64,000 nt of DNA, from positions 160,001 through 224,000 of the forward strand of contig BK006943.2 in assembly GCA_000146045.2 (NCBI GenBank). The letters run 5' to 3'. This document shows positions 1 through 64,000 of this stretch, piece after piece; within the stretch, counting starts at the first letter, position 1; every line of letters starts with the position of its first letter. This DNA is from TPA_inf: Saccharomyces (taxonomy: Eukaryota). The notes under the pieces were generated by a model that was given only the letters and a program-made list of their open reading frames with translations, did no database searches and had not been told where the DNA came from. The translations under genes were made by a program, and so were the position numbers.

Positions 1-618
1 TCATGCTTGATGCTCGGCTCCCACCGGAAAAACTAACTTGCGGGCGGGAAATTGATCCCTGAAGTCATGCCCCTCACCTTCATTCGTGGATCTTATCTCC
101 AGAGCAACCAAATGTGGAAATGGCATGACACCCCCCCACACACGTTCCGCCCACTTTTTTTCAAATGTGTGACACACCCATACCCCATAATGTTGCACGT
201 GACAGGTTTGTATCACGTGCTTCTTAGGGTTTTGTTTTAGGTCTGAGACATTTTAGGGTTTTTTTTCATCAAGTCTAGATCGTTTGTAACGAACGATTGC
301 TCCTTTTTTCTTTTTTTTTTGCTTTTTTTTTATACTCACCGTTTACTGTCATTATGTCTCTCGAGAAACTGGGCGTGTGTGCTAACCAAGACTGGATCAC
401 CTTTACATAGCACTTATTGCATTTCTTGGTGTTTCGTACCCTACAATTGACAAAAGTAATTTTGTCGTTCATTTCTTCATCGATTCTTTCCTCTTTCAAC
501 AACTTCCTTATTTTATCTTGGGATCGTAACTTCACTTAATTAATCACGATTCCCATATTCGTTAACACCTCTTAAGGTTTGCTGTAAATATATTTATGTT
601 ATAAAAAAAGAAGATATT

Positions 619-1563
619 ATGGTAGAAAACTCGTCGAGTAATAATTCAACAAGGCCAATTCCAGCAATACCTATGGATCTACCCGATTATGAGGCGCTCC
701 CCACCCACGCGCCATTGTACCATCAACTTATAGCGGGTGCATTTGCTGGTATAATGGAACATTCAGTGATGTTCCCGATAGATGCCCTTAAGACGCGAAT
801 ACAATCAGCCAACGCGAAATCGCTGTCTGCCAAGAATATGCTTTCGCAAATATCTCACATCTCTACTTCCGAAGGAACTCTAGCCCTATGGAAGGGTGTT
901 CAGTCTGTCATACTAGGTGCGGGACCTGCGCATGCAGTGTATTTTGGTACGTATGAGTTCTGCAAAAAAAATCTTATCGATTCGAGTGATACGCAAACGC
1001 ACCATCCTTTTAAGACAGCTATCAGTGGTGCCTGTGCCACCACGGCATCTGACGCATTAATGAACCCATTCGACACAATAAAACAGAGAATCCAACTCAA
1101 TACCTCGGCATCAGTATGGCAAACCACAAAGCAGATTTACCAATCTGAAGGTTTGGCAGCATTTTATTATTCTTACCCAACCACCCTAGTAATGAACATC
1201 CCATTTGCAGCATTTAATTTCGTCATATATGAATCATCCACAAAATTTTTAAACCCATCAAATGAGTACAACCCCCTCATACATTGTCTGTGTGGCAGTA
1301 TCAGCGGATCGACATGTGCGGCGATCACAACACCTTTAGACTGCATAAAGACAGTACTGCAGATAAGGGGCAGTCAAACAGTTTCGTTGGAAATTATGAG
1401 AAAGGCGGATACTTTTAGTAAAGCAGCCAGTGCCATATATCAAGTTTATGGCTGGAAAGGGTTTTGGAGAGGTTGGAAACCAAGGATAGTGGCAAACATG
1501 CCGGCTACTGCTATATCATGGACAGCTTATGAATGTGCAAAACATTTCCTAATGACGTATTAG
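619..1563 (+). CDS. MRS3: Mitochondrial carrier family protein, mitoferrin-type iron transporter (314 aa)
   Basis: Three Px[DE]xx[KR] carrier signature repeats (PIDALKTRIQ, PFDTIKQRIQ, PLDCIKTVLQ) and six predicted TM segments. ATG at 619. Length and position immediately left of YJL132W/URA2 match YJL133W. Confidence 0.85.
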   Translation: MVENSSSNNSTRPIPAIPMDLPDYEALPTHAPLYHQLIAGAFAGIMEHSVMFPIDALKTRIQSANAKSLSAKNMLSQISHISTSEGTLALWKGVQSVILGAGPAHAVYFGTYEFCKKNLIDSSDTQTHHPFKTAISGACATTASDALMNPFDTIKQRIQLNTSASVWQTTKQIYQSEGLAAFYYSYPTTLVMNIPFAAFNFVIYESSTKFLNPSNEYNPLIHCLCGSISGSTCAAITTPLDCIKTVLQIRGSQTVSLEIMRKADTFSKAASAIYQVYGWKGFWRGWKPRIVANMPATAISWTAYECAKHFLMTY

Positions 1564-1913
1564 TTGGTTCTTACATGTCATATTATTTTCCATTCATTTT
1601 GCATCTCAGAAGATTATGTGTATATTATCATTTTCCTGTTGTGACTTTATGTACATTTATATATACAAATTTAATTTGATAATCCCAAAGCTTGAGCTCT
1701 TTCCCTCAACGAAAAGTTTTCATTTTTTCTTCATTACTTTATATATCTATGTTTAGTATACCCAAAGGGTATTTCGGACGCAGGCAAGCTGCCATTATTT
1801 ATAGCGGAAACTCTAAGAGTGGTAAATCTATTTCTAAAAAAAAAAAAGATTCATTCAAGCGCCCTCCTTGGTTAGTTAGTTAGAAACATGTATTCAGAGG
1901 GAATTAAATAAAG

Positions 1914-4166
1914 ATGAGTATAATTAGTTCTTGGTTACTTGTCTCTATTATTTGCTTAACTACTTCTATTGTAACAAAATTGCAAGCTGCTGGAGTTACT
2001 ACCCATCTATTTTATTTAACAAGAGGTGCTCCCTTAAGTTTAAAGGAAAACTATTATCCTTGGTTGAAAGCTGGTTCTTTCTTTCCGGATGCTTTGTACT
2101 CATGTGCACCTTCAAATAAGGATTGGTCTGATTTTGCAGAATTCACTCATTGGCCCAATTTCTTAATGATTGCAGTATCTTATTGGCAGCAAAAGTATGG
2201 TCAGAACGATCGACTTCGGGGAACTCACGGCTCACTCGCACTAAAGTCATTTTTAATAGGGGTATTCACTCATCAGATAGTTGATGTTTCCTGGCATTCG
2301 TTAGTTACCGATTATAGAATGCACGGACTACTCCGAGTTCTCAGCGAAACAGAATTTGATGGAGATATTGAAACTGCTCATACGTTTTTAGACGTTATGG
2401 GTGAATTCCTCACCTTAAATAATGTAATCCGTGACAGTAATAATAACGAAAATTGGGATTTTTTAACTCGCTCTGATTGGAAATTGCCCAGAGAAGAGGA
2501 TTTAATGGAAATTATAAGGAACGCTGGACTTTCAAAGGAAAAGTTGTCCTACGCAGAACTGGAATTTTGCGTTAAAAGAGGAATGGCAGCGGCTATTAGT
2601 GAAGGGTACCTATTCCGCTCTCAAAGAAACCAATTGTTAACTAATATTTACTCAACATCCCCCAGGGCTAATGATCTAATACTGAATCATTGGCTAGGAG
2701 GGCAGTCCAATTTGGTTGCAATGCTCCAAAGATGCGTGCCTTTCTTCGAGACTTTGTTTCATGACGAGAATACTAATGAAGCTCAAGCAGAAGAACTGAG
2801 ATTATGTGCTAATTTACCGCCAGTATCACAAAAACGGATAAATGCACGACCTTTGGTCTCTTCATTAAAAGCACGTAAGGGAAATAGCCACATTGTCGTA
2901 TCTCCCATGAAATCATTTTCCGATTTTGGCACAAGCCTGACTATGGGAAAATTTCGAGAAGACAACAAGGATTATCTCGCTGTAAGTGCACCACTTGAAG
3001 ACACAGTTGGTGCAATCTATATAGTTCCATGGGATATTCTAACTGTAGCAAGAAAAGAGGATTTTAGCATTTTACAACCCATCACTGCCATGTACGGTTC
3101 AAAGGTCGGGACATACAAGGCAAGTGATGTTGACTACCTACTCGTTTCACAGCCTGGTACCTGTACAATCGACTTTTACTTCAAAGGAGTAAAAATACTG
3201 ACAATCAAGGATGAGACCACCGAAGAAGCACATCAGTTACAATTTGCTGTAACAGGTAATTTTTATGATGATAAGATTCCTGATTTGGTGGTGTCAAGCC
3301 CAAGTTATGGTGCCAACGAAACTGGAATTGCAACATTTATCCCAGGATCTTCCATAATAAGCTATTTGACCAATTCAGACAAATATCAAGTAGTTGATAT
3401 CTCAACTTTTAAGGGCGTTATTAACCTTGACGGGTACCCTATGAAAATACCATTTCAGCATTTCGGGGCAACAATTCAGATATCTGACACGACTGACAAA
3501 CAAAAGTTAATATATATTACATGTCAAAGTCTTGGTACTGTTTTTGTTTATTCGAGTAATGATTTACACGATTTGTCCATCCCAATATATTATATAACGA
3601 AAAATGGCGTCATTCCAGCAAAGGACAGTGACCACGTTGAGTGGCATATAATTCCCTCAAAAGAACATGGTATGTTCGGTGCAGCCATATATTCTTGGAA
3701 TTTTGAAGGTATGAGTTTTGTAGCCGTATCTCAACCAATGTTTGACACTGTGTTTATATATATTGAGAAGTCTGGGCAAATAGAGTTTTTCTTAAAACTG
3801 GTTCTAAAGATTAAGACAAAATCAGATTCAATCCCGGATGAGTTTGGTTCATCTTTGCTGTTTAATGACGAAGAAAAGAAATTGTACGTTTCCTCCCCAG
3901 GCAGTTTCGATGCAAGAGGAAGTATATGGAAAATTAGTATGGATGAGCTATTAAAGGCGGGAAACGATCCGAAGCGCAAAACCCTTTTGATTAATAATTT
4001 AAGGCATCTCATGCTCATAAATCCTGACAAAAGTAGCAAGGGTGTGTCAAATTTTGGTAATAGCATGATTTTGGGTCCCCAAAATCACCTTATAGTAGGC
4101 ATTCCCCAATATGGGTATGGAAATTTTGATCACATGCAGCTAACCGGTAGAATCCTGGTACTTTAA
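1914..4166 (+). CDS. YJL132W: Uncharacterised 750-aa protein with an N-terminal hydrophobic signal/anchor. I recall it as GPI-specific phospholipase D-like / FG-GAP repeat-like.
   Basis: ATG at 1914; 750 aa matches YJL132W in the S288C gene order. N-terminal hydrophobic segment MSIISSWLLVSIICLTTSIV. Repeated VxSxPxxG / FG..GxxDG-like segments in the C-terminal half are consistent with a beta-propeller. The product name is from memory, not verified here. Confidence 0.7.
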   Translation: MSIISSWLLVSIICLTTSIVTKLQAAGVTTHLFYLTRGAPLSLKENYYPWLKAGSFFPDALYSCAPSNKDWSDFAEFTHWPNFLMIAVSYWQQKYGQNDRLRGTHGSLALKSFLIGVFTHQIVDVSWHSLVTDYRMHGLLRVLSETEFDGDIETAHTFLDVMGEFLTLNNVIRDSNNNENWDFLTRSDWKLPREEDLMEIIRNAGLSKEKLSYAELEFCVKRGMAAAISEGYLFRSQRNQLLTNIYSTSPRANDLILNHWLGGQSNLVAMLQRCVPFFETLFHDENTNEAQAEELRLCANLPPVSQKRINARPLVSSLKARKGNSHIVVSPMKSFSDFGTSLTMGKFREDNKDYLAVSAPLEDTVGAIYIVPWDILTVARKEDFSILQPITAMYGSKVGTYKASDVDYLLVSQPGTCTIDFYFKGVKILTIKDETTEEAHQLQFAVTGNFYDDKIPDLVVSSPSYGANETGIATFIPGSSIISYLTNSDKYQVVDISTFKGVINLDGYPMKIPFQHFGATIQISDTTDKQKLIYITCQSLGTVFVYSSNDLHDLSIPIYYITKNGVIPAKDSDHVEWHIIPSKEHGMFGAAIYSWNFEGMSFVAVSQPMFDTVFIYIEKSGQIEFFLKLVLKIKTKSDSIPDEFGSSLLFNDEEKKLYVSSPGSFDARGSIWKISMDELLKAGNDPKRKTLLINNLRHLMLINPDKSSKGVSNFGNSMILGPQNHLIVGIPQYGYGNFDHMQLTGRILVL

Positions 4167-4277
4167 TGATAAGTTATTATGTACAAGCATCGGTTTAGTT
4201 CAATTACATTAATTTAATACTTGAAAAGCATATTTGGCAATATGCGCTATATATATTCTGATGTCATTTGCTTCTAT

Positions 4278-5372
<1,095 letters not shown>

Positions 5373-5722
5373 TTACTGTGTATGCATCAGGTATGCATTT
5401 TGTGATATATAGCTGTTATAGTTTTCTGAACTTACTTTTTTAGACCCTTAAAGTTCTTACCGTCGCGGGAAAATTCAGGTAAAATTCAAGAGCTCAGGAT
5501 GAAAACTAGACAAAAGGAACGAGATTACCTTCAACTCCTATGCCTTAAACATTTTTTGTTTCCTCAAGAAAATTTGTTTACAAAATCATTCCATCTTTTG
5601 TTTTAAATAAAAACTCGACTTTGGGAAATCATATTATTGAGTGTAATATACAAATAAAAATATTGGTTAAAAAAGTTTAATAATAGATTATAAATTTAAA
5701 ATACGGATAGGTCTCTTATCAT

Positions 5723-8700
5723 TCACATATCAACACCCATGACCATGGCCAACAAAGCCATTCTGACGAACAAACCATACTTCATTTGTCTGAAGTAAGC
5801 AGCACGATGATCGTAGTCCACTTCCTCTTTGATTTCATTTACACGAGGCAATGGATGCATGATAGCCATATTTTCTTTGGCGTGTGCCAAGATCTTGTTG
5901 TCCACGATATAAGTATCCTTCAGACGTGCATATTCTTCAGGGCTATTGAATCTTTCTTCTTGGACCCTTGTACAATACAGAACATCGGTCTTTGAGATGA
6001 TATGAGGGGTTAATTCAATGCTCTCAACACCAAGTAAGCCAGCTTTTCTTAGCTCTTCTCTTAATCCTTCTGGTAACCTCAATTCCGGAGGAGAAACAAG
6101 ATTAATTCTGACTTGATAGTGCATTAACAAACGACACAATGAATGTACGGTTCTACCATGTTTGAGATCACCCATGAAAGTAACAGTAATACCATTAACA
6201 GTACCGATTTCTTCACGAATCGTAAACAAATCCAAGAAGGCCTGCGTAGGATGCTCGCGAGAACCATTACCACCATTAATAATTGGAACAGGAGAATATT
6301 TAGCGGCGATATGAACAGACATTTCTTCTGAATGACGCATGACAATGGCATCACTGTAACAAGCCAAAGTTCTGATAGTATCTTGAAGGGTTTCACCTTT
6401 CTTGACAGAAGACACCAATGGATTAACATTTACAATTCTACCACCCAAACGTTCCATAGCAGCAATGAATGAAGAACAAGTACGAGTAGATGGTTCAAAG
6501 AAAATTGTAGTAATAACGTGGCCTTTCATTAAATCTAAGACACCTTCTCTTGCGACAGCTGCCCTTAGTTCTTGTGCAACAGCAAACAACACATGGAAAT
6601 CAGAACGTTTGAATTGTTTGATAGACAATATATGTCTTCCGCGGAATGGATTGTTACTACGGATCAAATTCTGGATGGCGCCTGGAGCAACAAGTTCTCT
6701 TGGTGGCCTTGAAGACATCAATTTTTGTTCCAAAGGCTGTTCTGGAATTGCATCCTCCGCGGCATCTAAATTATCAGCGATTGCTTCTTCCGTGATCGAG
6801 AACCTTCTTTTAGCACTAGTAGATTGGAGCTCTGCGGAAGCAGTTATGGAAGCTGGACTTGGATTAACAATGCATTTTCCTTTGGCGCCTGGTGAAACTA
6901 ATTCACCGCTCAAAACTAATGTTTCGCCATTATAGACAACACGCTCAATACCACCGTTCATATCTTTGTTGAATGGTGACCATCTCTTATTACGTCTGAA
7001 AGAATAATCCAAATCAATTTCGACAACTGAGTCCTGAGTAGGGATGTTGAAAATTTTAGCGGGATTGTCATGCAGACGAAGGACGATATCATCAATGGTT
7101 AATTTACCTTCTTCAACAGCAGCCAACAATAGTGGTAATGAATCTTTGATACCCATACCAACATCAACCTTGTTACCTGTGACATTTGCCAAGGCGACAG
7201 GAAGAGCACCGACAGAGAAAGCATCGATACTATCAAGGTTGTTCCAGAAAAACTCTTGATCTTCCTTAGTAGGCAAGAAAACTGCCTCCGGATAGTCATC
7301 TTGGGCAATAAACAAAGAATAAATATTGACATCACAAGTCACTCTAGGGTCTTTTGCCTTGACCGTCATGATCAAAGCTAAATCTTCCTTATTCGAAACA
7401 CCAGTAATGTGAATAGATCTGTTTTGAAGGGAGGTTAACAATAAAACCGATGCCAAATCTGCAGTTTTAGCTTCTGCAATCACTTGCTTTTCAGTTGGCC
7501 ACTGATTCAGAAGTTCAGCTACTGCTGTGATCTTGTTCTTTAATTCACGTAGGGGCAAAAACAATGCTGTCACTTTGCTAGCAGATTGCGTAACACTATG
7601 AGCATTGTGTGCTGTACCAGCAATAGTGAAAGAAAAGTCAGTGTAAGATGAATCTTGGGAAACAGAGTTTGCGGCCTTCAAGGATGCAACGTCAGTAATA
7701 ACAGGTCCGCTGATGGATCTGGGCATCAATTGACAGTATGTAAAACCGGATTCCAAAAATAGACGTGTGGTCTCCTTCAGTTCAGCTGGGCCTTTGATAA
7801 CATGGGATGCATTCGGAACATAAGTTGCGATATTGATTAAACCAGGTAAGGTAATAGTTCTGTGGGAAGTTTGTGCATCACGTTCAGAAACATCTAAAGT
7901 GATATTTCTTGAAATGGCTTCAATCAACAATTTTGCACATTTAACGTTAGTAACCAACGGAACCGAATAATCGACAGCCAAACGACGTGTTTTATACCCC
8001 TTTGAAACATAGGATGCAGGACGACGGAACCTGTTGGCAGAAGGCAAGTTGATGTAAAGGTCAATTTCATTATTAGCCAAATGTTGAGTAAGTGAGTATT
8101 CTGATTTTTGATCATCATCATCCTTGTTTAAAACCTCCAGATATTGGACGGCAATACCATGTTCAGATAAAAAGTCAGCAGTACCTGATGTTGCAAATAA
8201 TTTATATCCCATGTTGTATAGTTTTTGTACGGAAGAAAGCAATTCTTGTTTTTCCTTGTAAGAACCAATAGACAATAAAATATTCTTCTTTGGAAGTTTG
8301 AAGCCGGTTGCCAACAAAGACTTTAAGTATGCTTCATACTTCGAGTGGCCAAAAGTAGCGACTTCACCAGTAGAGGCCATTTCAACACCTAAGACTGGAT
8401 CAGCTCCTGCTAAACGTGGGAAAGAGAATTGTGGTACTTTAACGGCGACATAATCATCTGGTAATTTTTCAACAGGATAAGGCGTCAAAGGCAAACCCAT
8501 TATGGCCTTTGTTGCCAATTCAATCAGATTGACGCCAACAACCTTTGAAATGAATGGGAAAGATCTCGAAGCACGAACATTACATTCTATGACCTTGATT
8601 TCATTGTCCTTTGCAATGAATTGGATGTTGTATGGACCTGTAATTTTCAAAGCCTTACCAATTTTAGCAGTGGCGACAACAATTCTATCCACAGTTTCAG

Positions 8701-11700
8701 GAGCCAAATCTTGAGGTGGAACGATTAATGTTGCATCACCCGAGTGGACACCTGCATTTTCAACATGCTCAGAGACAACATGCATAACCAATTCACCATT
8801 TCTTGCAACTGCATCCATTTCAATCTCCTTTGCGTTTTCAATATATTTAGTGATAACAACAGGATAATCACGTGAAACTTCGACGGCTTGGTTTAAGTAG
8901 GATTCCAAATCGTTTTTAGAATAAACAGTATTCATGGCGGCACCGGATAACACATAAGATGGACGTACCAAAACTGGATAACCCACCTTTTCGGCAAAAG
9001 ATTCAGCTTCGTCCATGGATGTCAATTCTTTCCAAGCTGGTTGGTCAACACCAATTTGATCCAACATACGAGAGAACTTGTAACGGTTTTCAGCAGAATC
9101 AATCATGTCAGGGGATGTACCAAGAATCTTTACATTTTCACGATGTAAAGTCATGGCGATGTTGTTGGAAGTTTGACCACCCATTGATACGACAACACCG
9201 CTTGAGTTTTCAATCTCGTAAATATCCAAAACTCTTTCAAGGTTGATGGTTTCAAAGTATAGTCTATCAGCCTCATCATAATCTGTGGAAACAGTTTCTG
9301 GATTATAGTTGACCATGATAGTTTTGATATTGTTGGCACGTAATGTTCTAACTGCAGTAACAGCACACCAATCAAATTCGACAGAAGAACCGATACGGTA
9401 AACACCAGAACCCAAGACCATAACACCGTGGTCATCAAAGGATAAATCGTGTGAGTCAGCATTGTATGTCATGTATAAATAGTTCGTGTAAGCGGGGAAT
9501 TCAGCGGCAACTGTATCAATTTGTTTGACAAATGGTGTAATTCCATATTCTTTTCTTAATCTACGGATGGCAACTTCGTTGGAATCCAAAAATCTTGCAA
9601 TCTGTCTGTCATCAAAACCTAACTGCTTAGCCTGTCTTAAAACTAAGGAAGGTAATTCCTCTTTAGTACCAAATGAACTAATTTTCTCAGCAAATTGGAC
9701 CAAATCGTGCAGTTTGTTTAAAAACCACTTATCAATTCTAGTCATTTCCCAGACTTTATCAACAGAATATCCCTTCTTAGCAAAAGCATTTGCAATGGCG
9801 AAGACACGCATATCCGTAGGGTTGTTCAACTCGTAATCAATGTCGATATCTAGATCTGTCTCATTGAATCCGAGGTTAGCATATTCTGTGGATCTGATAG
9901 CTTTTTGAATAGCTTCTTCGAAGGTTCTACCGATGCTCATAACTTCACCAACAGATTTCATTGATGAAGATAATTCGGTAGAAACTCTGGTGAACTTCTT
10001 CAAATCCCATCTTGGCATTTTGACAACACAGTAGTCTAGAGAAGGTTCAAAACAAGCACATGTGGATTTTGTGACGGAATTCTTAACTTCATTTAATGGG
10101 ATATTCAAACCTAACTTAGCCGCAGTGTAGGCCAATGGGTAACCAGTAGCCTTAGAAGCTAAAGCAGAGGAACGTGACAAACGCGCATTAACTTCAATGA
10201 TGCAATAATCCTTAGAAACGGGATTTAAAGCATATTGGATATTACATTCACCAACAACACCTAAGTGTCTAATAACATTAACAGCAGTAGTTCTTAACAT
10301 ATTGTAATCTTCATCAGATAAAGTTTGAGATGGGGCTACAACGATGGAATCACCGGTGTGAATACCTAGTGGATCAAAATTTTCCATATTACAAACAGTA
10401 ATACAGTTGTCAAAAGCATCACGAACAACTTCATATTCGACTTCTTTCCAACCTTTCATAGATTTCTCGACTAAAACTTGAGGTGAGGATGAAAATGCAA
10501 CATTACATAGATCAACCAATTCTTTTTCATTATTAGCGAAACCGGAACCTAAACCTCCCAATGCATATGCAGCACGTACAATAACTGGGAAACCGATCTC
10601 CTTGACAGCGGCCAATGCCTCGTCCACTGAATTAGCAGCTTGAGATTTCGCACATTTTTCATTAATTTCGTCAATGGCATTACTGAAGAGTTCACGGTCT
10701 TCCGTGGTAATAATAGTATCGATTGGAGTACCCAATACTTTAACTCCTAACGCCTCAAATTCATCTTTCATGGCTATACCAACAGATAAAGCAGTTTGTC
10801 CACCAAATGTCACATAAATGGCGTCCGGCCTTTCATGTAAAATAACTTTTCTCACGAACTCTGCAGTAACAGGAACAAAATAAACCTTATCAGCCAACCC
10901 TTTCGAAGTTTGGATGGTAGCAATGTTTGGATTAATTAAAATTGTATAGATACCTTCTTCTTTCAAAGCTTTGATGGCTTGAGAACCAGAGTAGTCAAAT
11001 TCACCAGCTTGACCGATGGACAAACCACCAGAACCGAGAACTAGAACCTTCTTCGCTTCGATTCTAGGGTGTGCCTTAACGTTATCCTCTAATAGGCCAC
11101 CTGGGAAAGCGATTGGTTTCAACACTTGTGTATACTTGAATTCTTTAACTGCTTGGATAAAAACGTCAAACAAGAATTCTGTATCTCTTGGGCCAGGTGT
11201 GGATTCTGGATGGAATTGGACGGAAAAATAAGGTAATTCAGAATGATAGATACCTTCGTTAGAGTCATCATTCGCGTTAACAAACAATGGCTTCCATCCG
11301 GAAGTTAGAGTGTCAACATCCACAGCGAACCCATGGTTTTGAGATGTTATGTAACAACGACCACTTATAGTTGATGTACAAGGTATGTTATGACCACGGT
11401 TACCAAATTTTAGTTTTAGGGTGGATGCACCGGCAGCTCTTGCTATCAATTGATGACCGAGACAAATACCGAATACTGGCGTCTTTTTAGCCTCCAGGAC
11501 ATTTGACAATCTTTGAGATAGATCATCTAGAACAGATGGATCACCTGGACCATTTGAAATAAACAGACCATCATAATCTTCTTTAGTGAAATCGTAGTTC
11601 CATGGAACAACTTTCAATTCTACACCCCTTTTGATAAAACAACGAATTTGATTGTATTTCATACCCACGTCAATGGCTAGAATCCTTAAAACTTTACCAT

Positions 11701-12367
11701 CGGGTCCGGTTTGCAATTCGATGTGCTTATTGTCTGCTGGAGGAACGTACAATTTAGGTTCATTGATGGAGACCTTAGAAACTAGGTTTTGAACATTTGG
11801 ATCCACCCATTCAGGAACATCAAACGCACTTCTCCAAGAGGAAGATCTGGAGATGGTTCTGTCAGAGCCGCTTTTTTCCAAAGACAACCTACCCAACATT
11901 GAACCTGCATCTCTCAAATGCTTGGTCAATGATCTTGTATCAACACCATAAACAGCTGGGATCCCTTCATTTTGTAACCATTTACCTAAGGAAGATTTAG
12001 CAAGATAATGAGAGTACTCGTCGGTATAGTGAGAAATAACTAAACCGGCAATATGGATTCTATTACTTTCAAAATATCTTGGCAATTCTTCGACCAATTC
12101 ATCTCTCAAGTGCATATCTGGGACACCATAATTGCCTACCAATGGGTAAGTGATGACTAAGATCTGGCCTTCATAAGATGGATCGGTCACAGATTCAGGA
12201 TAACCAACCATACCAGTTTGGAAAACTAATTCACCAGCGACGGATTTCTCAGCACCAAATGAATAACCTTGTAAGACCGTGCCGTCCTTAAGTTCCAACG
12301 TAACCAGACGGTCACCCGTAGATTCCATTGGAGGGGTGATTGGAGCAGTGGGAGCAATAGTGGCCAT
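5723..12367 (-). CDS. URA2: Multifunctional pyrimidine biosynthesis protein: glutamine amidotransferase, carbamoyl-phosphate synthetase, inactive dihydroorotase-like domain, aspartate transcarbamylase (2214 aa)
   Basis: N-terminus [20 protein letters not shown]. GATase class I region with catalytic Cys (GICLGHQL). Two ATP-grasp CPSase halves. C-terminal ATCase with STRTR and HPLP motifs. The track ORF starts at an upstream TTG (12418). The true ATG at 12365-12367 gives 2214 aa. Confidence 0.95.
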
Positions 12368-13598
12368 ATTATGATTGTTATATTCTATTAGGTAAGGTTT
12401 ATGTGTTGTATGCTGCAATTAGTTATGGATTTCTATCGTCGTTAATATTAATGTTAGTAATTGTTGATCGTTCAAGCCAGATGCCGATATAAAATCAGAA
12501 CTAATTGAAGAGATTGATTTGCTTTCGTGCCATGAAGATCTCTATCAATTGCGATTCTTTTCTTTTTTTTTTCTTTCTTTTTTTTCTTTCCTATTCCAGG
12601 TAATGAAAAACGACATCATCGCAGAGTCAAACGGCTTCTATTTTCCACGCCCAGATACTAAAATACGCGCCCACTGATATTGCGACTGGCATCGCATGGT
12701 CTGAATAGATGGCAACATTAAGGCTTCTCAAAAGTAATCATAAAAAACATACTCAAATTTGAATGCTAACGGATTATAATGTTTCCTTTTTCTTTCAATT
12801 CAAAGTTGAACGTGGTGAGTCTTTAACAAAAGAGTAGAAGTATTTATAAGTTTTTTTGGCTAGATATAGCGGTATTCCTCAATTCTTTCTCAAGTGCTTC
12901 CGTAGAGAAAATGTTCAGGAAACCTTTTGTTTGTGGTTGTTGTCGACAGGTTTTTTATTTTCTACAATCAAGAATAAGATAAAAATACAAGACCATTAGG
13001 AAAGACGATAATTTGAAAGAAAATTGGTGTAGTTAAAACATACTAGATATGATATTATACTAATTGAGCAAAATAGAGAAGGAAAGAGAGGATTCTCTCT
13101 CTGAGTAAAATCGATGAGTGGGGATTTTGTCAAAGTATTTATACTTTTTGTCCATACCATTTGTCCTACTTTTTTACCGTTTTTTTTTTTTTCAAGGCCA
13201 GGGAAAAAAGAGTCATTGCGTTTGTGTGACATTTCTTTTAATATTCATCGGAGAACACCGGCGGGCCACAGAGAAAAAAAAAAAGTCCATATTCCATGTA
13301 CACTGCAAATAACCAAGATTTTTCATTTTTCACGAAAAGAGGGACAATGTACTAATGGCGTTGACGATGACGAAAGCACCATTTTGGACATTGTATGTCG
13401 TACATTATCGTAGAGAGATTCGGTTGTCTTTAAGGGACCGAAAAAAAGAAAGAAATCTTAGGACATCAGAAATGTACGTAGGCAAATGTATATCACAATG
13501 TTACTAATCAAGGTTAAAAAAAAAAAATCCTTTTAATGCTTAATTACCTTCTTAAATATTGAGTACGAAAACCTATTTCTAAAGAATGAGTATATATG

Positions 13599-16500
13599 TT
13601 AGAGCGTTGTGCTGCTCCTTTTAGGATTTCGGGAATGTGTGGTCTTACGCTTAAGAGCTCCCCAACGATGTTTCACATCAGTGAAACTTCTCTTGAAATG
13701 TTCCGTCATTGGGTCTTCTGTATTGGTTCTAGCCTGTCTCTTCAATTTCATGCCCTCAAGGTGGTCAATATGTTCAAGTCTATCACTAGGCAAGATAATT
13801 GCACGATCCAGTGAGTATGGTAGACCTCTATTCTTGCCTCTGATCAGCATAGCTATGATCACCAACTTAGATAATGTAGTAAACTGTCTTGAAAACGATT
13901 GGTTGGTGTCCGGATAACCTAGCGATAGCCCAACTGTACCGTAAGCGCTAACAATTTCAAAAAGAATTGCAAATATATTAAAGTTTGGTTCTTGTACGTC
14001 CTTTATCTTGTCCCCTTCACAAATGCAAATGATAAATAACCCTAAAAATAGAAACCACAAGTCAAATGAAAGCTGTTTCCTTAAATGGGCACCGATAAAG
14101 GATTTTGTAGATATTTCATTTGGATTTTCAGTTTTCTTTTTCTTTTTCTTTTTCCTGTTGTTATTGTTGTTGTTGTTCGAACTACTTCTTTGACTACTTT
14201 GACCTTCGTGACTCTCGTTTTCCTCGTCGTCATCTTCATCGTTACCATCGTCTTCAGTATCCGTATCTTCTGGTTCTCCCCCCATATCTCCATATAGTCC
14301 TAAAGATTGCTCCTCGTAAACATTTGTCCGTCGAATAGAGATGGCCAATGGTAATACGGAGACATACATCATTAGCATATAGGAGACTTGGATAGAAGGA
14401 TGCAGTTGACTTAAATCGACAACGCTGAATCCAGCAGTTCTTGTGCTAACAGATTGAAACAGGCCGACAAGGACTCTATAGCCTTTCGATAATGATTTCA
14501 CAACTGTTGAGCCAAAATCTAGAATAATAAATAAAATCCAATCAGTTATATTCAATCCTGCAAGCGTTAAAAGTAGCCACCATGTAGCTGCCTTAGGAAA
14601 TAGCAAGGTGAAACAACGACGTGGATGGTCTAAGAGAAAACCTAAACTTTCTCTCATCTGTGATAAATCAGGAGAAATTTTAAACATTATCCAAATGATG
14701 CATCTAAGAAGGATGGGAAACCCTGTATTTCCGATAATGATAAACCAAATCATAACGATCAATGGGTATACAGCTTTGTTAAACGACATCATTGAATTTG
14801 GAGTTAATGTCAAACCTAAATCATTAAATGCACTCATTGCTGTCCAAAATCCCCACCATGTAGGTGAAACACCATCATCTCTAACAACTTCACTATAATG
14901 CTTTTTCAAAATAATCCAAGGTACTAACATAACAAAAGCAACAATATGCCATCCAACGTAGTAGACAACCAATATGGTGCATAAAAGTTTGATTGCTCTG
15001 TACTCGACACCACCTAATTCATCTTTCTGGGCTCTTGTTAATCCAAGGAAGTTTGAGTTACGTCCAATAGTTGGTTGCCATGATAGATACGTTTTACCAC
15101 TGCCTTTAGATAAATCATGACGAGGATCTAGGTCATAATCGGTATCGAAATGTAAACCATAATAGCCTTCTTCATCGTCGTTGTAAGTAGGATAGTTGTT
15201 AAGACCATTGTGGTCGCTTCCTCCATTCGTGGAATAGATATTCTCATTAGAGTCGGAAGAGGCTTCTTCGCTTCCATTTTTATGAGAGCCATCATGATGT
15301 AAAATAGACTCTGCGTAATGAAGAATACTGTTTCCAGTATTACTATTATCAGGATAATTGCGATCGCTGTCAGATGCATAGGGACCATGTTCAAATATCT
15401 TGTTATTCCATCCCCTCTTCCTAAAGTTCGGTTTTTTTCTATGATGGGCTTTCCAATTTTGATAGACCATTTTTTGAAAATCAGGCGTCCTTGCGAGCTC
15501 ATTTAGATCCTTAGCCTCTGCCATATCGATGGTCCTGGAACGTTCCATAGGAACTGCTCTTGAACGATTATCATCAAATGATTTGGTTTTATACATGCGG
15601 TGCAGGTTCTGCTGCAGTTGGTGTTTTTCTTGCTGTTGTTGGTGCGATTTGAGTTCTGAATCAGAATGTGGTTCAGACTGCTGTACTCGTTCATCTTCAT
15701 CGCCGCTTTCGTTGTCAGCAAAGTATTCTTCGTTGTTATCGCCGTCGTTGTCATCGTCATCATCATCATCATCCATATCAGTAATAGGTTTTCTATCTGA
15801 AACATTGTTACTGCTGTTTTTCTCAATTGAACCAGTAGAAAGCCTTCTCTTAATTTGTTGCCGTATTCGCCGCGCTTTAGGAAAATGTTTCATGAGGTAC
15901 TTCTTCGATGCTTTTTTTCGATAAAGAACGGAAGATTTTGGGTTCAAATCATCGAAGGTTGAAACTCTTTTTGAAATTTTTCTAGGAGGTTTAGTTATAT
16001 CGAATTGAATTGATGGCCCATGCTTTTTGTCTGTTTCTGCGTTATCAGTAATGGCTATCGGGCCCGAATTTGATCTATGAGTATTTGTTCTTAATGAAGG
16101 TACTTTGTTACCAAAATTTGTGTGTAACGAGCTTTCGTCCGAAACGCTCGCCGTACTGTTTGCTTCACTTGACACGGAATTTTGATCAGTGTTACTTTCA
16201 TTTCCCTTATCTCGAATCTTGATTTTGTTACCATTTATGCCGGTGGCCTTCTTTAGCTTATTGACATTACTTTTATATCTTGTGCCATCCGCAGGGGACC
16301 CGATGACTAAAGGGGGACCTTCATCTTCAGCAGTTGCTTCATGCTTACCTTGTAGCATCATAATGGATCGATACATATCGGCTGGGCTAATATCTCTTGA
16401 ACCCCTTCTTTTTGCAAATTTCTCTGAGGGAACTCTTGCGGGTCTTTGTTTGCTGTGTGGCTCATCAAACCGAAGACTGCTTGGCTTGGGCTTCTGATTT

Positions 16501-17306
16501 AAACTTTCGTCTGCAACTGTGTTAGACGAACTACCTACCGTCGAGTAGGAGTTGTTCTCCTGATATTCTCCATTGTCATCCGTTTCGTCTTCCTTAACGA
16601 AATCATCTAAACTGCCACTGCTACCATTGTGATTCGTATTATTATTGCTGCTGTCCCTACTAATGTCATGAGAATTCTGGTCGCTGTGAACTGAGTCCTG
16701 CTCATCTCTATTAACCATTTCTCCGCTGAACAATTTTTCTTGGAAATCATCTGTTTTAGCTTGTTTCCTAGGATAAGACGTTCTTTGGGTACCTGTTCTA
16801 TTCTTGGTCATGGTTCTTGCTGTTAGTTCCCTTTCTAAGATTGTTTTCGTTCTTCTCATCTTAAAATTTCGTCTAGAAGAGTCTCTAATACCATCGAAGT
16901 AGCGCTCAAACCAGTAAAGCCGTACAAATGCCAAGCAACTATGAACTGCAATTGGTGTTGATATGCAGCATACGATATACAGAACAATTTGTTGGTATAA
17001 GCTTAGATTGTTGATATCCACAGTATTTAAGCCACCTTGTGTAACTGCGCCCGCTGCTAAAAACAATGTATCAATGTATCTGGTATTCTTAATGGGATAT
17101 AGCAGGATTGAAGTTATTAATGTCAGGGATATCGTGTAGAAGTAGTGAACCGCGATAAAACTGGGGAAGATATATTTTTTAACTGGAGCAAAATAGTGAC
17201 CACATAGAGCAATAAAATCACGAAATTTATGGCCGAAAGATTTTTTATATCGTATTTCAAGAGATGCCAATGTGGGCACTCTACTCATCGTTCTTCTAAA
17301 ATGCAT
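13599..17306 (-). CDS. TRK1: High-affinity K+ transporter, Trk/HKT family (1235 aa)
   Basis: 1235 aa, N-terminus MHFRRTMSRVPTLASLEIRYKK. Multiple membrane-pore-membrane repeats with GYG-like selectivity motifs (VGLSLGYP). Long hydrophilic loop containing poly-Asn/poly-Lys and poly-Asp runs. Sits between URA2 and PBS2, as YJL129C does. Confidence 0.9.
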   Translation of the reverse strand: MHFRRTMSRVPTLASLEIRYKKSFGHKFRDFIALCGHYFAPVKKYIFPSFIAVHYFYTISLTLITSILLYPIKNTRYIDTLFLAAGAVTQGGLNTVDINNLSLYQQIVLYIVCCISTPIAVHSCLAFVRLYWFERYFDGIRDSSRRNFKMRRTKTILERELTARTMTKNRTGTQRTSYPRKQAKTDDFQEKLFSGEMVNRDEQDSVHSDQNSHDISRDSSNNNTNHNGSSGSLDDFVKEDETDDNGEYQENNSYSTVGSSSNTVADESLNQKPKPSSLRFDEPHSKQRPARVPSEKFAKRRGSRDISPADMYRSIMMLQGKHEATAEDEGPPLVIGSPADGTRYKSNVNKLKKATGINGNKIKIRDKGNESNTDQNSVSSEANSTASVSDESSLHTNFGNKVPSLRTNTHRSNSGPIAITDNAETDKKHGPSIQFDITKPPRKISKRVSTFDDLNPKSSVLYRKKASKKYLMKHFPKARRIRQQIKRRLSTGSIEKNSSNNVSDRKPITDMDDDDDDDDNDGDNNEEYFADNESGDEDERVQQSEPHSDSELKSHQQQQEKHQLQQNLHRMYKTKSFDDNRSRAVPMERSRTIDMAEAKDLNELARTPDFQKMVYQNWKAHHRKKPNFRKRGWNNKIFEHGPYASDSDRNYPDNSNTGNSILHYAESILHHDGSHKNGSEEASSDSNENIYSTNGGSDHNGLNNYPTYNDDEEGYYGLHFDTDYDLDPRHDLSKGSGKTYLSWQPTIGRNSNFLGLTRAQKDELGGVEYRAIKLLCTILVVYYVGWHIVAFVMLVPWIILKKHYSEVVRDDGVSPTWWGFWTAMSAFNDLGLTLTPNSMMSFNKAVYPLIVMIWFIIIGNTGFPILLRCIIWIMFKISPDLSQMRESLGFLLDHPRRCFTLLFPKAATWWLLLTLAGLNITDWILFIILDFGSTVVKSLSKGYRVLVGLFQSVSTRTAGFSVVDLSQLHPSIQVSYMLMMYVSVLPLAISIRRTNVYEEQSLGLYGDMGGEPEDTDTEDDGNDEDDDEENESHEGQSSQRSSSNNNNNNNRKKKKKKKTENPNEISTKSFIGAHLRKQLSFDLWFLFLGLFIICICEGDKIKDVQEPNFNIFAILFEIVSAYGTVGLSLGYPDTNQSFSRQFTTLSKLVIIAMLIRGKNRGLPYSLDRAIILPSDRLEHIDHLEGMKLKRQARTNTEDPMTEHFKRSFTDVKHRWGALKRKTTHSRNPKRSSTTL

Positions 17307-18096
17307 TGTTAGTTATCAAAAAAAGGTAATAACTTTAAGTAAAATGGATAGGAATGACTTCCTTGAGAGCCAATAGAATACCCTCCTTCTTTTTAAGGCA
17401 ATACAAGTGTGGAATCAGTGATGCTAATGGTAAGGTAAAAACAATGGGCGAAAGGAAAGCAACAGTAACAAAAAGTTTCTAATAATGTAAGAGCTCTTTA
17501 TCTTGATAGGTAATTATTTACTGTTTTCCGTGAAAGTAGCAAAATTTAGAAGTTAGGGTAAGATACAGGTATAGTTCCTGGTCCAGACTCCACATCTACT
17601 CTCAATAACGTGGATTTGAACTTTCAAAACACCTTTTATTTTCTCGATGATTTTGGACTTTTTTTTCTTTCCTAGCCTTGAGCCGTAAAGAGCGGAAAAA
17701 CCATCAGACAATTCCAGAGCATTTTTTCTTTCTTGCGTTGTCAGCCCCGAACGTAAATAATTTCGAGGAGTCGATGGCCGTAGCAATAATCGAATAACAC
17801 AATATATTGACGTCCACATCGCTTCACTTGCCGGTGCTTGAAATAACATCCCCTCAATACTCTGTCATAATTCGTGCCCTTTTTTAGGTTCGACAAAAGG
17901 AAGTCAGACGATATATATATATGAATATATATATATATATATGTCTATAACGAGTATAATGCAAGTTTATTACAATAAACATATGTATATGTAAGGTTTT
18001 TTTGTATTCGCCGCATCATTTCCACAGTAGCTTTTCGTCTGCTTTTTTTTTGTTGTTATATTCACGTGCCTGTTTGCTTTTATTTGGATATTAACG

Positions 18097-20103
18097 CTAT
18101 AAACCACCCATATGTAATGCCGGTACATTTTTAGATAAACCATTCTCACCACGTTCCCGTAAGATTTTGTTGCGCCTTTCTAATCGTTCAGTGATATACT
18201 CACTCATGTGGACATCCTGGTTTCTGTATTTTACTAACCAAGGATGCTCTGTTAAAGCTGCGTATGTAGGTCTTCTTTCCGGAATCTTTTGTAGACATAA
18301 AGAAACAAAATCTTGTGCGTCAGAACTGAATTTATCTGAAGGTAATCTCGGTGGCGGCCCATCAACAATAGCGCTCAATTGAGAGAAAATGTTGTCGTAT
18401 GTTTCTGGTGGATACGGATATCTACCTAGTGCCATTTCCAGAATGCTTAAACCTAAAGACCAGATGTCTGACTGTACGGTATAGGTGGCTCTATCTGGAT
18501 TCAACGATTTGATTCGTTCAGGTGCCATGTATGACTGACAACCAATATTAGTCTTCGCTAAAGATGCCACCAAATTACCAGAAACACCGAAATCGCACAG
18601 CTTTACGGTGCCTTGGTTGGCTGAACATAAAATATTTGTTGGTTTGACATCTCTGTGTATGATATTATGCTGCTCTTTGAGTTCTTTTAGTCCATGAATG
18701 ACAGCATTGGCAATAAACGCTAGCTGAGGTTCATCAATGCCGCCGATTTCAGATGATTCGTCGTATATTTTATCCAAGGAACCACCATCCATGTATTCCA
18801 TACACATGTAGACGGCGCCCTCAATAAAGAATGCACCATAAAAATCCACAATATAGGGAGAATTGCATTTATGCAAAACTTCTAGTTCCATTAAAATTTG
18901 TCTAAATTTAGCCTCATCTAGCTCCAAACGGACTTCCTTCGTCGCCATAATAACATTTGTGGGCTTATGCAGTACCTTTGAGACGTTACCATAGTTACCA
19001 TGACCCAGTTCATCCAAAAATTCTAGTTCGTCCAATGTAATTCTCGAACTAGAACCATTGCTGAAATCTATTCCTTTAGAGGATAGCGATAGTTTGCCTG
19101 CAAAATTCAAAGAGCCGGATTTGATATCCACGTATTTCGAGAAATTTGCGAAAAGACCACCACCACCACTACTACCAGAATTTGAAGAGTTGTTGCTGTT
19201 TCCAGTTCTGGGTGTAGTGCCTACAGTGTCATGTGGGCCTTCGGTACTTGATGAGGTGGATGTGCTTTGCACACCATTTATCAAAGAACCCGGATTCGAT
19301 CTTTTCCCTTCAACAACTTTGCTGTTTGATAAGGTTTCTATATGTTTTTTGTTTGAAGGGCTTGGGGCAAACTGCTGCGGCTGTTGAGCTGTTTTAGTGG
19401 GCATTTTTAATGACATTCCTCCTGGTGGTAATTTGAGCCCTCGACGGGCACTTAAACTTTGTTTTGGTGTGTTGATTATAGCAGGGGCCTTATGCGGGGC
19501 AACATTTGGTCTTGTAGGGTGCTGGGTAGAAAGCGGCCTTCTTGGTGCCCTTCTGTTAGGATTCAGCAATTGCGCCTTATGTGTTGCTGATGCAGTATTA
19601 GAAACTGACGGCGTAATGTCAGTAGCAGGTAGGCCAGTATTTACACCAATTGTTGTGGCGGTAATTTTGGTTGTATCGATGTTAATATTTACGTCGGTAA
19701 TGTTTTGTGTTTCTTGATTGTCCAGAACGTTCTTAAGAGTGCTCTTGGAGGACGCTTGCACGACTTGGCTACTCATTCTTTGTGAAACCTTAGAACTTCC
19801 TGCTACGGGAAGAGGCGGCAATGGCTTATTAACAATCTGCTGAATATGTTTAGGTGATTGTGAACTGCCTTTGTCTTGCTCGCTTTGATTACTGCCCACG
19901 CTGGCAGACCTTTTCAATGCACGTTGTTCTTGAAAAGCTTTTACACGAGCATGAAGGTCAGCGTTGATGTTATTGTAGTGCGAGGACGTCGAAGATGTTC
20001 TCTTGACAGCAGAGCCATTATCTGAGCCTGTTTGCTCGTTTAATTGGATAGATGACTTACCAGTTTTCTCATGGAGACTGAGGTTAGCAAACTTGTCTTC
20101 CAT
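18097..20103 (-). CDS. PBS2: MAP kinase kinase of the HOG pathway (668 aa)
   Basis: N-terminus MEDKFANLSLHEKTGKSS. Proline-rich SH3-binding motif NKPLPPLPVAGSS. Kinase subdomains HRDVKPTNIL, DFGVSG and S/T-x3-S/T activation loop (SLAKTNIGCQSYMAPE). Length matches YJL128C. Confidence 0.95.
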   Translation of the reverse strand: MEDKFANLSLHEKTGKSSIQLNEQTGSDNGSAVKRTSSTSSHYNNINADLHARVKAFQEQRALKRSASVGSNQSEQDKGSSQSPKHIQQIVNKPLPPLPVAGSSKVSQRMSSQVVQASSKSTLKNVLDNQETQNITDVNINIDTTKITATTIGVNTGLPATDITPSVSNTASATHKAQLLNPNRRAPRRPLSTQHPTRPNVAPHKAPAIINTPKQSLSARRGLKLPPGGMSLKMPTKTAQQPQQFAPSPSNKKHIETLSNSKVVEGKRSNPGSLINGVQSTSTSSSTEGPHDTVGTTPRTGNSNNSSNSGSSGGGGLFANFSKYVDIKSGSLNFAGKLSLSSKGIDFSNGSSSRITLDELEFLDELGHGNYGNVSKVLHKPTNVIMATKEVRLELDEAKFRQILMELEVLHKCNSPYIVDFYGAFFIEGAVYMCMEYMDGGSLDKIYDESSEIGGIDEPQLAFIANAVIHGLKELKEQHNIIHRDVKPTNILCSANQGTVKLCDFGVSGNLVASLAKTNIGCQSYMAPERIKSLNPDRATYTVQSDIWSLGLSILEMALGRYPYPPETYDNIFSQLSAIVDGPPPRLPSDKFSSDAQDFVSLCLQKIPERRPTYAALTEHPWLVKYRNQDVHMSEYITERLERRNKILRERGENGLSKNVPALHMGGL

Positions 20104-21550
20104 CTTTGAGAAATTAACGTCTCGATCTGCTTAATATAATAATGTATCTATAGAAATGTACGGAAAAACGGGTACTTTATCAGTTTTAGTTGTATGACGT
20201 TGATGTCTGGAGAAGGACAAGGAAAAAGTAGTTCTGTGAAACGTGTACCCACAATAGCAGCTACCCTTGTCTTCTTTTTTAGTAATTCTTTTCTTCCGGC
20301 AAGCAGGTAAGCAGTTATCTCTGTGTCCAGATCCCTTTGAAGTAAAGTTTATTCAATTTTCTATAGAACGTGTATGGCTCACGAAATCGCTCACTAGTAG
20401 ACAACACACGTTAGAAAGATCCTTTCAGGTGCAACGGGACGCAGAGGGAAAAAACTGGAAAAATTGCCACTAATGAAAAGGCAAATAGAGGATGAAAAAG
20501 AAAAGGTAAATGCAGATGAAAGGACGAAGACAGATGCGATAAGAACAGCGTTTGAGATCGGATGCAAAGGATATAGTTTTGCTCTGGCACTGTGTTAGTG
20601 TGCTTGTGGGTGCTTTTTCTTCTATTTGCAAGAAAATGTGACCTTTGCGGATAACCTATATAAGACGGGGTTTCCTTGCTTTGAAAAGTTTAAAACAGAT
20701 ATTCTTGCAGATACAGGAGTACATACTTGTGCGATCATCACCAAGATAACAAGAGATTAATCAAATATAGAAACAGATATATAAAATAGATACAGAGTGC
20801 TACGCAATAAGATTTTTTTTTCCTGTTGCAATACTATACTACGTCTTGACATGAACTCTCAACAGTGATATTTCTGGGGAGTTGTATCGATGTGTAGTAA
20901 CTGGTAGTAGTCTAGTAATGAGTTGTTCTCATGTTAGTGAATATTCTGTATGCTTCCGTGCCTGCTGCTATGCTCAAGGGGAACAGAAAAGCAACACGCT
21001 CAAAATAGTAATCTACATGAGAAACAAGACTTAGTCATTGCCTTTTGCCAGAATTGGCTTCGGCCGTAGCTGTTGAAGTTAATCCCGCAGTAAAAGACAA
21101 ACGGCTCCGTATTCAGCAGTTCTATATATCACCTCATTAAGACACAGACGATCTTGACAGTTGCAGCAGAAACACGCCACCATATGTTCTTGTAGCTACA
21201 CCACGATTGAGTGTCTGCACTCTTATTCAAGTGTTTCAACTAAAAATAAGTCTAAGCTGAAAGATTATTACTTTCATTTGATTTTTTTATTTTTGAAGCC
21301 CCATTTCCTTAAATCGTTCTCGTGGACGAGATTAAAAATAGAAATGATGTAGAGGAGATGCACTAAACATTGCCTCCCTGCACCGCACAATTACTGTAGC
21401 CATTGTGCTTATTTATATCTACCTATATATCTAAGCAGCTATATCATGGGCTTGACATACGCGACTTCTGCTTGCTTTTGTGCTCTCGTTCAAAGAGCAA
21501 TTACTTCATTCCATCTCAAGAAGGACTGTTGCAGGTCATTATTTCATTTC

Positions 21551-21709
21551 TTACTGCACGTATTTCGATTGAGCTGCTAATGAAATCACAACACAACTAC
21601 CCAAATAGCCTAAGAATTGGAAAAAGGCCCTTCTTGATAATTGGATCTGTTGAGTTGGCGTATGCAAAGCTGTAAATATTGAACGGATCTGGTTGAAAAA
21701 GAAAATCAT
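21551..21709 (-). CDS. Small conserved ORF (52 aa), candidate YJL127C-B
   Basis: The ATG at rc 21707-21709 within the 62-aa track ORF gives a 52-aa hydrophobic peptide, MIFFFNQIRSIFTALHTPTQQ...AAQSKYVQ. This matches the length I recall for YJL127C-B, located between PBS2 and SPT10. Assignment rests on length and position only. Confidence 0.4.
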   Translation of the reverse strand: MIFFFNQIRSIFTALHTPTQQIQLSRRAFFQFLGYLGSCVVISLAAQSKYVQ

Positions 21710-22297
21710 GCTTTCTTTATTGTCGCGTAAACTGTACACTGCTGCAATTATCTAGCTGGCTGCTAGTAGCAATGTGCTCTTCGTTACGCTACCGTAGCTT
21801 TTCTCCGTGAGTGACTGATTTTGCTGCTGTACATTTAACTCCTTTTCTATTTAAATTGTGCGCTGCCATTTTCCGCATCGGAAAACCTAAGACAAATTTT
21901 GATGAGTATACTTGGTACGTGCCCACGCAGCCAATAGTGTCTCGTTCACGGCATCAGATACAGCAGTACTTAAAAGGGCACTGAGGATCAGGTTTCCTAA
22001 TCTGGAAAATTTTGCAGCACAAAGCTTAGTTATTTATCTCCGATTATGGATTTCTGCAGTACCTAGGTTTCAACGTAAAACTGTAACAGAACCTTTCGTC
22101 ATGCAAGCATAATTGAGTTGAGTGCCTTGTTTCCAATTTCAGTTTCCAATTTTACTTCAAAAATCACTTCTGAAATAAGATTTAAGACTTGTCAACCCTG
22201 TTCCAAAAGTGGACGCATCATTAAATGTACCTTTTTTCTGTACAAACTTTATAGTTTCTAGGGTTGGTGATGTGACCGTCTCTGGCAGAGTCGCAAT

Positions 22298-24220
22298 TTA
22301 ATAATAAATATTAGAATTGTGCTCTGTAAATGTATTAGATTCGTTGTTAACAATCTTAGTGACTGAATTCTCATTACCTTCACTGTTGTTCAAATCGATT
22401 TGTTGGCCAGTCACATCTTCACCTCGATGATTTATCTTCTGTTGTTGTTCCTTTTGGACCATTTCTAGAGCGGCCATGACGTTATCTTCGAGGCTCAACA
22501 TAGCATCGTTCATTATAGTATGGTCATTTCTATCTAAATCGGGAACTGAATGGTTCATATCTCGTTCATCACGGTTGACGGGGTTCGCGTGATCCTGCGA
22601 TTCGTTATTCGTTAAATGGGGTACAATTCCGTTGGAGGCAACATCCAAGTATTTTCGTCTTTTTCTTGAGTTTTCTTCCTCCACGAATCTATTGAAGGAA
22701 TTCATTGACTGTTCGTCGTCCAATAGTGGCGTGCTCTGTATTGAGGAAAGAAACTCGGATCTTTTATTCGCTTCGTTGGCTTCAGCTGTTGTTGCGGGAC
22801 TATTCGTGGCGTTCTGGAATGTGGGTTGTACGATATTAGTGTCTGGCGGAGTGGGTTCACCCTCCACATCATTCAGCGTACTGGAAATAATATTTTGAGG
22901 GAAATTTATTGCCTGTCCCAATAACGCATTATCATGCTTCTTGCTTTTTCTTGGATTGTTGATAGTTTCTATATGCTGCGTCGGTAGCATATGCGCCTGC
23001 TTAACTGCTCTCTTTTGTTCAATTATTACCCCTGTCCCGTCTTTGTACCTCATCTTGCATTTTTGGCACCGAGAGATTACCTCCGAAACAGTACTCTTGA
23101 TTCCTCTCCAATGGTATTTTTCACCAATTTTGGAGGTCACCTTGTTGATGCCTAAATGTTCCATTAAATGTATCTCTAATGCAATCTGGATTTGTTGATC
23201 CGTGTCATAAATGATTTCTTTTCCTTTTGTCATCAACTTGCCATTCAATACCGAATGAGTTTTGGAAAGTACTCTTAATCTAGCCTTTTCGTTTCTATCA
23301 CAATGTAAAGGATACTTGCCTGTTTCCAGAAAATGCTTTAATCGTTCATATTTCCCAATTTCGATACTCTTTTGAGGATCTCGTAACAAATCTATACTTT
23401 TCGTAATATGTGTGAACTCTTTACCATACATGAAAGAATCTACTGGGACATCAAAGCCCTTGAGAATCCCGGCTTCAGGCAGCTTTCCAATCCGCCTAAA
23501 GTTCAATCCTTCCAAAATTCTTCTGATTCCTACGTTCGTTCCGTAAATTAACGGGAAAAAGGAGGACGTAAATCCTAATTTCTTTGACCATTCTATGAAT
23601 GTTTCCATTAGTGTTTTCCCAATACCTTTTCCACGAATACCAGCATTGACCAGAAATGTTCCTGTGACCACATGCGCTGACCGTCCAGGGTATGCTGGTT
23701 TGAGGTCAAATATGCCTAGACATTGCTTCTCCCACTGCATACTTAGATTTAAATTGCGACGTTCTTTTCGTTTCTTATATTGGGTGGTGTGCTTCGTGGT
23801 TTCTATTTCTGTTCCAAAATTATCATTTGTGTCCGCTTCAGTATCCATACTATAATCCAGTTCTGGTATTTCGCCTAACACCATAATACAAACGTGACCA
23901 TCATTATGAAACCAGACATTTTTGAATTCTTCTAGTGATAAAGTCTCGTAATAAGGAAAACTATCTCCCTTTTCCACTTCCATGTTAAATTCATCTAGAA
24001 GGAAATTTAAGAGCCCTAGCGGCAATAAATCAGGATACGCAGGTATAGGATACATCGTAGCTATTGTTTCTCCATCTTTCAATAAAATGGTATACGGTTG
24101 TAAAGGAGTCAAAAGTTGATCTGGGACCGCTGCCTCATTTCTCACTTCTGAACTGCTATTTTGGTGTGCCATCTGCAGATGTTCGTCATCCGGTACTGAA
24201 CTTGTGTGCTGATTTAGCAT
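22298..24220 (-). CDS. SPT10: Histone-gene transcriptional regulator with GNAT acetyltransferase-like domain (640 aa)
   Basis: 640 aa. GNAT-like region (VNAGIRGKGIGKTLMETFIEW). H2C2 zinc-finger-like segment (HLMEHLGINKV...CQKCKMRY). Neighbour order PBS2 / SPT10 / NIT2 matches YJL127C. Confidence 0.85.
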   Translation of the reverse strand: MLNQHTSSVPDDEHLQMAHQNSSSEVRNEAAVPDQLLTPLQPYTILLKDGETIATMYPIPAYPDLLPLGLLNFLLDEFNMEVEKGDSFPYYETLSLEEFKNVWFHNDGHVCIMVLGEIPELDYSMDTEADTNDNFGTEIETTKHTTQYKKRKERRNLNLSMQWEKQCLGIFDLKPAYPGRSAHVVTGTFLVNAGIRGKGIGKTLMETFIEWSKKLGFTSSFFPLIYGTNVGIRRILEGLNFRRIGKLPEAGILKGFDVPVDSFMYGKEFTHITKSIDLLRDPQKSIEIGKYERLKHFLETGKYPLHCDRNEKARLRVLSKTHSVLNGKLMTKGKEIIYDTDQQIQIALEIHLMEHLGINKVTSKIGEKYHWRGIKSTVSEVISRCQKCKMRYKDGTGVIIEQKRAVKQAHMLPTQHIETINNPRKSKKHDNALLGQAINFPQNIISSTLNDVEGEPTPPDTNIVQPTFQNATNSPATTAEANEANKRSEFLSSIQSTPLLDDEQSMNSFNRFVEEENSRKRRKYLDVASNGIVPHLTNNESQDHANPVNRDERDMNHSVPDLDRNDHTIMNDAMLSLEDNVMAALEMVQKEQQQKINHRGEDVTGQQIDLNNSEGNENSVTKIVNNESNTFTEHNSNIYY

Positions 24221-24500
24221 TGAAGCTAATTATTACGATTTTTGTTGATAATCACTTTGGCGGAAGTCTAGAGTTGTTCTTGATCGGTACACTTTTTACT
24301 CATCCCCCGAGCAGTGAACTAACGCCAATGTAATGAATTTTGCTCTTTTATATTTTTCATTTTTTTATTATTTTAGCTCACGATCCGCATCTCGAATTTT
24401 CAGAGCTTACTAGATTCTAGGCCATTAGAAGTAAATGAATAGAGGTGAAATAAAATTCATACCCATCATGAAGTCTCCTTCATAAAATATAACACCGCAA

Positions 24501-25424
24501 ATGACTAGTAAATTAAAACGGGTTGCTGTCGCACAATTATGTTCATCCGCTGACCTGACCAAAAACTTAAAAGTGGTAAAAGAATTGATATCTGAAGCCA
24601 TTCAAAAAAAGGCGGATGTCGTTTTTCTCCCTGAGGCAAGTGACTATCTTTCTCAAAACCCTCTTCATTCCAGGTATTTGGCACAGAAAAGCCCCAAATT
24701 TATTCGGCAATTACAGTCAAGCATTACCGACCTTGTCAGAGATAATTCACGGAATATAGATGTTTCCATTGGGGTACACTTGCCGCCCTCAGAACAAGAT
24801 TTACTTGAAGGCAATGATCGAGTCAGAAACGTTCTATTATATATCGATCATGAAGGGAAAATATTGCAAGAATACCAAAAACTGCATTTGTTTGACGTAG
24901 ACGTGCCAAATGGACCGATATTGAAAGAATCAAAATCTGTCCAGCCTGGCAAAGCCATTCCTGACATTATAGAGTCTCCATTGGGAAAATTGGGCAGTGC
25001 CATTTGTTATGATATTCGCTTTCCCGAATTTTCTTTGAAATTACGATCAATGGGGGCTGAAATCTTATGTTTTCCCAGTGCGTTCACTATTAAAACAGGG
25101 GAAGCACATTGGGAGTTACTAGGCAGAGCAAGAGCGGTTGACACTCAATGCTATGTGCTCATGCCAGGGCAGGTTGGAATGCACGATCTCAGTGATCCAG
25201 AGTGGGAGAAACAATCACATATGAGCGCTCTCGAAAAAAGCTCCAGGAGAGAATCTTGGGGACACTCAATGGTCATTGATCCTTGGGGTAAAATAATAGC
25301 GCATGCCGATCCCTCTACTGTTGGACCACAACTAATTCTCGCTGATTTGGATCGTGAGCTTTTGCAAGAAATAAGGAACAAAATGCCCTTATGGAACCAG
25401 AGAAGAGACGATTTATTTCATTGA
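24501..25424 (+). CDS. NIT2: Nit protein, nitrilase superfamily (307 aa)
   Basis: Carbon-nitrogen hydrolase fold with catalytic Cys in GSAICYDIRFPE and conserved Glu/Lys. 307 aa matches YJL126W. Confidence 0.85.
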   Translation: MTSKLKRVAVAQLCSSADLTKNLKVVKELISEAIQKKADVVFLPEASDYLSQNPLHSRYLAQKSPKFIRQLQSSITDLVRDNSRNIDVSIGVHLPPSEQDLLEGNDRVRNVLLYIDHEGKILQEYQKLHLFDVDVPNGPILKESKSVQPGKAIPDIIESPLGKLGSAICYDIRFPEFSLKLRSMGAEILCFPSAFTIKTGEAHWELLGRARAVDTQCYVLMPGQVGMHDLSDPEWEKQSHMSALEKSSRRESWGHSMVIDPWGKIIAHADPSTVGPQLILADLDRELLQEIRNKMPLWNQRRDDLFH

Positions 25425-25527
25425 GGCAAATAAAATATGAAAAAAGCCTTTATTCGTACAGATTTGCTTTACATATTAAAAATTTCAAAAACATATAATT
25501 TAAGTATATAAGTAGTTAATCATTTAA

Positions 25528-26697
<1,170 letters not shown>

Positions 26698-27125
26698 TTA
26701 GCTACCTGATAGTCCCACCCCGATCTTATTCACATATATTTTCTATATACTTTAAACAGTTTTAAAAGTGATGAGCATGGAAAAAAATTCGTTGCTAACG
26801 GCATGGCATAAACAAAAAGCGAAAAAATTTTATAGATAATAATAAAGAAAAAGTATCAATAGCATGAGTGTTAATGTTATAACGAAGTGTAAGAGGAAAA
26901 AGAATGCTGCGCAAATACGTTACTTCATAAAAAAACTCAAGTACTGTATATATTTTACATTTAAATATATTAATTTATATACAAATACGGCCTCCTCTCT
27001 TGCATTTTTTTTATTGTTCCATCTCCAAAGGCAGTTGATTAAGTGTACGGATAGGTAAAACTGAATGTGGAAATTTTTGAGAGTTTACTCCAGGATATAT
27101 GTTGGTAGTATTGTGTTTTTCTTTC

Positions 27126-27644
27126 TTAGTACATGTCAGATTTATGGAAATCGTAAACGATACCATGGCGGGCCATTTTTTTACCTTTGTGGGTTTCCTC
27201 TTTAAACCTTTTCTCATCATTTTTTTGCTTGGTCAGCCAAGCCTCCTTAAATGGTATGCGTTCCATGGCCTCAAGGGGTTGATCTTCTTTATCGATGTCT
27301 ACTTCGCCTAACATGACAACATTTTCACCACGAATCATGAATATGCCGCGGTCTTCTTCAGCGTATTTGTTTTCTTCGCTAAAATATATTCTCTCCACGC
27401 AATCTTGAAGTATCAAATTTGCATATTGGTCAAAGGTTCTTAGTACACCGAATAGCATTCTTCCATCACGCAAAAGAACGAAGATTTTACGGTCTACTGA
27501 GCTTACAATAGCAGCGGTGGTAGTGAAGTTATACTGGTCGAGATATAAATCGGCCTCACCTTCTGAAATCTTCTTTGGGAAATTCTGCTGTTGTCGCTTC
27601 GCATCCTGATTGGACTGATTTCTGTCCTTGCTATTTGCAGACAT
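27126..27644 (-). CDS. LSM1: Sm-like protein of the cytoplasmic Lsm1-7 complex (172 aa)
   Basis: Sm1/Sm2 motifs (IFVLLRDGRMLFGVLRTFDQYANLILQDCVERI). 172 aa matches YJL124C. Confidence 0.85.
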   Translation of the reverse strand: MSANSKDRNQSNQDAKRQQQNFPKKISEGEADLYLDQYNFTTTAAIVSSVDRKIFVLLRDGRMLFGVLRTFDQYANLILQDCVERIYFSEENKYAEEDRGIFMIRGENVVMLGEVDIDKEDQPLEAMERIPFKEAWLTKQKNDEKRFKEETHKGKKMARHGIVYDFHKSDMY

Positions 27645-28003
27645 TTTTGGTGAATTAATTCGATTCGAGGGCTGCTTTCTTTTATAGGTTTTGAAAGCGG
27701 AGCAAATGTTGGTATAACTCTACTGCAGCGTTGGCAATCCTGTTGAAAAGGAAAAGAAAATATAACTAAACTGTGTTACTTGTATCTTCACTAATATTTA
27801 ATCAGCCCTTGGTCATACAGGCTTCCCCTAGATTGAAATACAGGTGCTGAACACCGTTGTATATTCACGACTTCCTCTATTTTTTTCATATTTTCCATTA
27901 TTCAACGAACGCGGGTAACAAGTCGGCCGAATTTGAACCCACTCCTCTGCGCTTGTAACTTTATACATCATCGTTACGCTATAAATGTTATGTATTAAGT
28001 GTA

Positions 28004-29440
28004 TCAAAGACCCATACGGTCAATGACATAATTCTGTGCCATGACCCCAAATGACAAGCTTAATCCATCTTCGATCCATTCCTTTACCCATTCACTAGGA
28101 TCAATGATCTCATCGTCTTCGTCTTCGTCTTCACTTTCTTTTTGTTTCTTTTGATCGTATGACTTATTCCTCTCCTCACTTGCTGTTGATCCTGTTTTCT
28201 CCACGGATCCTTCTAGCCAATTGACCCATTTGACAGGGAATCCTTGTGATCTTGTTATGGTGGTAATATCGTTAGTTATGTCTTTCAATACAAGGGTGAA
28301 ATTGAAATTGCCTGGCGTATTGGAGTCGGTCACTTGAAAGTCACCGTCGGCATCTTTTTGTTTTTGCGGAATGGCAATTGGTAAGATGGATATGAATAAA
28401 TCACTGATTTTATTGCTGTTACTGCTAATAGAACTCCTATCGTCATCTGGAGTGGCATCAGCCTCTTTCTGTTGTTTCTGGTATTCCTCATGTGCAGTAT
28501 TGAAGAGTTTGACTGCATTTTCCAGGTTTGCAAATGCCAGTTTCTCACCGTCTGTTACCTTGCCGTCGAATAGATTAAACTGTAATTTTTTTTTAGAGTT
28601 GCCTAACTCACCGTCTGCAACTGAAGGCTTTTTTTCCACAGGTGTAATTCCATTATTGTTAGGATGGCCCCATTCATCTACAAATATTCTGATTCCTCCC
28701 TCAACTTGTGAGCTTAGAACTTGATCAAACTTGCTTTCAATATTGTATTGTAATGAGGGATAGTTAACCAAATCATGGACTAGATGAATTCGCAGCACCT
28801 CTTCAGTCTCACCAACAACGATTTTCTGTAAGTTTCTGGCTATTTCAGTAATCGTGCTCGTGTTTATCTTTGAAGTCAAATCAAGCTGTTCTTGGGCAAG
28901 TCGGTTTTTGATCTGGGATGCTTGTTCTGCAGTTTTATTCCAAATACTCGATACCTTTGCGGATCCAGAGGAGGACCACCAGTTTGAAATAGAAGCAATT
29001 GGGTCATGCAATGGGGTCTCCTCCTCCTCCTCTTCTTCTTCTTCTTCTTCCTCCTCTTCTTCTTCTTTCTCCTGCTGCTGTGGTTCCTTTTCCTTTCCGT
29101 GAGCGTCCTGCTCGGAATTTTTGTTTTCTTTTGATTCTTCTACTTTTTCGTCTTGTGCTTTATTATTAACTGATTCACTGGGAGCCTTCTTTTCAACCCC
29201 TTTCTTGTCAGTTAAGCTTAAGTTACTCTTCTCCAACTCTTCTAAGAATTCAAAGATATCATCGTCACCTTTCTTTCCATCATTCCCGGTCTTGCCCGCC
29301 ACAGAATTAGAACCTCCCTTAACGCCTTCTTGGCTACCCTTTACGTCAGTATTAACCATTTTCCCGCCATTCTTTGCTTCTGGCAAAGAATCTAAAAATT
29401 CAAATACGTCTTCAGCCTCAGAGTTCTTATTTTCAGACAT
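28004..29440 (-). CDS. MTC1: Acidic cytoplasmic protein of unknown function (478 aa)
   Basis: 478 aa, N-terminus MSENKNSEAEDVFEFLDSLPEAKNGG, with an uninterrupted Glu18 run. Position between LSM1 and ALB1 matches YJL123C. Confidence 0.75.
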   Translation of the reverse strand: MSENKNSEAEDVFEFLDSLPEAKNGGKMVNTDVKGSQEGVKGGSNSVAGKTGNDGKKGDDDIFEFLEELEKSNLSLTDKKGVEKKAPSESVNNKAQDEKVEESKENKNSEQDAHGKEKEPQQQEKEEEEEEEEEEEEEEEETPLHDPIASISNWWSSSGSAKVSSIWNKTAEQASQIKNRLAQEQLDLTSKINTSTITEIARNLQKIVVGETEEVLRIHLVHDLVNYPSLQYNIESKFDQVLSSQVEGGIRIFVDEWGHPNNNGITPVEKKPSVADGELGNSKKKLQFNLFDGKVTDGEKLAFANLENAVKLFNTAHEEYQKQQKEADATPDDDRSSISSNSNKISDLFISILPIAIPQKQKDADGDFQVTDSNTPGNFNFTLVLKDITNDITTITRSQGFPVKWVNWLEGSVEKTGSTASEERNKSYDQKKQKESEDEDEDDEIIDPSEWVKEWIEDGLSLSFGVMAQNYVIDRMGL

Positions 29441-29590
29441 TTTGCCCTGGTAGTATGTATGTTTTTAATCGATTGAGTCTAGTTAACCTGTCCCTTGTTC
29501 TATTCTTCACCGTCTCGTCCAACTTCCATCAAAGAACCAGAAACCAGAAAATCGCCGGTTTCTTCCACGCGTCAATCCGTTTGGAATGAT

Positions 29591-29622
29591 CTCATCGCAA
29601 AATTTTTTTTCGCTAAAATTTT
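29591..29622 (+). promoter_or_regulatory. PAC (CTCATCGC = GCGATGAG reverse complement) plus two RRPE (AAAATTTT) motifs in the MTC1/ALB1 divergent promoter
   Basis: gatCTCATCGCAAAATTTTttttcgctAAAATTTTcat lies about 95-125 bp upstream of the ALB1 ATG. PAC and RRPE are the signature motifs of the ribosome-biogenesis regulon. Confidence 0.6.
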
Positions 29623-29715
29623 CATAGAGAGTATCAATATTAATATATGGTTATAACTTATGGCGGCATTAGTCGATGAGGTGCTTGCCGAAGAGACTAG
29701 CACAGCCAACCCATA

Positions 29716-30243
29716 ATGCCTTCTAAAAACTCCATCAACAGACCTAAGCTGACTTCAAATTTGCACCACAAGGTGCACTCTTTAAATAAGAAAAGAGCTC
29801 AAAGAGAAAGAGCTGGTCTCTTGAAGCCAGCTAGATCCAGCGTAAATTCGAAATCTGGGGAAATAAAATCAGTAGCGTTGGACCTATACTTCCAAAACAA
29901 GAAGAACGAAAGTCAGAATTCCACTGCTGTGACATTACAAAATGCTTCATCTTCTCCGGCCTCCATCACCACGAGGACACTTTCCAAAAAGAGAGCTAAG
30001 AAAATCGAGAGAAACTTAAAATATGCTACACAGAGAAAATTATTGGTTGACGCAAGCGCTAAGCTAGAAGACGAAATGGATATTGATCTAGATGGCGGTA
30101 AGAAAGTGAAAGAGAATGAAAAGAAGAGTTCTTTGACTTTGGTTAAGGAAGCCTTATGGAGTGTCATTGACGATACTGCATCCCAGGGATTGATCATCGA
30201 AAACGGACAAGGCACCACCCTGGGCGGCCCATTTTTCCCATGA
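29716..30243 (+). CDS. ALB1: Pre-60S ribosome biogenesis shuttling factor (175 aa)
   Basis: 175 aa basic protein. PAC and RRPE promoter motifs upstream. Matches YJL122W. Confidence 0.75.
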   Translation: MPSKNSINRPKLTSNLHHKVHSLNKKRAQRERAGLLKPARSSVNSKSGEIKSVALDLYFQNKKNESQNSTAVTLQNASSSPASITTRTLSKKRAKKIERNLKYATQRKLLVDASAKLEDEMDIDLDGGKKVKENEKKSSLTLVKEALWSVIDDTASQGLIIENGQGTTLGGPFFP

Positions 30244-30373
30244 GTTAGGCACTTACGTATCTTGTATAGTAGGAATGGCTCGGTTTATGTATATTAGGAG
30301 ATCAAAACGAGAAAAAAATACCATATCGTATAGTATAGAGAGTATAAATATAAGAAATGCCGCATATGTACAA

Positions 30374-31345
<972 letters not shown>

Positions 31346-31638
31346 AGCCACGTCCTGCTTTATAAGAGGACATTTAAAGTTGCAGGACTTGAATGCAATT
31401 ACCGGAAGAAGCAACCAACCGGCATGGTTCAGCATACAATACACATTTGATTAGAAAAGCAGAGAATAAATAGACATGATACCTCTCTTTTTATCCTCTG
31501 CAGCGTATTATTGTTTATTCCACGCAGGCATCGGTCGTTGGCTGTTGTTATGTCTCAGATAAGCGCGTTTGTTATGCGAAAAAAAAAAACTTTACAGAGG
31601 CTTTGTTTATATATAGAAAGACCACGAAAAAAACAGTG

Positions 31639-32298
31639 ATGGCTTCATGCTTTTCAGTTTCATTATTGGCACGAGTAGCAGTCGTTGAGCCCATCAGAGT
31701 GCAACTTTGGTTAAATGTCGTAAATTGTATGATTGAATCATCCATGCACCAATGTCCTCCACGGGATCGCCACTTTTTTTCTTCATCACGCCCCATTTTG
31801 TTGATCCGACGTTCTGTATCAACTGTATACAGATTCGTTGCTTCTCGCACCACACAGGTTTTACGTGCGGCCAAGACCGTTGTCAAGTGGTTCATTATTG
31901 TCGACCCACTGATAAATTCTATTCTAATCAATTATCTCATTGATAGGCTCTGCACTCTTGGGCATGCTGTATTGCGAGTGAAAAAGCGCAAGACCGAGGA
32001 GAGACAACCCTGTTCTCCCATTATACAACACACACACGTTAAGAGACGCAAACGGCCTCGTCTGAGGATCGTAGCCATCAAGAGGAAGCGGAGGCGTCGA
32101 AGACCACATCGCATCGAGCGTCCACTCTCAAATATGTACCCAATAATGGAAATCCAGATGGTGGCTGTTCCACTTGCTCTTCCCAGTCCAACTGCACTGG
32201 TGCATTATCAGCAGCAGCAACAGCAGCTCCCGCAACATCATCCCTGGTACGACCTCTCGCTTTCTGAAGAAGCCCTCTCGACCTGCTGTTGTAGTTGA
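31639..32298 (+). CDS. YJL118W: Protein of unknown function (219 aa)
   Basis: The ATG 12 codons into the 231-aa track ORF (MASCFSVSLL...) gives 219 aa, matching YJL118W. Arg/Lys-rich central region and a poly-Gln run near the C-terminus. Confidence 0.55.
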   Translation: MASCFSVSLLARVAVVEPIRVQLWLNVVNCMIESSMHQCPPRDRHFFSSSRPILLIRRSVSTVYRFVASRTTQVLRAAKTVVKWFIIVDPLINSILINYLIDRLCTLGHAVLRVKKRKTEERQPCSPIIQHTHVKRRKRPRLRIVAIKRKRRRRRPHRIERPLSNMYPIMEIQMVAVPLALPSPTALVHYQQQQQQLPQHHPWYDLSLSEEALSTCCCS

Positions 32299-32530
32299 CC
32301 TATAACTGAAAATTCACACCCGCATTACCCAGCGCGCCCGCACGTGCTCTTTATGGAAACTATAATGAATAACGACCAAAGAACATCTTTTTTTCTCTCT
32401 CACACAAATAAAGCTTTTCATGTTTATAGATATATAGCACATACTTTTACTAAGTTTTCTAGATTGATTACGACTCTTCCAGTTGCACATTTTTTCATAG
32501 CGAAAGTACAAGAGTAGGAAGAGTGGCACA

Positions 32531-33466
32531 ATGGCGGTTCAACAAAGAAAGAAGAAAGAGGGTAGAAAGTCCGATAAAAATGCCCCATCGGTCCCACAAG
32601 TAGATGCATCATTAGACAAACCACTTGATATTGATGCTCCTCCTACTATTTACAGTGTTAATTTGAAACCAGAATATGGTACAGCTGCATTGAATTTGTC
32701 CGCGGATTTCATCAGACAAGAACAGGCATTGGCTAATAAGTATTTGTTCTTCCATCCCGTCATCCTTGTTGTTCTAACCATTGGGCTGCTTATTTACTTG
32801 ACGCCAAGAATTGTCTTTCCGATAAGGAATACAGGATCCGTTGCTGGATGGTTCTACCAGCTGGCTCGTATTAATAAGAAGGTCGTCCTCAGCGGTTTAG
32901 TGTTCACCGCAATTGGTGCATCTTTCTTGTTCACCCTCCTCTCACGTGTATCTGACTCGTATTTCAAGTCGAAGATCAACCAACTTGTTGGTTCTAAAGG
33001 TGAGAAAGTTTTCGGCATCAATTTGAATGATTTGGTGGCAAGACATGAAACAAAGGATCCAGTGGTGAACAATACGCATATCATCGTTTATAGAGAAACG
33101 CCCATTGCATTGATTTCGTTAGCCCCTAACATGACATTAAGTACTGATGAAAATTTAGTCATGAGTGTTACTACTGTGGGTTGTCGTCGTGTATATGTAA
33201 AAAGTGGCATTATCGAAGATTTGATTGATTGGGCTATGCTACACTCCAAAAATATTAGAAGCAGCGGCAAATACGGGGAGACCATGAAACTCTTGATTGA
33301 TGTCTACTCATTCGATAGCACGCTTAAGGAAATTTTGAAGAAAAAAGGGTTCACTTATATTCAAAGCATTAGAGTCTCTGAAAATCGACTACTAGGCGGT
33401 TTGTTCGGTGTGAAGAAGGAATTATGGGGTTTGCAATTCCATTTTAAAGCCGAACACAAGGACTAG
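32531..33466 (+). CDS. PHO86: ER membrane protein required for phosphate transporter exit from the ER (311 aa)
   Basis: 311 aa with two hydrophobic segments ([34 protein letters not shown]). Matches YJL117W. Confidence 0.75.
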
Positions 33467-33859
33467 GATACTGTTATTTTTATAGCCAAAAAATGAAAAA
33501 AAACAGCATGGCATCTTGTTAGTTCTGTTGCAACTCGCAGGAAGTAACAAAATAAACACTATAATATTTCCATATATTTATATATATGTATACAAACACC
33601 TTGTTAACAAAAAAAAAATAAACGAACTAAAGAAAACCGTAATGCAGAGTACACCTTGAAGAGAGAGAAAAGAAAATCTTTGAATCCATAGCATAATAGC
33701 GATCAACGAAACTTTTTAAGAAGTAAAATGAACTGAAAGGAGAAAAATATAACGGAATCCCAATGTATAATAATAAATAGAGAGCGGAAGAAAAAGAATA
33801 ATAAGGGGAATTGAGGGTATCAAAATACAAGACATTCTTTTACCGAAAAGAAGAATGAC

Positions 33860-34873
33860 TTAATAGAAAACAAATTCAGCAGATCCAGATAAAACAGAAA
33901 CTGTGCAACCATCGGAACCATCTCCGGTGAAAGAGCCATCTTCATACGCACAGCTGCCCTGAACGTTAGCGCCATCGGATGCAACTATTTTAACGTTAAA
34001 GTTGGCAGCTTGGTTACTGTTGGGGTTTGGAATCAACGACAAGTATGTTTCTCCATTAGTGGAACCAGCACCTAACACTAGTGGAGCCCAGTTGCCGACA
34101 TCCGAACCAGAAGTACCCCAAATGCACCCATCTTCTGCAGATACACCGGCGTTGTTAATATAGTACTGAGCAGAAGTCTTTTTACCCTGCCATTGATAAT
34201 AAGTGTCTTCATCAACGACTGAAATTGGTTGTGAATCTCCACCATCAACCACTGTGGGAATCACCATGTTTTCTGATCCTGGGTAATCCGTCCTACATAG
34301 AGCAATGGAGTCAGACTTTTTGTTAATGGCCTTAGCAGATGTTTCATCCGTAGAACATAAATCGCTGGTATCAGTGTTGGTACGGTACAAGTAACCATTT
34401 TTACAGTAAAGACCACCAACAGATTTACCATCGCTTGGTTGGTCAGAAGGCCATTGAGTCTTTGACATTCCAGGTTCACATGCATAAGAACAGTAGTAGC
34501 CATCCTTACATTCGGACGAAGTGTTGGCATCCATGTCCATGACAGAGGCCCATCCACCAAATCCTAGCCAGTCCAAGGAAACTATACCGTTTACAGAAGG
34601 GAAGTCCGAACATTTGACAGTACCATCTTGGAATCCGCCATCACGCTTCTGTTCAGAGGTATCCTTCTCAGATGAGGACAATGTAGTGGTAGTAGCAGCA
34701 GATTCTACAGTACTAGTAGCGGCATTGGAATCTATGTATTGAGTGACAGTGACAACCGCTGGTTTTTCATCTTTGTGATGATCTTCATGGTGACTGTCCG
34801 CTGGAGCAGGTGCAGGGGCAGAAAATGCGACAGAAGAAAGGGAAGACAATATTAAAGCTGCGGAAATTTTCAT
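33860..34873 (-). CDS. NCA3: SUN-family secreted/cell-wall protein (337 aa)
   Basis: N-terminal signal peptide [20 protein letters not shown], Ser/Thr-rich linker, Cys-rich C-terminal SUN domain. 337 aa matches YJL116C. Confidence 0.8.
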
Positions 34874-36070
34874 TATGTGTTAGAGAGAGACGAGTTAAGT
34901 ATGTGCGACTATACTAGTATTATAATATTAAAGGAAAGTAAGGTACCGTCTATGAGGAGACTGTTAGTTGGATATCAGTAATGAGACGAAAAAGCTCGAA
35001 ATGAATGGATATATTCTTTTTGCTACTGGCAACTGTTGAATATTTAATGTTAAAACAAACTAACTGAGGTATATTCGTATCTGTATGTACACATATACTA
35101 TATACAGGAAAAGATAAGCAAGAGAGAGGATATCAACTACGAGAGCGATCGATTATATATCAAAAGCTGTCCGCTTTGCCACCCATAATCGGCGCTTAGT
35201 TTCGGAGTTCAATCATAATTCTACCACCTTACACTCAACTTACTCTTTAACTCCTATAGTATAATATCGCCACTGACCCCATATTAAAAAAATTTTTTTG
35301 CTCGATCTTCTATCCTCTTTAGGTTAATTGTCGCTGTTATTGTCTAGATTTTTTCTCGGAGATGGCGCATCTATTTGCCGTCAAAAGATCCTCTCATACC
35401 ATATTAAGTAAATTGCCTCCATTTCTTTTTCCTCGGGCAGAGAAACTCGCAGGCAACTTGCTCTCGAAGTGGTCACGTGCGGGTCTAGGCCTGCATAATC
35501 GGCCCTCACAGAGGGATCCCGTTACCCATCTATGCTGAAGATTTATCATACTATTCCTCCGCTCGTTTCTTTTTTCAGTGAGGTGTGTCGTGAAAGAAAA
35601 CCCACAATTAAACTTTCAACAACCGGGCGACTAGGAAGAGAGTAGTGGGCGCGGATGACGAAGGCTAAGGTCACTTCTTCGTTTCCTTTATTGGGGTTTC
35701 CGTGTAGCCTTCCCCTGAATAGTGTGGGACGTTTTATGAGAAGCCGTAAGAAATAGGCAAATTGAGTTATGACAAGTAGACATGATGCCGCAGCCTTGCC
35801 TGACTTTACGTCTCCTTCATGAATAAGTTTTTCTATCGAGTTCTTTTCCTTTTTTCGCCTTAATTAGCTCAATTAAGCCTGTCCTCACTACTTTTCTTTT
35901 TCTTATCGGCTTTGTGCCACACCTAACCTTCGAATGCTGTTTTATTCCGTTCTTACATGGGATGGTAATGCCTTGGCGAGAATTTCGATTTTCAGGATAT
36001 TGTCTTGGTGGCGTCTTTTGCTGTTACTATGTGTTTAAGAGAGAGCTGTTCTACAAAGAACTTTTCATTT

Positions 36071-36112
36071 ACGCGTTTTTTCCTTTTTTTTTTTTTCTCA
36101 TCCTAAACGCGT
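36071..36112 (+). promoter_or_regulatory. Two MluI cell-cycle boxes (ACGCGT) flanking a poly(dT) tract in the ASF1 promoter
   Basis: ACGCGT at 36071-36076 and 36107-36112, about 215 and 180 bp upstream of the ASF1 ATG, separated by T20. MBF-type G1/S elements are expected for ASF1. A Cbf1/Pho4-type E-box TCACGTG lies at 35473-35479 in the same intergenic region. Confidence 0.55.
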
Positions 36113-36286
36113 AAATCTGTTCCCTTTTTCATGTAATGGGCGTACAACCGACGATGGAAAAATGAATCTTGCAATTTTAATACTAACACTTGGAATAACT
36201 CCAAACAGGTAAGAGGCTCACAGAATCTCGAAAGTGTAACAGCGTACTCTCCCTACCATCCAATTGAAACATAAGATATAGAAAAG

Positions 36287-37126
36287 ATGTCAATTGTTTC
36301 ACTGTTAGGCATCAAAGTCTTAAACAACCCGGCAAAGTTCACTGATCCATATGAGTTTGAAATCACTTTTGAATGCTTAGAATCTTTAAAACATGACTTA
36401 GAGTGGAAACTAACCTATGTTGGGTCCTCTCGTTCTCTAGACCATGACCAGGAATTGGATTCCATTCTGGTAGGCCCCGTTCCCGTAGGTGTTAATAAAT
36501 TTGTGTTTTCTGCTGACCCTCCCTCCGCCGAGCTGATTCCTGCGAGTGAATTGGTTAGTGTGACTGTTATTCTATTAAGTTGTTCTTATGACGGGAGAGA
36601 GTTTGTTAGGGTCGGTTACTACGTGAATAATGAGTACGATGAAGAAGAGTTAAGAGAAAATCCGCCAGCAAAGGTACAAGTAGATCATATTGTAAGAAAT
36701 ATACTGGCTGAAAAGCCAAGGGTAACAAGGTTTAACATTGTTTGGGATAATGAAAATGAAGGGGATTTATACCCACCTGAACAGCCCGGCGTAGATGATG
36801 AAGAGGAGGAGGACGATGAAGAAGAAGATGACGATGAAGATGATGAAGACGACGAAGATGACGATCAAGAAGATGGAGAGGGAGAGGCGGAAGAAGCGGC
36901 AGAGGAGGAAGAAGAGGAGGAAGAGAAGACTGAAGACAACGAAACGAATCTTGAAGAAGAGGAGGAAGACATAGAAAATAGTGACGGCGATGAGGAAGAA
37001 GGAGAAGAAGAGGTGGGGTCTGTAGACAAGAATGAAGATGGTAATGATAAGAAGAGGAGGAAAATAGAAGGGGGGTCCACGGATATTGAATCCACTCCAA
37101 AGGATGCGGCACGTTCAACGAATTAA
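36287..37126 (+). CDS. ASF1: Histone H3/H4 chaperone anti-silencing function 1 (279 aa)
   Basis: Conserved N-terminal core [32 protein letters not shown] plus a long C-terminal poly-Asp/Glu tail. 279 aa. Confidence 0.95.
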
Positions 37127-37312
37127 GAATTTATGGGTTATAAGATTAATGGTACCTGCAAGAGAGGTACACTTTATAAAATGTATAAATAAAAAAATAA
37201 CAGACATAAGATAAAGTCGGGTTAGGGCAACAGCTACGTAAAAAATAAAAGGCAGTAATATTTTCCATTTAAGTTGATTTTCTTATTATTGTCGTTGAGA
37301 ACAAAAAGAAAT

Positions 37313-37385
37313 TGGACGAGTCCGGAATCGAACCGGAGACCTCTCCCATGCTAAGGGAGCGCGCTACCGACTACGCCACACGCCC
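37313..37385 (-). tRNA. tA(AGC): tRNA-Ala (anticodon AGC)
   Basis: The reverse complement reads GGGCGTGTGGCGTAGTCGGTAGCGCGCTCCCTTAGCATGGGAGAGGTCTCCGGTTCGATTCCGGACTCGTCCA, identical to yeast tRNA-Ala. A-box TGGCGTAGTCGG, B-box GGTTCGATTCC, G3:U70 pair. Confidence 0.95.
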
Positions 37386-37400
37386 TAATATTATTGATAT

Positions 37401-37494
37401 TGTTGTTTATCAAAGTGAGATACGTCAGTATGACAATACGTCATCCTAAAAGTTCATAAAACACATATGAAACAACTTCATAACAGAACGAACA
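37401..37494 (+). repeat. Sigma (Ty3 LTR) 5' fragment of about 94 bp, 16 bp upstream of the tRNA-Ala 5' end
   Basis: tgttgtttatcaaagtgagatacgtcagtatgacaatacgtcatcc...acacatatgaaacaac matches the sigma 5' end (TGTTGTATCTCAAAATGAGATATGTCAGTATGACAATACGTCACC...). The 16-bp spacing from a Pol III gene is the classic Ty3 integration position. Confidence 0.8.
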
Positions 37495-37544
37495 TGTTGG
37501 AATAAAAATCCACTATCGTCTATCAACTAATAGTTATATTATCA
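37495..37544 (+). repeat. Delta (Ty1/Ty2 LTR) 5' fragment, truncated by the Ty4 insertion
   Basis: tgttggaataaaaatccactatcgtctatcaactaatagttatattatca matches delta positions about 1-60 (TGTTGGAATAGAAATCAACTATCATCTACTAACTAGTA...TATTATCA). Confidence 0.75.
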
Positions 37545-37915
37545 TGTTGGAACGAGAGTAATTAATAGTGACATGAGTTGCTATGGTAACAATCTAATGC
37601 TTACATCGTATATTAATGTACAACTCGTATACGTTTAAGTGTGATTGCGCCTATTGCAGAAGGAATGTTAAACGAGAAGCTCAGACAATACTGAAGCTGT
37701 GTTAAAGACCTATTAGTTGAACATGTTATGGTAGGTACATATATGAGGAATATGAGTCGTCACATCAATGTATAGTAACTACCGGAATCACTATTATATT
37801 GGTCATAATTAATATGACCAATCGGCGTGTGTTTTATATACCTCTCTTATTTAGTATAAGAAGATCAGTACTCACTTCTTCATTAATACTAATTTTTAAC
37901 CTCTAATTATCAACA
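37545..37915 (+). repeat. Ty4 5' LTR (tau, 371 bp)
   Basis: TG...CA termini. Essentially identical to the 3' LTR at 43398-43768 over the parts compared. Confidence 0.9.
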
Positions 37916-39157
37916 TGGCGACCCCAGTGAGGGGTGAAACAAGAAATGTTATTGACGACAACATTTCTGCGCGGATTCAATCGAAAGTCAAAACAAATGA
38001 TACTGTCAGACAGACGCCATCATCATTAAGAAAAGTTTCTATTAAAGATGAACAGGTGAGACAATATCAAAGAAACTTAAATAGGTTTAAAACCATACTA
38101 AATGGTTTAAAGGCAGAAGAGGAAAAACTTTCTGAGGCTGATGATATTCAGATGCTAGCTGAAAAATTATTAAAACTCGGAGAAACCATTGACAAGGTTG
38201 AGAATAGGATTGTGGATCTAGTTGAAAAGATACAATTATTGGAAACAAACGAGAACAATAATATATTACATGAACATATAGATGCTACAGGGACTTACTA
38301 TTTATTCGATACGTTAACTTCAACCAACAAAAGATTCTACCCTAAGGATTGTGTTTTTGATTATAGGACTAATAATGTCGAGAACATTCCTATTCTCTTA
38401 AACAATTTTAAAAAATTCATCAAGAAATATCAATTTGATGATGTCTTTGAAAATGATATCATAGAAATCGATCCTCGTGAAAATGAAATCTTGTGCAAGA
38501 TAATCAAAGAAGGACTCGGTGAAAGTTTAGATATCATGAACACAAATACAACTGACATTTTTAGGATAATCGATGGTTTAAAAAAACAAATATAGAAGTT
38601 TGCATGGTAGAGATGTCAGAATTAGAGCCTGGGAAAAGGTTTTGGTTGATACAACATGTAGAAATTCCGCATTGTTAATGAATAAACTTCAAAAGTTGGT
38701 ACTAATGGAAAAATGGATTTTTTCTAAATGCTGCCAAGATTGTCCTAATCTAAAGGATTACCTACAAGAAGCTATCATGGGAACCTTACATGAATCCTTA
38801 AGAAATTCTGTGAAACAACGTTTGTACAACATTCCACATGACGTAGGAATTGATCACGAAGAATTTCTAATCAATACTGTTATTGAAACAGTAATTGATT
38901 TGAGCCCAATTGCAGACGATCAAATAGAAAATAGCTGCATGTATTGCAAATCTGTTTTCCATTGCTCAATTAACTGCAAAAAGAAACCAAATAGGGAACT
39001 TAGGCCTGACTCGACCAATTTCTCAAAAACCTATTATCTACAAGGTGCACAGAGACAACAACCACTTAAGTCCAGTGCAAAACGAACAAAAGTCTTGGAA
39101 CAAGACACAAAAAAGGTCGAACAAAGTGTACAACAGCAAAAAACTGGTAATTATTGA
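37915..39157 (+). CDS. Ty4 Gag (TYA), apparently interrupted by a frameshift at 38580-38600 in this copy
   Basis: Frame-1 ORF 37915-38595 (226 aa) is followed by frame-2 ORF 38600-39157, which carries the nucleocapsid zinc knuckle CMYCKSVFHCSINC. The switch happens exactly at an A7 run (38580-38586): frame 2 has TAA at 38579-81 and frame 1 has TAG at 38593-95. Deleting one A yields a continuous 414-codon Gag. Confidence 0.7.
38999..39005 (+). other. Ty +1 programmed ribosomal frameshift heptamer CUU-AGG-C
   Basis: The exact heptamer used by Ty1, Ty2 and Ty4. CTT is a frame-2 (Gag) codon and GGC starts the frame-0 (Pol) ORF. Confidence 0.85.
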
Positions 39158-42100
39158 TACCGGTTCCGGAGTAAACATTACCAATGACAAAACCTTACTG
39201 CATAATTACGAAGACAGTAATCGCAGTACACGATTTTTTGGTATTGGGAAAAACAGTTCAGTGTCTGTTAAAGGGTATGGCTATATAAAAATCAAGAATG
39301 GTCACAACAATACTGACAATAAGTGTCTATTAACTTACTATGTACCGGAAGAAGAATCCACTATAATCAGCTGTTATGACTTAGCCAAGAAAACCAAAAT
39401 GGTTTTAAGTCGAAAATATACCAGATTGGGAAACAAAATCATAAAAATTAAAACCAAGATAGTTAATGGTGTCATTCACGTAAAAATGAACGAGTTAATT
39501 GAACGTCCTTCCGATGATTCAAAAATAAATGCAATAAAACCTACTTCTTCTCCTGGATTTAAACTAAATAAAAGGTCTATTACCTTGGAAGATGCTCATA
39601 AAAGAATGGGCCATACAGGAATTCAACAAATTGAAAATTCCATAAAACATAATCATTATGAAGAATCCCTTGACTTAATCAAAGAACCAAATGAATTTTG
39701 GTGTCAAACCTGTAAAATCTCTAAAGCCACGAAAAGAAATCATTATACCGGGTCTATGAATAATCATAGTACTGATCATGAACCAGGCTCATCATGGTGC
39801 ATGGATATATTTGGCCCTGTATCAAGTTCAAACGCGGACACTAAAAGGTACATGCTTATTATGGTGGATAACAACACGAGATATTGCATGACCTCCACAC
39901 ACTTCAATAAGAATGCTGAAACTATTTTAGCTCAAGTTAGAAAGAATATTCAGTACGTGGAAACACAATTTGACAGGAAAGTCAGAGAAATTAATTCAGA
40001 CAGAGGTACTGAATTCACAAATGATCAGATAGAAGAATATTTTATTTCAAAAGGAATACATCACATACTTACTTCTACACAAGATCATGCTGCTAACGGA
40101 AGAGCAGAAAGATACATAAGAACAATAATAACTGATGCAACAACACTCCTAAGACAAAGTAACTTAAGAGTAAAATTTTGGGAATACGCAGTAACTTCTG
40201 CTACCAATATAAGAAATTACCTGGAACACAAAAGTACAGGTAAACTACCATTGAAGGCAATCTCACGTCAACCTGTGACAGTGAGATTAATGTCATTCTT
40301 ACCATTTGGCGAAAAAGGAATAATTTGGAATCATAATCACAAAAAATTGAAACCATCTGGACTTCCTTCTATAATTCTATGCAAAGATCCAAATAGTTAT
40401 GGATACAAATTCTTTATACCATCCAAAAATAAAATTGTCACATCTGATAATTATACAATTCCCAACTATACAATGGACGGTAGAGTAAGAAATACTCAGA
40501 ATATTAACAAGAGTCATCAATTCAGTTCAGATAATGATGATGAAGAAGATCAAATCGAAACGGTCACAAACTTATGTGAAGCTTTGGAAAACTACGAAGA
40601 TGATAATAAACCAATTACTCGCCTGGAAGATTTGTTCACAGAGGAAGAGTTATCTCAAATAGACTCAAACGCAAAATACCCATCTCCTAGTAATAACCTA
40701 GAAGGGGACTTGGATTACGTATTTTCTGATGTTGAGGAATCTGGAGATTATGACGTTGAATCTGAACTTTCAACGACAAATAATTCAATCTCAACTGATA
40801 AAAACAAAATTTTGTCAAACAAGGATTTTAATTCAGAACTTGCATCGACTGAAATATCCATCAGTGGAATCGATAAGAAAGGATTAATAAATACAAGTCA
40901 TATTGATGAAGATAAGTATGATGAAAAAGTCCACAGAATTCCATCGATTATACAAGAGAAACTGGTAGGAAGTAAAAATACTATTAAAATCAATGACGAA
41001 AACAAAATCTCCGACAGAATTCGTAGTAAAAACATTGGGAGTATTTTAAACACTGGACTCAGTAGATGTGTAGATATCACCGATGAATCTATTACTAACA
41101 AAGATGAGTCAATGCACAACGCAAAACCCGAACTAATTCAGGAGCAGTTAAAAAAAACAAATCATGAAACTTCGTTTCCTAAAGAAGGGAGCATTGGAAC
41201 AAATGTAAAATTCCGAAATACAAACAATGAGATTTCTTTAAAAACAGGCGATACGAGTTTACCAATAAAAACTTTAGAAAGCATTAACAATCACCATAGT
41301 AATGATTATTCCACAAACAAAGTTGAAAAGTTTGAGAAGGAAAATCATCATCCGCCCCCGATTGAGGACATTGTGGATATGAGTGATCAAACTGATATGG
41401 AATCAAACTGTCAGGATGGTAATAACTTAAAAGAATTAAAAGTCACCGATAAAAATGTACCAACTGACAATGGAACAAATGTGTCACCAAGGTTGGAACA
41501 AAATATTGAAGCATCTGGATCACCAGTACAAACAGTTAATAAAAGTGCCTTCTTAAACAAAGAATTCAGTTCTTTGAACATGAAAAGAAAACGGAAAAGA
41601 CACGATAAAAACAATAGTCTAACAAGCTATGAATTAGAAAGAGATAAGAAGCGTTCAAAAAAGAATCGAGTGAAATTAATTCCAGATAATATGGAAACAG
41701 TTTCAGCACCAAAAATTCGAGCCATATATTATAATGAAGCTATTTCAAAAAATCCTGACCTCAAAGAAAAACATGAATACAAACAGGCATATCATAAAGA
41801 ATTACAGAATTTAAAAGATATGAAGGTATTTGATGTCGATGTGAAGTACAGTAGATCAGAAATCCCTGATAATTTAATAGTACCCACCAACACGATATTC
41901 ACAAAGAAAAGAAATGGGATTTATAAGGCTAGGATAGTCTGCAGAGGTGATACTCAGTCACCAGACACTTACAGTGTAATAACTACAGAATCTTTAAATC
42001 ACAATCATATTAAGATATTCTTAATGATTGCAAACAACAGAAATATGTTTATGAAGACCCTGGATATCAATCATGCATTCCTATATGCTAAATTGGAAGA

Positions 42101-43325
42101 AGAAATATACATCCCACATCCGCATGATAGGAGATGTGTAGTCAAGCTAAATAAGGCGTTATATGGTCTAAAACAGAGTCCTAAAGAATGGAATGATCAT
42201 CTAAGACAATACTTGAATGGAATTGGACTGAAAGATAACTCTTATACTCCGGGATTATACCAAACCGAGGATAAAAATCTAATGATTGCAGTCTATGTTG
42301 ATGACTGCGTAATTGCGGCAAGCAATGAACAGAGATTGGATGAATTCATAAACAAATTGAAAAGTAATTTTGAACTGAAAATTACAGGAACATTAATAGA
42401 CGATGTACTCGATACAGATATATTAGGAATGGATCTAGTATACAACAAAAGACTTGGTACTATCGATTTAACATTAAAATCATTCATAAATAGAATGGAT
42501 AAAAAATACAACGAGGAATTGAAAAAGATTAGAAAAAGTTCAATTCCGCATATGTCAACTTATAAAATAGATCCTAAGAAAGACGTACTGCAAATGTCAG
42601 AAGAAGAGTTTAGACAAGGTGTTCTAAAGCTACAACAATTACTAGGTGAACTAAACTATGTCAGACACAAATGCAGATACGACATTGAATTTGCTGTTAA
42701 GAAAGTGGCTAGACTAGTAAATTACCCACATGAAAGAGTCTTTTATATGATTTACAAAATAATCCAGTACTTGGTTCGGTATAAAGATATTGGAATACAC
42801 TATGACCGAGACTGTAATAAAGACAAAAAGGTTATTGCTATAACTGATGCATCAGTTGGATCAGAATATGATGCTCAATCAAGGATTGGAGTTATATTAT
42901 GGTACGGTATGAATATTTTTAATGTTTATTCTAACAAGAGCACAAACAGATGTGTATCATCAACAGAAGCAGAGCTTCATGCCATTTATGAAGGCTATGC
43001 AGACTCAGAAACGTTGAAGGTAACATTAAAGGAGCTAGGAGAAGGAGACAATAATGACATTGTCATGATCACTGACTCAAAGCCAGCCATTCAAGGATTA
43101 AATCGCAGCTATCAACAACCAAAAGAGAAATTCACTTGGATAAAAACTGAAATAATAAAAGAAAAAATTAAAGAGAAGAGTATAAAACTGTTAAAAATTA
43201 CCGGCAAAGGTAATATTGCTGATTTACTAACAAAACCAGTATCAGCATCTGATTTTAAAAGATTTATACAAGTATTAAAAAATAAAATAACATCACAGGA
43301 TATTTTGGCCTCAACAGACTATTGA
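39003..43325 (+). CDS. Ty4 Pol (TYB): protease, integrase, reverse transcriptase, RNase H. Expressed as a Gag-Pol fusion by +1 frameshifting.
   Basis: +1 frame open from the CTT-AGG-C heptamer (38999-39005). Aspartic protease IDTGSG. Integrase HHCC (HKRMGH...CQTCKISK) and D,D35E. RT motif YVDDCVIAA. RNase H TDAS. The track ORF 39045-43325 (1426 aa) starts at an internal GTG. Confidence 0.9.
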   Translation, partial: GLTRPISQKPIIYKVHRDNNHLSPVQNEQKSWNKTQKRSNKVYNSKKLVIIDTGSGVNITNDKTLLHNYEDSNRSTRFFGIGKNSSVSVKGYGYIKIKNGHNNTDNKCLLTYYVPEEESTIISCYDLAKKTKMVLSRKYTRLGNKIIKIKTKIVNGVIHVKMNELIERPSDDSKINAIKPTSSPGFKLNKRSITLEDAHKRMGHTGIQQIENSIKHNHYEESLDLIKEPNEFWCQTCKISKATKRNHYTGSMNNHSTDHEPGSSWCMDIFGPVSSSNADTKRYMLIMVDNNTRYCMTSTHFNKNAETILAQVRKNIQYVETQFDRKVREINSDRGTEFTNDQIEEYFISKGIHHILTSTQDHAANGRAERYIRTIITDATTLLRQSNLRVKFWEYAVTSATNIRNYLEHKSTGKLPLKAISRQPVTVRLMSFLPFGEKGIIWNHNHKKLKPSGLPSIILCKDPNSYGYKFFIPSKNKIVTSDNYTIPNYTMDGRVRNTQNINKSHQFSSDNDDEEDQIETVTNLCEALENYEDDNKPITRLEDLFTEEELSQIDSNAKYPSPSNNLEGDLDYVFSDVEESGDYDVESELSTTNNSISTDKNKILSNKDFNSELASTEISISGIDKKGLINTSHIDEDKYDEKVHRIPSIIQEKLVGSKNTIKINDENKISDRIRSKNIGSILNTGLSRCVDITDESITNKDESMHNAKPELIQEQLKKTNHETSFPKEGSIGTNVKFRNTNNEISLKTGDTSLPIKTLESINNHHSNDYSTNKVEKFEKENHHPPPIEDIVDMSDQTDMESNCQDGNNLKELKVTDKNVPTDNGTNVSPRLEQNIEASGSPVQTVNKSAFLNKEFSSLNMKRKRKRHDKNNSLTSYELERDKKRSKKNRVKLIPDNMETVSAPKIRAIYYNEAISKNPDLKEKHEYKQAYHKELQNLKDMKVFDVDVKYSRSEIPDNLIVPTNTIFTKKRNGIYKARIVCRGDTQSPDTYSVITTESLNHNHIKIFLMIANNRNMFMKTLDINHAFLYAKLEEEIYIPHPHDRRCVVKLNKALYGLKQSPKEWNDHLRQYLNGIGLKDNSYTPGLYQTEDKNLMIAVYVDDCVIAASNEQRLDEFINKLKSNFELKITGTLIDDVLDTDILGMDLVYNKRLGTIDLTLKSFINRMDKKYNEELKKIRKSSIPHMSTYKIDPKKDVLQMSEEEFRQGVLKLQQLLGELNYVRHKCRYDIEFAVKKVARLVNYPHERVFYMIYKIIQYLVRYKDIGIHYDRDCNKDKKVIAITDASVGSEYDAQSRIGVILWYGMNIFNVYSNKSTNRCVSSTEAELHAIYEGYADSETLKVTLKELGEGDNNDIVMITDSKPAIQGLNRSYQQPKEKFTWIKTEIIKEKIKEKSIKLLKITGKGNIADLLTKPVSASDFKRFIQVLKNKITSQDILASTDY

Positions 43326-43397
43326 TAATTAATTAATGAAGTTCTAAACACACAATGAATATCTGTTGAAGTACAATAATATATCTTTAAGGGAGCA

Positions 43398-43768
43398 TGT
43401 TGGAACGAGAGTAATTAATAGTGACATGAGTTGCTATGGTAACAATCTAATGCTTACATCGTATATTAATGTACAACTCGTATACGTTTAAGTGTGATTG
43501 CGCCTATTGCAGAAGGAATGTTAAACGAGAAGCTCAGACAATACTGAAGCTGTGTTAAAGACCTATTAGTTGAACATGTTATGGTAGGTACATATATGAG
43601 GAATATGAGTCGTCACATCAATGTATAGTAACTACCGGAATCACTATTATATTGGTCATAATTAATATGACCAATCGGCGTGTGTTTTATATACCTCTCT
43701 TATTTAGTATAAGAAGATCAGTACTCACTTCTTCATTAATACTAATTTTTAACCTCTAATTATCAACA
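43398..43768 (+). repeat. Ty4 3' LTR (tau, 371 bp)
   Basis: Direct repeat of 37545-37915. Preceded by a polypurine tract (aagggagca). Confidence 0.9.
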
Positions 43769-43782
43769 TATCAATATATTAT

Positions 43783-44114
43783 TGAAGATTGGGTGAATTT
43801 TGAGATAATTGTTGGGATTCCATTTTTAATAAGGCAATAATATTAGGTATGTAGATATACTAGAAGTTCTCCTCCAGGATTTAGGAATCCATAAAAGGAA
43901 ATCTGCAATTCTACACAATTCTATAAATATTATTATCATCATTTTATATGTTAATATTCATTGATCCTATTACATTATCAATCCTTGCGTTTCAGCTTCC
44001 ACTAATTTAGATGACTATTTCTCATCATTTGCGTCATCTTCTAACACCGTATATGATAATATACTAGTAACGTAAATACTAGTTAGTAGATGATAGTTGA
44101 TTTTTATTCCAACA
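43783..44114 (-). mobile_element. Full-length solo delta LTR (Ty1/Ty2 type, 332 bp), inverted relative to Ty4
   Basis: The reverse complement begins TGTTGGAATAAAAATCAACTATCATCTACTAACTAGTATTTACGTTACTAGTATATTATCATATACGGTGTTAG and ends ...CAACAATTATCTCAAAATTCACCCAATCTTCA. Flanked by a 5-bp duplication ATTAT (43778-43782 and 44115-44119). Confidence 0.9.
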
Positions 44115-44392
44115 ATTATCATATACGGTGTTAAGATGATGACATAAGTTATGAGAAGCTGTCATCGAAGTTAGAGGAAGCTGAAGTGCAAGGATTGATA
44201 ATGTAATAGGATAATGAAACATATAAAACGGAATGAGGAATAATCGTAATATTAGTATGTAGAAATATAGATTCCATTTTGAGGATTCCTATATCCTCGA
44301 GGAGAACTTCTAGTATATTCTGTATACCTAATATTATACCCTCTATCAACAACAGGATTCCAACAATTATTTCAAAATCCACCCATATCTCA
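44115..44392 (+). repeat. Diverged delta LTR 3' portion, 5'-truncated; probably the remainder of the delta whose 5' end is at 37495-37544
   Basis: Starts attatcatatacggtgttaagatgatgac (delta about position 47 onward) and ends caacaattatttcaaaatccacccatatctca, a delta 3' terminus. About 80-85% identical to the inverted solo delta. Confidence 0.7.
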
Positions 44393-44734
44393 GATTTCAC
44401 ATCAGTATTGATTAAAATATTAATTGCTACCAGTTCTAATAAATCTAATGTTTACATCATATAGTAATATATCTTTTGAGAAATGTGACTGGCGTTATAC
44501 AGAAACCGAATTACACGTTTTAAATACTAATTATTAAAATTTATCCTGATAAGTTGATCTTTATTTCCGTACAGCACAACCGATAGAGGAGATGTTTAAA
44601 GTGTTTAAGCTCACTTTATAGGGTGAAACACATTTTGACGACCGTAAAAGGTCATTTGATTTGGTATTGAGGTCGAGAAAATATTTTCAAATAGTGAAGG
44701 ATACATTAAACACGCTCACAAAACAACATAAAAA

Positions 44735-44806
44735 TCCGTGATAGTTTAATGGTCAGAATGGGCGCTTGTCGCGTGCCAGATCGGGGTTCAATTCCCCGTC
44801 GCGGAG
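44735..44806 (+). tRNA. tD(GUC): tRNA-Asp (anticodon GUC)
   Basis: TCCGTGATAGTTTAATGGTCAGAATGGGCGCTTGTCGCGTGCCAGATCGGGGTTCAATTCCCCGTCGCGGAG is identical to yeast tRNA-Asp. A-box and B-box present. The Ty material lies on its 5' side. Confidence 0.95.
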
Positions 44807-45304
44807 ATTTTTTTTGGCCCTTGATGACTGTTCTGGTACAATTTCCACCTTGAATGAGGGTATAAGATACCGATGATATATATTCAGACTATTTCTACGA
44901 CACAGAAAAACAATCGACCAAGCCGTCCTTGAACATGCTGCAGAACTTCCTTTTTTTTATTTTTTTTGGCTCATCTACGTAATCCTATTATCTTTTATTA
45001 AATTTTGAAGCTATGAGTTTCTTTCCAGCGACTTGGAACCAATAGTTGACAGTGAGTGCATACTTGAGTATTTTCCCCCTACATTGTACAGTCCTCCTCA
45101 GACCTGGTATCCCTGTTTAATGTGGTCGCTCATCGGACTTTTCCGTCCGATAGGAATTCGCTCAACTTTGACAGGCGGAACTACTTTCACATCGATTTTC
45201 TCAGGAAAGACGGCGTAAACAAGAGAAGAAATTAACTTTCTACAGAAAGTACAACCATATAAACCCTTCGTAGAGCTCCAATTAGTAGCAAATAATGACA
45301 AATA

Positions 45305-47449
45305 ATGTCAGTGAACGACCAAATAACTCATATAGGAAAAACATTGTCCACAACGGCTTCCGCTTTTTTAAACTACCAAAAATCGAACAGCAACACTCAA
45401 GATGTACTGACCAATAATGGGCCTTATAAGAATTTATTATCAAATACCGTCAACAATGCGAGCTCAACTTCATACTTTTACAAGAGGACTGAACACGGTC
45501 GCTTTGTAAAAAATGCATCTAACACTTTTGAGGATATTTACTCCAAGACAAGAAGGGGCGATGTATTCAGGAACAAGTTCACAGACAACAAAACATGCTT
45601 CAGAATGCTCACGTACATAAGTGATGATTTGTTGAACGAGATCCCAACTAAGGAAGGTCTCAAAAGTGATGCAGATGGCAAGCTTCTAACCGAAGGAGGC
45701 GAAAATGAAAATCTCAGGAAGAACGCATCCAAAAAAGAAACATCGCTGTTTCAGGGCTTTAAAAGCTACCTACCAATAGCGGAGCTTGCCATTGAAAACA
45801 CTGAAAGATTAAACTATGATACAAATGGTACAAGCGGTACGGTTGGTGCGAAAGATGTTATGTCTAAAACAAATGAGCGAGATGAAATTCACACAGAGCT
45901 TCCTAACTTCCAAGATTCATTTCTCATACCGCCTGGGGTAGAAACTAAAAAAATAAGCTCCTCTTATTCTCCTAGTGCATTAAAAAGTTTTTCTCAAACT
46001 CTTGTAAATAGTTTAGAGTTTTTAAATATTCAGAAAAATTCTACGTTATCCGAAATAAGAGACATTGAAGTTGAAGTTGAGAATCTGAGACAAAAGAAAG
46101 AGAAACTGTTGGGTAAAATTGCGAACATAGAGCAAAATCAATTACTATTGGAAGACAACCTCAAACAGATTGATGATAGGTTGGACTTTTTAGAAGAGTA
46201 CGGATTGGAGGTGATCGAAGCTAATAGCGACGAAAATGCAGAAGATGATGGTATGAGTGAGCGAAAGGCCCTTAAAAATGATGCTATAAGAAATGAGGGT
46301 GTCACCACAGAGAGCATATCATCAGAGGCTTCTAATCTACCTCCAAGGAGAAGGCAACAACTTCGAGACGATAACTCATTGAATAGATTAGGTGCCTTTT
46401 ATAGCAAATCCAAAAAAAGACACAGAAAAAGCTTCCCAACATTCCAGCAGCTTTACGAGCCAGGAACAAAAATTGGCTCTATAATGTCCACTCACGATGA
46501 TTTCCTCACTTGCCTAGATTTTGATGCGCCCTTTGGTACCTTATGTACAGCCGGATATCTTGATCACACGGTAAAAATTTGGGATTTATCCAAACAAAAC
46601 AAAATTGGAGAACTAGCAGGACATCTTGCTACAATTAATTGTATGCAAATCAATCGTGACTACGGAACTCTTGTTACTGGTGGTAGAGATGCGGCTTTAA
46701 AATTATGGAATTTGAATTTAGCTCAACAACTTTACCAGGAAACGCAAAATCTTACCTCTCCTACAAATCATATTGATTCTCCATGTGTTCATACATTTGA
46801 GGCGCATACAGATGAGGTTACTGCATTATCATTAGATCCTAGTTTCTTGGTGAGTGGTTCACAGGATAGAACAATTAGGCAATGGGACTTACGTTCCGGG
46901 AAGTGCTTGCAAACCATTGATCTGAGCTTTGCAAATGTCTTAACAACATCCACTAATGTCGATTTATCAAAGAGCACACTTCTTACTCAAAGAAATGAGA
47001 GGCCTAGTATAGGTGCACTACAAAGTTTTGATGCAGCGCTAGCAACGGGTACAAAAGATGGTGTTGTAAGGCTATGGGATTTAAGATCCGGAAAGGTGAT
47101 TCGTACTTTGAAAGGGCATACAGATGCCATAACGTCATTAAAATTTGATTCCGCGTGCCTGGTCACAGGTTCATACGACAGAACAGTTAGAATCTGGGAC
47201 TTAAGAACTGGGTTGTTGAATAAGTTTCATGCGTACAGTGCGCCAGTTCTTTCGTTAGATCTCTTCCAAGAGAACGCTGCAGTCGTTGTCGCAGACGAAC
47301 CAAGTGTCCAGATATACGATAGCGAAAAGGATGAAAGCTGGTCTTGCGTCGAACAAGGTAACGAGACTAGCGTTAGTACCGTTAAGTATAAAGAAAATTA
47401 CATGGTTGAGGGTCGTGAAAATGGGGACGTAAATATTTGGGCCGTATGA
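45305..47449 (+). CDS. MDV1: Mitochondrial division adaptor with N-terminal extension, coiled coil and C-terminal WD40 beta-propeller (714 aa)
   Basis: 714 aa. Central coiled coil (LSEIRDIEVEVENLRQKKEKLLGKIANIEQNQLLLEDNLKQIDDRLDFLEE). Seven WD repeats (..VKIWDL.., ..LKLWNL.., ..IRQWDLRSG.., ..VRLWDLRSG.., ..VRIWDLRTG..). Matches YJL112W. Confidence 0.85.
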   Translation: MSVNDQITHIGKTLSTTASAFLNYQKSNSNTQDVLTNNGPYKNLLSNTVNNASSTSYFYKRTEHGRFVKNASNTFEDIYSKTRRGDVFRNKFTDNKTCFRMLTYISDDLLNEIPTKEGLKSDADGKLLTEGGENENLRKNASKKETSLFQGFKSYLPIAELAIENTERLNYDTNGTSGTVGAKDVMSKTNERDEIHTELPNFQDSFLIPPGVETKKISSSYSPSALKSFSQTLVNSLEFLNIQKNSTLSEIRDIEVEVENLRQKKEKLLGKIANIEQNQLLLEDNLKQIDDRLDFLEEYGLEVIEANSDENAEDDGMSERKALKNDAIRNEGVTTESISSEASNLPPRRRQQLRDDNSLNRLGAFYSKSKKRHRKSFPTFQQLYEPGTKIGSIMSTHDDFLTCLDFDAPFGTLCTAGYLDHTVKIWDLSKQNKIGELAGHLATINCMQINRDYGTLVTGGRDAALKLWNLNLAQQLYQETQNLTSPTNHIDSPCVHTFEAHTDEVTALSLDPSFLVSGSQDRTIRQWDLRSGKCLQTIDLSFANVLTTSTNVDLSKSTLLTQRNERPSIGALQSFDAALATGTKDGVVRLWDLRSGKVIRTLKGHTDAITSLKFDSACLVTGSYDRTVRIWDLRTGLLNKFHAYSAPVLSLDLFQENAAVVVADEPSVQIYDSEKDESWSCVEQGNETSVSTVKYKENYMVEGRENGDVNIWAV

Positions 47450-47876
47450 TAGGCATTGCATTGCAATCAAGTCAACCCATTTGAAGAAAAATAAATATCG
47501 AGTGCATATGTGAATAGCTGCTCGCTCAGATATATATAAATAAATATTCGTTCTGGAATGTAAATAAAGTATCGTCAATACCTTGGATGGTTTATCAGCG
47601 AAATCGGTGCTGTAGATGTTGCCCTGTCATATTACTACAGATGTCTTGGAAGCAATCACCATACCTGCATTATCCTTACCCGGAAAAAGAAAACTTTCGT
47701 GAATAATGATTAATATTTAAGTGGCGACTTTTTCATCCTTGCTATTGAAAAAAAAAAAAATGAATAATTGTTATTAAGCGTTAGCAGATGCCAAATTGTC
47801 GAAATGATTTCAAATACAGAGAATTAGCCGCAAATATTAAGTAGTACCTGAATCACGAGACATACAACTCGGAAAA

Positions 47877-49529
47877 ATGAACTTTGGAAGCCAAACACCT
47901 ACAATTGTGGTTCTAAAAGAGGGAACAGACGCATCTCAAGGTAAAGGTCAAATCATCTCTAATATCAATGCCTGTGTTGCAGTCCAAGAGGCATTGAAAC
48001 CAACTTTAGGTCCCTTAGGTTCTGATATTTTAATTGTGACATCGAATCAAAAGACTACTATTTCTAACGATGGTGCCACGATCCTAAAATTATTAGATGT
48101 AGTACATCCTGCTGCCAAAACTTTAGTGGATATTTCTAGAGCTCAGGATGCCGAGGTGGGTGATGGTACAACTAGTGTAACCATTTTAGCTGGTGAGTTA
48201 ATGAAAGAAGCCAAGCCCTTTTTGGAAGAAGGCATTTCATCTCATTTGATTATGAAGGGCTACAGAAAGGCCGTTTCTTTAGCTGTGGAGAAGATTAACG
48301 AATTAGCTGTGGATATTACTTCAGAGAAAAGCAGTGGCAGAGAATTACTTGAACGCTGTGCTAGAACTGCAATGTCGTCGAAATTGATTCATAATAATGC
48401 AGATTTTTTTGTTAAAATGTGTGTTGACGCCGTGCTATCCCTTGATAGAAACGATTTGGATGACAAATTAATAGGTATTAAAAAAATTCCAGGTGGTGCT
48501 ATGGAAGAATCTCTTTTCATCAACGGTGTCGCCTTTAAGAAGACATTTTCGTATGCTGGATTTGAACAGCAACCCAAAAAGTTCAACAATCCTAAAATTT
48601 TAAGTTTGAATGTAGAACTGGAGTTGAAAGCAGAGAAAGACAATGCTGAAGTACGTGTAGAACATGTTGAAGATTACCAAGCTATTGTAGATGCGGAGTG
48701 GCAATTAATCTTTGAAAAGCTAAGACAAGTGGAAGAAACAGGTGCCAATATTGTACTATCAAAGTTACCTATCGGCGATTTGGCTACTCAATTTTTTGCT
48801 GATAGAAATATTTTCTGCGCTGGTAGAGTGAGCGCAGATGATATGAATCGTGTCATCCAAGCTGTTGGAGGCTCTATACAATCTACTACTTCAGATATAA
48901 AACCAGAGCATTTGGGTACTTGTGCTTTGTTTGAGGAAATGCAAATCGGGTCAGAACGCTACAATTTATTCCAAGGTTGCCCACAAGCTAAAACATGTAC
49001 ATTATTATTAAGAGGAGGTGCTGAGCAAGTTATTGCCGAGGTTGAGAGATCATTGCACGATGCAATCATGATAGTTAAGAGAGCGTTACAAAATAAACTG
49101 ATCGTTGCTGGTGGTGGTGCTACAGAAATGGAAGTATCAAAATGCTTGAGAGATTATTCAAAAACCATAGCTGGTAAGCAACAAATGATAATCAATGCCT
49201 TCGCTAAGGCTTTAGAAGTTATTCCAAGGCAACTCTGTGAAAATGCTGGGTTTGATGCTATAGAAATATTAAACAAACTAAGATTGGCTCACAGCAAAGG
49301 TGAGAAATGGTATGGTGTTGTCTTTGAAACAGAAAATATTGGCGATAATTTTGCCAAATTCGTATGGGAACCTGCTTTAGTAAAAATCAATGCTTTGAAC
49401 AGTGCCACAGAGGCTACTAACTTGATTTTATCTGTTGACGAGACGATCACTAATAAAGGTAGTGAAAGTGCCAATGCTGGCATGATGCCTCCCCAAGGGG
49501 CTGGAAGAGGGAGAGGTATGCCAATGTAA
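47877..49529 (+). CDS. CCT7: Chaperonin-containing TCP-1 complex subunit eta (550 aa)
   Basis: TCP-1 signatures [34 protein letters not shown] and C-terminal [10 protein letters not shown]. 550 aa matches YJL111W. Confidence 0.9.
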
Positions 49530-49921
49530 TTAACACTCTAAAAAACATGTGCTGCATACATTTTATTATTACTCTTTTTGCAGTAGTTATTTGCATCAAA
49601 GGTAATTTCTTTCAATCATAAATAAGTTAATACTGTATTGATAAAACCTTATTCTTTTCTTTTGTATACTCTGTATCTTAAAGTAATTCTAGGTCTAAAG
49701 AAAAATGAAAGAAGTAATGAAAACTCCGAGAAACAAATCATATCATTGGTCGTCATCCGGGTTGGATGTCATGCAGCTGCATTCCATTTCTTCGGCAAAA
49801 TGTACGTAATATTCGATTAGAACCCTGTTTTGCAACTGATTATGCTACTATGTATTTATATATGCATACATATGATGATATTATATTTGAAAAATGATGC
49901 TGATTTTTTTGAAAAAAAGAT

Positions 49922-51577
49922 CTATCCTCCTTTATTCCCTTCTTGTTTTACTGTCCTTTGCAAACGTTCCTCAAGAGCTCGACATTTCCCGTCTAATTCA
50001 TTGATATGTCTCCTATATAAATCTGTAACAAGTTCTAACTCATTTATTCTAGTTTTGAGCTTTATAATTTCTTCTTCTTTGTGCAATTTAGTGGATAACT
50101 GATCACCTAAATCTTTAGCTGGGTGATTTTCAAATTTTCGTCCAGAAACATCAGAACTAGAAACACTATTTGAGATGGATTGTGAATTTGCTTTGGATAT
50201 ACAGGGAGCTTTAGAAGATTGTAGAAACGGTATGAAATGAGGCGGTGTCGTCTCGGTTTTCACGTTGCTAATCGCACGATCTCTCGTCTCAAGCATGTCG
50301 TTAATAGAAGCCATGTGGAAAGATAAAGGGGCTGGGTCGTTACGCTTAGCAGATATTATATCTGGGGAAGACATCGTCGATCTAATTTGATTCGGTACCT
50401 CGGATGGATTAGAGTCAGTCGTCCGTGAAGAAGTGGGTGCCAGAGTTGCGGCGGTAGAGGCAATACCATTATTGCAATTGGACACTATTTCACTTCCGTT
50501 ATTTGATATTGAAGTACTGCTCAAGCTTCCAAGCAGCATTGATAAGTGAGGTAATTGAGGAGAATCTGCGCCTGTTTTTGATGTTACTGAATGTGAAGCA
50601 TTGAGGGGGAAAGAGGCTGCGTTGAATTGCGACCGTTCTTTGATAAAAGCAGATTGGTGTGCAGAATTTGAATACTCTTTAACGTCCGTATAACTTGGGA
50701 ACGTAAGTAACTTCTCTTGGTATATAGCAGTATCTTGTTTGGGCAGTTTAGGCTTTAAGTTTGGTCTCGAACAATCTCCCGACATCAGTACCTCTAATTT
50801 TGTTGCTGATAGGTGAGAATCGCTTCTTTCCTTAGACTCCGTTTTTGGCTTCTTGGATATCTTCGCAGTAGATGATGTTCCCATTAAAAGTTGCGAACTT
50901 TTTTTCTTTTTATCTTCAGATGTTACTCTGTTAGCTTTGCGACCGCTTGATTCTATATTACAATCACCCTTAAGCTCTGCAATCAGCGTCTGATTCCGAA
51001 AGTTGTCCAGATTATGTGCATGATTTGTATTACTTTTCCTATTTCGAGACTTTATTACATCAGTTTTCAAACTAATTGGCCTGGGTTTCCCATGAAGCTT
51101 TAAAAAGAGACCACACGCATTACAAAGCATAGCTCCATGCTCATCTCTTCTCCATAATGGTGTTGTAGAGGTTAAACAGTTCTTACAAACAGGAACATTA
51201 GCATCATTGGATACGTTATTATTGCAATTGGCATCCATTGTTTGTCCATTATTCTTAACTTGATTTTTAGGTAATATATGGTGTAATGAATTCGTATCCG
51301 GACTCATTCTTCCAGCAGTAGATGTGGAAAAAGACTTGTCATTCGCCTTAAAATTCATATTGTTGCTTATTGACGCTCCTGCTTGCGATTCACGCAATTG
51401 AACTGCCGATTTTTGCTCGGCAGATACTGCTTCATAACCTAAAGGTGGCCATCTCCCAATATGCCCTTCTTCTTCGCTTTGATTTAAGCTGTTGAGGTTT
51501 TCACTTGATTTTGGTTCAAATACATTATCTCGTTTTCTAATGTTATAGCCTCGAAGAGTTGTAGCCTGCGATGCCAT
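49922..51577 (-). CDS. GZF3: GATA-type zinc-finger transcriptional repressor of nitrogen catabolite genes (551 aa)
   Basis: Single GATA finger [38 protein letters not shown]-terminal coiled coil / leucine zipper ([34 protein letters not shown]). The ATG at rc 51575-51577 ([15 protein letters not shown]) gives 551 aa. The track ORF starts at an upstream non-ATG codon. Confidence 0.85.
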
Positions 51578-51725
51578 AATATTACCAGTAGAATTGTAGA
51601 GCACAGTACAAATACCCGAAATGATATTCGTATATCTAGTATTATAGCTTCAACCGCTTGCAATATGTTCTCTTTCAAACTACCTTATTATCAAGCCTAT
51701 ATCTTATTTTTCACTGATTAGGATT

Positions 51726-51751
51726 GATAAGCGCAGATAAGCGAAGATAAG
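51726..51751 (+). promoter_or_regulatory. Three tandem GATAAG motifs with exact 10-bp periodicity in the GZF3 promoter
   Basis: gGATAAGcgcaGATAAGcgaaGATAAGaaaa at 51726-31, 51736-41 and 51746-51, about 150-175 bp upstream of the GZF3 ATG. A further TTATCA (GATAA on the other strand) lies at about 51688. Confidence 0.7.
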
Positions 51752-51999
51752 AAAATTTTCACTCTGTTCGCCCGCTATTTAGGATCAGTAATTTTAGTAA
51801 CGTTAATCACTAGGAACGACGAGAAAGATGACAGAATAATATCTCATTGAAACTTGAAGTAGCGTAATTGAAATATTAAGTTCAAACTCAGAAAGGGGCA
51901 GCTATCACGAATGAATAACAATATTTTCAATGAAAGATTTCGTTCAACAGCATAGTGTTTTACTTTACAAAAATTTACATAATACTTCACCTTTTTTTT

Positions 52000-54900
52000 C
52001 TAATCTAAATACCTATCAAAAGGTTCCCCTAAAACGTTTTCAACAACCTTGACCAAACCGGTCCTGACTTCACGTTCGATCTCTTCATCATCATCTTCCA
52101 ATAACTCAGCGATGACGGGAACGAGCTGTGGCAATAGAACTAACCAACTTTCACCTATCTTTGAGTATATCAACTTCATGGCTCTAATAGCCCATAATTT
52201 TTCATTGGAGGAACAGGAAGCTTTCATGTGTTCAACGATTAGTTTATTCAAAATTTGGTTATGCTCATCAACGCCACTATTGTTAGAAGCCAGAGCGCCA
52301 ATTGCCTTGACCAGGTACTTCCCAATAGAGTTTTCTATATTAGATAGTTGATTGACCAAGGATACAGAAATTAACTCGAATCTGGAAGTTGATTTCCAGT
52401 ATTCGTCTCTATCAAACTTTAGCGAAGAGGTTAGAGAGTTGATTACCAAACGTCTTAAATTAACGTTTTCCATGTCCTTGCTAATGAATCTTTTTAACAA
52501 CATATCAACAGGTTCTAACAAATACGTGAAATAGGAAGTAATTATACCTCTCAAATTTTCTTGAAGCTTGTTGAAAAATTTGAAAAATGCCAACAGTCTT
52601 TCTGTTTCAGTGATACCTGCATTTGTAACGCCTTCACCGTCAAACGCCCATCTTACTAATATAACAAATAGCGGTCTAAATACTTTGTCATTCATCTTCA
52701 GGACGTAAGAGTTGGAAATTTCGTGAACGGATGCCTCTATCCTACTAATTGTATTATTATCGAAACTGGAAATGGATCTAAATTCGAATAAAGATAATAG
52801 TAACTTAAAAAATATTGGCGATTGTGAGGTTGCGGATTTTTTATCAATATTTTCAACAGTGGATTCTAATGTACTCAAAAATAGACTAACAGCAACTGTA
52901 TCATTGGACGTTGCTATTTCAGTGGACCAAATTCTGAATAAAACTTTCAAAACTTCCTTCAAATCTATATTCTCAATTATCAATGAAATTACTGACAGCC
53001 TAATGCTGCTGTCAACTTCACGGGAAAAATAAATAACATGCAAAACATCCAAAATATTTGACATCAAGAAACTTGGTATCCTTTTGATTAGACCGGCGAA
53101 CAGCAACAGTATAGCAACTTGCAACTGCTCTTTTAATGGGTTACTACTATCTGCCAATGAAGCATCAAATAATTTAATAGAAGGTGGGACTATTTTTGGA
53201 TAGAACGCAATTGACTTGACTCCTAAAACTTGAACACAGTTAGTTATCAATGCCAACGAAGATATCTTGACCTCTGTCATATCAGAACTAACTTTTTCAG
53301 TAGCAAGGGTGAGGGCTTGAGTTAATATGGACCCCTCAAGCTTCTTACCATATTTGCTCACTAAAGCCGTCATCGTGTTCAATATTACTTGAGAAATAAC
53401 AACAGATTTAGATTCCAAAGGCATTCTGTCGAGCAAAACCTTCATCACATTGTTAACTATAGGAATAGCTTCAGAGCCTTCTAACTCGAATTTGGACCCT
53501 ATTACCAACGTTAGGTGGTATCTAATATCTTCATTAGTGGATGTACTGAGTAAGGGTAATACCGCATTAACAAACTCGTCAACTGGTAGAATTTGTAACA
53601 CATTGCCAAGCACCTTGAATAGAATCTCCTTTATTTCAGTCGTGTGATCTGATAATGATGTTTCAGAGTCGGAAGCTTCCTCATTTTCTTGGGAAGTTAT
53701 ACATGAAAAGGTTAATTCTACAGAATTAATGAAAAAAAGAACACCTTCTAAAAGGGTTCCAAATTCTTCCCTGATGTTTCTAATTAACTTTTTATCGCTT
53801 GTTTCATCTAACAAAACAGAATATACCTTTAGTCTTAAATTTCTCCTCACATCGTAATAATCTTGATCTGTTTCCTCGGTTATTTTATTGATAAACTCAA
53901 AGGTATTGTTCATAAATGTCAAAAATTCACTTTCCGAAAAATTCAAGACACCATTTGAAAACAAGACACGGGATTCTAGTGATTTCTTCTTTTCCGAGGA
54001 GCTCTTTGATGATGTCAACAATTTGATGATATCGAGTAAGTCATTCAAACCTGATAATTCCTCATTGACATGTAGATCAACGAGTAGGGCCTTAATAAAC
54101 TCAATTAATATTCTTGCCTCGCCAATTTTAAAGTTGACTAAAGCTGAAGAATACTGTTGTGCAATCAAGAAAAGGAACGAGCCCAGTGCCTTTACTGGAT
54201 CAAGTGTTTTGATTAACGTAGAAAATAATTTAACCCTCCTATGTCTTGGAACATGTTGCAAAGCGGTTGTGAAGCTCAACAAAAGGAACTCCATTTCCTC
54301 TTTTTCATTTCCTTTGCTATTCTTGATCAAGGCAGGGACAACAGTTAGTATCGTACGCTCAACAACTTTAGTTGTGAATTCATCATCTTGACGAATACTA
54401 TGGGCTCCCATAAAAGTAAAGATAGGCATTACAGAATGCAAAATAACTTCCGAACTTAAAGTAGCAAGAGATCCAATTACAAGTAATAGTTTGTTTTGGA
54501 CTTGCGGAGATGCAGAATTTCTAATAGCGGATACCAATATATCTGCCCTTACGTTGGTTAGTTCTGTACAGCCATGTTCCTTCAAGTATGTGATAGTGTT
54601 CAGCGTACAAGAAATCAAAGTTTCTTGCGCATATAAAACCGGTAATCCACCGTCTTGATCCAAAGTTTCCAGATCTGATAATAAGGAAAGTAAAGTGAAC
54701 AAAAGCTTTTCGGATCCAACATTTCTGACTTTATCAAGTGCTTCCAAAATAATCGTCAACTTTCTCAGGTGCAATTCCGCCAGTTGCGAAACCTCCTCTT
54801 TCAAAAATGCGTTTTTACTTGTTGATGAACGTCTTCTTCTTCTTTTAGAAAAGTCTGTCTGATCCATTTCGTTACTGATACTGTTTTGATTTAGTATGGA

Positions 54901-57309
54901 TACAAAAATATCGGAATCTAACGGCAATGATTGTAGTACACCGACTGTATCGTACGATGATTCTACGTTACTCGAAGAATCCACGATATTTTGGACGATT
55001 TTTAGTTTTTGAGCATTATTTAATGAAGCGAATATGCTGATAAGCCTCTCGGCAGCTATGTTAGCTAACTGCTCATAATCTGAGTTAAGAGCACTGAGAA
55101 CAAAATCGATCATGAATGACTGCTTTTCTTTTGGTGATACCAAATTAACTAAAGAGCGCTCAAAATGCTCAAAGTTTGTTTTATTAGCAATACAACTCTT
55201 TTCCCAACTAGATCTGTTTTCTAAGTAGTGGGAAATAAATTCCTCAAATAGGGAGGAATAAGAAGATGCATAAGTCGGACTCTTGTTCAGGTTATCCAAC
55301 AACACTGTCTTGGCATACGGAGAAGGTATTAGTAGGGCTTGATTAGCCCAAAACATCAAAAAGACTTTTTCATTTCTCTTTGGCGTTAAAATTCTGGATA
55401 TGTCATAATTCTCAGTAACGTACTCATTCAAAAATCCTGATAACCATGCCTCACTATCTTTGGGATTTAACATAGGAATGGTAACGTTCTCTCCGTAAAG
55501 TTTATCAGACAAAAAGTAGTGCTTAGTGGATGGTCTTTTAGCAATCAAGGAAAGAATCTTCTTCACGCCAGTCCTAACTTTTATAGAAGCATCTCGCAAA
55601 GCGCAAATCAAGCATGGAACTAAAGTAAAAATATTAACTTCCTTTTCAATACTATTAATATATTTTGCAATATTGTTTAAAGATATTAGCTTTAGCGCGG
55701 TTGGAGCGGCTGGAGATATAGTTACTCTTAACAAAAACGTTATTCTTGATTCTAAAGTAGTGAAAAATGAAGTCAAGAAGGAACTTGCTTTATAGCCTTT
55801 ACCAATAGCTTCAGTGAATAAAGATAAAACCTTTTTGTATCTTTCTCCAGTTTCTGTTAGCATGGACACATTCGTTGTGTTTATCAATTCTGAATGCTTA
55901 TCCAAGAATGTTTGAAATGAAGCGGTATCCTTTTTAGTAGTTTCCACGGGGTCGCTTAACTGCTTTACAATGTCGGTGTTAACATCGGCATTAGTGAACA
56001 AAGATGTAGTAAGCCTGATTTCGAAGAGTTCGCCTGTCAGTCCCAATGATTTCAAACATTTTAACACCAAATCTTCATTTATGGAGATAAAATATTCGAA
56101 TAGTTCTACTAATTGTGACTTGTCCTCTAAAATTTCGGAAAGGTAAATCAAATCAGTGATTATCAACCTAACTTCGTATCTTTCTAGTCTTATTTTTTTT
56201 AGTAGGCTAAGAATAATGTTCAATTTGGACCGATCATACCTTGCTATGGATCTTGTATAGGAAGTAATGAATTTATCACAAACTGGTTTGTCTTCCTTAT
56301 CTAAGAAGGTTAGTATAGACACAGTGTCGAACTTGCTATCAAATAACTTGAAAATTTTGGAAGGTAGCTGATCTACGTTACCTTGTCCTTTTAATGTTTG
56401 GAACAGCTTACAAATCGTGAGGAGTGCTGAATGTTTTGCCTCTTTAGCATCTAAGTTTGAAAGAATGGTTTCCATGGCAGCTAAGATAATTGTTTTCTTT
56501 AAAGGCAAAGCTGTAGCAAATACAACTAATATGGTATGTGCAGCTATTTGACAATCCTTTGATTTAGAGGCTAAAAGTTTAGCAGATATTTCAAGTAAGA
56601 TTGGAACAAGCTGATTCAGTTTTTCATCGTTGTTTGAATTGAAAGCAACAACGTTAATAAAGCAGCATGTTGTAAATAAAAGCTGGTTAGTATACGTTGC
56701 ATTATGCTTAATACATTGATCCAAATAACTGGTATAAAGTTTCAGAAAATCCATGTCATTAAAGAGCTTTATCATGGTTAGCGCCGTTGGGGGCTTTTCA
56801 CTTCTAACAAAATTCGACAAACAATTAAACAAAGGGGGCAACTTAATAATGCTGAGAATTCTCTTAAAGACAGGTGTTTGGTAGTAGTTGAGAGTGGACA
56901 AAAGCAGCATCTCTGTGTTTTTAACATGTATTTGAAAACGACGAACCAACCATTCTGTTGCATGTAGTGTAGGTGCTAAATACCATTTAGAAGAAGCCAA
57001 TAGCAAGTAAGCATTGATAGCATTATCCAAATCTTTAATTTCTTCTTTTGTTTGGACATTTCTATCAAGAGAAATGGAAGACTCTGAAAAGAGTGTTCTT
57101 GAGAAAATGGCAAATTTTGGCTCAATTTGGCTCAATTCTTCAAGAGCCTTACTAGCGTTTTCAAAAATGAAATCGTAATCTTGTGTTGCAGCCGTCTTTG
57201 AGTTATAAATCAAAGAAGCAGAATGAAGTTTTTGTCTTCTCTTTCTATCCAACGCAACAGTAGCATTGTTGGAAGCAACTTGAGCTAATTGGTCACTCAA
57301 CGAAGACAT
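52000..57309 (-). CDS. UTP10: SSU processome / t-UTP HEAT-repeat protein (1769 aa)
   Basis: Very long all-alpha ARM/HEAT-like protein. The ATG two codons into the track ORF (MSSLSDQLAQVASNNATVALDRKRRQK) gives 1769 aa, matching YJL109C. PAC and RRPE promoter motifs upstream. Confidence 0.8.
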   Translation of the reverse strand: MSSLSDQLAQVASNNATVALDRKRRQKLHSASLIYNSKTAATQDYDFIFENASKALEELSQIEPKFAIFSRTLFSESSISLDRNVQTKEEIKDLDNAINAYLLLASSKWYLAPTLHATEWLVRRFQIHVKNTEMLLLSTLNYYQTPVFKRILSIIKLPPLFNCLSNFVRSEKPPTALTMIKLFNDMDFLKLYTSYLDQCIKHNATYTNQLLFTTCCFINVVAFNSNNDEKLNQLVPILLEISAKLLASKSKDCQIAAHTILVVFATALPLKKTIILAAMETILSNLDAKEAKHSALLTICKLFQTLKGQGNVDQLPSKIFKLFDSKFDTVSILTFLDKEDKPVCDKFITSYTRSIARYDRSKLNIILSLLKKIRLERYEVRLIITDLIYLSEILEDKSQLVELFEYFISINEDLVLKCLKSLGLTGELFEIRLTTSLFTNADVNTDIVKQLSDPVETTKKDTASFQTFLDKHSELINTTNVSMLTETGERYKKVLSLFTEAIGKGYKASSFLTSFFTTLESRITFLLRVTISPAAPTALKLISLNNIAKYINSIEKEVNIFTLVPCLICALRDASIKVRTGVKKILSLIAKRPSTKHYFLSDKLYGENVTIPMLNPKDSEAWLSGFLNEYVTENYDISRILTPKRNEKVFLMFWANQALLIPSPYAKTVLLDNLNKSPTYASSYSSLFEEFISHYLENRSSWEKSCIANKTNFEHFERSLVNLVSPKEKQSFMIDFVLSALNSDYEQLANIAAERLISIFASLNNAQKLKIVQNIVDSSSNVESSYDTVGVLQSLPLDSDIFVSILNQNSISNEMDQTDFSKRRRRRSSTSKNAFLKEEVSQLAELHLRKLTIILEALDKVRNVGSEKLLFTLLSLLSDLETLDQDGGLPVLYAQETLISCTLNTITYLKEHGCTELTNVRADILVSAIRNSASPQVQNKLLLVIGSLATLSSEVILHSVMPIFTFMGAHSIRQDDEFTTKVVERTILTVVPALIKNSKGNEKEEMEFLLLSFTTALQHVPRHRRVKLFSTLIKTLDPVKALGSFLFLIAQQYSSALVNFKIGEARILIEFIKALLVDLHVNEELSGLNDLLDIIKLLTSSKSSSEKKKSLESRVLFSNGVLNFSESEFLTFMNNTFEFINKITEETDQDYYDVRRNLRLKVYSVLLDETSDKKLIRNIREEFGTLLEGVLFFINSVELTFSCITSQENEEASDSETSLSDHTTEIKEILFKVLGNVLQILPVDEFVNAVLPLLSTSTNEDIRYHLTLVIGSKFELEGSEAIPIVNNVMKVLLDRMPLESKSVVISQVILNTMTALVSKYGKKLEGSILTQALTLATEKVSSDMTEVKISSLALITNCVQVLGVKSIAFYPKIVPPSIKLFDASLADSSNPLKEQLQVAILLLFAGLIKRIPSFLMSNILDVLHVIYFSREVDSSIRLSVISLIIENIDLKEVLKVLFRIWSTEIATSNDTVAVSLFLSTLESTVENIDKKSATSQSPIFFKLLLSLFEFRSISSFDNNTISRIEASVHEISNSYVLKMNDKVFRPLFVILVRWAFDGEGVTNAGITETERLLAFFKFFNKLQENLRGIITSYFTYLLEPVDMLLKRFISKDMENVNLRRLVINSLTSSLKFDRDEYWKSTSRFELISVSLVNQLSNIENSIGKYLVKAIGALASNNSGVDEHNQILNKLIVEHMKASCSSNEKLWAIRAMKLIYSKIGESWLVLLPQLVPVIAELLEDDDEEIEREVRTGLVKVVENVLGEPFDRYLD

Positions 57310-57403
57310 TTTCAAAGTTATTCGTACTTTGGTGGCCAGTTAGATAAGTCTGATTCTGAAAGGTAATAAAGAAAGTATTTGTTACACCTTCGAAAATATC
57401 TAG

Positions 57404-57429
57404 CTCATCGCTAACTGAAAATTTTTTTC
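57404..57429 (-). promoter_or_regulatory. PAC (GCGATGAG on the UTP10 sense strand) plus RRPE (GAAAATTTTT) in the UTP10 promoter
   Basis: agCTCATCGCtaactGAAAATTTTTTTc lies about 95-120 bp upstream of the UTP10 ATG (57309). Same Ribi-regulon motif pair as at ALB1. Confidence 0.6.
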
Positions 57430-57704
57430 TTTGCTTAACGCAGAAAGAAAAAAGAAAAAAAAAAAAGTCATGTGACTTGAATATTATTAATCTATGTATG
57501 TTATGATTATTGGCTATGAAACCATAAAATTGAAAAAAAGGATTCATAAGCTGATATGTTATTTGTACTTAATGCTATATTTATAATTTACTTTTGAAAT
57601 TTTTCTTAGTGGGTCAAAGTCTTCTTTGATACTGAAGAATGACCCAATGGCAACACTTGGTCCATTGGTTAACAAGTTTCTAACGAAGTGGACCTTGTGA
57701 GAGC

Positions 57705-58856
57705 TTATAAACTGAAAAGACCAGTTTTCTTTTTACCAAAGGGGTAGACAAAGAGTGAAGAAGCAAATAGTCCCACAGAAATACCGACACAAACTTGAAT
57801 CATTGTCATACCAAATGACATTGAGGACGATGGATCGGAGGTGCTTGTCGTAATGGTTTCATTAGCATTAACAATTGTATTTGCACTTTGCAACCCAGAC
57901 AACAACGAATTTTGTGAAGCAATACCAGATGGCACTTGAACGAAGATTGCGGGAAGCATAGCTGATACCGCTAAACCTTTCCAAATTCTGGAATATAGAT
58001 TACCTAAAACACCTATGACAAATGCAGCTAAGGCGGCAGTAAACTCTGTCGAATTCGCAAAATGCTTACCGGCCCAATATGTTACGACATAACCGGTGCA
58101 AGAAATGAAGACCATAACTGGCAGTTGTGAGATGTGTGCTTGATTTAATAACGAGATACTAATGGTAAACGCTGGAACGAAGAGGAACCTGAACCACGGA
58201 GAAATTAATTGAGGACATGAAATTTCGTTAGTGGCATTGTGATACATCCATCCAAACAAAGCTGAGCCCAATGTTATGCCAAAACCCAAAAACAAAGAAT
58301 AAATAATGGCGTAGAACATACGGACCGCGCCAGCAACTAGGCTTCGACTTTGCAGTTCTAGTGCACCACACAGAATAATATAACCTGGCAGGATTAATGC
58401 CAATGAGCCTTGTGTAACTGCACCAAAGCAGATGTGAGAACGAGGGATAGAGCCAAAAGCTCTACCGCAGAAGCTAACGACAATAGATGCAGAAATTTCG
58501 AAGACGTTTGAATACATGTATGACTTTTGTGAAAGAATAAATTGTAATGACCCCACACAAAGCCCCATAAAAAATGAGATTGCCAGGTTTACCCAATCGC
58601 CACCAAAGGCATACGGAGTGACCATAGCGGAACAAAATGCATATAAAAGAACACACATCCAAGGTGGATATAGATTCGTGTCAGCCAAAATTTGATCGAG
58701 TAAAGCATTACCTTCATCGGCACCTAAGGTATCATGGACAACTCTTTTGTAAACGGCATGAACTTGATGCAGCTTCCAAAGGTTTAGACCTTGAGTACAC
58801 CTAACCAATTGAACTTCGGAAGTTCTTGTTGTTGCATCACCAAATGAAACAATCAT
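57705..58856 (-). CDS. PRM10: Polytopic membrane protein, pheromone-regulated membrane protein 10 (383 aa)
   Basis: About 10 predicted TM segments. The ATG at rc 58854-58856 (MIVSFGDATTRTSEV) gives 383 aa, matching YJL108C. The track ORF starts 6 codons upstream at TTG. Confidence 0.75.
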   Translation of the reverse strand: MIVSFGDATTRTSEVQLVRCTQGLNLWKLHQVHAVYKRVVHDTLGADEGNALLDQILADTNLYPPWMCVLLYAFCSAMVTPYAFGGDWVNLAISFFMGLCVGSLQFILSQKSYMYSNVFEISASIVVSFCGRAFGSIPRSHICFGAVTQGSLALILPGYIILCGALELQSRSLVAGAVRMFYAIIYSLFLGFGITLGSALFGWMYHNATNEISCPQLISPWFRFLFVPAFTISISLLNQAHISQLPVMVFISCTGYVVTYWAGKHFANSTEFTAALAAFVIGVLGNLYSRIWKGLAVSAMLPAIFVQVPSGIASQNSLLSGLQSANTIVNANETITTSTSDPSSSMSFGMTMIQVCVGISVGLFASSLFVYPFGKKKTGLFSL

Positions 58857-60016
58857 ACAACCTGGAAGATACAAAACTGACCATCTATTTCAAGGACTCT
58901 AGAAGTCATAACCATATATTCTTCAAGCCTATGCGTCGGAGCACCATACATCATAAGAGCTCTACACATGCGTAGGATGAACCGGTGTCTTTGTAAAATG
59001 TCTGCAATGTGAACCGTAATTTTCGCTTCAGTTTTTAGTCTTTTCTTCAGTCTAGGCATTCTGCCTTTTTTAGCCTTGCCTTTTAAATTTTGTAATCTGC
59101 TACGCTTGGCAACTGGTACGTCTTTGTTTCCAGCAGTAGAAGAAATACCTTCATCATCTGTTGTTACAGCTTGTGAATCTGAAAAGATTGAGCTTGAATT
59201 TTGATCTTCATTTTGGTAAAGTTTCAATAATGACCCTAGTACTCCACTTTTCACTTGAGATGGAGGGGGTACGTATGTGGAGGTTTCAATAAACCCTTCG
59301 TTATCGTCGGATGAATTGTTTTCTGCATAATCATCAAAATGATCCACTGCAGGAGCCAGAAATGAATTTTTTGAACTTGAGCCTAACGTTTCGCCATCCG
59401 ACGTACAATTTACGTCACCTTCTAATTTGAGAGCCTCCAGTTTTTCTTTATCGTCGCCCTCATGAACGTCTACGATTTTAGACGCATCAGCTAGATCGGA
59501 TAAGGGAATTTCTTCATTACGGTTATTTTTTTCTATATCATTCTTCCCATTTTCATTTTCTGAAGGTATTGGTGCCAAGCCAGGGACCAAACCCCCTTGA
59601 TTTCCAGTCAGGTTATTTATTATCTTCTTGATGAACGTCTCATCGTCTCCATCCTTACCATTGTTCCTTAAATGTGTGAAAGAAACTTTAGGCTTCCTCT
59701 TGTGGCGAGCAGGCCTATCTTCTTCATCTTGTCCATCTGTGCCCTTAGAATTATCGCTGGTTTCTGTAGATCTTGAAGACAAATCATTTTCTAGAGCATC
59801 CGTATCAGCAGTGAATCTTACATTTTTGTTATCATTATTAGAAATACCTAGATCACTGATGCTTTTACCACTTAAATTGCCTTTTTTGCTCTCGGCTGAA
59901 TTGGAAGTGCGATGGTCACTACTATCTTCAAGATTCACTCCCGCTTGACTTTGCTCGGAGCTTCCCACCCGAAAATCTGACACAGGAGTGGTTGGTTTTT
60001 CATTTCTACCGTCCAT
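58853..60016 (-). CDS. YJL107C: Hydrophilic Ser/Asp-rich protein (387 aa). Likely the N-terminal half of a single YJL107C-PRM10 gene split by a frameshift.
   Basis: 387 aa. Its TGA stop (rc 58853-58855) overlaps the PRM10 ATG as gtATGAtt. The C-terminus ...YMVMTSRVLEIDGQFCIFQVV leads directly into the PRM10 membrane domain in the +1 frame. Confidence 0.75.
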   Translation of the reverse strand: MDGRNEKPTTPVSDFRVGSSEQSQAGVNLEDSSDHRTSNSAESKKGNLSGKSISDLGISNNDNKNVRFTADTDALENDLSSRSTETSDNSKGTDGQDEEDRPARHKRKPKVSFTHLRNNGKDGDDETFIKKIINNLTGNQGGLVPGLAPIPSENENGKNDIEKNNRNEEIPLSDLADASKIVDVHEGDDKEKLEALKLEGDVNCTSDGETLGSSSKNSFLAPAVDHFDDYAENNSSDDNEGFIETSTYVPPPSQVKSGVLGSLLKLYQNEDQNSSSIFSDSQAVTTDDEGISSTAGNKDVPVAKRSRLQNLKGKAKKGRMPRLKKRLKTEAKITVHIADILQRHRFILRMCRALMMYGAPTHRLEEYMVMTSRVLEIDGQFCIFQVV

Positions 60017-60932
60017 TGTATAGCCTATCGGTTATTCGATCTTTTTTCTTTTGTTATTCTATATCTAAAAGATAAAAGTCGCACACCGCTAAGTAAGTAA
60101 GTAAGTGTTATATAAGATTTATTTAGCTACGTTCTCAGATATAGTAGGCTTAAAACAAACGTAAAACATAGTTATATATTAATATGCAATTCGGTTTATT
60201 TCTTTTTCAAGATTCTTCCGAATTTCGTCATATTGGGTTCGCAATTTTTGGCGATGGCTTTGCTTCGATATTTTTCGGATGAAAATAGTCAAAGGACACT
60301 AGAAACACGAATGGCGCGCTGATTACGGAGACGTCGGGCTAAGACAAAGAGGGTCCATTCGGCGTGCTGGTGGTACTGTGACAGATAAACCCAATGCCCC
60401 ACTTTTCTCGAGGAGTTGAAACAAGCGGGACAACTGCTACGTCATAAAAATGGGAGTACCAAGGGAGGAGCCATAAGCCGGGTAAAATTTGGCGCTGTTT
60501 TTCTTAATCTAAAAATAGTTCAACAATAAAATTTGGGCTCCGCCCATCCAGACCAAAGCAATCTTCGGCCTTAACAAGCCAAAGGGAACGAAACCCAGAC
60601 TCTACCATGCATTTCGAACATGTTGTAGCTAACTACACTGGTAACCCAGATACCTATTCTCTCAGTAGCTGTTTCACCAAGACTCCGCACTCATGGTAAG
60701 TAGAAAAAGAAAACTCTCACAAAAATCTGAGTGGCACAGCTTTTCCAAATACGCTTTTTAAACTTGGAGAAATAAAGATGTATTACCCGCTGGTGCCTTA
60801 AAATATCCTTTTCTCCGGTTGTCCAATAATTTATGTTACGGCGGCTATTTGAGTTTTTGTGGAAATCTCTATCATTAATAAATGTCAGCCTTGTGTCTTA
60901 AATGCAATTCAACAGGGAAAAGGCGCGAGACT

Positions 60933-60940
60933 TCGGCGGC
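60933..60940 (+). promoter_or_regulatory. URS1 (Ume6-binding) core TCGGCGGC in the IME2 upstream region
   Basis: Sequence cTTCGGCGGCAaa lies about 455 bp upstream of the IME2 ATG. URS1 (TCGGCGGCT/A) is the Ume6/Ime1-responsive element of early meiotic genes, including IME2. Confidence 0.65.
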
Positions 60941-61389
60941 AAAAAGCCACAGACAAGTGCTGGTTGCAAAGAGGTAAAGAAGTAATGTGTGTAATCAAAT
61001 AGATATATTAAGGTAGCAACTCACCGGTCTGTCCATTTTCTTTTCCTGAATAACTTCTTCTGTCTTCACACATTCATTTCATTTTTATTTTCCAATATCA
61101 CTCAACGAGAAAGAAGTTACAAGATCTATCTTTCAAAATAGTTTACAGTTACCTTTACTTTACCCTTTCCCTTTTCAGTTTGTTACCCCTTCTCCTAAAA
61201 GTTTTATTTTTTGGGTAAAGATATAAAGGACACTCCAGTCGGTTAAGGTGGCTGTCTAGAGAATATAAACCTGTATTTATTTACCAGGCTTATCAGAAAA
61301 GTTAATCGTGTTCTTAAATATTCATTGAAAAGGAACGTGATACAGACGTAATAAAAGAAGAGTACTAAGCTTAACTTAATAGGTCATTT

Positions 61390-63327
61390 ATGGTTGAAAA
61401 ACGTAGTAGACAGAGTTCCAGTAGTGGCTCAGAGTTCAGTGTTCCACCTGATGTCGATAACCCGCCACTTTCTATCCCTTTGAAGACTTTATCAGACAGA
61501 TATCAGCTGATCGAAAAACTAGGTGCAGGATCATTTGGTTGTGTAACTTTAGCCAAAGCGCAATTTCCTTTATCGAACATATTGGGTAAACAACATGATA
61601 TAAGGGGTACTTTAATGGATCAGCCTAAAAATGGTCACCAAAACTATATAACAAAGACACAAGGTGTAGTGGCTATAAAGACAATGATGACAAAACTGCA
61701 TACACTCCAGGATTATACGAGGGTCAGAGAAATTAAGTTCATACTGGCAATCCCAGCGAATGACCATCTGATACAAATTTTTGAGGTCTTTATTGACTCT
61801 GAAAATTACCAATTACATATCGTAATGGAATGTATGGAGCAAAACCTATATCAAATGATGAAACATAGAAGGCGCCGAGTTTTTTCGATTCCTTCTTTGA
61901 AATCTATTCTATCGCAGATACTGGCTGGGTTAAAACACATCCACGAACATAATTTCTTCCACAGAGATTTAAAACCTGAAAATATTCTTATCACACCAAG
62001 TACCCAGTATTTTGAAAAGGAGTACATGAACCAGATTGGATATCAAGATAACTATGTCATTAAACTTGCAGATTTTGGTTTGGCACGCCATGTTGAAAAT
62101 AAAAACCCGTATACGGCCTACGTTTCCACAAGATGGTATAGATCGCCTGAAATATTATTAAGAAGTGGTTACTATTCCAAACCTTTGGATATTTGGGCAT
62201 TCGGGTGCGTGGCGGTGGAAGTTACTGTATTCAGAGCTCTCTTCCCCGGTGCTAACGAAATCGATCAGATATGGAAAATTTTAGAAGTTCTTGGTACACC
62301 TATCAAACGTTCTGATTTTGTTAATACAAACCACATCACAGCTCCACCACCTGGTGGATTTTGGGATGATGCCAGTAATTTGGTCCATAAATTAAACTTG
62401 AAATTGCCTTATGTAGAAGGTTCATCGTTGGATCATCTACTTTCTAGCTCCCAACTATCCGATTTATCTGAGGTTGTCAAAAAGTGTTTAAGATGGGATC
62501 CTAATGAAAGGGCAACAGCCCAAGAGCTTTGTGAAATGCCATTTTTTGAAAACACCGTGGCATCCCAAGTAGACGCAAGAGGCAATGTGACTAATACAGA
62601 ACAAGCATTGATTTTTGCAGGTATAAATCCAGTAGCGACCAACACAAAGCCCATATATTTTAACTCTTCAACAAAATTGCCCGCAGAAACAGAGTCTAAT
62701 GATATTGATATCAGCAACAACGATCACGATTCTCATGCTATGTGCTCACCAACATTAAATCAAGAAAAACTAACTTTGGTAGAATTTTTAAACGAATTCG
62801 TTGAAGAAGATAATGATGATCACTCAATACCTGATGTTGGAACAGATTCTACCATTTCAGATTCTATTGATGAGACTGAATTATCAAAAGAAATTCGTAA
62901 TAATTTGGCCCTTTGTCAACTACCAGATGAAGAAGTCTTAGATCATTCATTATCGAATATTAGGCAGTTGACAAATGATATTGAAATTATAAATAAAGAT
63001 GAAGCAGACAACATGGAACAGCTATTTTTTGACCTGGAAATTCCTGAAAAGGATGAGTTTCAGAGAAAACAACCATTTAATGAACATGCAGATATTGATG
63101 AAGACATCGTTCTACCATATGTGAACAACTCAAATTACACACATACAGATAGGTCACATCATAGAGGTGATAATGTTTTGGGTGATGCCTCTTTAGGCGA
63201 TTCGTTTAATTCAATGCCAGATTTTACTCCAAGAAATTTCTTGATACCTACATTAAAAAAATCACGGGAAAAGTTCGAGCCTCATCTATCCAATTCAAAC
63301 CAACATTTTGGAAATGTAACCTTCTAA
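61390..63327 (+). CDS. IME2: Meiosis-specific CMGC (CDK-like) Ser/Thr protein kinase (645 aa)
   Basis: GAGSFGCV glycine loop, HRDLKPENIL, DFGLARH, TAY activation-loop motif (NPYTAYVSTRWYRSPE). Long low-complexity C-terminal tail. 645 aa. URS1 site upstream. Confidence 0.95.
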   Translation: MVEKRSRQSSSSGSEFSVPPDVDNPPLSIPLKTLSDRYQLIEKLGAGSFGCVTLAKAQFPLSNILGKQHDIRGTLMDQPKNGHQNYITKTQGVVAIKTMMTKLHTLQDYTRVREIKFILAIPANDHLIQIFEVFIDSENYQLHIVMECMEQNLYQMMKHRRRRVFSIPSLKSILSQILAGLKHIHEHNFFHRDLKPENILITPSTQYFEKEYMNQIGYQDNYVIKLADFGLARHVENKNPYTAYVSTRWYRSPEILLRSGYYSKPLDIWAFGCVAVEVTVFRALFPGANEIDQIWKILEVLGTPIKRSDFVNTNHITAPPPGGFWDDASNLVHKLNLKLPYVEGSSLDHLLSSSQLSDLSEVVKKCLRWDPNERATAQELCEMPFFENTVASQVDARGNVTNTEQALIFAGINPVATNTKPIYFNSSTKLPAETESNDIDISNNDHDSHAMCSPTLNQEKLTLVEFLNEFVEEDNDDHSIPDVGTDSTISDSIDETELSKEIRNNLALCQLPDEEVLDHSLSNIRQLTNDIEIINKDEADNMEQLFFDLEIPEKDEFQRKQPFNEHADIDEDIVLPYVNNSNYTHTDRSHHRGDNVLGDASLGDSFNSMPDFTPRNFLIPTLKKSREKFEPHLSNSNQHFGNVTF

Positions 63328-64000
63328 TAATTTGTCATTTGACTGACGAATCGTTAGGCACAGTTATATAGTTATATACACATAGACATACATATGTTCG
63401 CATATATATTATATTACTATGCATTCACCTAAATAGCTACTGCTCTATTAATACAGTGCTTTTTCGATGGCTTTAATTTAACTTATTAGACATTACTTTG
63501 CGTTTATTCCCCTCCAATATATTTTTATGTTTGTTTTTCTTGAACATTTTATGATTTCTTGCTCTTGGCGGCTACTGATTTTGTTAAGCAACTCATCAAG
63601 AGGTCAAAAAAAGTAGAACGAGATCTTTGTGTTCGGTTACCCGGCTCAGATCCTAACTTGGTATGTTTATTCGTATAAGTTACTGTTGTCCACAGGCAAT
63701 ACTCTGCAGAAAATTAAAACGGCATTAATGCTAGGACAACCAGAACTGTTACTACTGTATGTGCGATAGTTGATAACTGCAACATTATGCCCGGTATATT
63801 CTCAAAAAACCCTATTACTGCATACGAAGAAATCGCAAGAGAAATCTTTCGGTTTGGAAAAGCTCACTGTGAGGTTCCTTGGAGCCAATAGTAATACAGC
63901 ACAATCCAAGGAAAAATCTGGCCTATATGCAAGGAAGGAGAGATAGTCAAAAGCATTCTTTCCCCTAGAAGTTGGTGCATATATGGCATCGTTAAAACAT

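Follow-up and report, generated by a model that had tools for sequence, protein, structure and literature searches.

Repeated Ty insertion and probable LTR-LTR recombination between two divergent tRNA genes of Saccharomyces cerevisiae

The interval between the divergent tRNA-Ala(AGC) and tRNA-Asp(GUC) genes of Saccharomyces cerevisiae chromosome X raises the question of how many Ty insertions have built it, in which order they came, and whether the delta that hosts the later elements was itself a single insertion. The window, i.e. the whole 64,000-nucleotide stretch that was analysed, corresponds to chrX:160001-224000, and window positions equal the chrX entries of Carr et al. 2012 minus 160000. 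The locus was identified from its neighbouring genes (ASF1, MDV1, Cpn60_TCP1 and GATA) by ORF length and Pfam family, with ASF1 and MDV1 bracketing the inter-tRNA interval. ARAGORN and Rfam recovered both tRNA genes on the strands and at the coordinates given in a preliminary description of this DNA (Table 1). An assembly artefact was rejected because two independent assemblies (L011 and L013) show a structure identical to that of the window.

According to the preliminary description, Ty3, Ty1/2 and Ty4 integrated successively between the tRNA genes, an older delta harbouring both the Ty4 and an inverted delta; this is upheld both by a natural empty allele (see below) and by the published re-annotation. 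Every copia-type insertion is located 70-630 bp upstream of one tRNA gene or of both, and the interval very likely represents a shared upstream region of two divergent Pol III genes that was repeatedly hit by Pol III-targeting LTR retrotransposons and trimmed by LTR-LTR recombination. The statement that all of it is Ty-derived proved too strong, the Ty-derived portion being about 95% of 7349 bp: the 15 bp adjoining tRNA-Ala and most of 44393-44734 showed no match to the Ty sequences compared. A search of the 64-kb window found no Ty fragments outside 37401-44392, including the missing sigma positions 95-341.

Table 1. Features of the inter-tRNA interval (window positions)
Feature	Position	Strand	Remarks
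tRNA-Ala(AGC) gene	37313-37385	-	ARAGORN; Rfam RF00005, 59.5 bits; 5' end toward the Ty cluster
GATAT, left sigma TSD copy	37396-37400		Right copy lost in the window haplotype; basis: strains L007, L004
Sigma fragment YJLWsigma1, LTR positions 1-94	37401-37494 (94 bp)	+	92.6% identity to the same positions of the full L007 sigma
GAACA, 5-bp target at which the Ty1 of delta A entered sigma	37490-37494		Left copy only in the window; basis: L004
Ty1-type delta, piece 1/3	37495-37544	+	Delta positions 1-50; last 5 bases TATCA = Ty4 target
Ty4 YJLWTy4-1	37545-43768	+	6224 bp; Carr File S2 chrX_i10 TY4
Ty4 left LTR (tau)	37545-37915	+	371 bp
Ty4 TYA	starts at 37915	+	Frameshifted, extra A in run 38574-38580
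Ty4 PBS	starts at 37916	+	
Ty4 slippery heptamer CTTAGGC	38999	+	In TYA frame; TYB frame open there
Ty4 TYB	ends at 43325	+	
Ty4 PPT	43389-43397	+	
Ty4 right LTR	43398-43768	+	371 bp
Ty1-type delta, middle piece (ATATATTAT), between Ty4 and inverted delta	43769-43782	+	TATCA (duplicate of delta 46-50), then ATAT + ATTAT (delta 51-59)
Inverted Ty2-type solo LTR YJLCdelta3	43783-44114	-	332 bp; Carr File S2 chrX_s241 TY2
Ty1-type delta, piece 3/3	44115-44392	+	ATTAT duplicate + delta positions 60-332
342-bp segment	44393-44734		Present in all strains examined; no Ty family assignable; contains tau-like 30-mer 44442-44471
tRNA-Asp(GUC) gene	44735-44806	+	ARAGORN; Rfam RF00005, 56.3 bits

At the tRNA-Ala end, the sigma fragment lies as previously described, with 15 bases between it and the tRNA gene and its first base at -16. 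In strains L007 and L004 a sigma of the full 341 bp, bounded by GATAT at either end, occupies the same place as the window fragment. This sigma shows the features of its family, namely an LTR of about 340 bp that starts with TGTTGTAT..., a start within the 16-19 bp range ahead of the 5' end of the mature tRNA and a 5-bp TSD. In the window it is reduced to 94 bp and a single TSD copy. File S2 of Carr et al. 2012 (PMC3511429) lists it as chrX_s239 TY3, present in 16/16 strains. A separate sigma is found at -17 of tRNA-Asp in L005.

The Ty4 proved to be full-length and flanked by a perfect TATCA duplication, as had been proposed, with copies at 37540-37544 and 43769-43773; the empty alleles of L010 and L004 have a single TATCA at this site. 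Its LTRs are identical at 371/371 positions, with TGTTGG...TCAACA ends, and the interior begins with TGGCGACCCCAGTGAGGGG directly after the 5' LTR and closes with AAGGGAGCA directly before the 3' LTR. The PBS is presumably the complement of the tRNA-Asn(GUU) 3' end. Pfam detects Pol_BBD (36-116), rve (245-346), SH3_retrovirus (417-471) and RVT_2 (945-1156) domains in the TYB frame, and the Pol domain order is protease - integrase - reverse transcriptase, that of the copia elements. Compared to the Ty4 of L005, one additional A in the run 38574-38580 disrupts TYA; deleting this base restores a TYA of 414 aa. The element thus lacks the pair of intact, +1-overlapping TYA and TYB frames expected of its family. 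Judged from these features it is a genuine family member (Ty1/copia-type, Pseudoviridae) but a defective copy. When the truncated 226-aa TYA product was used as a strain marker it was found in three contigs only, and as all of these have the S288C structure no intermediate haplotype was gained.

The second nested element is likewise a full-length inverted solo delta with a perfect ATTAT duplication (copies at 43778-43782 and 44115-44119), in agreement with the preliminary description. It has the length (about 332-338 bp), the TGTTGG...TCA ends and the 5-bp TSD expected of a delta, is assigned to the Ty2 class by Carr et al. 2012, and is 98.4% identical to the LTRs of a full-length element in L003. 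No full-length Ty2 was seen at the ATTAT site in the strains sampled, and the LTR probably derives from the collapse of such an element. At another site, with the TSD ATATT, a full-length Ty2-type element is present in L003 and a solo LTR in L014 and L016.

The older delta had been described as two halves, 37495-37544 (50 bp) and 44115-44392 (278 bp), split by two later insertions. This is correct for the halves; the 9-bp middle piece, 43774-43782, had gone uncounted. Without the duplicate TSD copies the pieces are 37495-37544, 43774-43782 and 44120-44392, which add up to 50+9+273 = 332 bp. We performed the in-silico excision that had been proposed as a check, removing both insertions with one TSD copy each, and the product aligns as one delta that is identical at 332/332 positions to the uninterrupted allele of L010 (GCA_030035915.1), far beyond chance. 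As the excised delta equals a natural empty allele, both TATCA and ATTAT are real TSDs inside the older delta rather than LTR sequence of the inserted elements.

The stretch atattatca atat attatca between the two insertions had further been taken as a sign of an additional rearrangement, whereby a single old delta, hit twice, also underwent a local duplication. The sequence between Ty4 and the inverted delta does resemble a tandem copy of ATATTATCA, and the delta is cut into pieces; yet the uninterrupted L010 and L004 alleles already contain ...TATATTATCAATATATTATCATATACGG.... Moreover, the 332-bp excision product aligns with a 332-bp Ty2 delta without a gap across this segment, as it does with other delta LTRs, and both LTRs of the full-length Ty1 of L016 contain the atattatca stretch. 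The stretch is therefore native delta sequence that requires no further rearrangement. As a single delta insertion would also leave the mismatched outer flanks and the mosaic structure of the delta (see below) unexplained, we give the rearrangement reading almost no credence.

With its 332 bp after excision and its placement in the Ty1 class by Carr et al. 2012, the split delta shows the features of a delta except that a TSD is lacking: its 5' and 3' flanks in the window, GAACA and GATTT, do not match. It is 93% identical to the LTR of the full-length Ty1-type element in L016, and 83% identical to the inverted delta. We rejected the latter value as a sign of age because the difference, given the 93% identity to LTRs of a full-length element, is mainly that between Ty1 and Ty2.

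The mismatched flanks led us to prefer an origin from two deltas over a decayed TSD. The allele of L004 is a two-delta intermediate, which reads sigma positions 1-94, delta A, GAACA and sigma positions 95-341 ... delta B, with the same right flank as the window. A three-way comparison with the deltas of L004 shows that, as far as 44309, the window delta has the A base wherever A and B can be told apart; the only exceptions are 44258-44259, where the L004 A copy alone differs from all other copies compared. From 44343 on, the window delta has the B base at 9/9 diagnostic sites. The split delta thus appears to be the crossover product of delta A and delta B, with the crossover placed within 44310-44342, and the earlier view of it as a single insertion is contradicted by both the two-delta allele and the mosaic. 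Such a recombinant origin would account for the absence of a TSD and for the sigma that is cut at position 94. From the window alone, with sigma 1-94 abutting a delta of unlike flanks, one might equally suppose that a lone delta entered sigma and that its 3' TSD and the sigma remainder were lost through a later, unrelated deletion to its right. However, the right end of the delta (44343-44392) has all nine delta-B-specific bases, followed by the exact delta-B flank of every other strain, and a random deletion would not stop at the homologous position in a second LTR and restore a 332-bp element; we consider this alternative very improbable.

Two observations count against the A-by-B crossover in its simplest form. 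Delta B, with the flanks GGATC and GATTT, has no recognisable TSD of its own, and the delta that L007 has at the B site resembles A from end to end, although the sigma there is uninterrupted. The L007 delta indicates that gene conversion among the copies has blurred the simple picture.

Taken together, these data are consistent with the following history. First, a Ty3 would have inserted at the transcription start of tRNA-Ala, with GATAT as its TSD, and been reduced to a solo sigma; delta B, a Ty1 LTR located some 500 bp upstream of this tRNA gene, was already there or arrived later. Delta A would then be the remnant of a second Ty1 that entered sigma at its position 94 and duplicated GAACA; this order, with sigma and delta B preceding delta A, is probable. 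The next step would be recombination between delta A and delta B, in which part of each delta was lost together with sigma 95-341, a spacer and an older, inverted piece of sigma, so that sigma 1-94 now abuts a single hybrid delta of 332 bp. Ty4 would subsequently have integrated at delta positions 46-50 (TATCA), and a Ty2 9 bp further, at delta 55-59 (ATTAT), in the opposite orientation, before collapsing to its solo LTR; at some later point Ty4 would have gained the 1-bp insertion that breaks TYA. The count of at least four integrations by three Ty families thus holds as a lower bound, as the window records at least five or six.

That Ty4 preceded Ty2 is suggested by published strain calls (Carr et al. 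2012, PMC3511429), in which sigma was scored in 16/16, the delta in 24/25, Ty4 in 5/8 and the Ty2 delta in 2/13 strains, with K11 and YJM789 scored Ty4-present and Ty2-delta-absent. These are low-coverage SGRP calls, which may confuse the S288C Ty4 site with a tau 4 bp away, as is seen in L009.

Across roughly 20 haplotypes we counted about 12 independent Ty insertions at the locus. Four independent integrations fall in a 17-bp stretch of the solo delta, delta 43-59 (window 37537-37544 + 43774-43782), namely a Ty2 (ATATT), the S288C Ty4 (TATCA), a second Ty4/tau (AATAT) and the S288C Ty2 (ATTAT). If 11 events were spread uniformly across some 1.2 kb, such a cluster would have P ~0.0015. We tentatively raise the idea that delta 43-59 is a position-specific micro-hotspot common to Ty4 and Ty1/Ty2, though we lean somewhat against it. 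Ty1 has a periodic insertion pattern set by nucleosome-surface and Pol III cues, and if the micro-hotspot is real the Ty4 integrase would read the same cues. To our knowledge these have been mapped genome-wide for Ty1 and hardly at all for Ty4. The design of the synthetic chromosome X removes the entire interval.

The 342 bp upstream of tRNA-Asp contain a stretch that had been put forward as a relic of an older Ty4 LTR. The match itself stands, with 26/30 positions of 44442-44471 identical to tau 47-76 in the same orientation, while the relic reading remains unproven, as the family profile finds it without significance. Were most of the segment the decayed remains of an older tau, the inter-tRNA interval would be of Ty origin throughout. 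In favor of this, the strict local score of 40 exceeds the maxima of 300 shuffles (33) and of 327 real window tiles (26), blastn against the active tau gives E = 1.3e-4, and a lenient collinear alignment of tau 13-130 with window 44404-44517 scores 28 against a null maximum of 24. This alignment, however, covers no more than roughly one third of the 342-bp segment. The 11 old tau copies of Carr File S6 were made into nhmmer profiles, once by themselves and once together with the active tau, and these find the 30-mer spot without significance (E = 0.12 on the 342-bp target alone, -2 bits); 0/11 of the older copies score above their own shuffle range at this segment, and the RepeatMasker/REannotate re-annotation has nothing between 204392 and tRNA-Asp. 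On balance, we place the tau origin only slightly below an even chance.

The locus is already known from the reference annotation and from the Ty re-annotation of Carr, Bensasson & Bergman 2012 (PMC3511429, Files S2/S3), which records the nesting at S288C chrX 197.3-204.8 kb (from the tA(AGC)J side onward YJLWsigma1, the split Ty1 delta, YJLWTy4-1 and YJLCdelta3), while targeting, nesting and solo-LTR formation are textbook processes. Sequence and element boundaries are the same as ours (offset 160000), and there, as here, Ty4 and the Ty2 delta are nested ('REannotate_1-nested') in a Ty1 solo LTR (chrX_s240 TY1) joined from 197493-197542 and 204115-204392. Unlike our reconstruction, that table enters the split delta as a single solo LTR, does not record the A-by-B recombination or list the 9-bp middle piece, and leaves the 342 bp beside tRNA-Asp unannotated. 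Added here are a natural empty allele that confirms the nested reconstruction to the base, a history corrected in that the split delta is a probable recombinant of two insertions, and the extent of variability at the site. The locus carries little weight as a discovery and serves as a worked example for dating nested insertions by population data.

In Pol III-directed Ty integration, the Ty3 integrase is tethered by TFIIIB to the tRNA transcription start, and insertions of Ty1, Ty2 and Ty4 fall in the roughly 1 kb that precedes Pol III genes (PMC5911963). The same mechanism probably operated here, where sigma lies at -16 of tRNA-Ala and the copia-type insertions lie upstream of the tRNAs. There is no difference in kind; the two tRNA genes of this locus share one upstream region, so that every insertion is within range of both. 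Solo-LTR formation and ectopic LTR-LTR recombination are events of the type reportedly described by Farabaugh and Fink in 1980. Comparable to these are the full-length element of L003 against the solo LTR of L014 and L016 at one site, and the hybrid delta of the window, apparently formed from neighbouring direct LTRs. In contrast to the usual collapse of one element, the A-by-B event would have joined LTRs of separate insertions about 0.4-1.1 kb apart, and the deleted DNA would thus be host sequence and older Ty remnants, not the interior of a Ty.

The open reading frames around the cluster, which by length and Pfam content correspond in order to ASF1 (279 aa), MDV1 (714 aa), a Cpn60/TCP1 protein (550 aa), a GATA factor and a 1769-aa HEAT-repeat protein, and the published Ty entries for S. 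cerevisiae chrX at 197399-197492, 197493-197542, 197543-203768, 203793-204114 and 204115-204392 (Carr, Bensasson and Bergman 2012, PMC3511429), which equal window coordinates plus 160000 save for 2 bp inside the Ty4, identify the window as S288C chrX:160001-224000 and the locus as that holding YJLWsigma1, YJLWTy4-1 and YJLCdelta3. The 2-bp offset is due to genome versions. The Ty4 interior measures 5484 bp (197914-203397) in the sacCer2 GFF of Carr et al. and 5482 bp in the window (37916-43397). The cluster is real, was correctly described in its essentials in the preliminary description, whose coordinates for the tRNA genes, the sigma at -16, the Ty4 and the inverted delta all held on re-check, and is already known, its nesting and solo-LTR formation having been recorded previously (Carr et al., PMC3511429). 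The inter-tRNA interval (7349 bp), taken to be entirely Ty-derived, consists of five Ty elements over about 6990 bp (95%), leaving 15 bp beside tRNA-Ala and 342 bp beside tRNA-Asp; and the older delta is indeed split, but into three pieces rather than two, the additional 9-bp one having the Ty4 on its left and the inverted delta on its right. ARAGORN and Rfam detected no other RNA family between the two tRNA genes, and no Ty sequence was found elsewhere in the 64-kb window.

Elements of the cluster and further insertions in other haplotypes of the interval (L-numbers denote other public haplotypes; SGRP, scored strains carrying the element)
Element	Position	Size or strand	Ends or TSD	Remarks
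tRNA-Ala(AGC)	37313-37385	minus		ARAGORN, Rfam
tRNA-Asp(GUC)	44735-44806	plus		ARAGORN, Rfam
sigma fragment	37401-37494			begins at -16, 15 bases off tRNA-Ala; SGRP 16/16
split delta	37495-37544 + 43774-43782 + 44120-44392	332 bp		after excision of insertions; SGRP 24/25
Ty4	37545-43768	6224 bp	TATCA	SGRP 5/8 (K11, S288c, UWOPS83-787.3, W303, YJM789)
Ty4 LTRs	37545-37915 and 43398-43768	371 bp each		every base identical
inverted delta (Ty2)	43783-44114	332 bp	ATTAT	SGRP 2/13 (S288c and W303 only)
Ty2-type element	37537-37541		ATATT	L003 full-length, L014/L016 solo LTR
solo tau with delta inside	delta 50-54		AATAT	L009
delta	44170-44174		GTTAG	L001
delta	44216-44220		GAAAC	L006
full-length Ty1	44254-44258		AGTAT	L014/L016
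delta	44646-44650		AAAAG	L020
delta	44659-44663		ATTTG	L010
sigma with Ty4 inside	-17 of tRNA-Asp		CAAAA (sigma)	L005:12242-18966 (GCA_000975975.3)

For in-silico excision, each inserted element was removed with one TSD copy and the delta pieces were joined; over its full length the 332-bp product is 83% identical to the inverted delta, likewise 332 bp long, and the junction segment aligns gap-free. Ten other haplotypes were retrieved from public assemblies through an ASF1 protein look-up and annotated by BLAST against parts of the window. In one of them, L010 (GCA_030035915.1), both sites are free of the Ty4 and of the inverted delta, and the uninterrupted delta is identical to the product of excision over its whole length (332/332), confirming by the test proposed at the outset that the pieces form one element; L004 has the same junction sequence as this uninterrupted delta. 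These empty alleles show, as had been proposed, that TATCA and ATTAT are true target-site duplications, and that the Ty4 and the inverted delta entered by simple, independent events, with target pentamers (delta positions 46-50 and 55-59) 4 bp apart in the uninterrupted element. An extra rearrangement had been suspected from the stretch 'atattatca atat attatca'. However, this is ordinary delta sequence predating both insertions, being present in L010, in L004 and in both LTRs of a full-length Ty1-type element in L016, so that no such rearrangement is necessary.

The flanks of the split delta are mismatched (GAACA left, GATTT right) and the window sigma breaks off at position 94, features explained by the states seen in other strains. 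L007, L002, L008 and L005 carry a complete 341-bp sigma between two copies of GATAT; beyond it come a short spacer, an older sigma fragment in inverted orientation, a delta (delta B) and the right flank of the window. L004 has a complete delta of 332 bp (delta A), flanked by two copies of GAACA, inserted in its sigma behind position 94; beyond this delta lie the sigma remainder (with a solo tau, TSD CATAT), the inverted sigma fragment, delta B and the common right flank. The split delta agrees with A at all A/B diagnostic sites up to 44309, except 44258-44259, where delta A of L004 alone departs from every other copy compared; it also has the A-type 6-bp TAGAAA, absent from every B-site copy, and from 44343 up to its 3' end carries the B base at each of the nine diagnostic positions. 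The window haplotype therefore arose from an L004-like one via a crossover between the direct deltas A and B within 44310-44342, which deleted the sigma remainder and all else between them and left one fused delta. The fused state is common to L003, L010, L014 and L016.

The inverted sigma fragment (about 125 bp), which comes after the complete sigma and before delta B at L007:11457-11607 and at the equivalent place in L002, L004 and L005, belongs to a second sigma and is a further Ty3 event at tRNA-Ala that was lost from the S288C haplotype. L007 fits poorly with a simple A-by-B history: its B-site delta (11608-11933) differs from delta A of L004 (11209-11540) by one 6-bp indel and 2 bases, and yet its sigma is uninterrupted, and hence this haplotype never carried delta A. 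The 94-bp sigma fragment differs between the window and L003 at six sites. Both the L007 delta and these sigma differences are likely to stem from gene conversion among LTR copies, and in the former we suspect that recombination was also involved.

The LTRs of a full-length element in L003 match the inverted delta at 98.4% identity, and the LTR of another full-length element, in L016, matches the split delta at 93%. Identity between these two elements is 72.6% in the first 3.1 kb and reaches 90.6% in the last 2.2 kb, the known Ty1 versus Ty2 pattern. As the two deltas thus match different full-length elements, their divergence was rejected as an age measure, being mostly a family difference. 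Carr et al. (PMC3511429) assign the split delta to Ty1 and the inverted one to Ty2, which brings the families at the locus to four (Ty1, Ty2, Ty3 and Ty4).

A possible relic of an older Ty4 LTR had also been noted upstream of tRNA-Asp. The match itself stands: 44442-44471 shares 26 of its 30 bases with tau 47-76, read in the same direction (blastn E = 1.3e-4), its strict local score of 40 exceeds the maxima of 300 shuffles (33) and of 327 real 342-bp window tiles on both strands (26), and lenient alignment extends it collinearly across tau 13-130. In contrast, profile HMMs made from 11 older taus of Carr File S6 pick the same spot below significance, whether or not the active copy is included, and none of the old copies scores above its own shuffle range against the stretch beside tRNA-Asp. 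The RepeatMasker-based published annotation has no element here (Carr et al., PMC3511429). Whether the stretch is a real tau relic is, on this sequence evidence, about an even call.

The Ty4 is full-length and, given its identical LTRs, young, yet defective. The domains of its TYB frame follow the copia order (Pol_BBD, integrase core, SH3-like, RVT_2), a PBS-like TGGCGACCCCAGTGAGGGG lies directly 3' of the 5' LTR, and AAGGGAGCA directly 5' of the 3' LTR. The TYA frame contains a CTTAGGC heptamer at 38999, where the TYB frame is open. TYA is broken across two frames: the A run at 38574-38580 is seven bases long, against six in the Ty4 of L005, from which the window copy also departs by six substitutions, and removal of the extra A restores a 414-aa TYA. 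Just three public contigs encode the truncated 226-aa product, all of the S288C structure, so the frameshift seems confined to S288C-derived strains. In L005 itself, N runs mask the Ty4 LTR/sigma junctions, and the exact Ty4 insertion site is unreadable.

Presence/absence counts at the locus come from published SGRP strain calls. As K11 and YJM789 are scored with the Ty4 and without the Ty2 delta, these low-coverage calls suggest that the Ty4 arrived earlier and the Ty2 later, in the laboratory-strain lineage. Across about 20 haplotypes the interval has taken many further independent insertions. Of the 11 copia-type events counted, four, including the Ty4 and the Ty2 delta of the window, fall inside 17 bp of the delta (P ~0.0015 under uniform placement). 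L016 (901-1290) and L014 (GCA_949123975.1, GCA_030036495.1) also carry a Ty1-type 3' end, with the PPT GGGTGGTA and a 332-bp LTR, that stops 12 bp short of the ASF1 start codon (~window 36275); it lies about 1 kb off on the 3' side of tRNA-Ala, which is unusual for Ty1, and would replace the ASF1 promoter. In L012 (GCA_033956085.1, CP135956.1), 22 kb contain nine loxPsym sites (ATAACTTCGTATAATGTACATTATACGAAGTTAT). One of these stands in place of the segment from just after ASF1 to the tRNA-Asp end (window 37037-44806), so that the two tRNA genes and every Ty element are gone; the assembly resembles the synthetic chromosome X design.

Repeated Pol III-directed Ty integration upstream of both tRNA genes would have built the cluster. 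Ty3 is directed by TFIIIB to sites 1-4 bp from where tRNA transcription starts; insertions of Ty1, Ty2 and Ty4 fall in the ~1 kb upstream of Pol III genes, those of Ty1 at nucleosomal sites (PMC5911963). The pattern at this locus is that predicted by these established Pol III targeting rules for Ty elements (PMC5911963).

Follow-up and report, generated by a model that had tools for sequence, protein, structure and literature searches.

Can a Ty4 retrotransposon whose gag gene is split between two reading frames at a run of adenines still make Gag and Gag-Pol, or does the split reflect an error in the reference sequence? The question is raised by a copy on chromosome X of Saccharomyces cerevisiae S288C. 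We analyzed it within a 64,000-nucleotide stretch of DNA that starts at chrX 160001 (the window, whose numbering is used throughout). The element and its immediate setting are made up of the following features.

37313 to 37385, minus strand: tRNA-Ala(AGC) gene, its upstream side toward the element, 160 bp from the LTR (from the tRNA gene location).
37540 to 37544, no strand: left copy of the target site duplication (TSD) TATCA, 5 bp, with the right copy at 43769 to 43773 (seen in the sequence).
37545 to 43768, plus strand: full-length Ty4 (YJLWTy4-1), 6224 bp, recognized by its LTR pair and an internal region 99.6–99.97% identical to other Ty4 copies.
37545 to 37915, plus strand: 5' LTR (tau), 371 bp, TGTTGG...CAACA, identical to the 3' LTR at 371/371 positions.
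37916 to 37933, plus strand: primer-binding site TGGCGACCCCAGTGAGGG, directly after the 5' LTR (seen in the sequence).
39003 to 43325, plus strand: TYB/Pol frame, 1440 codons, open, with domains in the order Pol_BBD, rve, SH3_retrovirus, RVT_2.
43398 to 43768, plus strand: 3' LTR (tau), 371 bp, from the LTR comparison.

Several properties place the element in Ty4, of the Ty1/copia type: tau LTRs with TG...CA ends and a 5-bp TSD, +1 expression of Pol via CUU-AGG-C, near-identity to named Ty4 proteins, the copia-type Pol order and a site upstream of a Pol III gene. The published Ty4 LTR length is likewise 371 bp (PMC7175516). Pol is read in frame 3, which has no stop from 38928 to 43325, and matches Pfam models Pol_BBD (residues 50–130), rve (259–360), SH3_retrovirus (431–485) and RVT_2 (959–1170). 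Pfam has no model for Ty4 Gag. The primer-binding site TGGCGACCCCAGTGAGGG is presumably complementary to the 3' end of tRNA-Asn; the 64-kb window contains no tRNA-Asn gene for comparison. A changed primer-binding site is mentioned for the Ty4 lineage (PMC4022208).

ASF1 lies upstream of the element and MDV1 and CCT7 lie downstream, with tRNA-Asp(GTC) 1 kb downstream. Because the two LTRs are identical at all 371 positions and the TSD TATCA is intact, we regard the insertion as bona fide and evolutionarily young. The tRNA-Ala(AGC) gene is the Pol III target of the insertion, given that its upstream side faces the element at a distance of 160 bp. Other LTR remnants surround the copy. By eye, the interval between tRNA-Ala and the element (37400–37544) seems to hold part of a sigma-like LTR (Ty3) and, from a delta-like LTR (Ty1/Ty2), the first ~50 bp. 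These remnants look like nested insertions at a single tRNA target. Two delta-like LTR segments, inverted relative to each other, occupy 43790–44392 between the Ty4 3' LTR and tRNA-Asp; they are 89–90% identical, on opposite strands, to a delta in the flank of contig L012, discussed below.

The gag region of the element consists of two open halves in different frames, with the following features.

37915 to 38595, plus strand: truncated TYA/Gag ORF, 226 aa, now annotated as YJL114W (exact match to NP_012422.2 / DAA08687.2).
38580 to 38586, plus strand: A7 homopolymer, the +1 insertion site, A6 in intact copies (copy comparison; Engel et al. 2014 Table S1).
38582 to 39157, plus strand: remaining 191 Gag codons, frame 2, severed from the start codon (residues 223–413 of P0012, the Ty4 gag of strain EC1118).
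38936 to 38977, plus strand: CCHC zinc knuckle CMYCKSVFHCSINC (CX2CX4HX4C), frame 2 (seen in the sequence).
38999 to 39005, plus strand: CTT-AGG-C +1 frameshift heptamer from Gag (frame 2) to Pol (frame 3) (seen in the sequence).

Frame 1 is free of stops from the ATG at 37915 to the TAG at 38593–38595, which makes 226 codons, and it contains 19 more stops beyond that point, up to 39148. The A of this ATG is the final base of the 5' LTR, and its TG are the first bases of the primer-binding site. Frame 2 has 18 stops through the TAA at 38579–38581 and is then open until the TGA at 39155–39157. At a stop probability of 0.08 per codon, estimated from local base composition, the probability that 226 and 191 codons stay open by chance is ~6e-9 and ~1e-7, respectively. 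The two open halves overlap only at 38582–38592 (AAAAACAAATA), so the frame switch is confined to these positions, which overlap the A7 run within GGTTTAAAAAAACAAATATAG. Removing one A gives a continuous Gag of 413 aa (414 codons with the stop), whose junction reads ...IDGLKNKYRSLHGRDVRIRAWEKV.... In the 226-aa product as it stands, the final three residues (KQI) are out of frame.

An earlier note, made from the sequence, had described this arrangement. It claimed a TYA that starts at 37915 in frame 1 and ends at the TAG after 226 codons, the rest of Gag with the CCHC knuckle and the CUU-AGG-C site in frame 2, a switch just after the frame-2 TAA, and an uninterrupted 414-codon Gag upon removal of one A. 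Recomputing the frames reproduced all of this, and the coordinates given there are correct throughout. The note had also called for alignment with other Ty4 copies, for resequencing evidence on the A-run and for a check on slippage at this site, which the following paragraphs take up.

The repaired Gag has 0/413 differences from P0012, which is indexed in 246 blocks of the sequence collection. Homology search with Gag found no relative above 70% identity; Ty4 Gag belongs to a 90% cluster whose representative is a Pol-only sequence, and close copies were reached via the cluster listing. All 12 intact Ty4 copies compared, a set without the S288C copies YHLWTy4-1 and YPLWTy4-1, have A6 and a continuous 413-aa Gag, and they occupy at least four other chromosomal sites. 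Of these 12, the 10 loci that encode P0012 each read GGTTT-A6-C. The other two, annotated insertions on chromosome XIII (STV1/FET3) and chromosome IX (BAR1/MNT3), have A6 as well; the 12 also include insertions near MRI1 (an IF-2B family gene) and DPH1. Exact look-ups of seven Gag variants and three truncated forms found several of the variants as 413-aa proteins in run assemblies, none of them under an S288C name. In intact copies, joining the frames at CTT-AGG-C yields a 1802-aa Gag-Pol.

More distant relatives at 52–70% identity (S. kudriavzevii, S. eubayanus and an ENA contig) also read continuously across the junction, where they share ...IFRII.DLK.KY.S..GRDVR.KAWEKVLVDTTC. As the intact copies and the relatives are all single-frame, A6 in one frame is the native organization and A7 is a derived +1 insertion; the two-frame A7 layout is not common to the family. 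The difference is easily seen against the intact Ty4 on EC1118 chromosome IX (EC1118_1I12_ty4_gagp, CAY80410.1). The two elements are 99.8–99.9% identical in nucleotide sequence across their length and agree in LTR length, +1 heptamer and Pol domains, and their Gag is identical once one A is discounted. However, the chromosome X copy has A7 and a 226-aa product, whereas the EC1118 copy has A6, a 413-aa Gag and a 1802-aa Gag-Pol.

The defect is genuine yet already known, both from the RefSeq/SGD annotation and from the list of changes in R64. The 226-aa ORF exactly matches RefSeq NP_012422.2 / DAA08687.2, ‘gag protein [Saccharomyces cerevisiae S288C]’ (YJL114W). Compared with YJLWTy4-1 (YJL114W/YJL113W) of S288C R64, the window has the same ORF and the same flanking genes (ASF1, MDV1 and CCT7), and no difference was detected. 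Between R63 and R64 exactly one retrotransposon feature was revised, on chromosome X, and Table S1 lists the change as ‘YJLWTy4-1 Deletion 198588 A; Deletion 198632 G’ (Engel et al. 2014, PMC3962479). With a window start of chrX 160001, the position of the A-run fits coordinate 198588. These deletions imply that the 1996 sequence had A8 and an extra G in a GGG run 44 nt downstream, a net +3 that left the ORF open. In the 2010 resequencing of S288C, the G and a single A dropped out of the sequence, so that the run became A7 and the net shift +1. As reconstructed from Table S1, the single source here, the 1996 sequence encoded a 414-aa Gag and a 1803-aa Gag-Pol with an out-of-frame patch of 16–17 residues. 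Exact look-up of the reconstructed 414-aa and 1803-aa proteins in the sequence collection gave no match. In the literature that we consulted, including Carr 2012, Bleykasten-Grosshans 2013, Maxwell 2020 and the 2023 Ty4/Tsu4 preprint, we found no discussion of the ORF integrity of individual Ty4 copies.

A homopolymer in a three-copy repeat is the weakest spot for Sanger and short-read calls alike, so A7 could be a residual reference error at a chromosome X copy that truly has A6 and an intact Gag. The record gives this reading some footing: the 1996 sequence was wrong at this very run, with a compensating G 44 nt away, and short reads within three near-identical Ty4 copies cannot be uniquely placed. 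The window also has two pol bases of its own. Position 39170 is A where 21/21 other copies have C, a silent change, and position 40219 is A where 21/21 have G, which turns NIRNCLEH into NIRNYLEH (Cys to Tyr) downstream of the integrase core. The consensus bases stand at both positions even in L001, a separate chromosome-level S. cerevisiae assembly of the same locus, reached by exact look-up of the 226-aa ORF. At the A-run, however, L001 agrees with the window: it has A7 between the same ASF1, MDV1 and CCT7 flanks and is 99.99% identical over 20.7 kb. A7 also appears in contigs of three independent and unrelated sequencing runs (L014–L016), and three chromosome-scale contigs encode precisely the 226-aa product. 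Finally, a true A6 would need a two-base deletion from A8, and resequencing reported one, going from A8 to A7 without reaching A6 (Engel et al. 2014 Table S1). We consider an artefact improbable. A real A7 could still be harmless if slippage restored the frame, with Pol II stuttering or tRNA-Lys slipping by +1 on A-AAA-AAA, so that some Gag and Gag-Pol is made from a fraction of the mRNAs or ribosomes. Rescue would require a +1 event between 38582 and 38592, and the geometry permits one: tRNA-Lys can re-pair perfectly from AAA at 38581–38583 to AAA at 38582–38584, a slip located between the frame-2 TAA and the frame-1 TAG. In the zero frame, however, the codon that follows is AAA, neither slow or rare nor a stop, and a stimulator is not evident. 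To our knowledge, A7 is also shorter than the runs with reported efficient slippage or ribosome sliding, which weighs against rescue. Programmed recoding would be expected to leave the two-frame layout conserved among related elements; instead, the layout is not native, and intact relatives are all single-frame with A6 or its equivalent. Low-level slippage on A7 may occur, but a percent-level yield would leave Gag far below what particle assembly needs. The closest precedent for compensation at that level is the G-run of herpesvirus thymidine kinase, with its ‘savior’ indels (PMC5009743). There, too, the frame is lost through a one-base indel in a seven-base run, and in principle a little slippage could recover it here as it does there. 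In the herpesvirus, however, compensation was demonstrated and is selectively beneficial (PMC5009743), whereas in Ty4 both its occurrence and its importance would be hypothetical. Meaningful rescue by slippage is unlikely, and we give it somewhat less weight than the artefact.

The reading that we favor is that YJLWTy4-1 on S288C chromosome X has gained an extra A (A6 to A7) in gag codons 223–224 and is, very probably, coding-dead in cis. An autonomous Ty4 copy reads all of Gag in a single frame, from start codon to stop codon, and reaches Gag-Pol through one programmed +1 shift; the chromosome X copy has no such Gag frame, and its heptamer is in frame 2, with the ATG frame 1 already terminated. 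Ribosomes starting at the Gag ATG would make 223 correct residues, add KQI and stop at the TAG at 38593. Missing from this product would be the last 190 residues of Gag and, with them, the CCHC nucleocapsid knuckle. CTT-AGG-C would never be met in the right frame, so that no Gag-Pol, and with it no protease, integrase or reverse transcriptase, would be expected. The Pol frame is open, albeit with the private Cys-to-Tyr change at 40219, which may or may not matter, and the LTRs, the primer-binding site and the polypurine tract side are intact. At best, proteins from an intact Ty4 might mobilize the copy in trans. Polymerase slippage on the homopolymer is the most likely origin of the extra A; it could have occurred when this young copy was reverse transcribed or in later chromosomal replication. 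The proposal of the earlier note, that TYA is broken by one inserted base in the A-run and the copy is therefore non-autonomous, is thus probably right, with A6 found elsewhere and A7 kept by resequencing.

The biological weight of this is small. Transposition of Ty4 is stated not to have been observed (PMC3511429). Full-length Ty4 copies are few in the reference strain, and it would fit with that statement if one of them is coding-dead, as it appears to be. In practice, an A6 copy is preferable to YJL114W/YJL113W as a model of Ty4 Gag or Gag-Pol. If our reconstruction is correct, older entries based on the 1996 sequence would carry the out-of-frame stretch of 16–17 residues.

The same junction is broken in other elements. 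A third allele reads GGTT-A7-C (T3A6 to T2A7); its length equals that of the intact allele, but Leu222 changes from TTA to TAA, which leaves a 221-aa Gag. This T2A7 allele was found in seven contigs from different samples (L012, L013 and L017–L021). In L012 the site is at 785–805, homologous to window 38575–38587, and the element continues into a delta LTR and tRNA-Thr(AGT). From this flank we conclude that the T2A7 element in L012 is an insertion other than the chromosome X copy. In S. uvarum OX365943.1 (L022, 7001–7735), a Tsu4-like gag is frameshifted by AAG-A7-TAC, with the rest open in the next frame; an intact S. eubayanus relative (L023, 3001–4200) has AAG-A6-TAC at the homologous run. 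This A6-to-A7 change in S. uvarum may have arisen in parallel, or it may be a homopolymer error of long reads. One intermediate would predict both S. cerevisiae null alleles, namely an extra T opposite A6 in minus-strand synthesis: left unrealigned it would give the +1 insertion, and realigned it would give T-to-A at the neighboring base. Dislocation of this kind is a classical model for polymerases and reverse transcriptases. Together these alleles suggest that the T3A6 junction in gag is a slippage hotspot. With the same site mutated in other strains and in S. uvarum, the junction would be a modest but clear instance of a homopolymer hotspot within a retroelement.

Repeated truncation at one place could also mean that the fragment is kept for a function. 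An N-terminal Gag of 221–226 aa, or a C-terminal fragment initiated downstream, could interfere with Ty4 particle assembly, on the model of Ty1 p22/p18 or a domesticated Gag. Two different mutations cut Gag at this point, T3A7 on chromosome X and T2A7 (TAA) at the tRNA-Thr locus, and the homologous S. uvarum run shows an A6-to-A7 change. Ty1 offers a precedent in its Gag-derived restriction factors (PMC8458377, PMC10951436). However, a slippage hotspot already predicts such recurrence, and an error of long reads at a homopolymer could explain the S. uvarum case. The sampling itself favors this site: loci were fetched by the exact 185-aa downstream ORF, so that only breaks within ~20 codons of the site are detectable. 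In addition, the element is young and polymorphic among strains, an ale strain having lost YJL113W/YJL114W among other genes. The resemblance to Ty1 p22/p18 and to domesticated Ty1' Gag is that a retrotransposon copy encodes a partial Gag. However, p22 corresponds to the C-terminal half of Gag and is produced from an internal transcript of intact elements, while the predicted Ty4 fragment would be the N-terminal half, produced by a null mutation, and its inhibition of assembly is hypothetical. Retention of a truncated Gag for interference is the least probable of the readings considered here, and the Ty1 p22/p18 or domesticated-Gag model for it is just as doubtful. A combined version is hardly more credible and ranks below slippage rescue: the Ty4/Tsu4 T3A6 junction would be a recurrent hotspot for +1 or T-to-A nonsense mutations, with the half-Gag retained as a poison of particle assembly. 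If true, it would amount to a built-in, mutation-driven brake on copy number, analogous to Ty1 p22. The preferred explanation remains a null allele produced by slippage.

Contigs L014–L016 also led us to consider whether several S288C copies have A7. We rejected this reading, as the contigs were fetched by the broken arrangement and their variant patterns look mosaic. In L014 and L015, variants of several Ty4 copies seem to be combined, and the chromosome XVI copy of S288C-like strains may be among the sources. Near window position ~41200, CAAATG has become CAAAATG in both contigs; this added A divides Pol into 701 and 710 aa, and with A6 restored their Gag-Pol would end at 1104 aa. The longest homopolymer of the element is an in-frame A8 within Pol at 41150–41157, which is interrupted by substitutions in L014 and L015.
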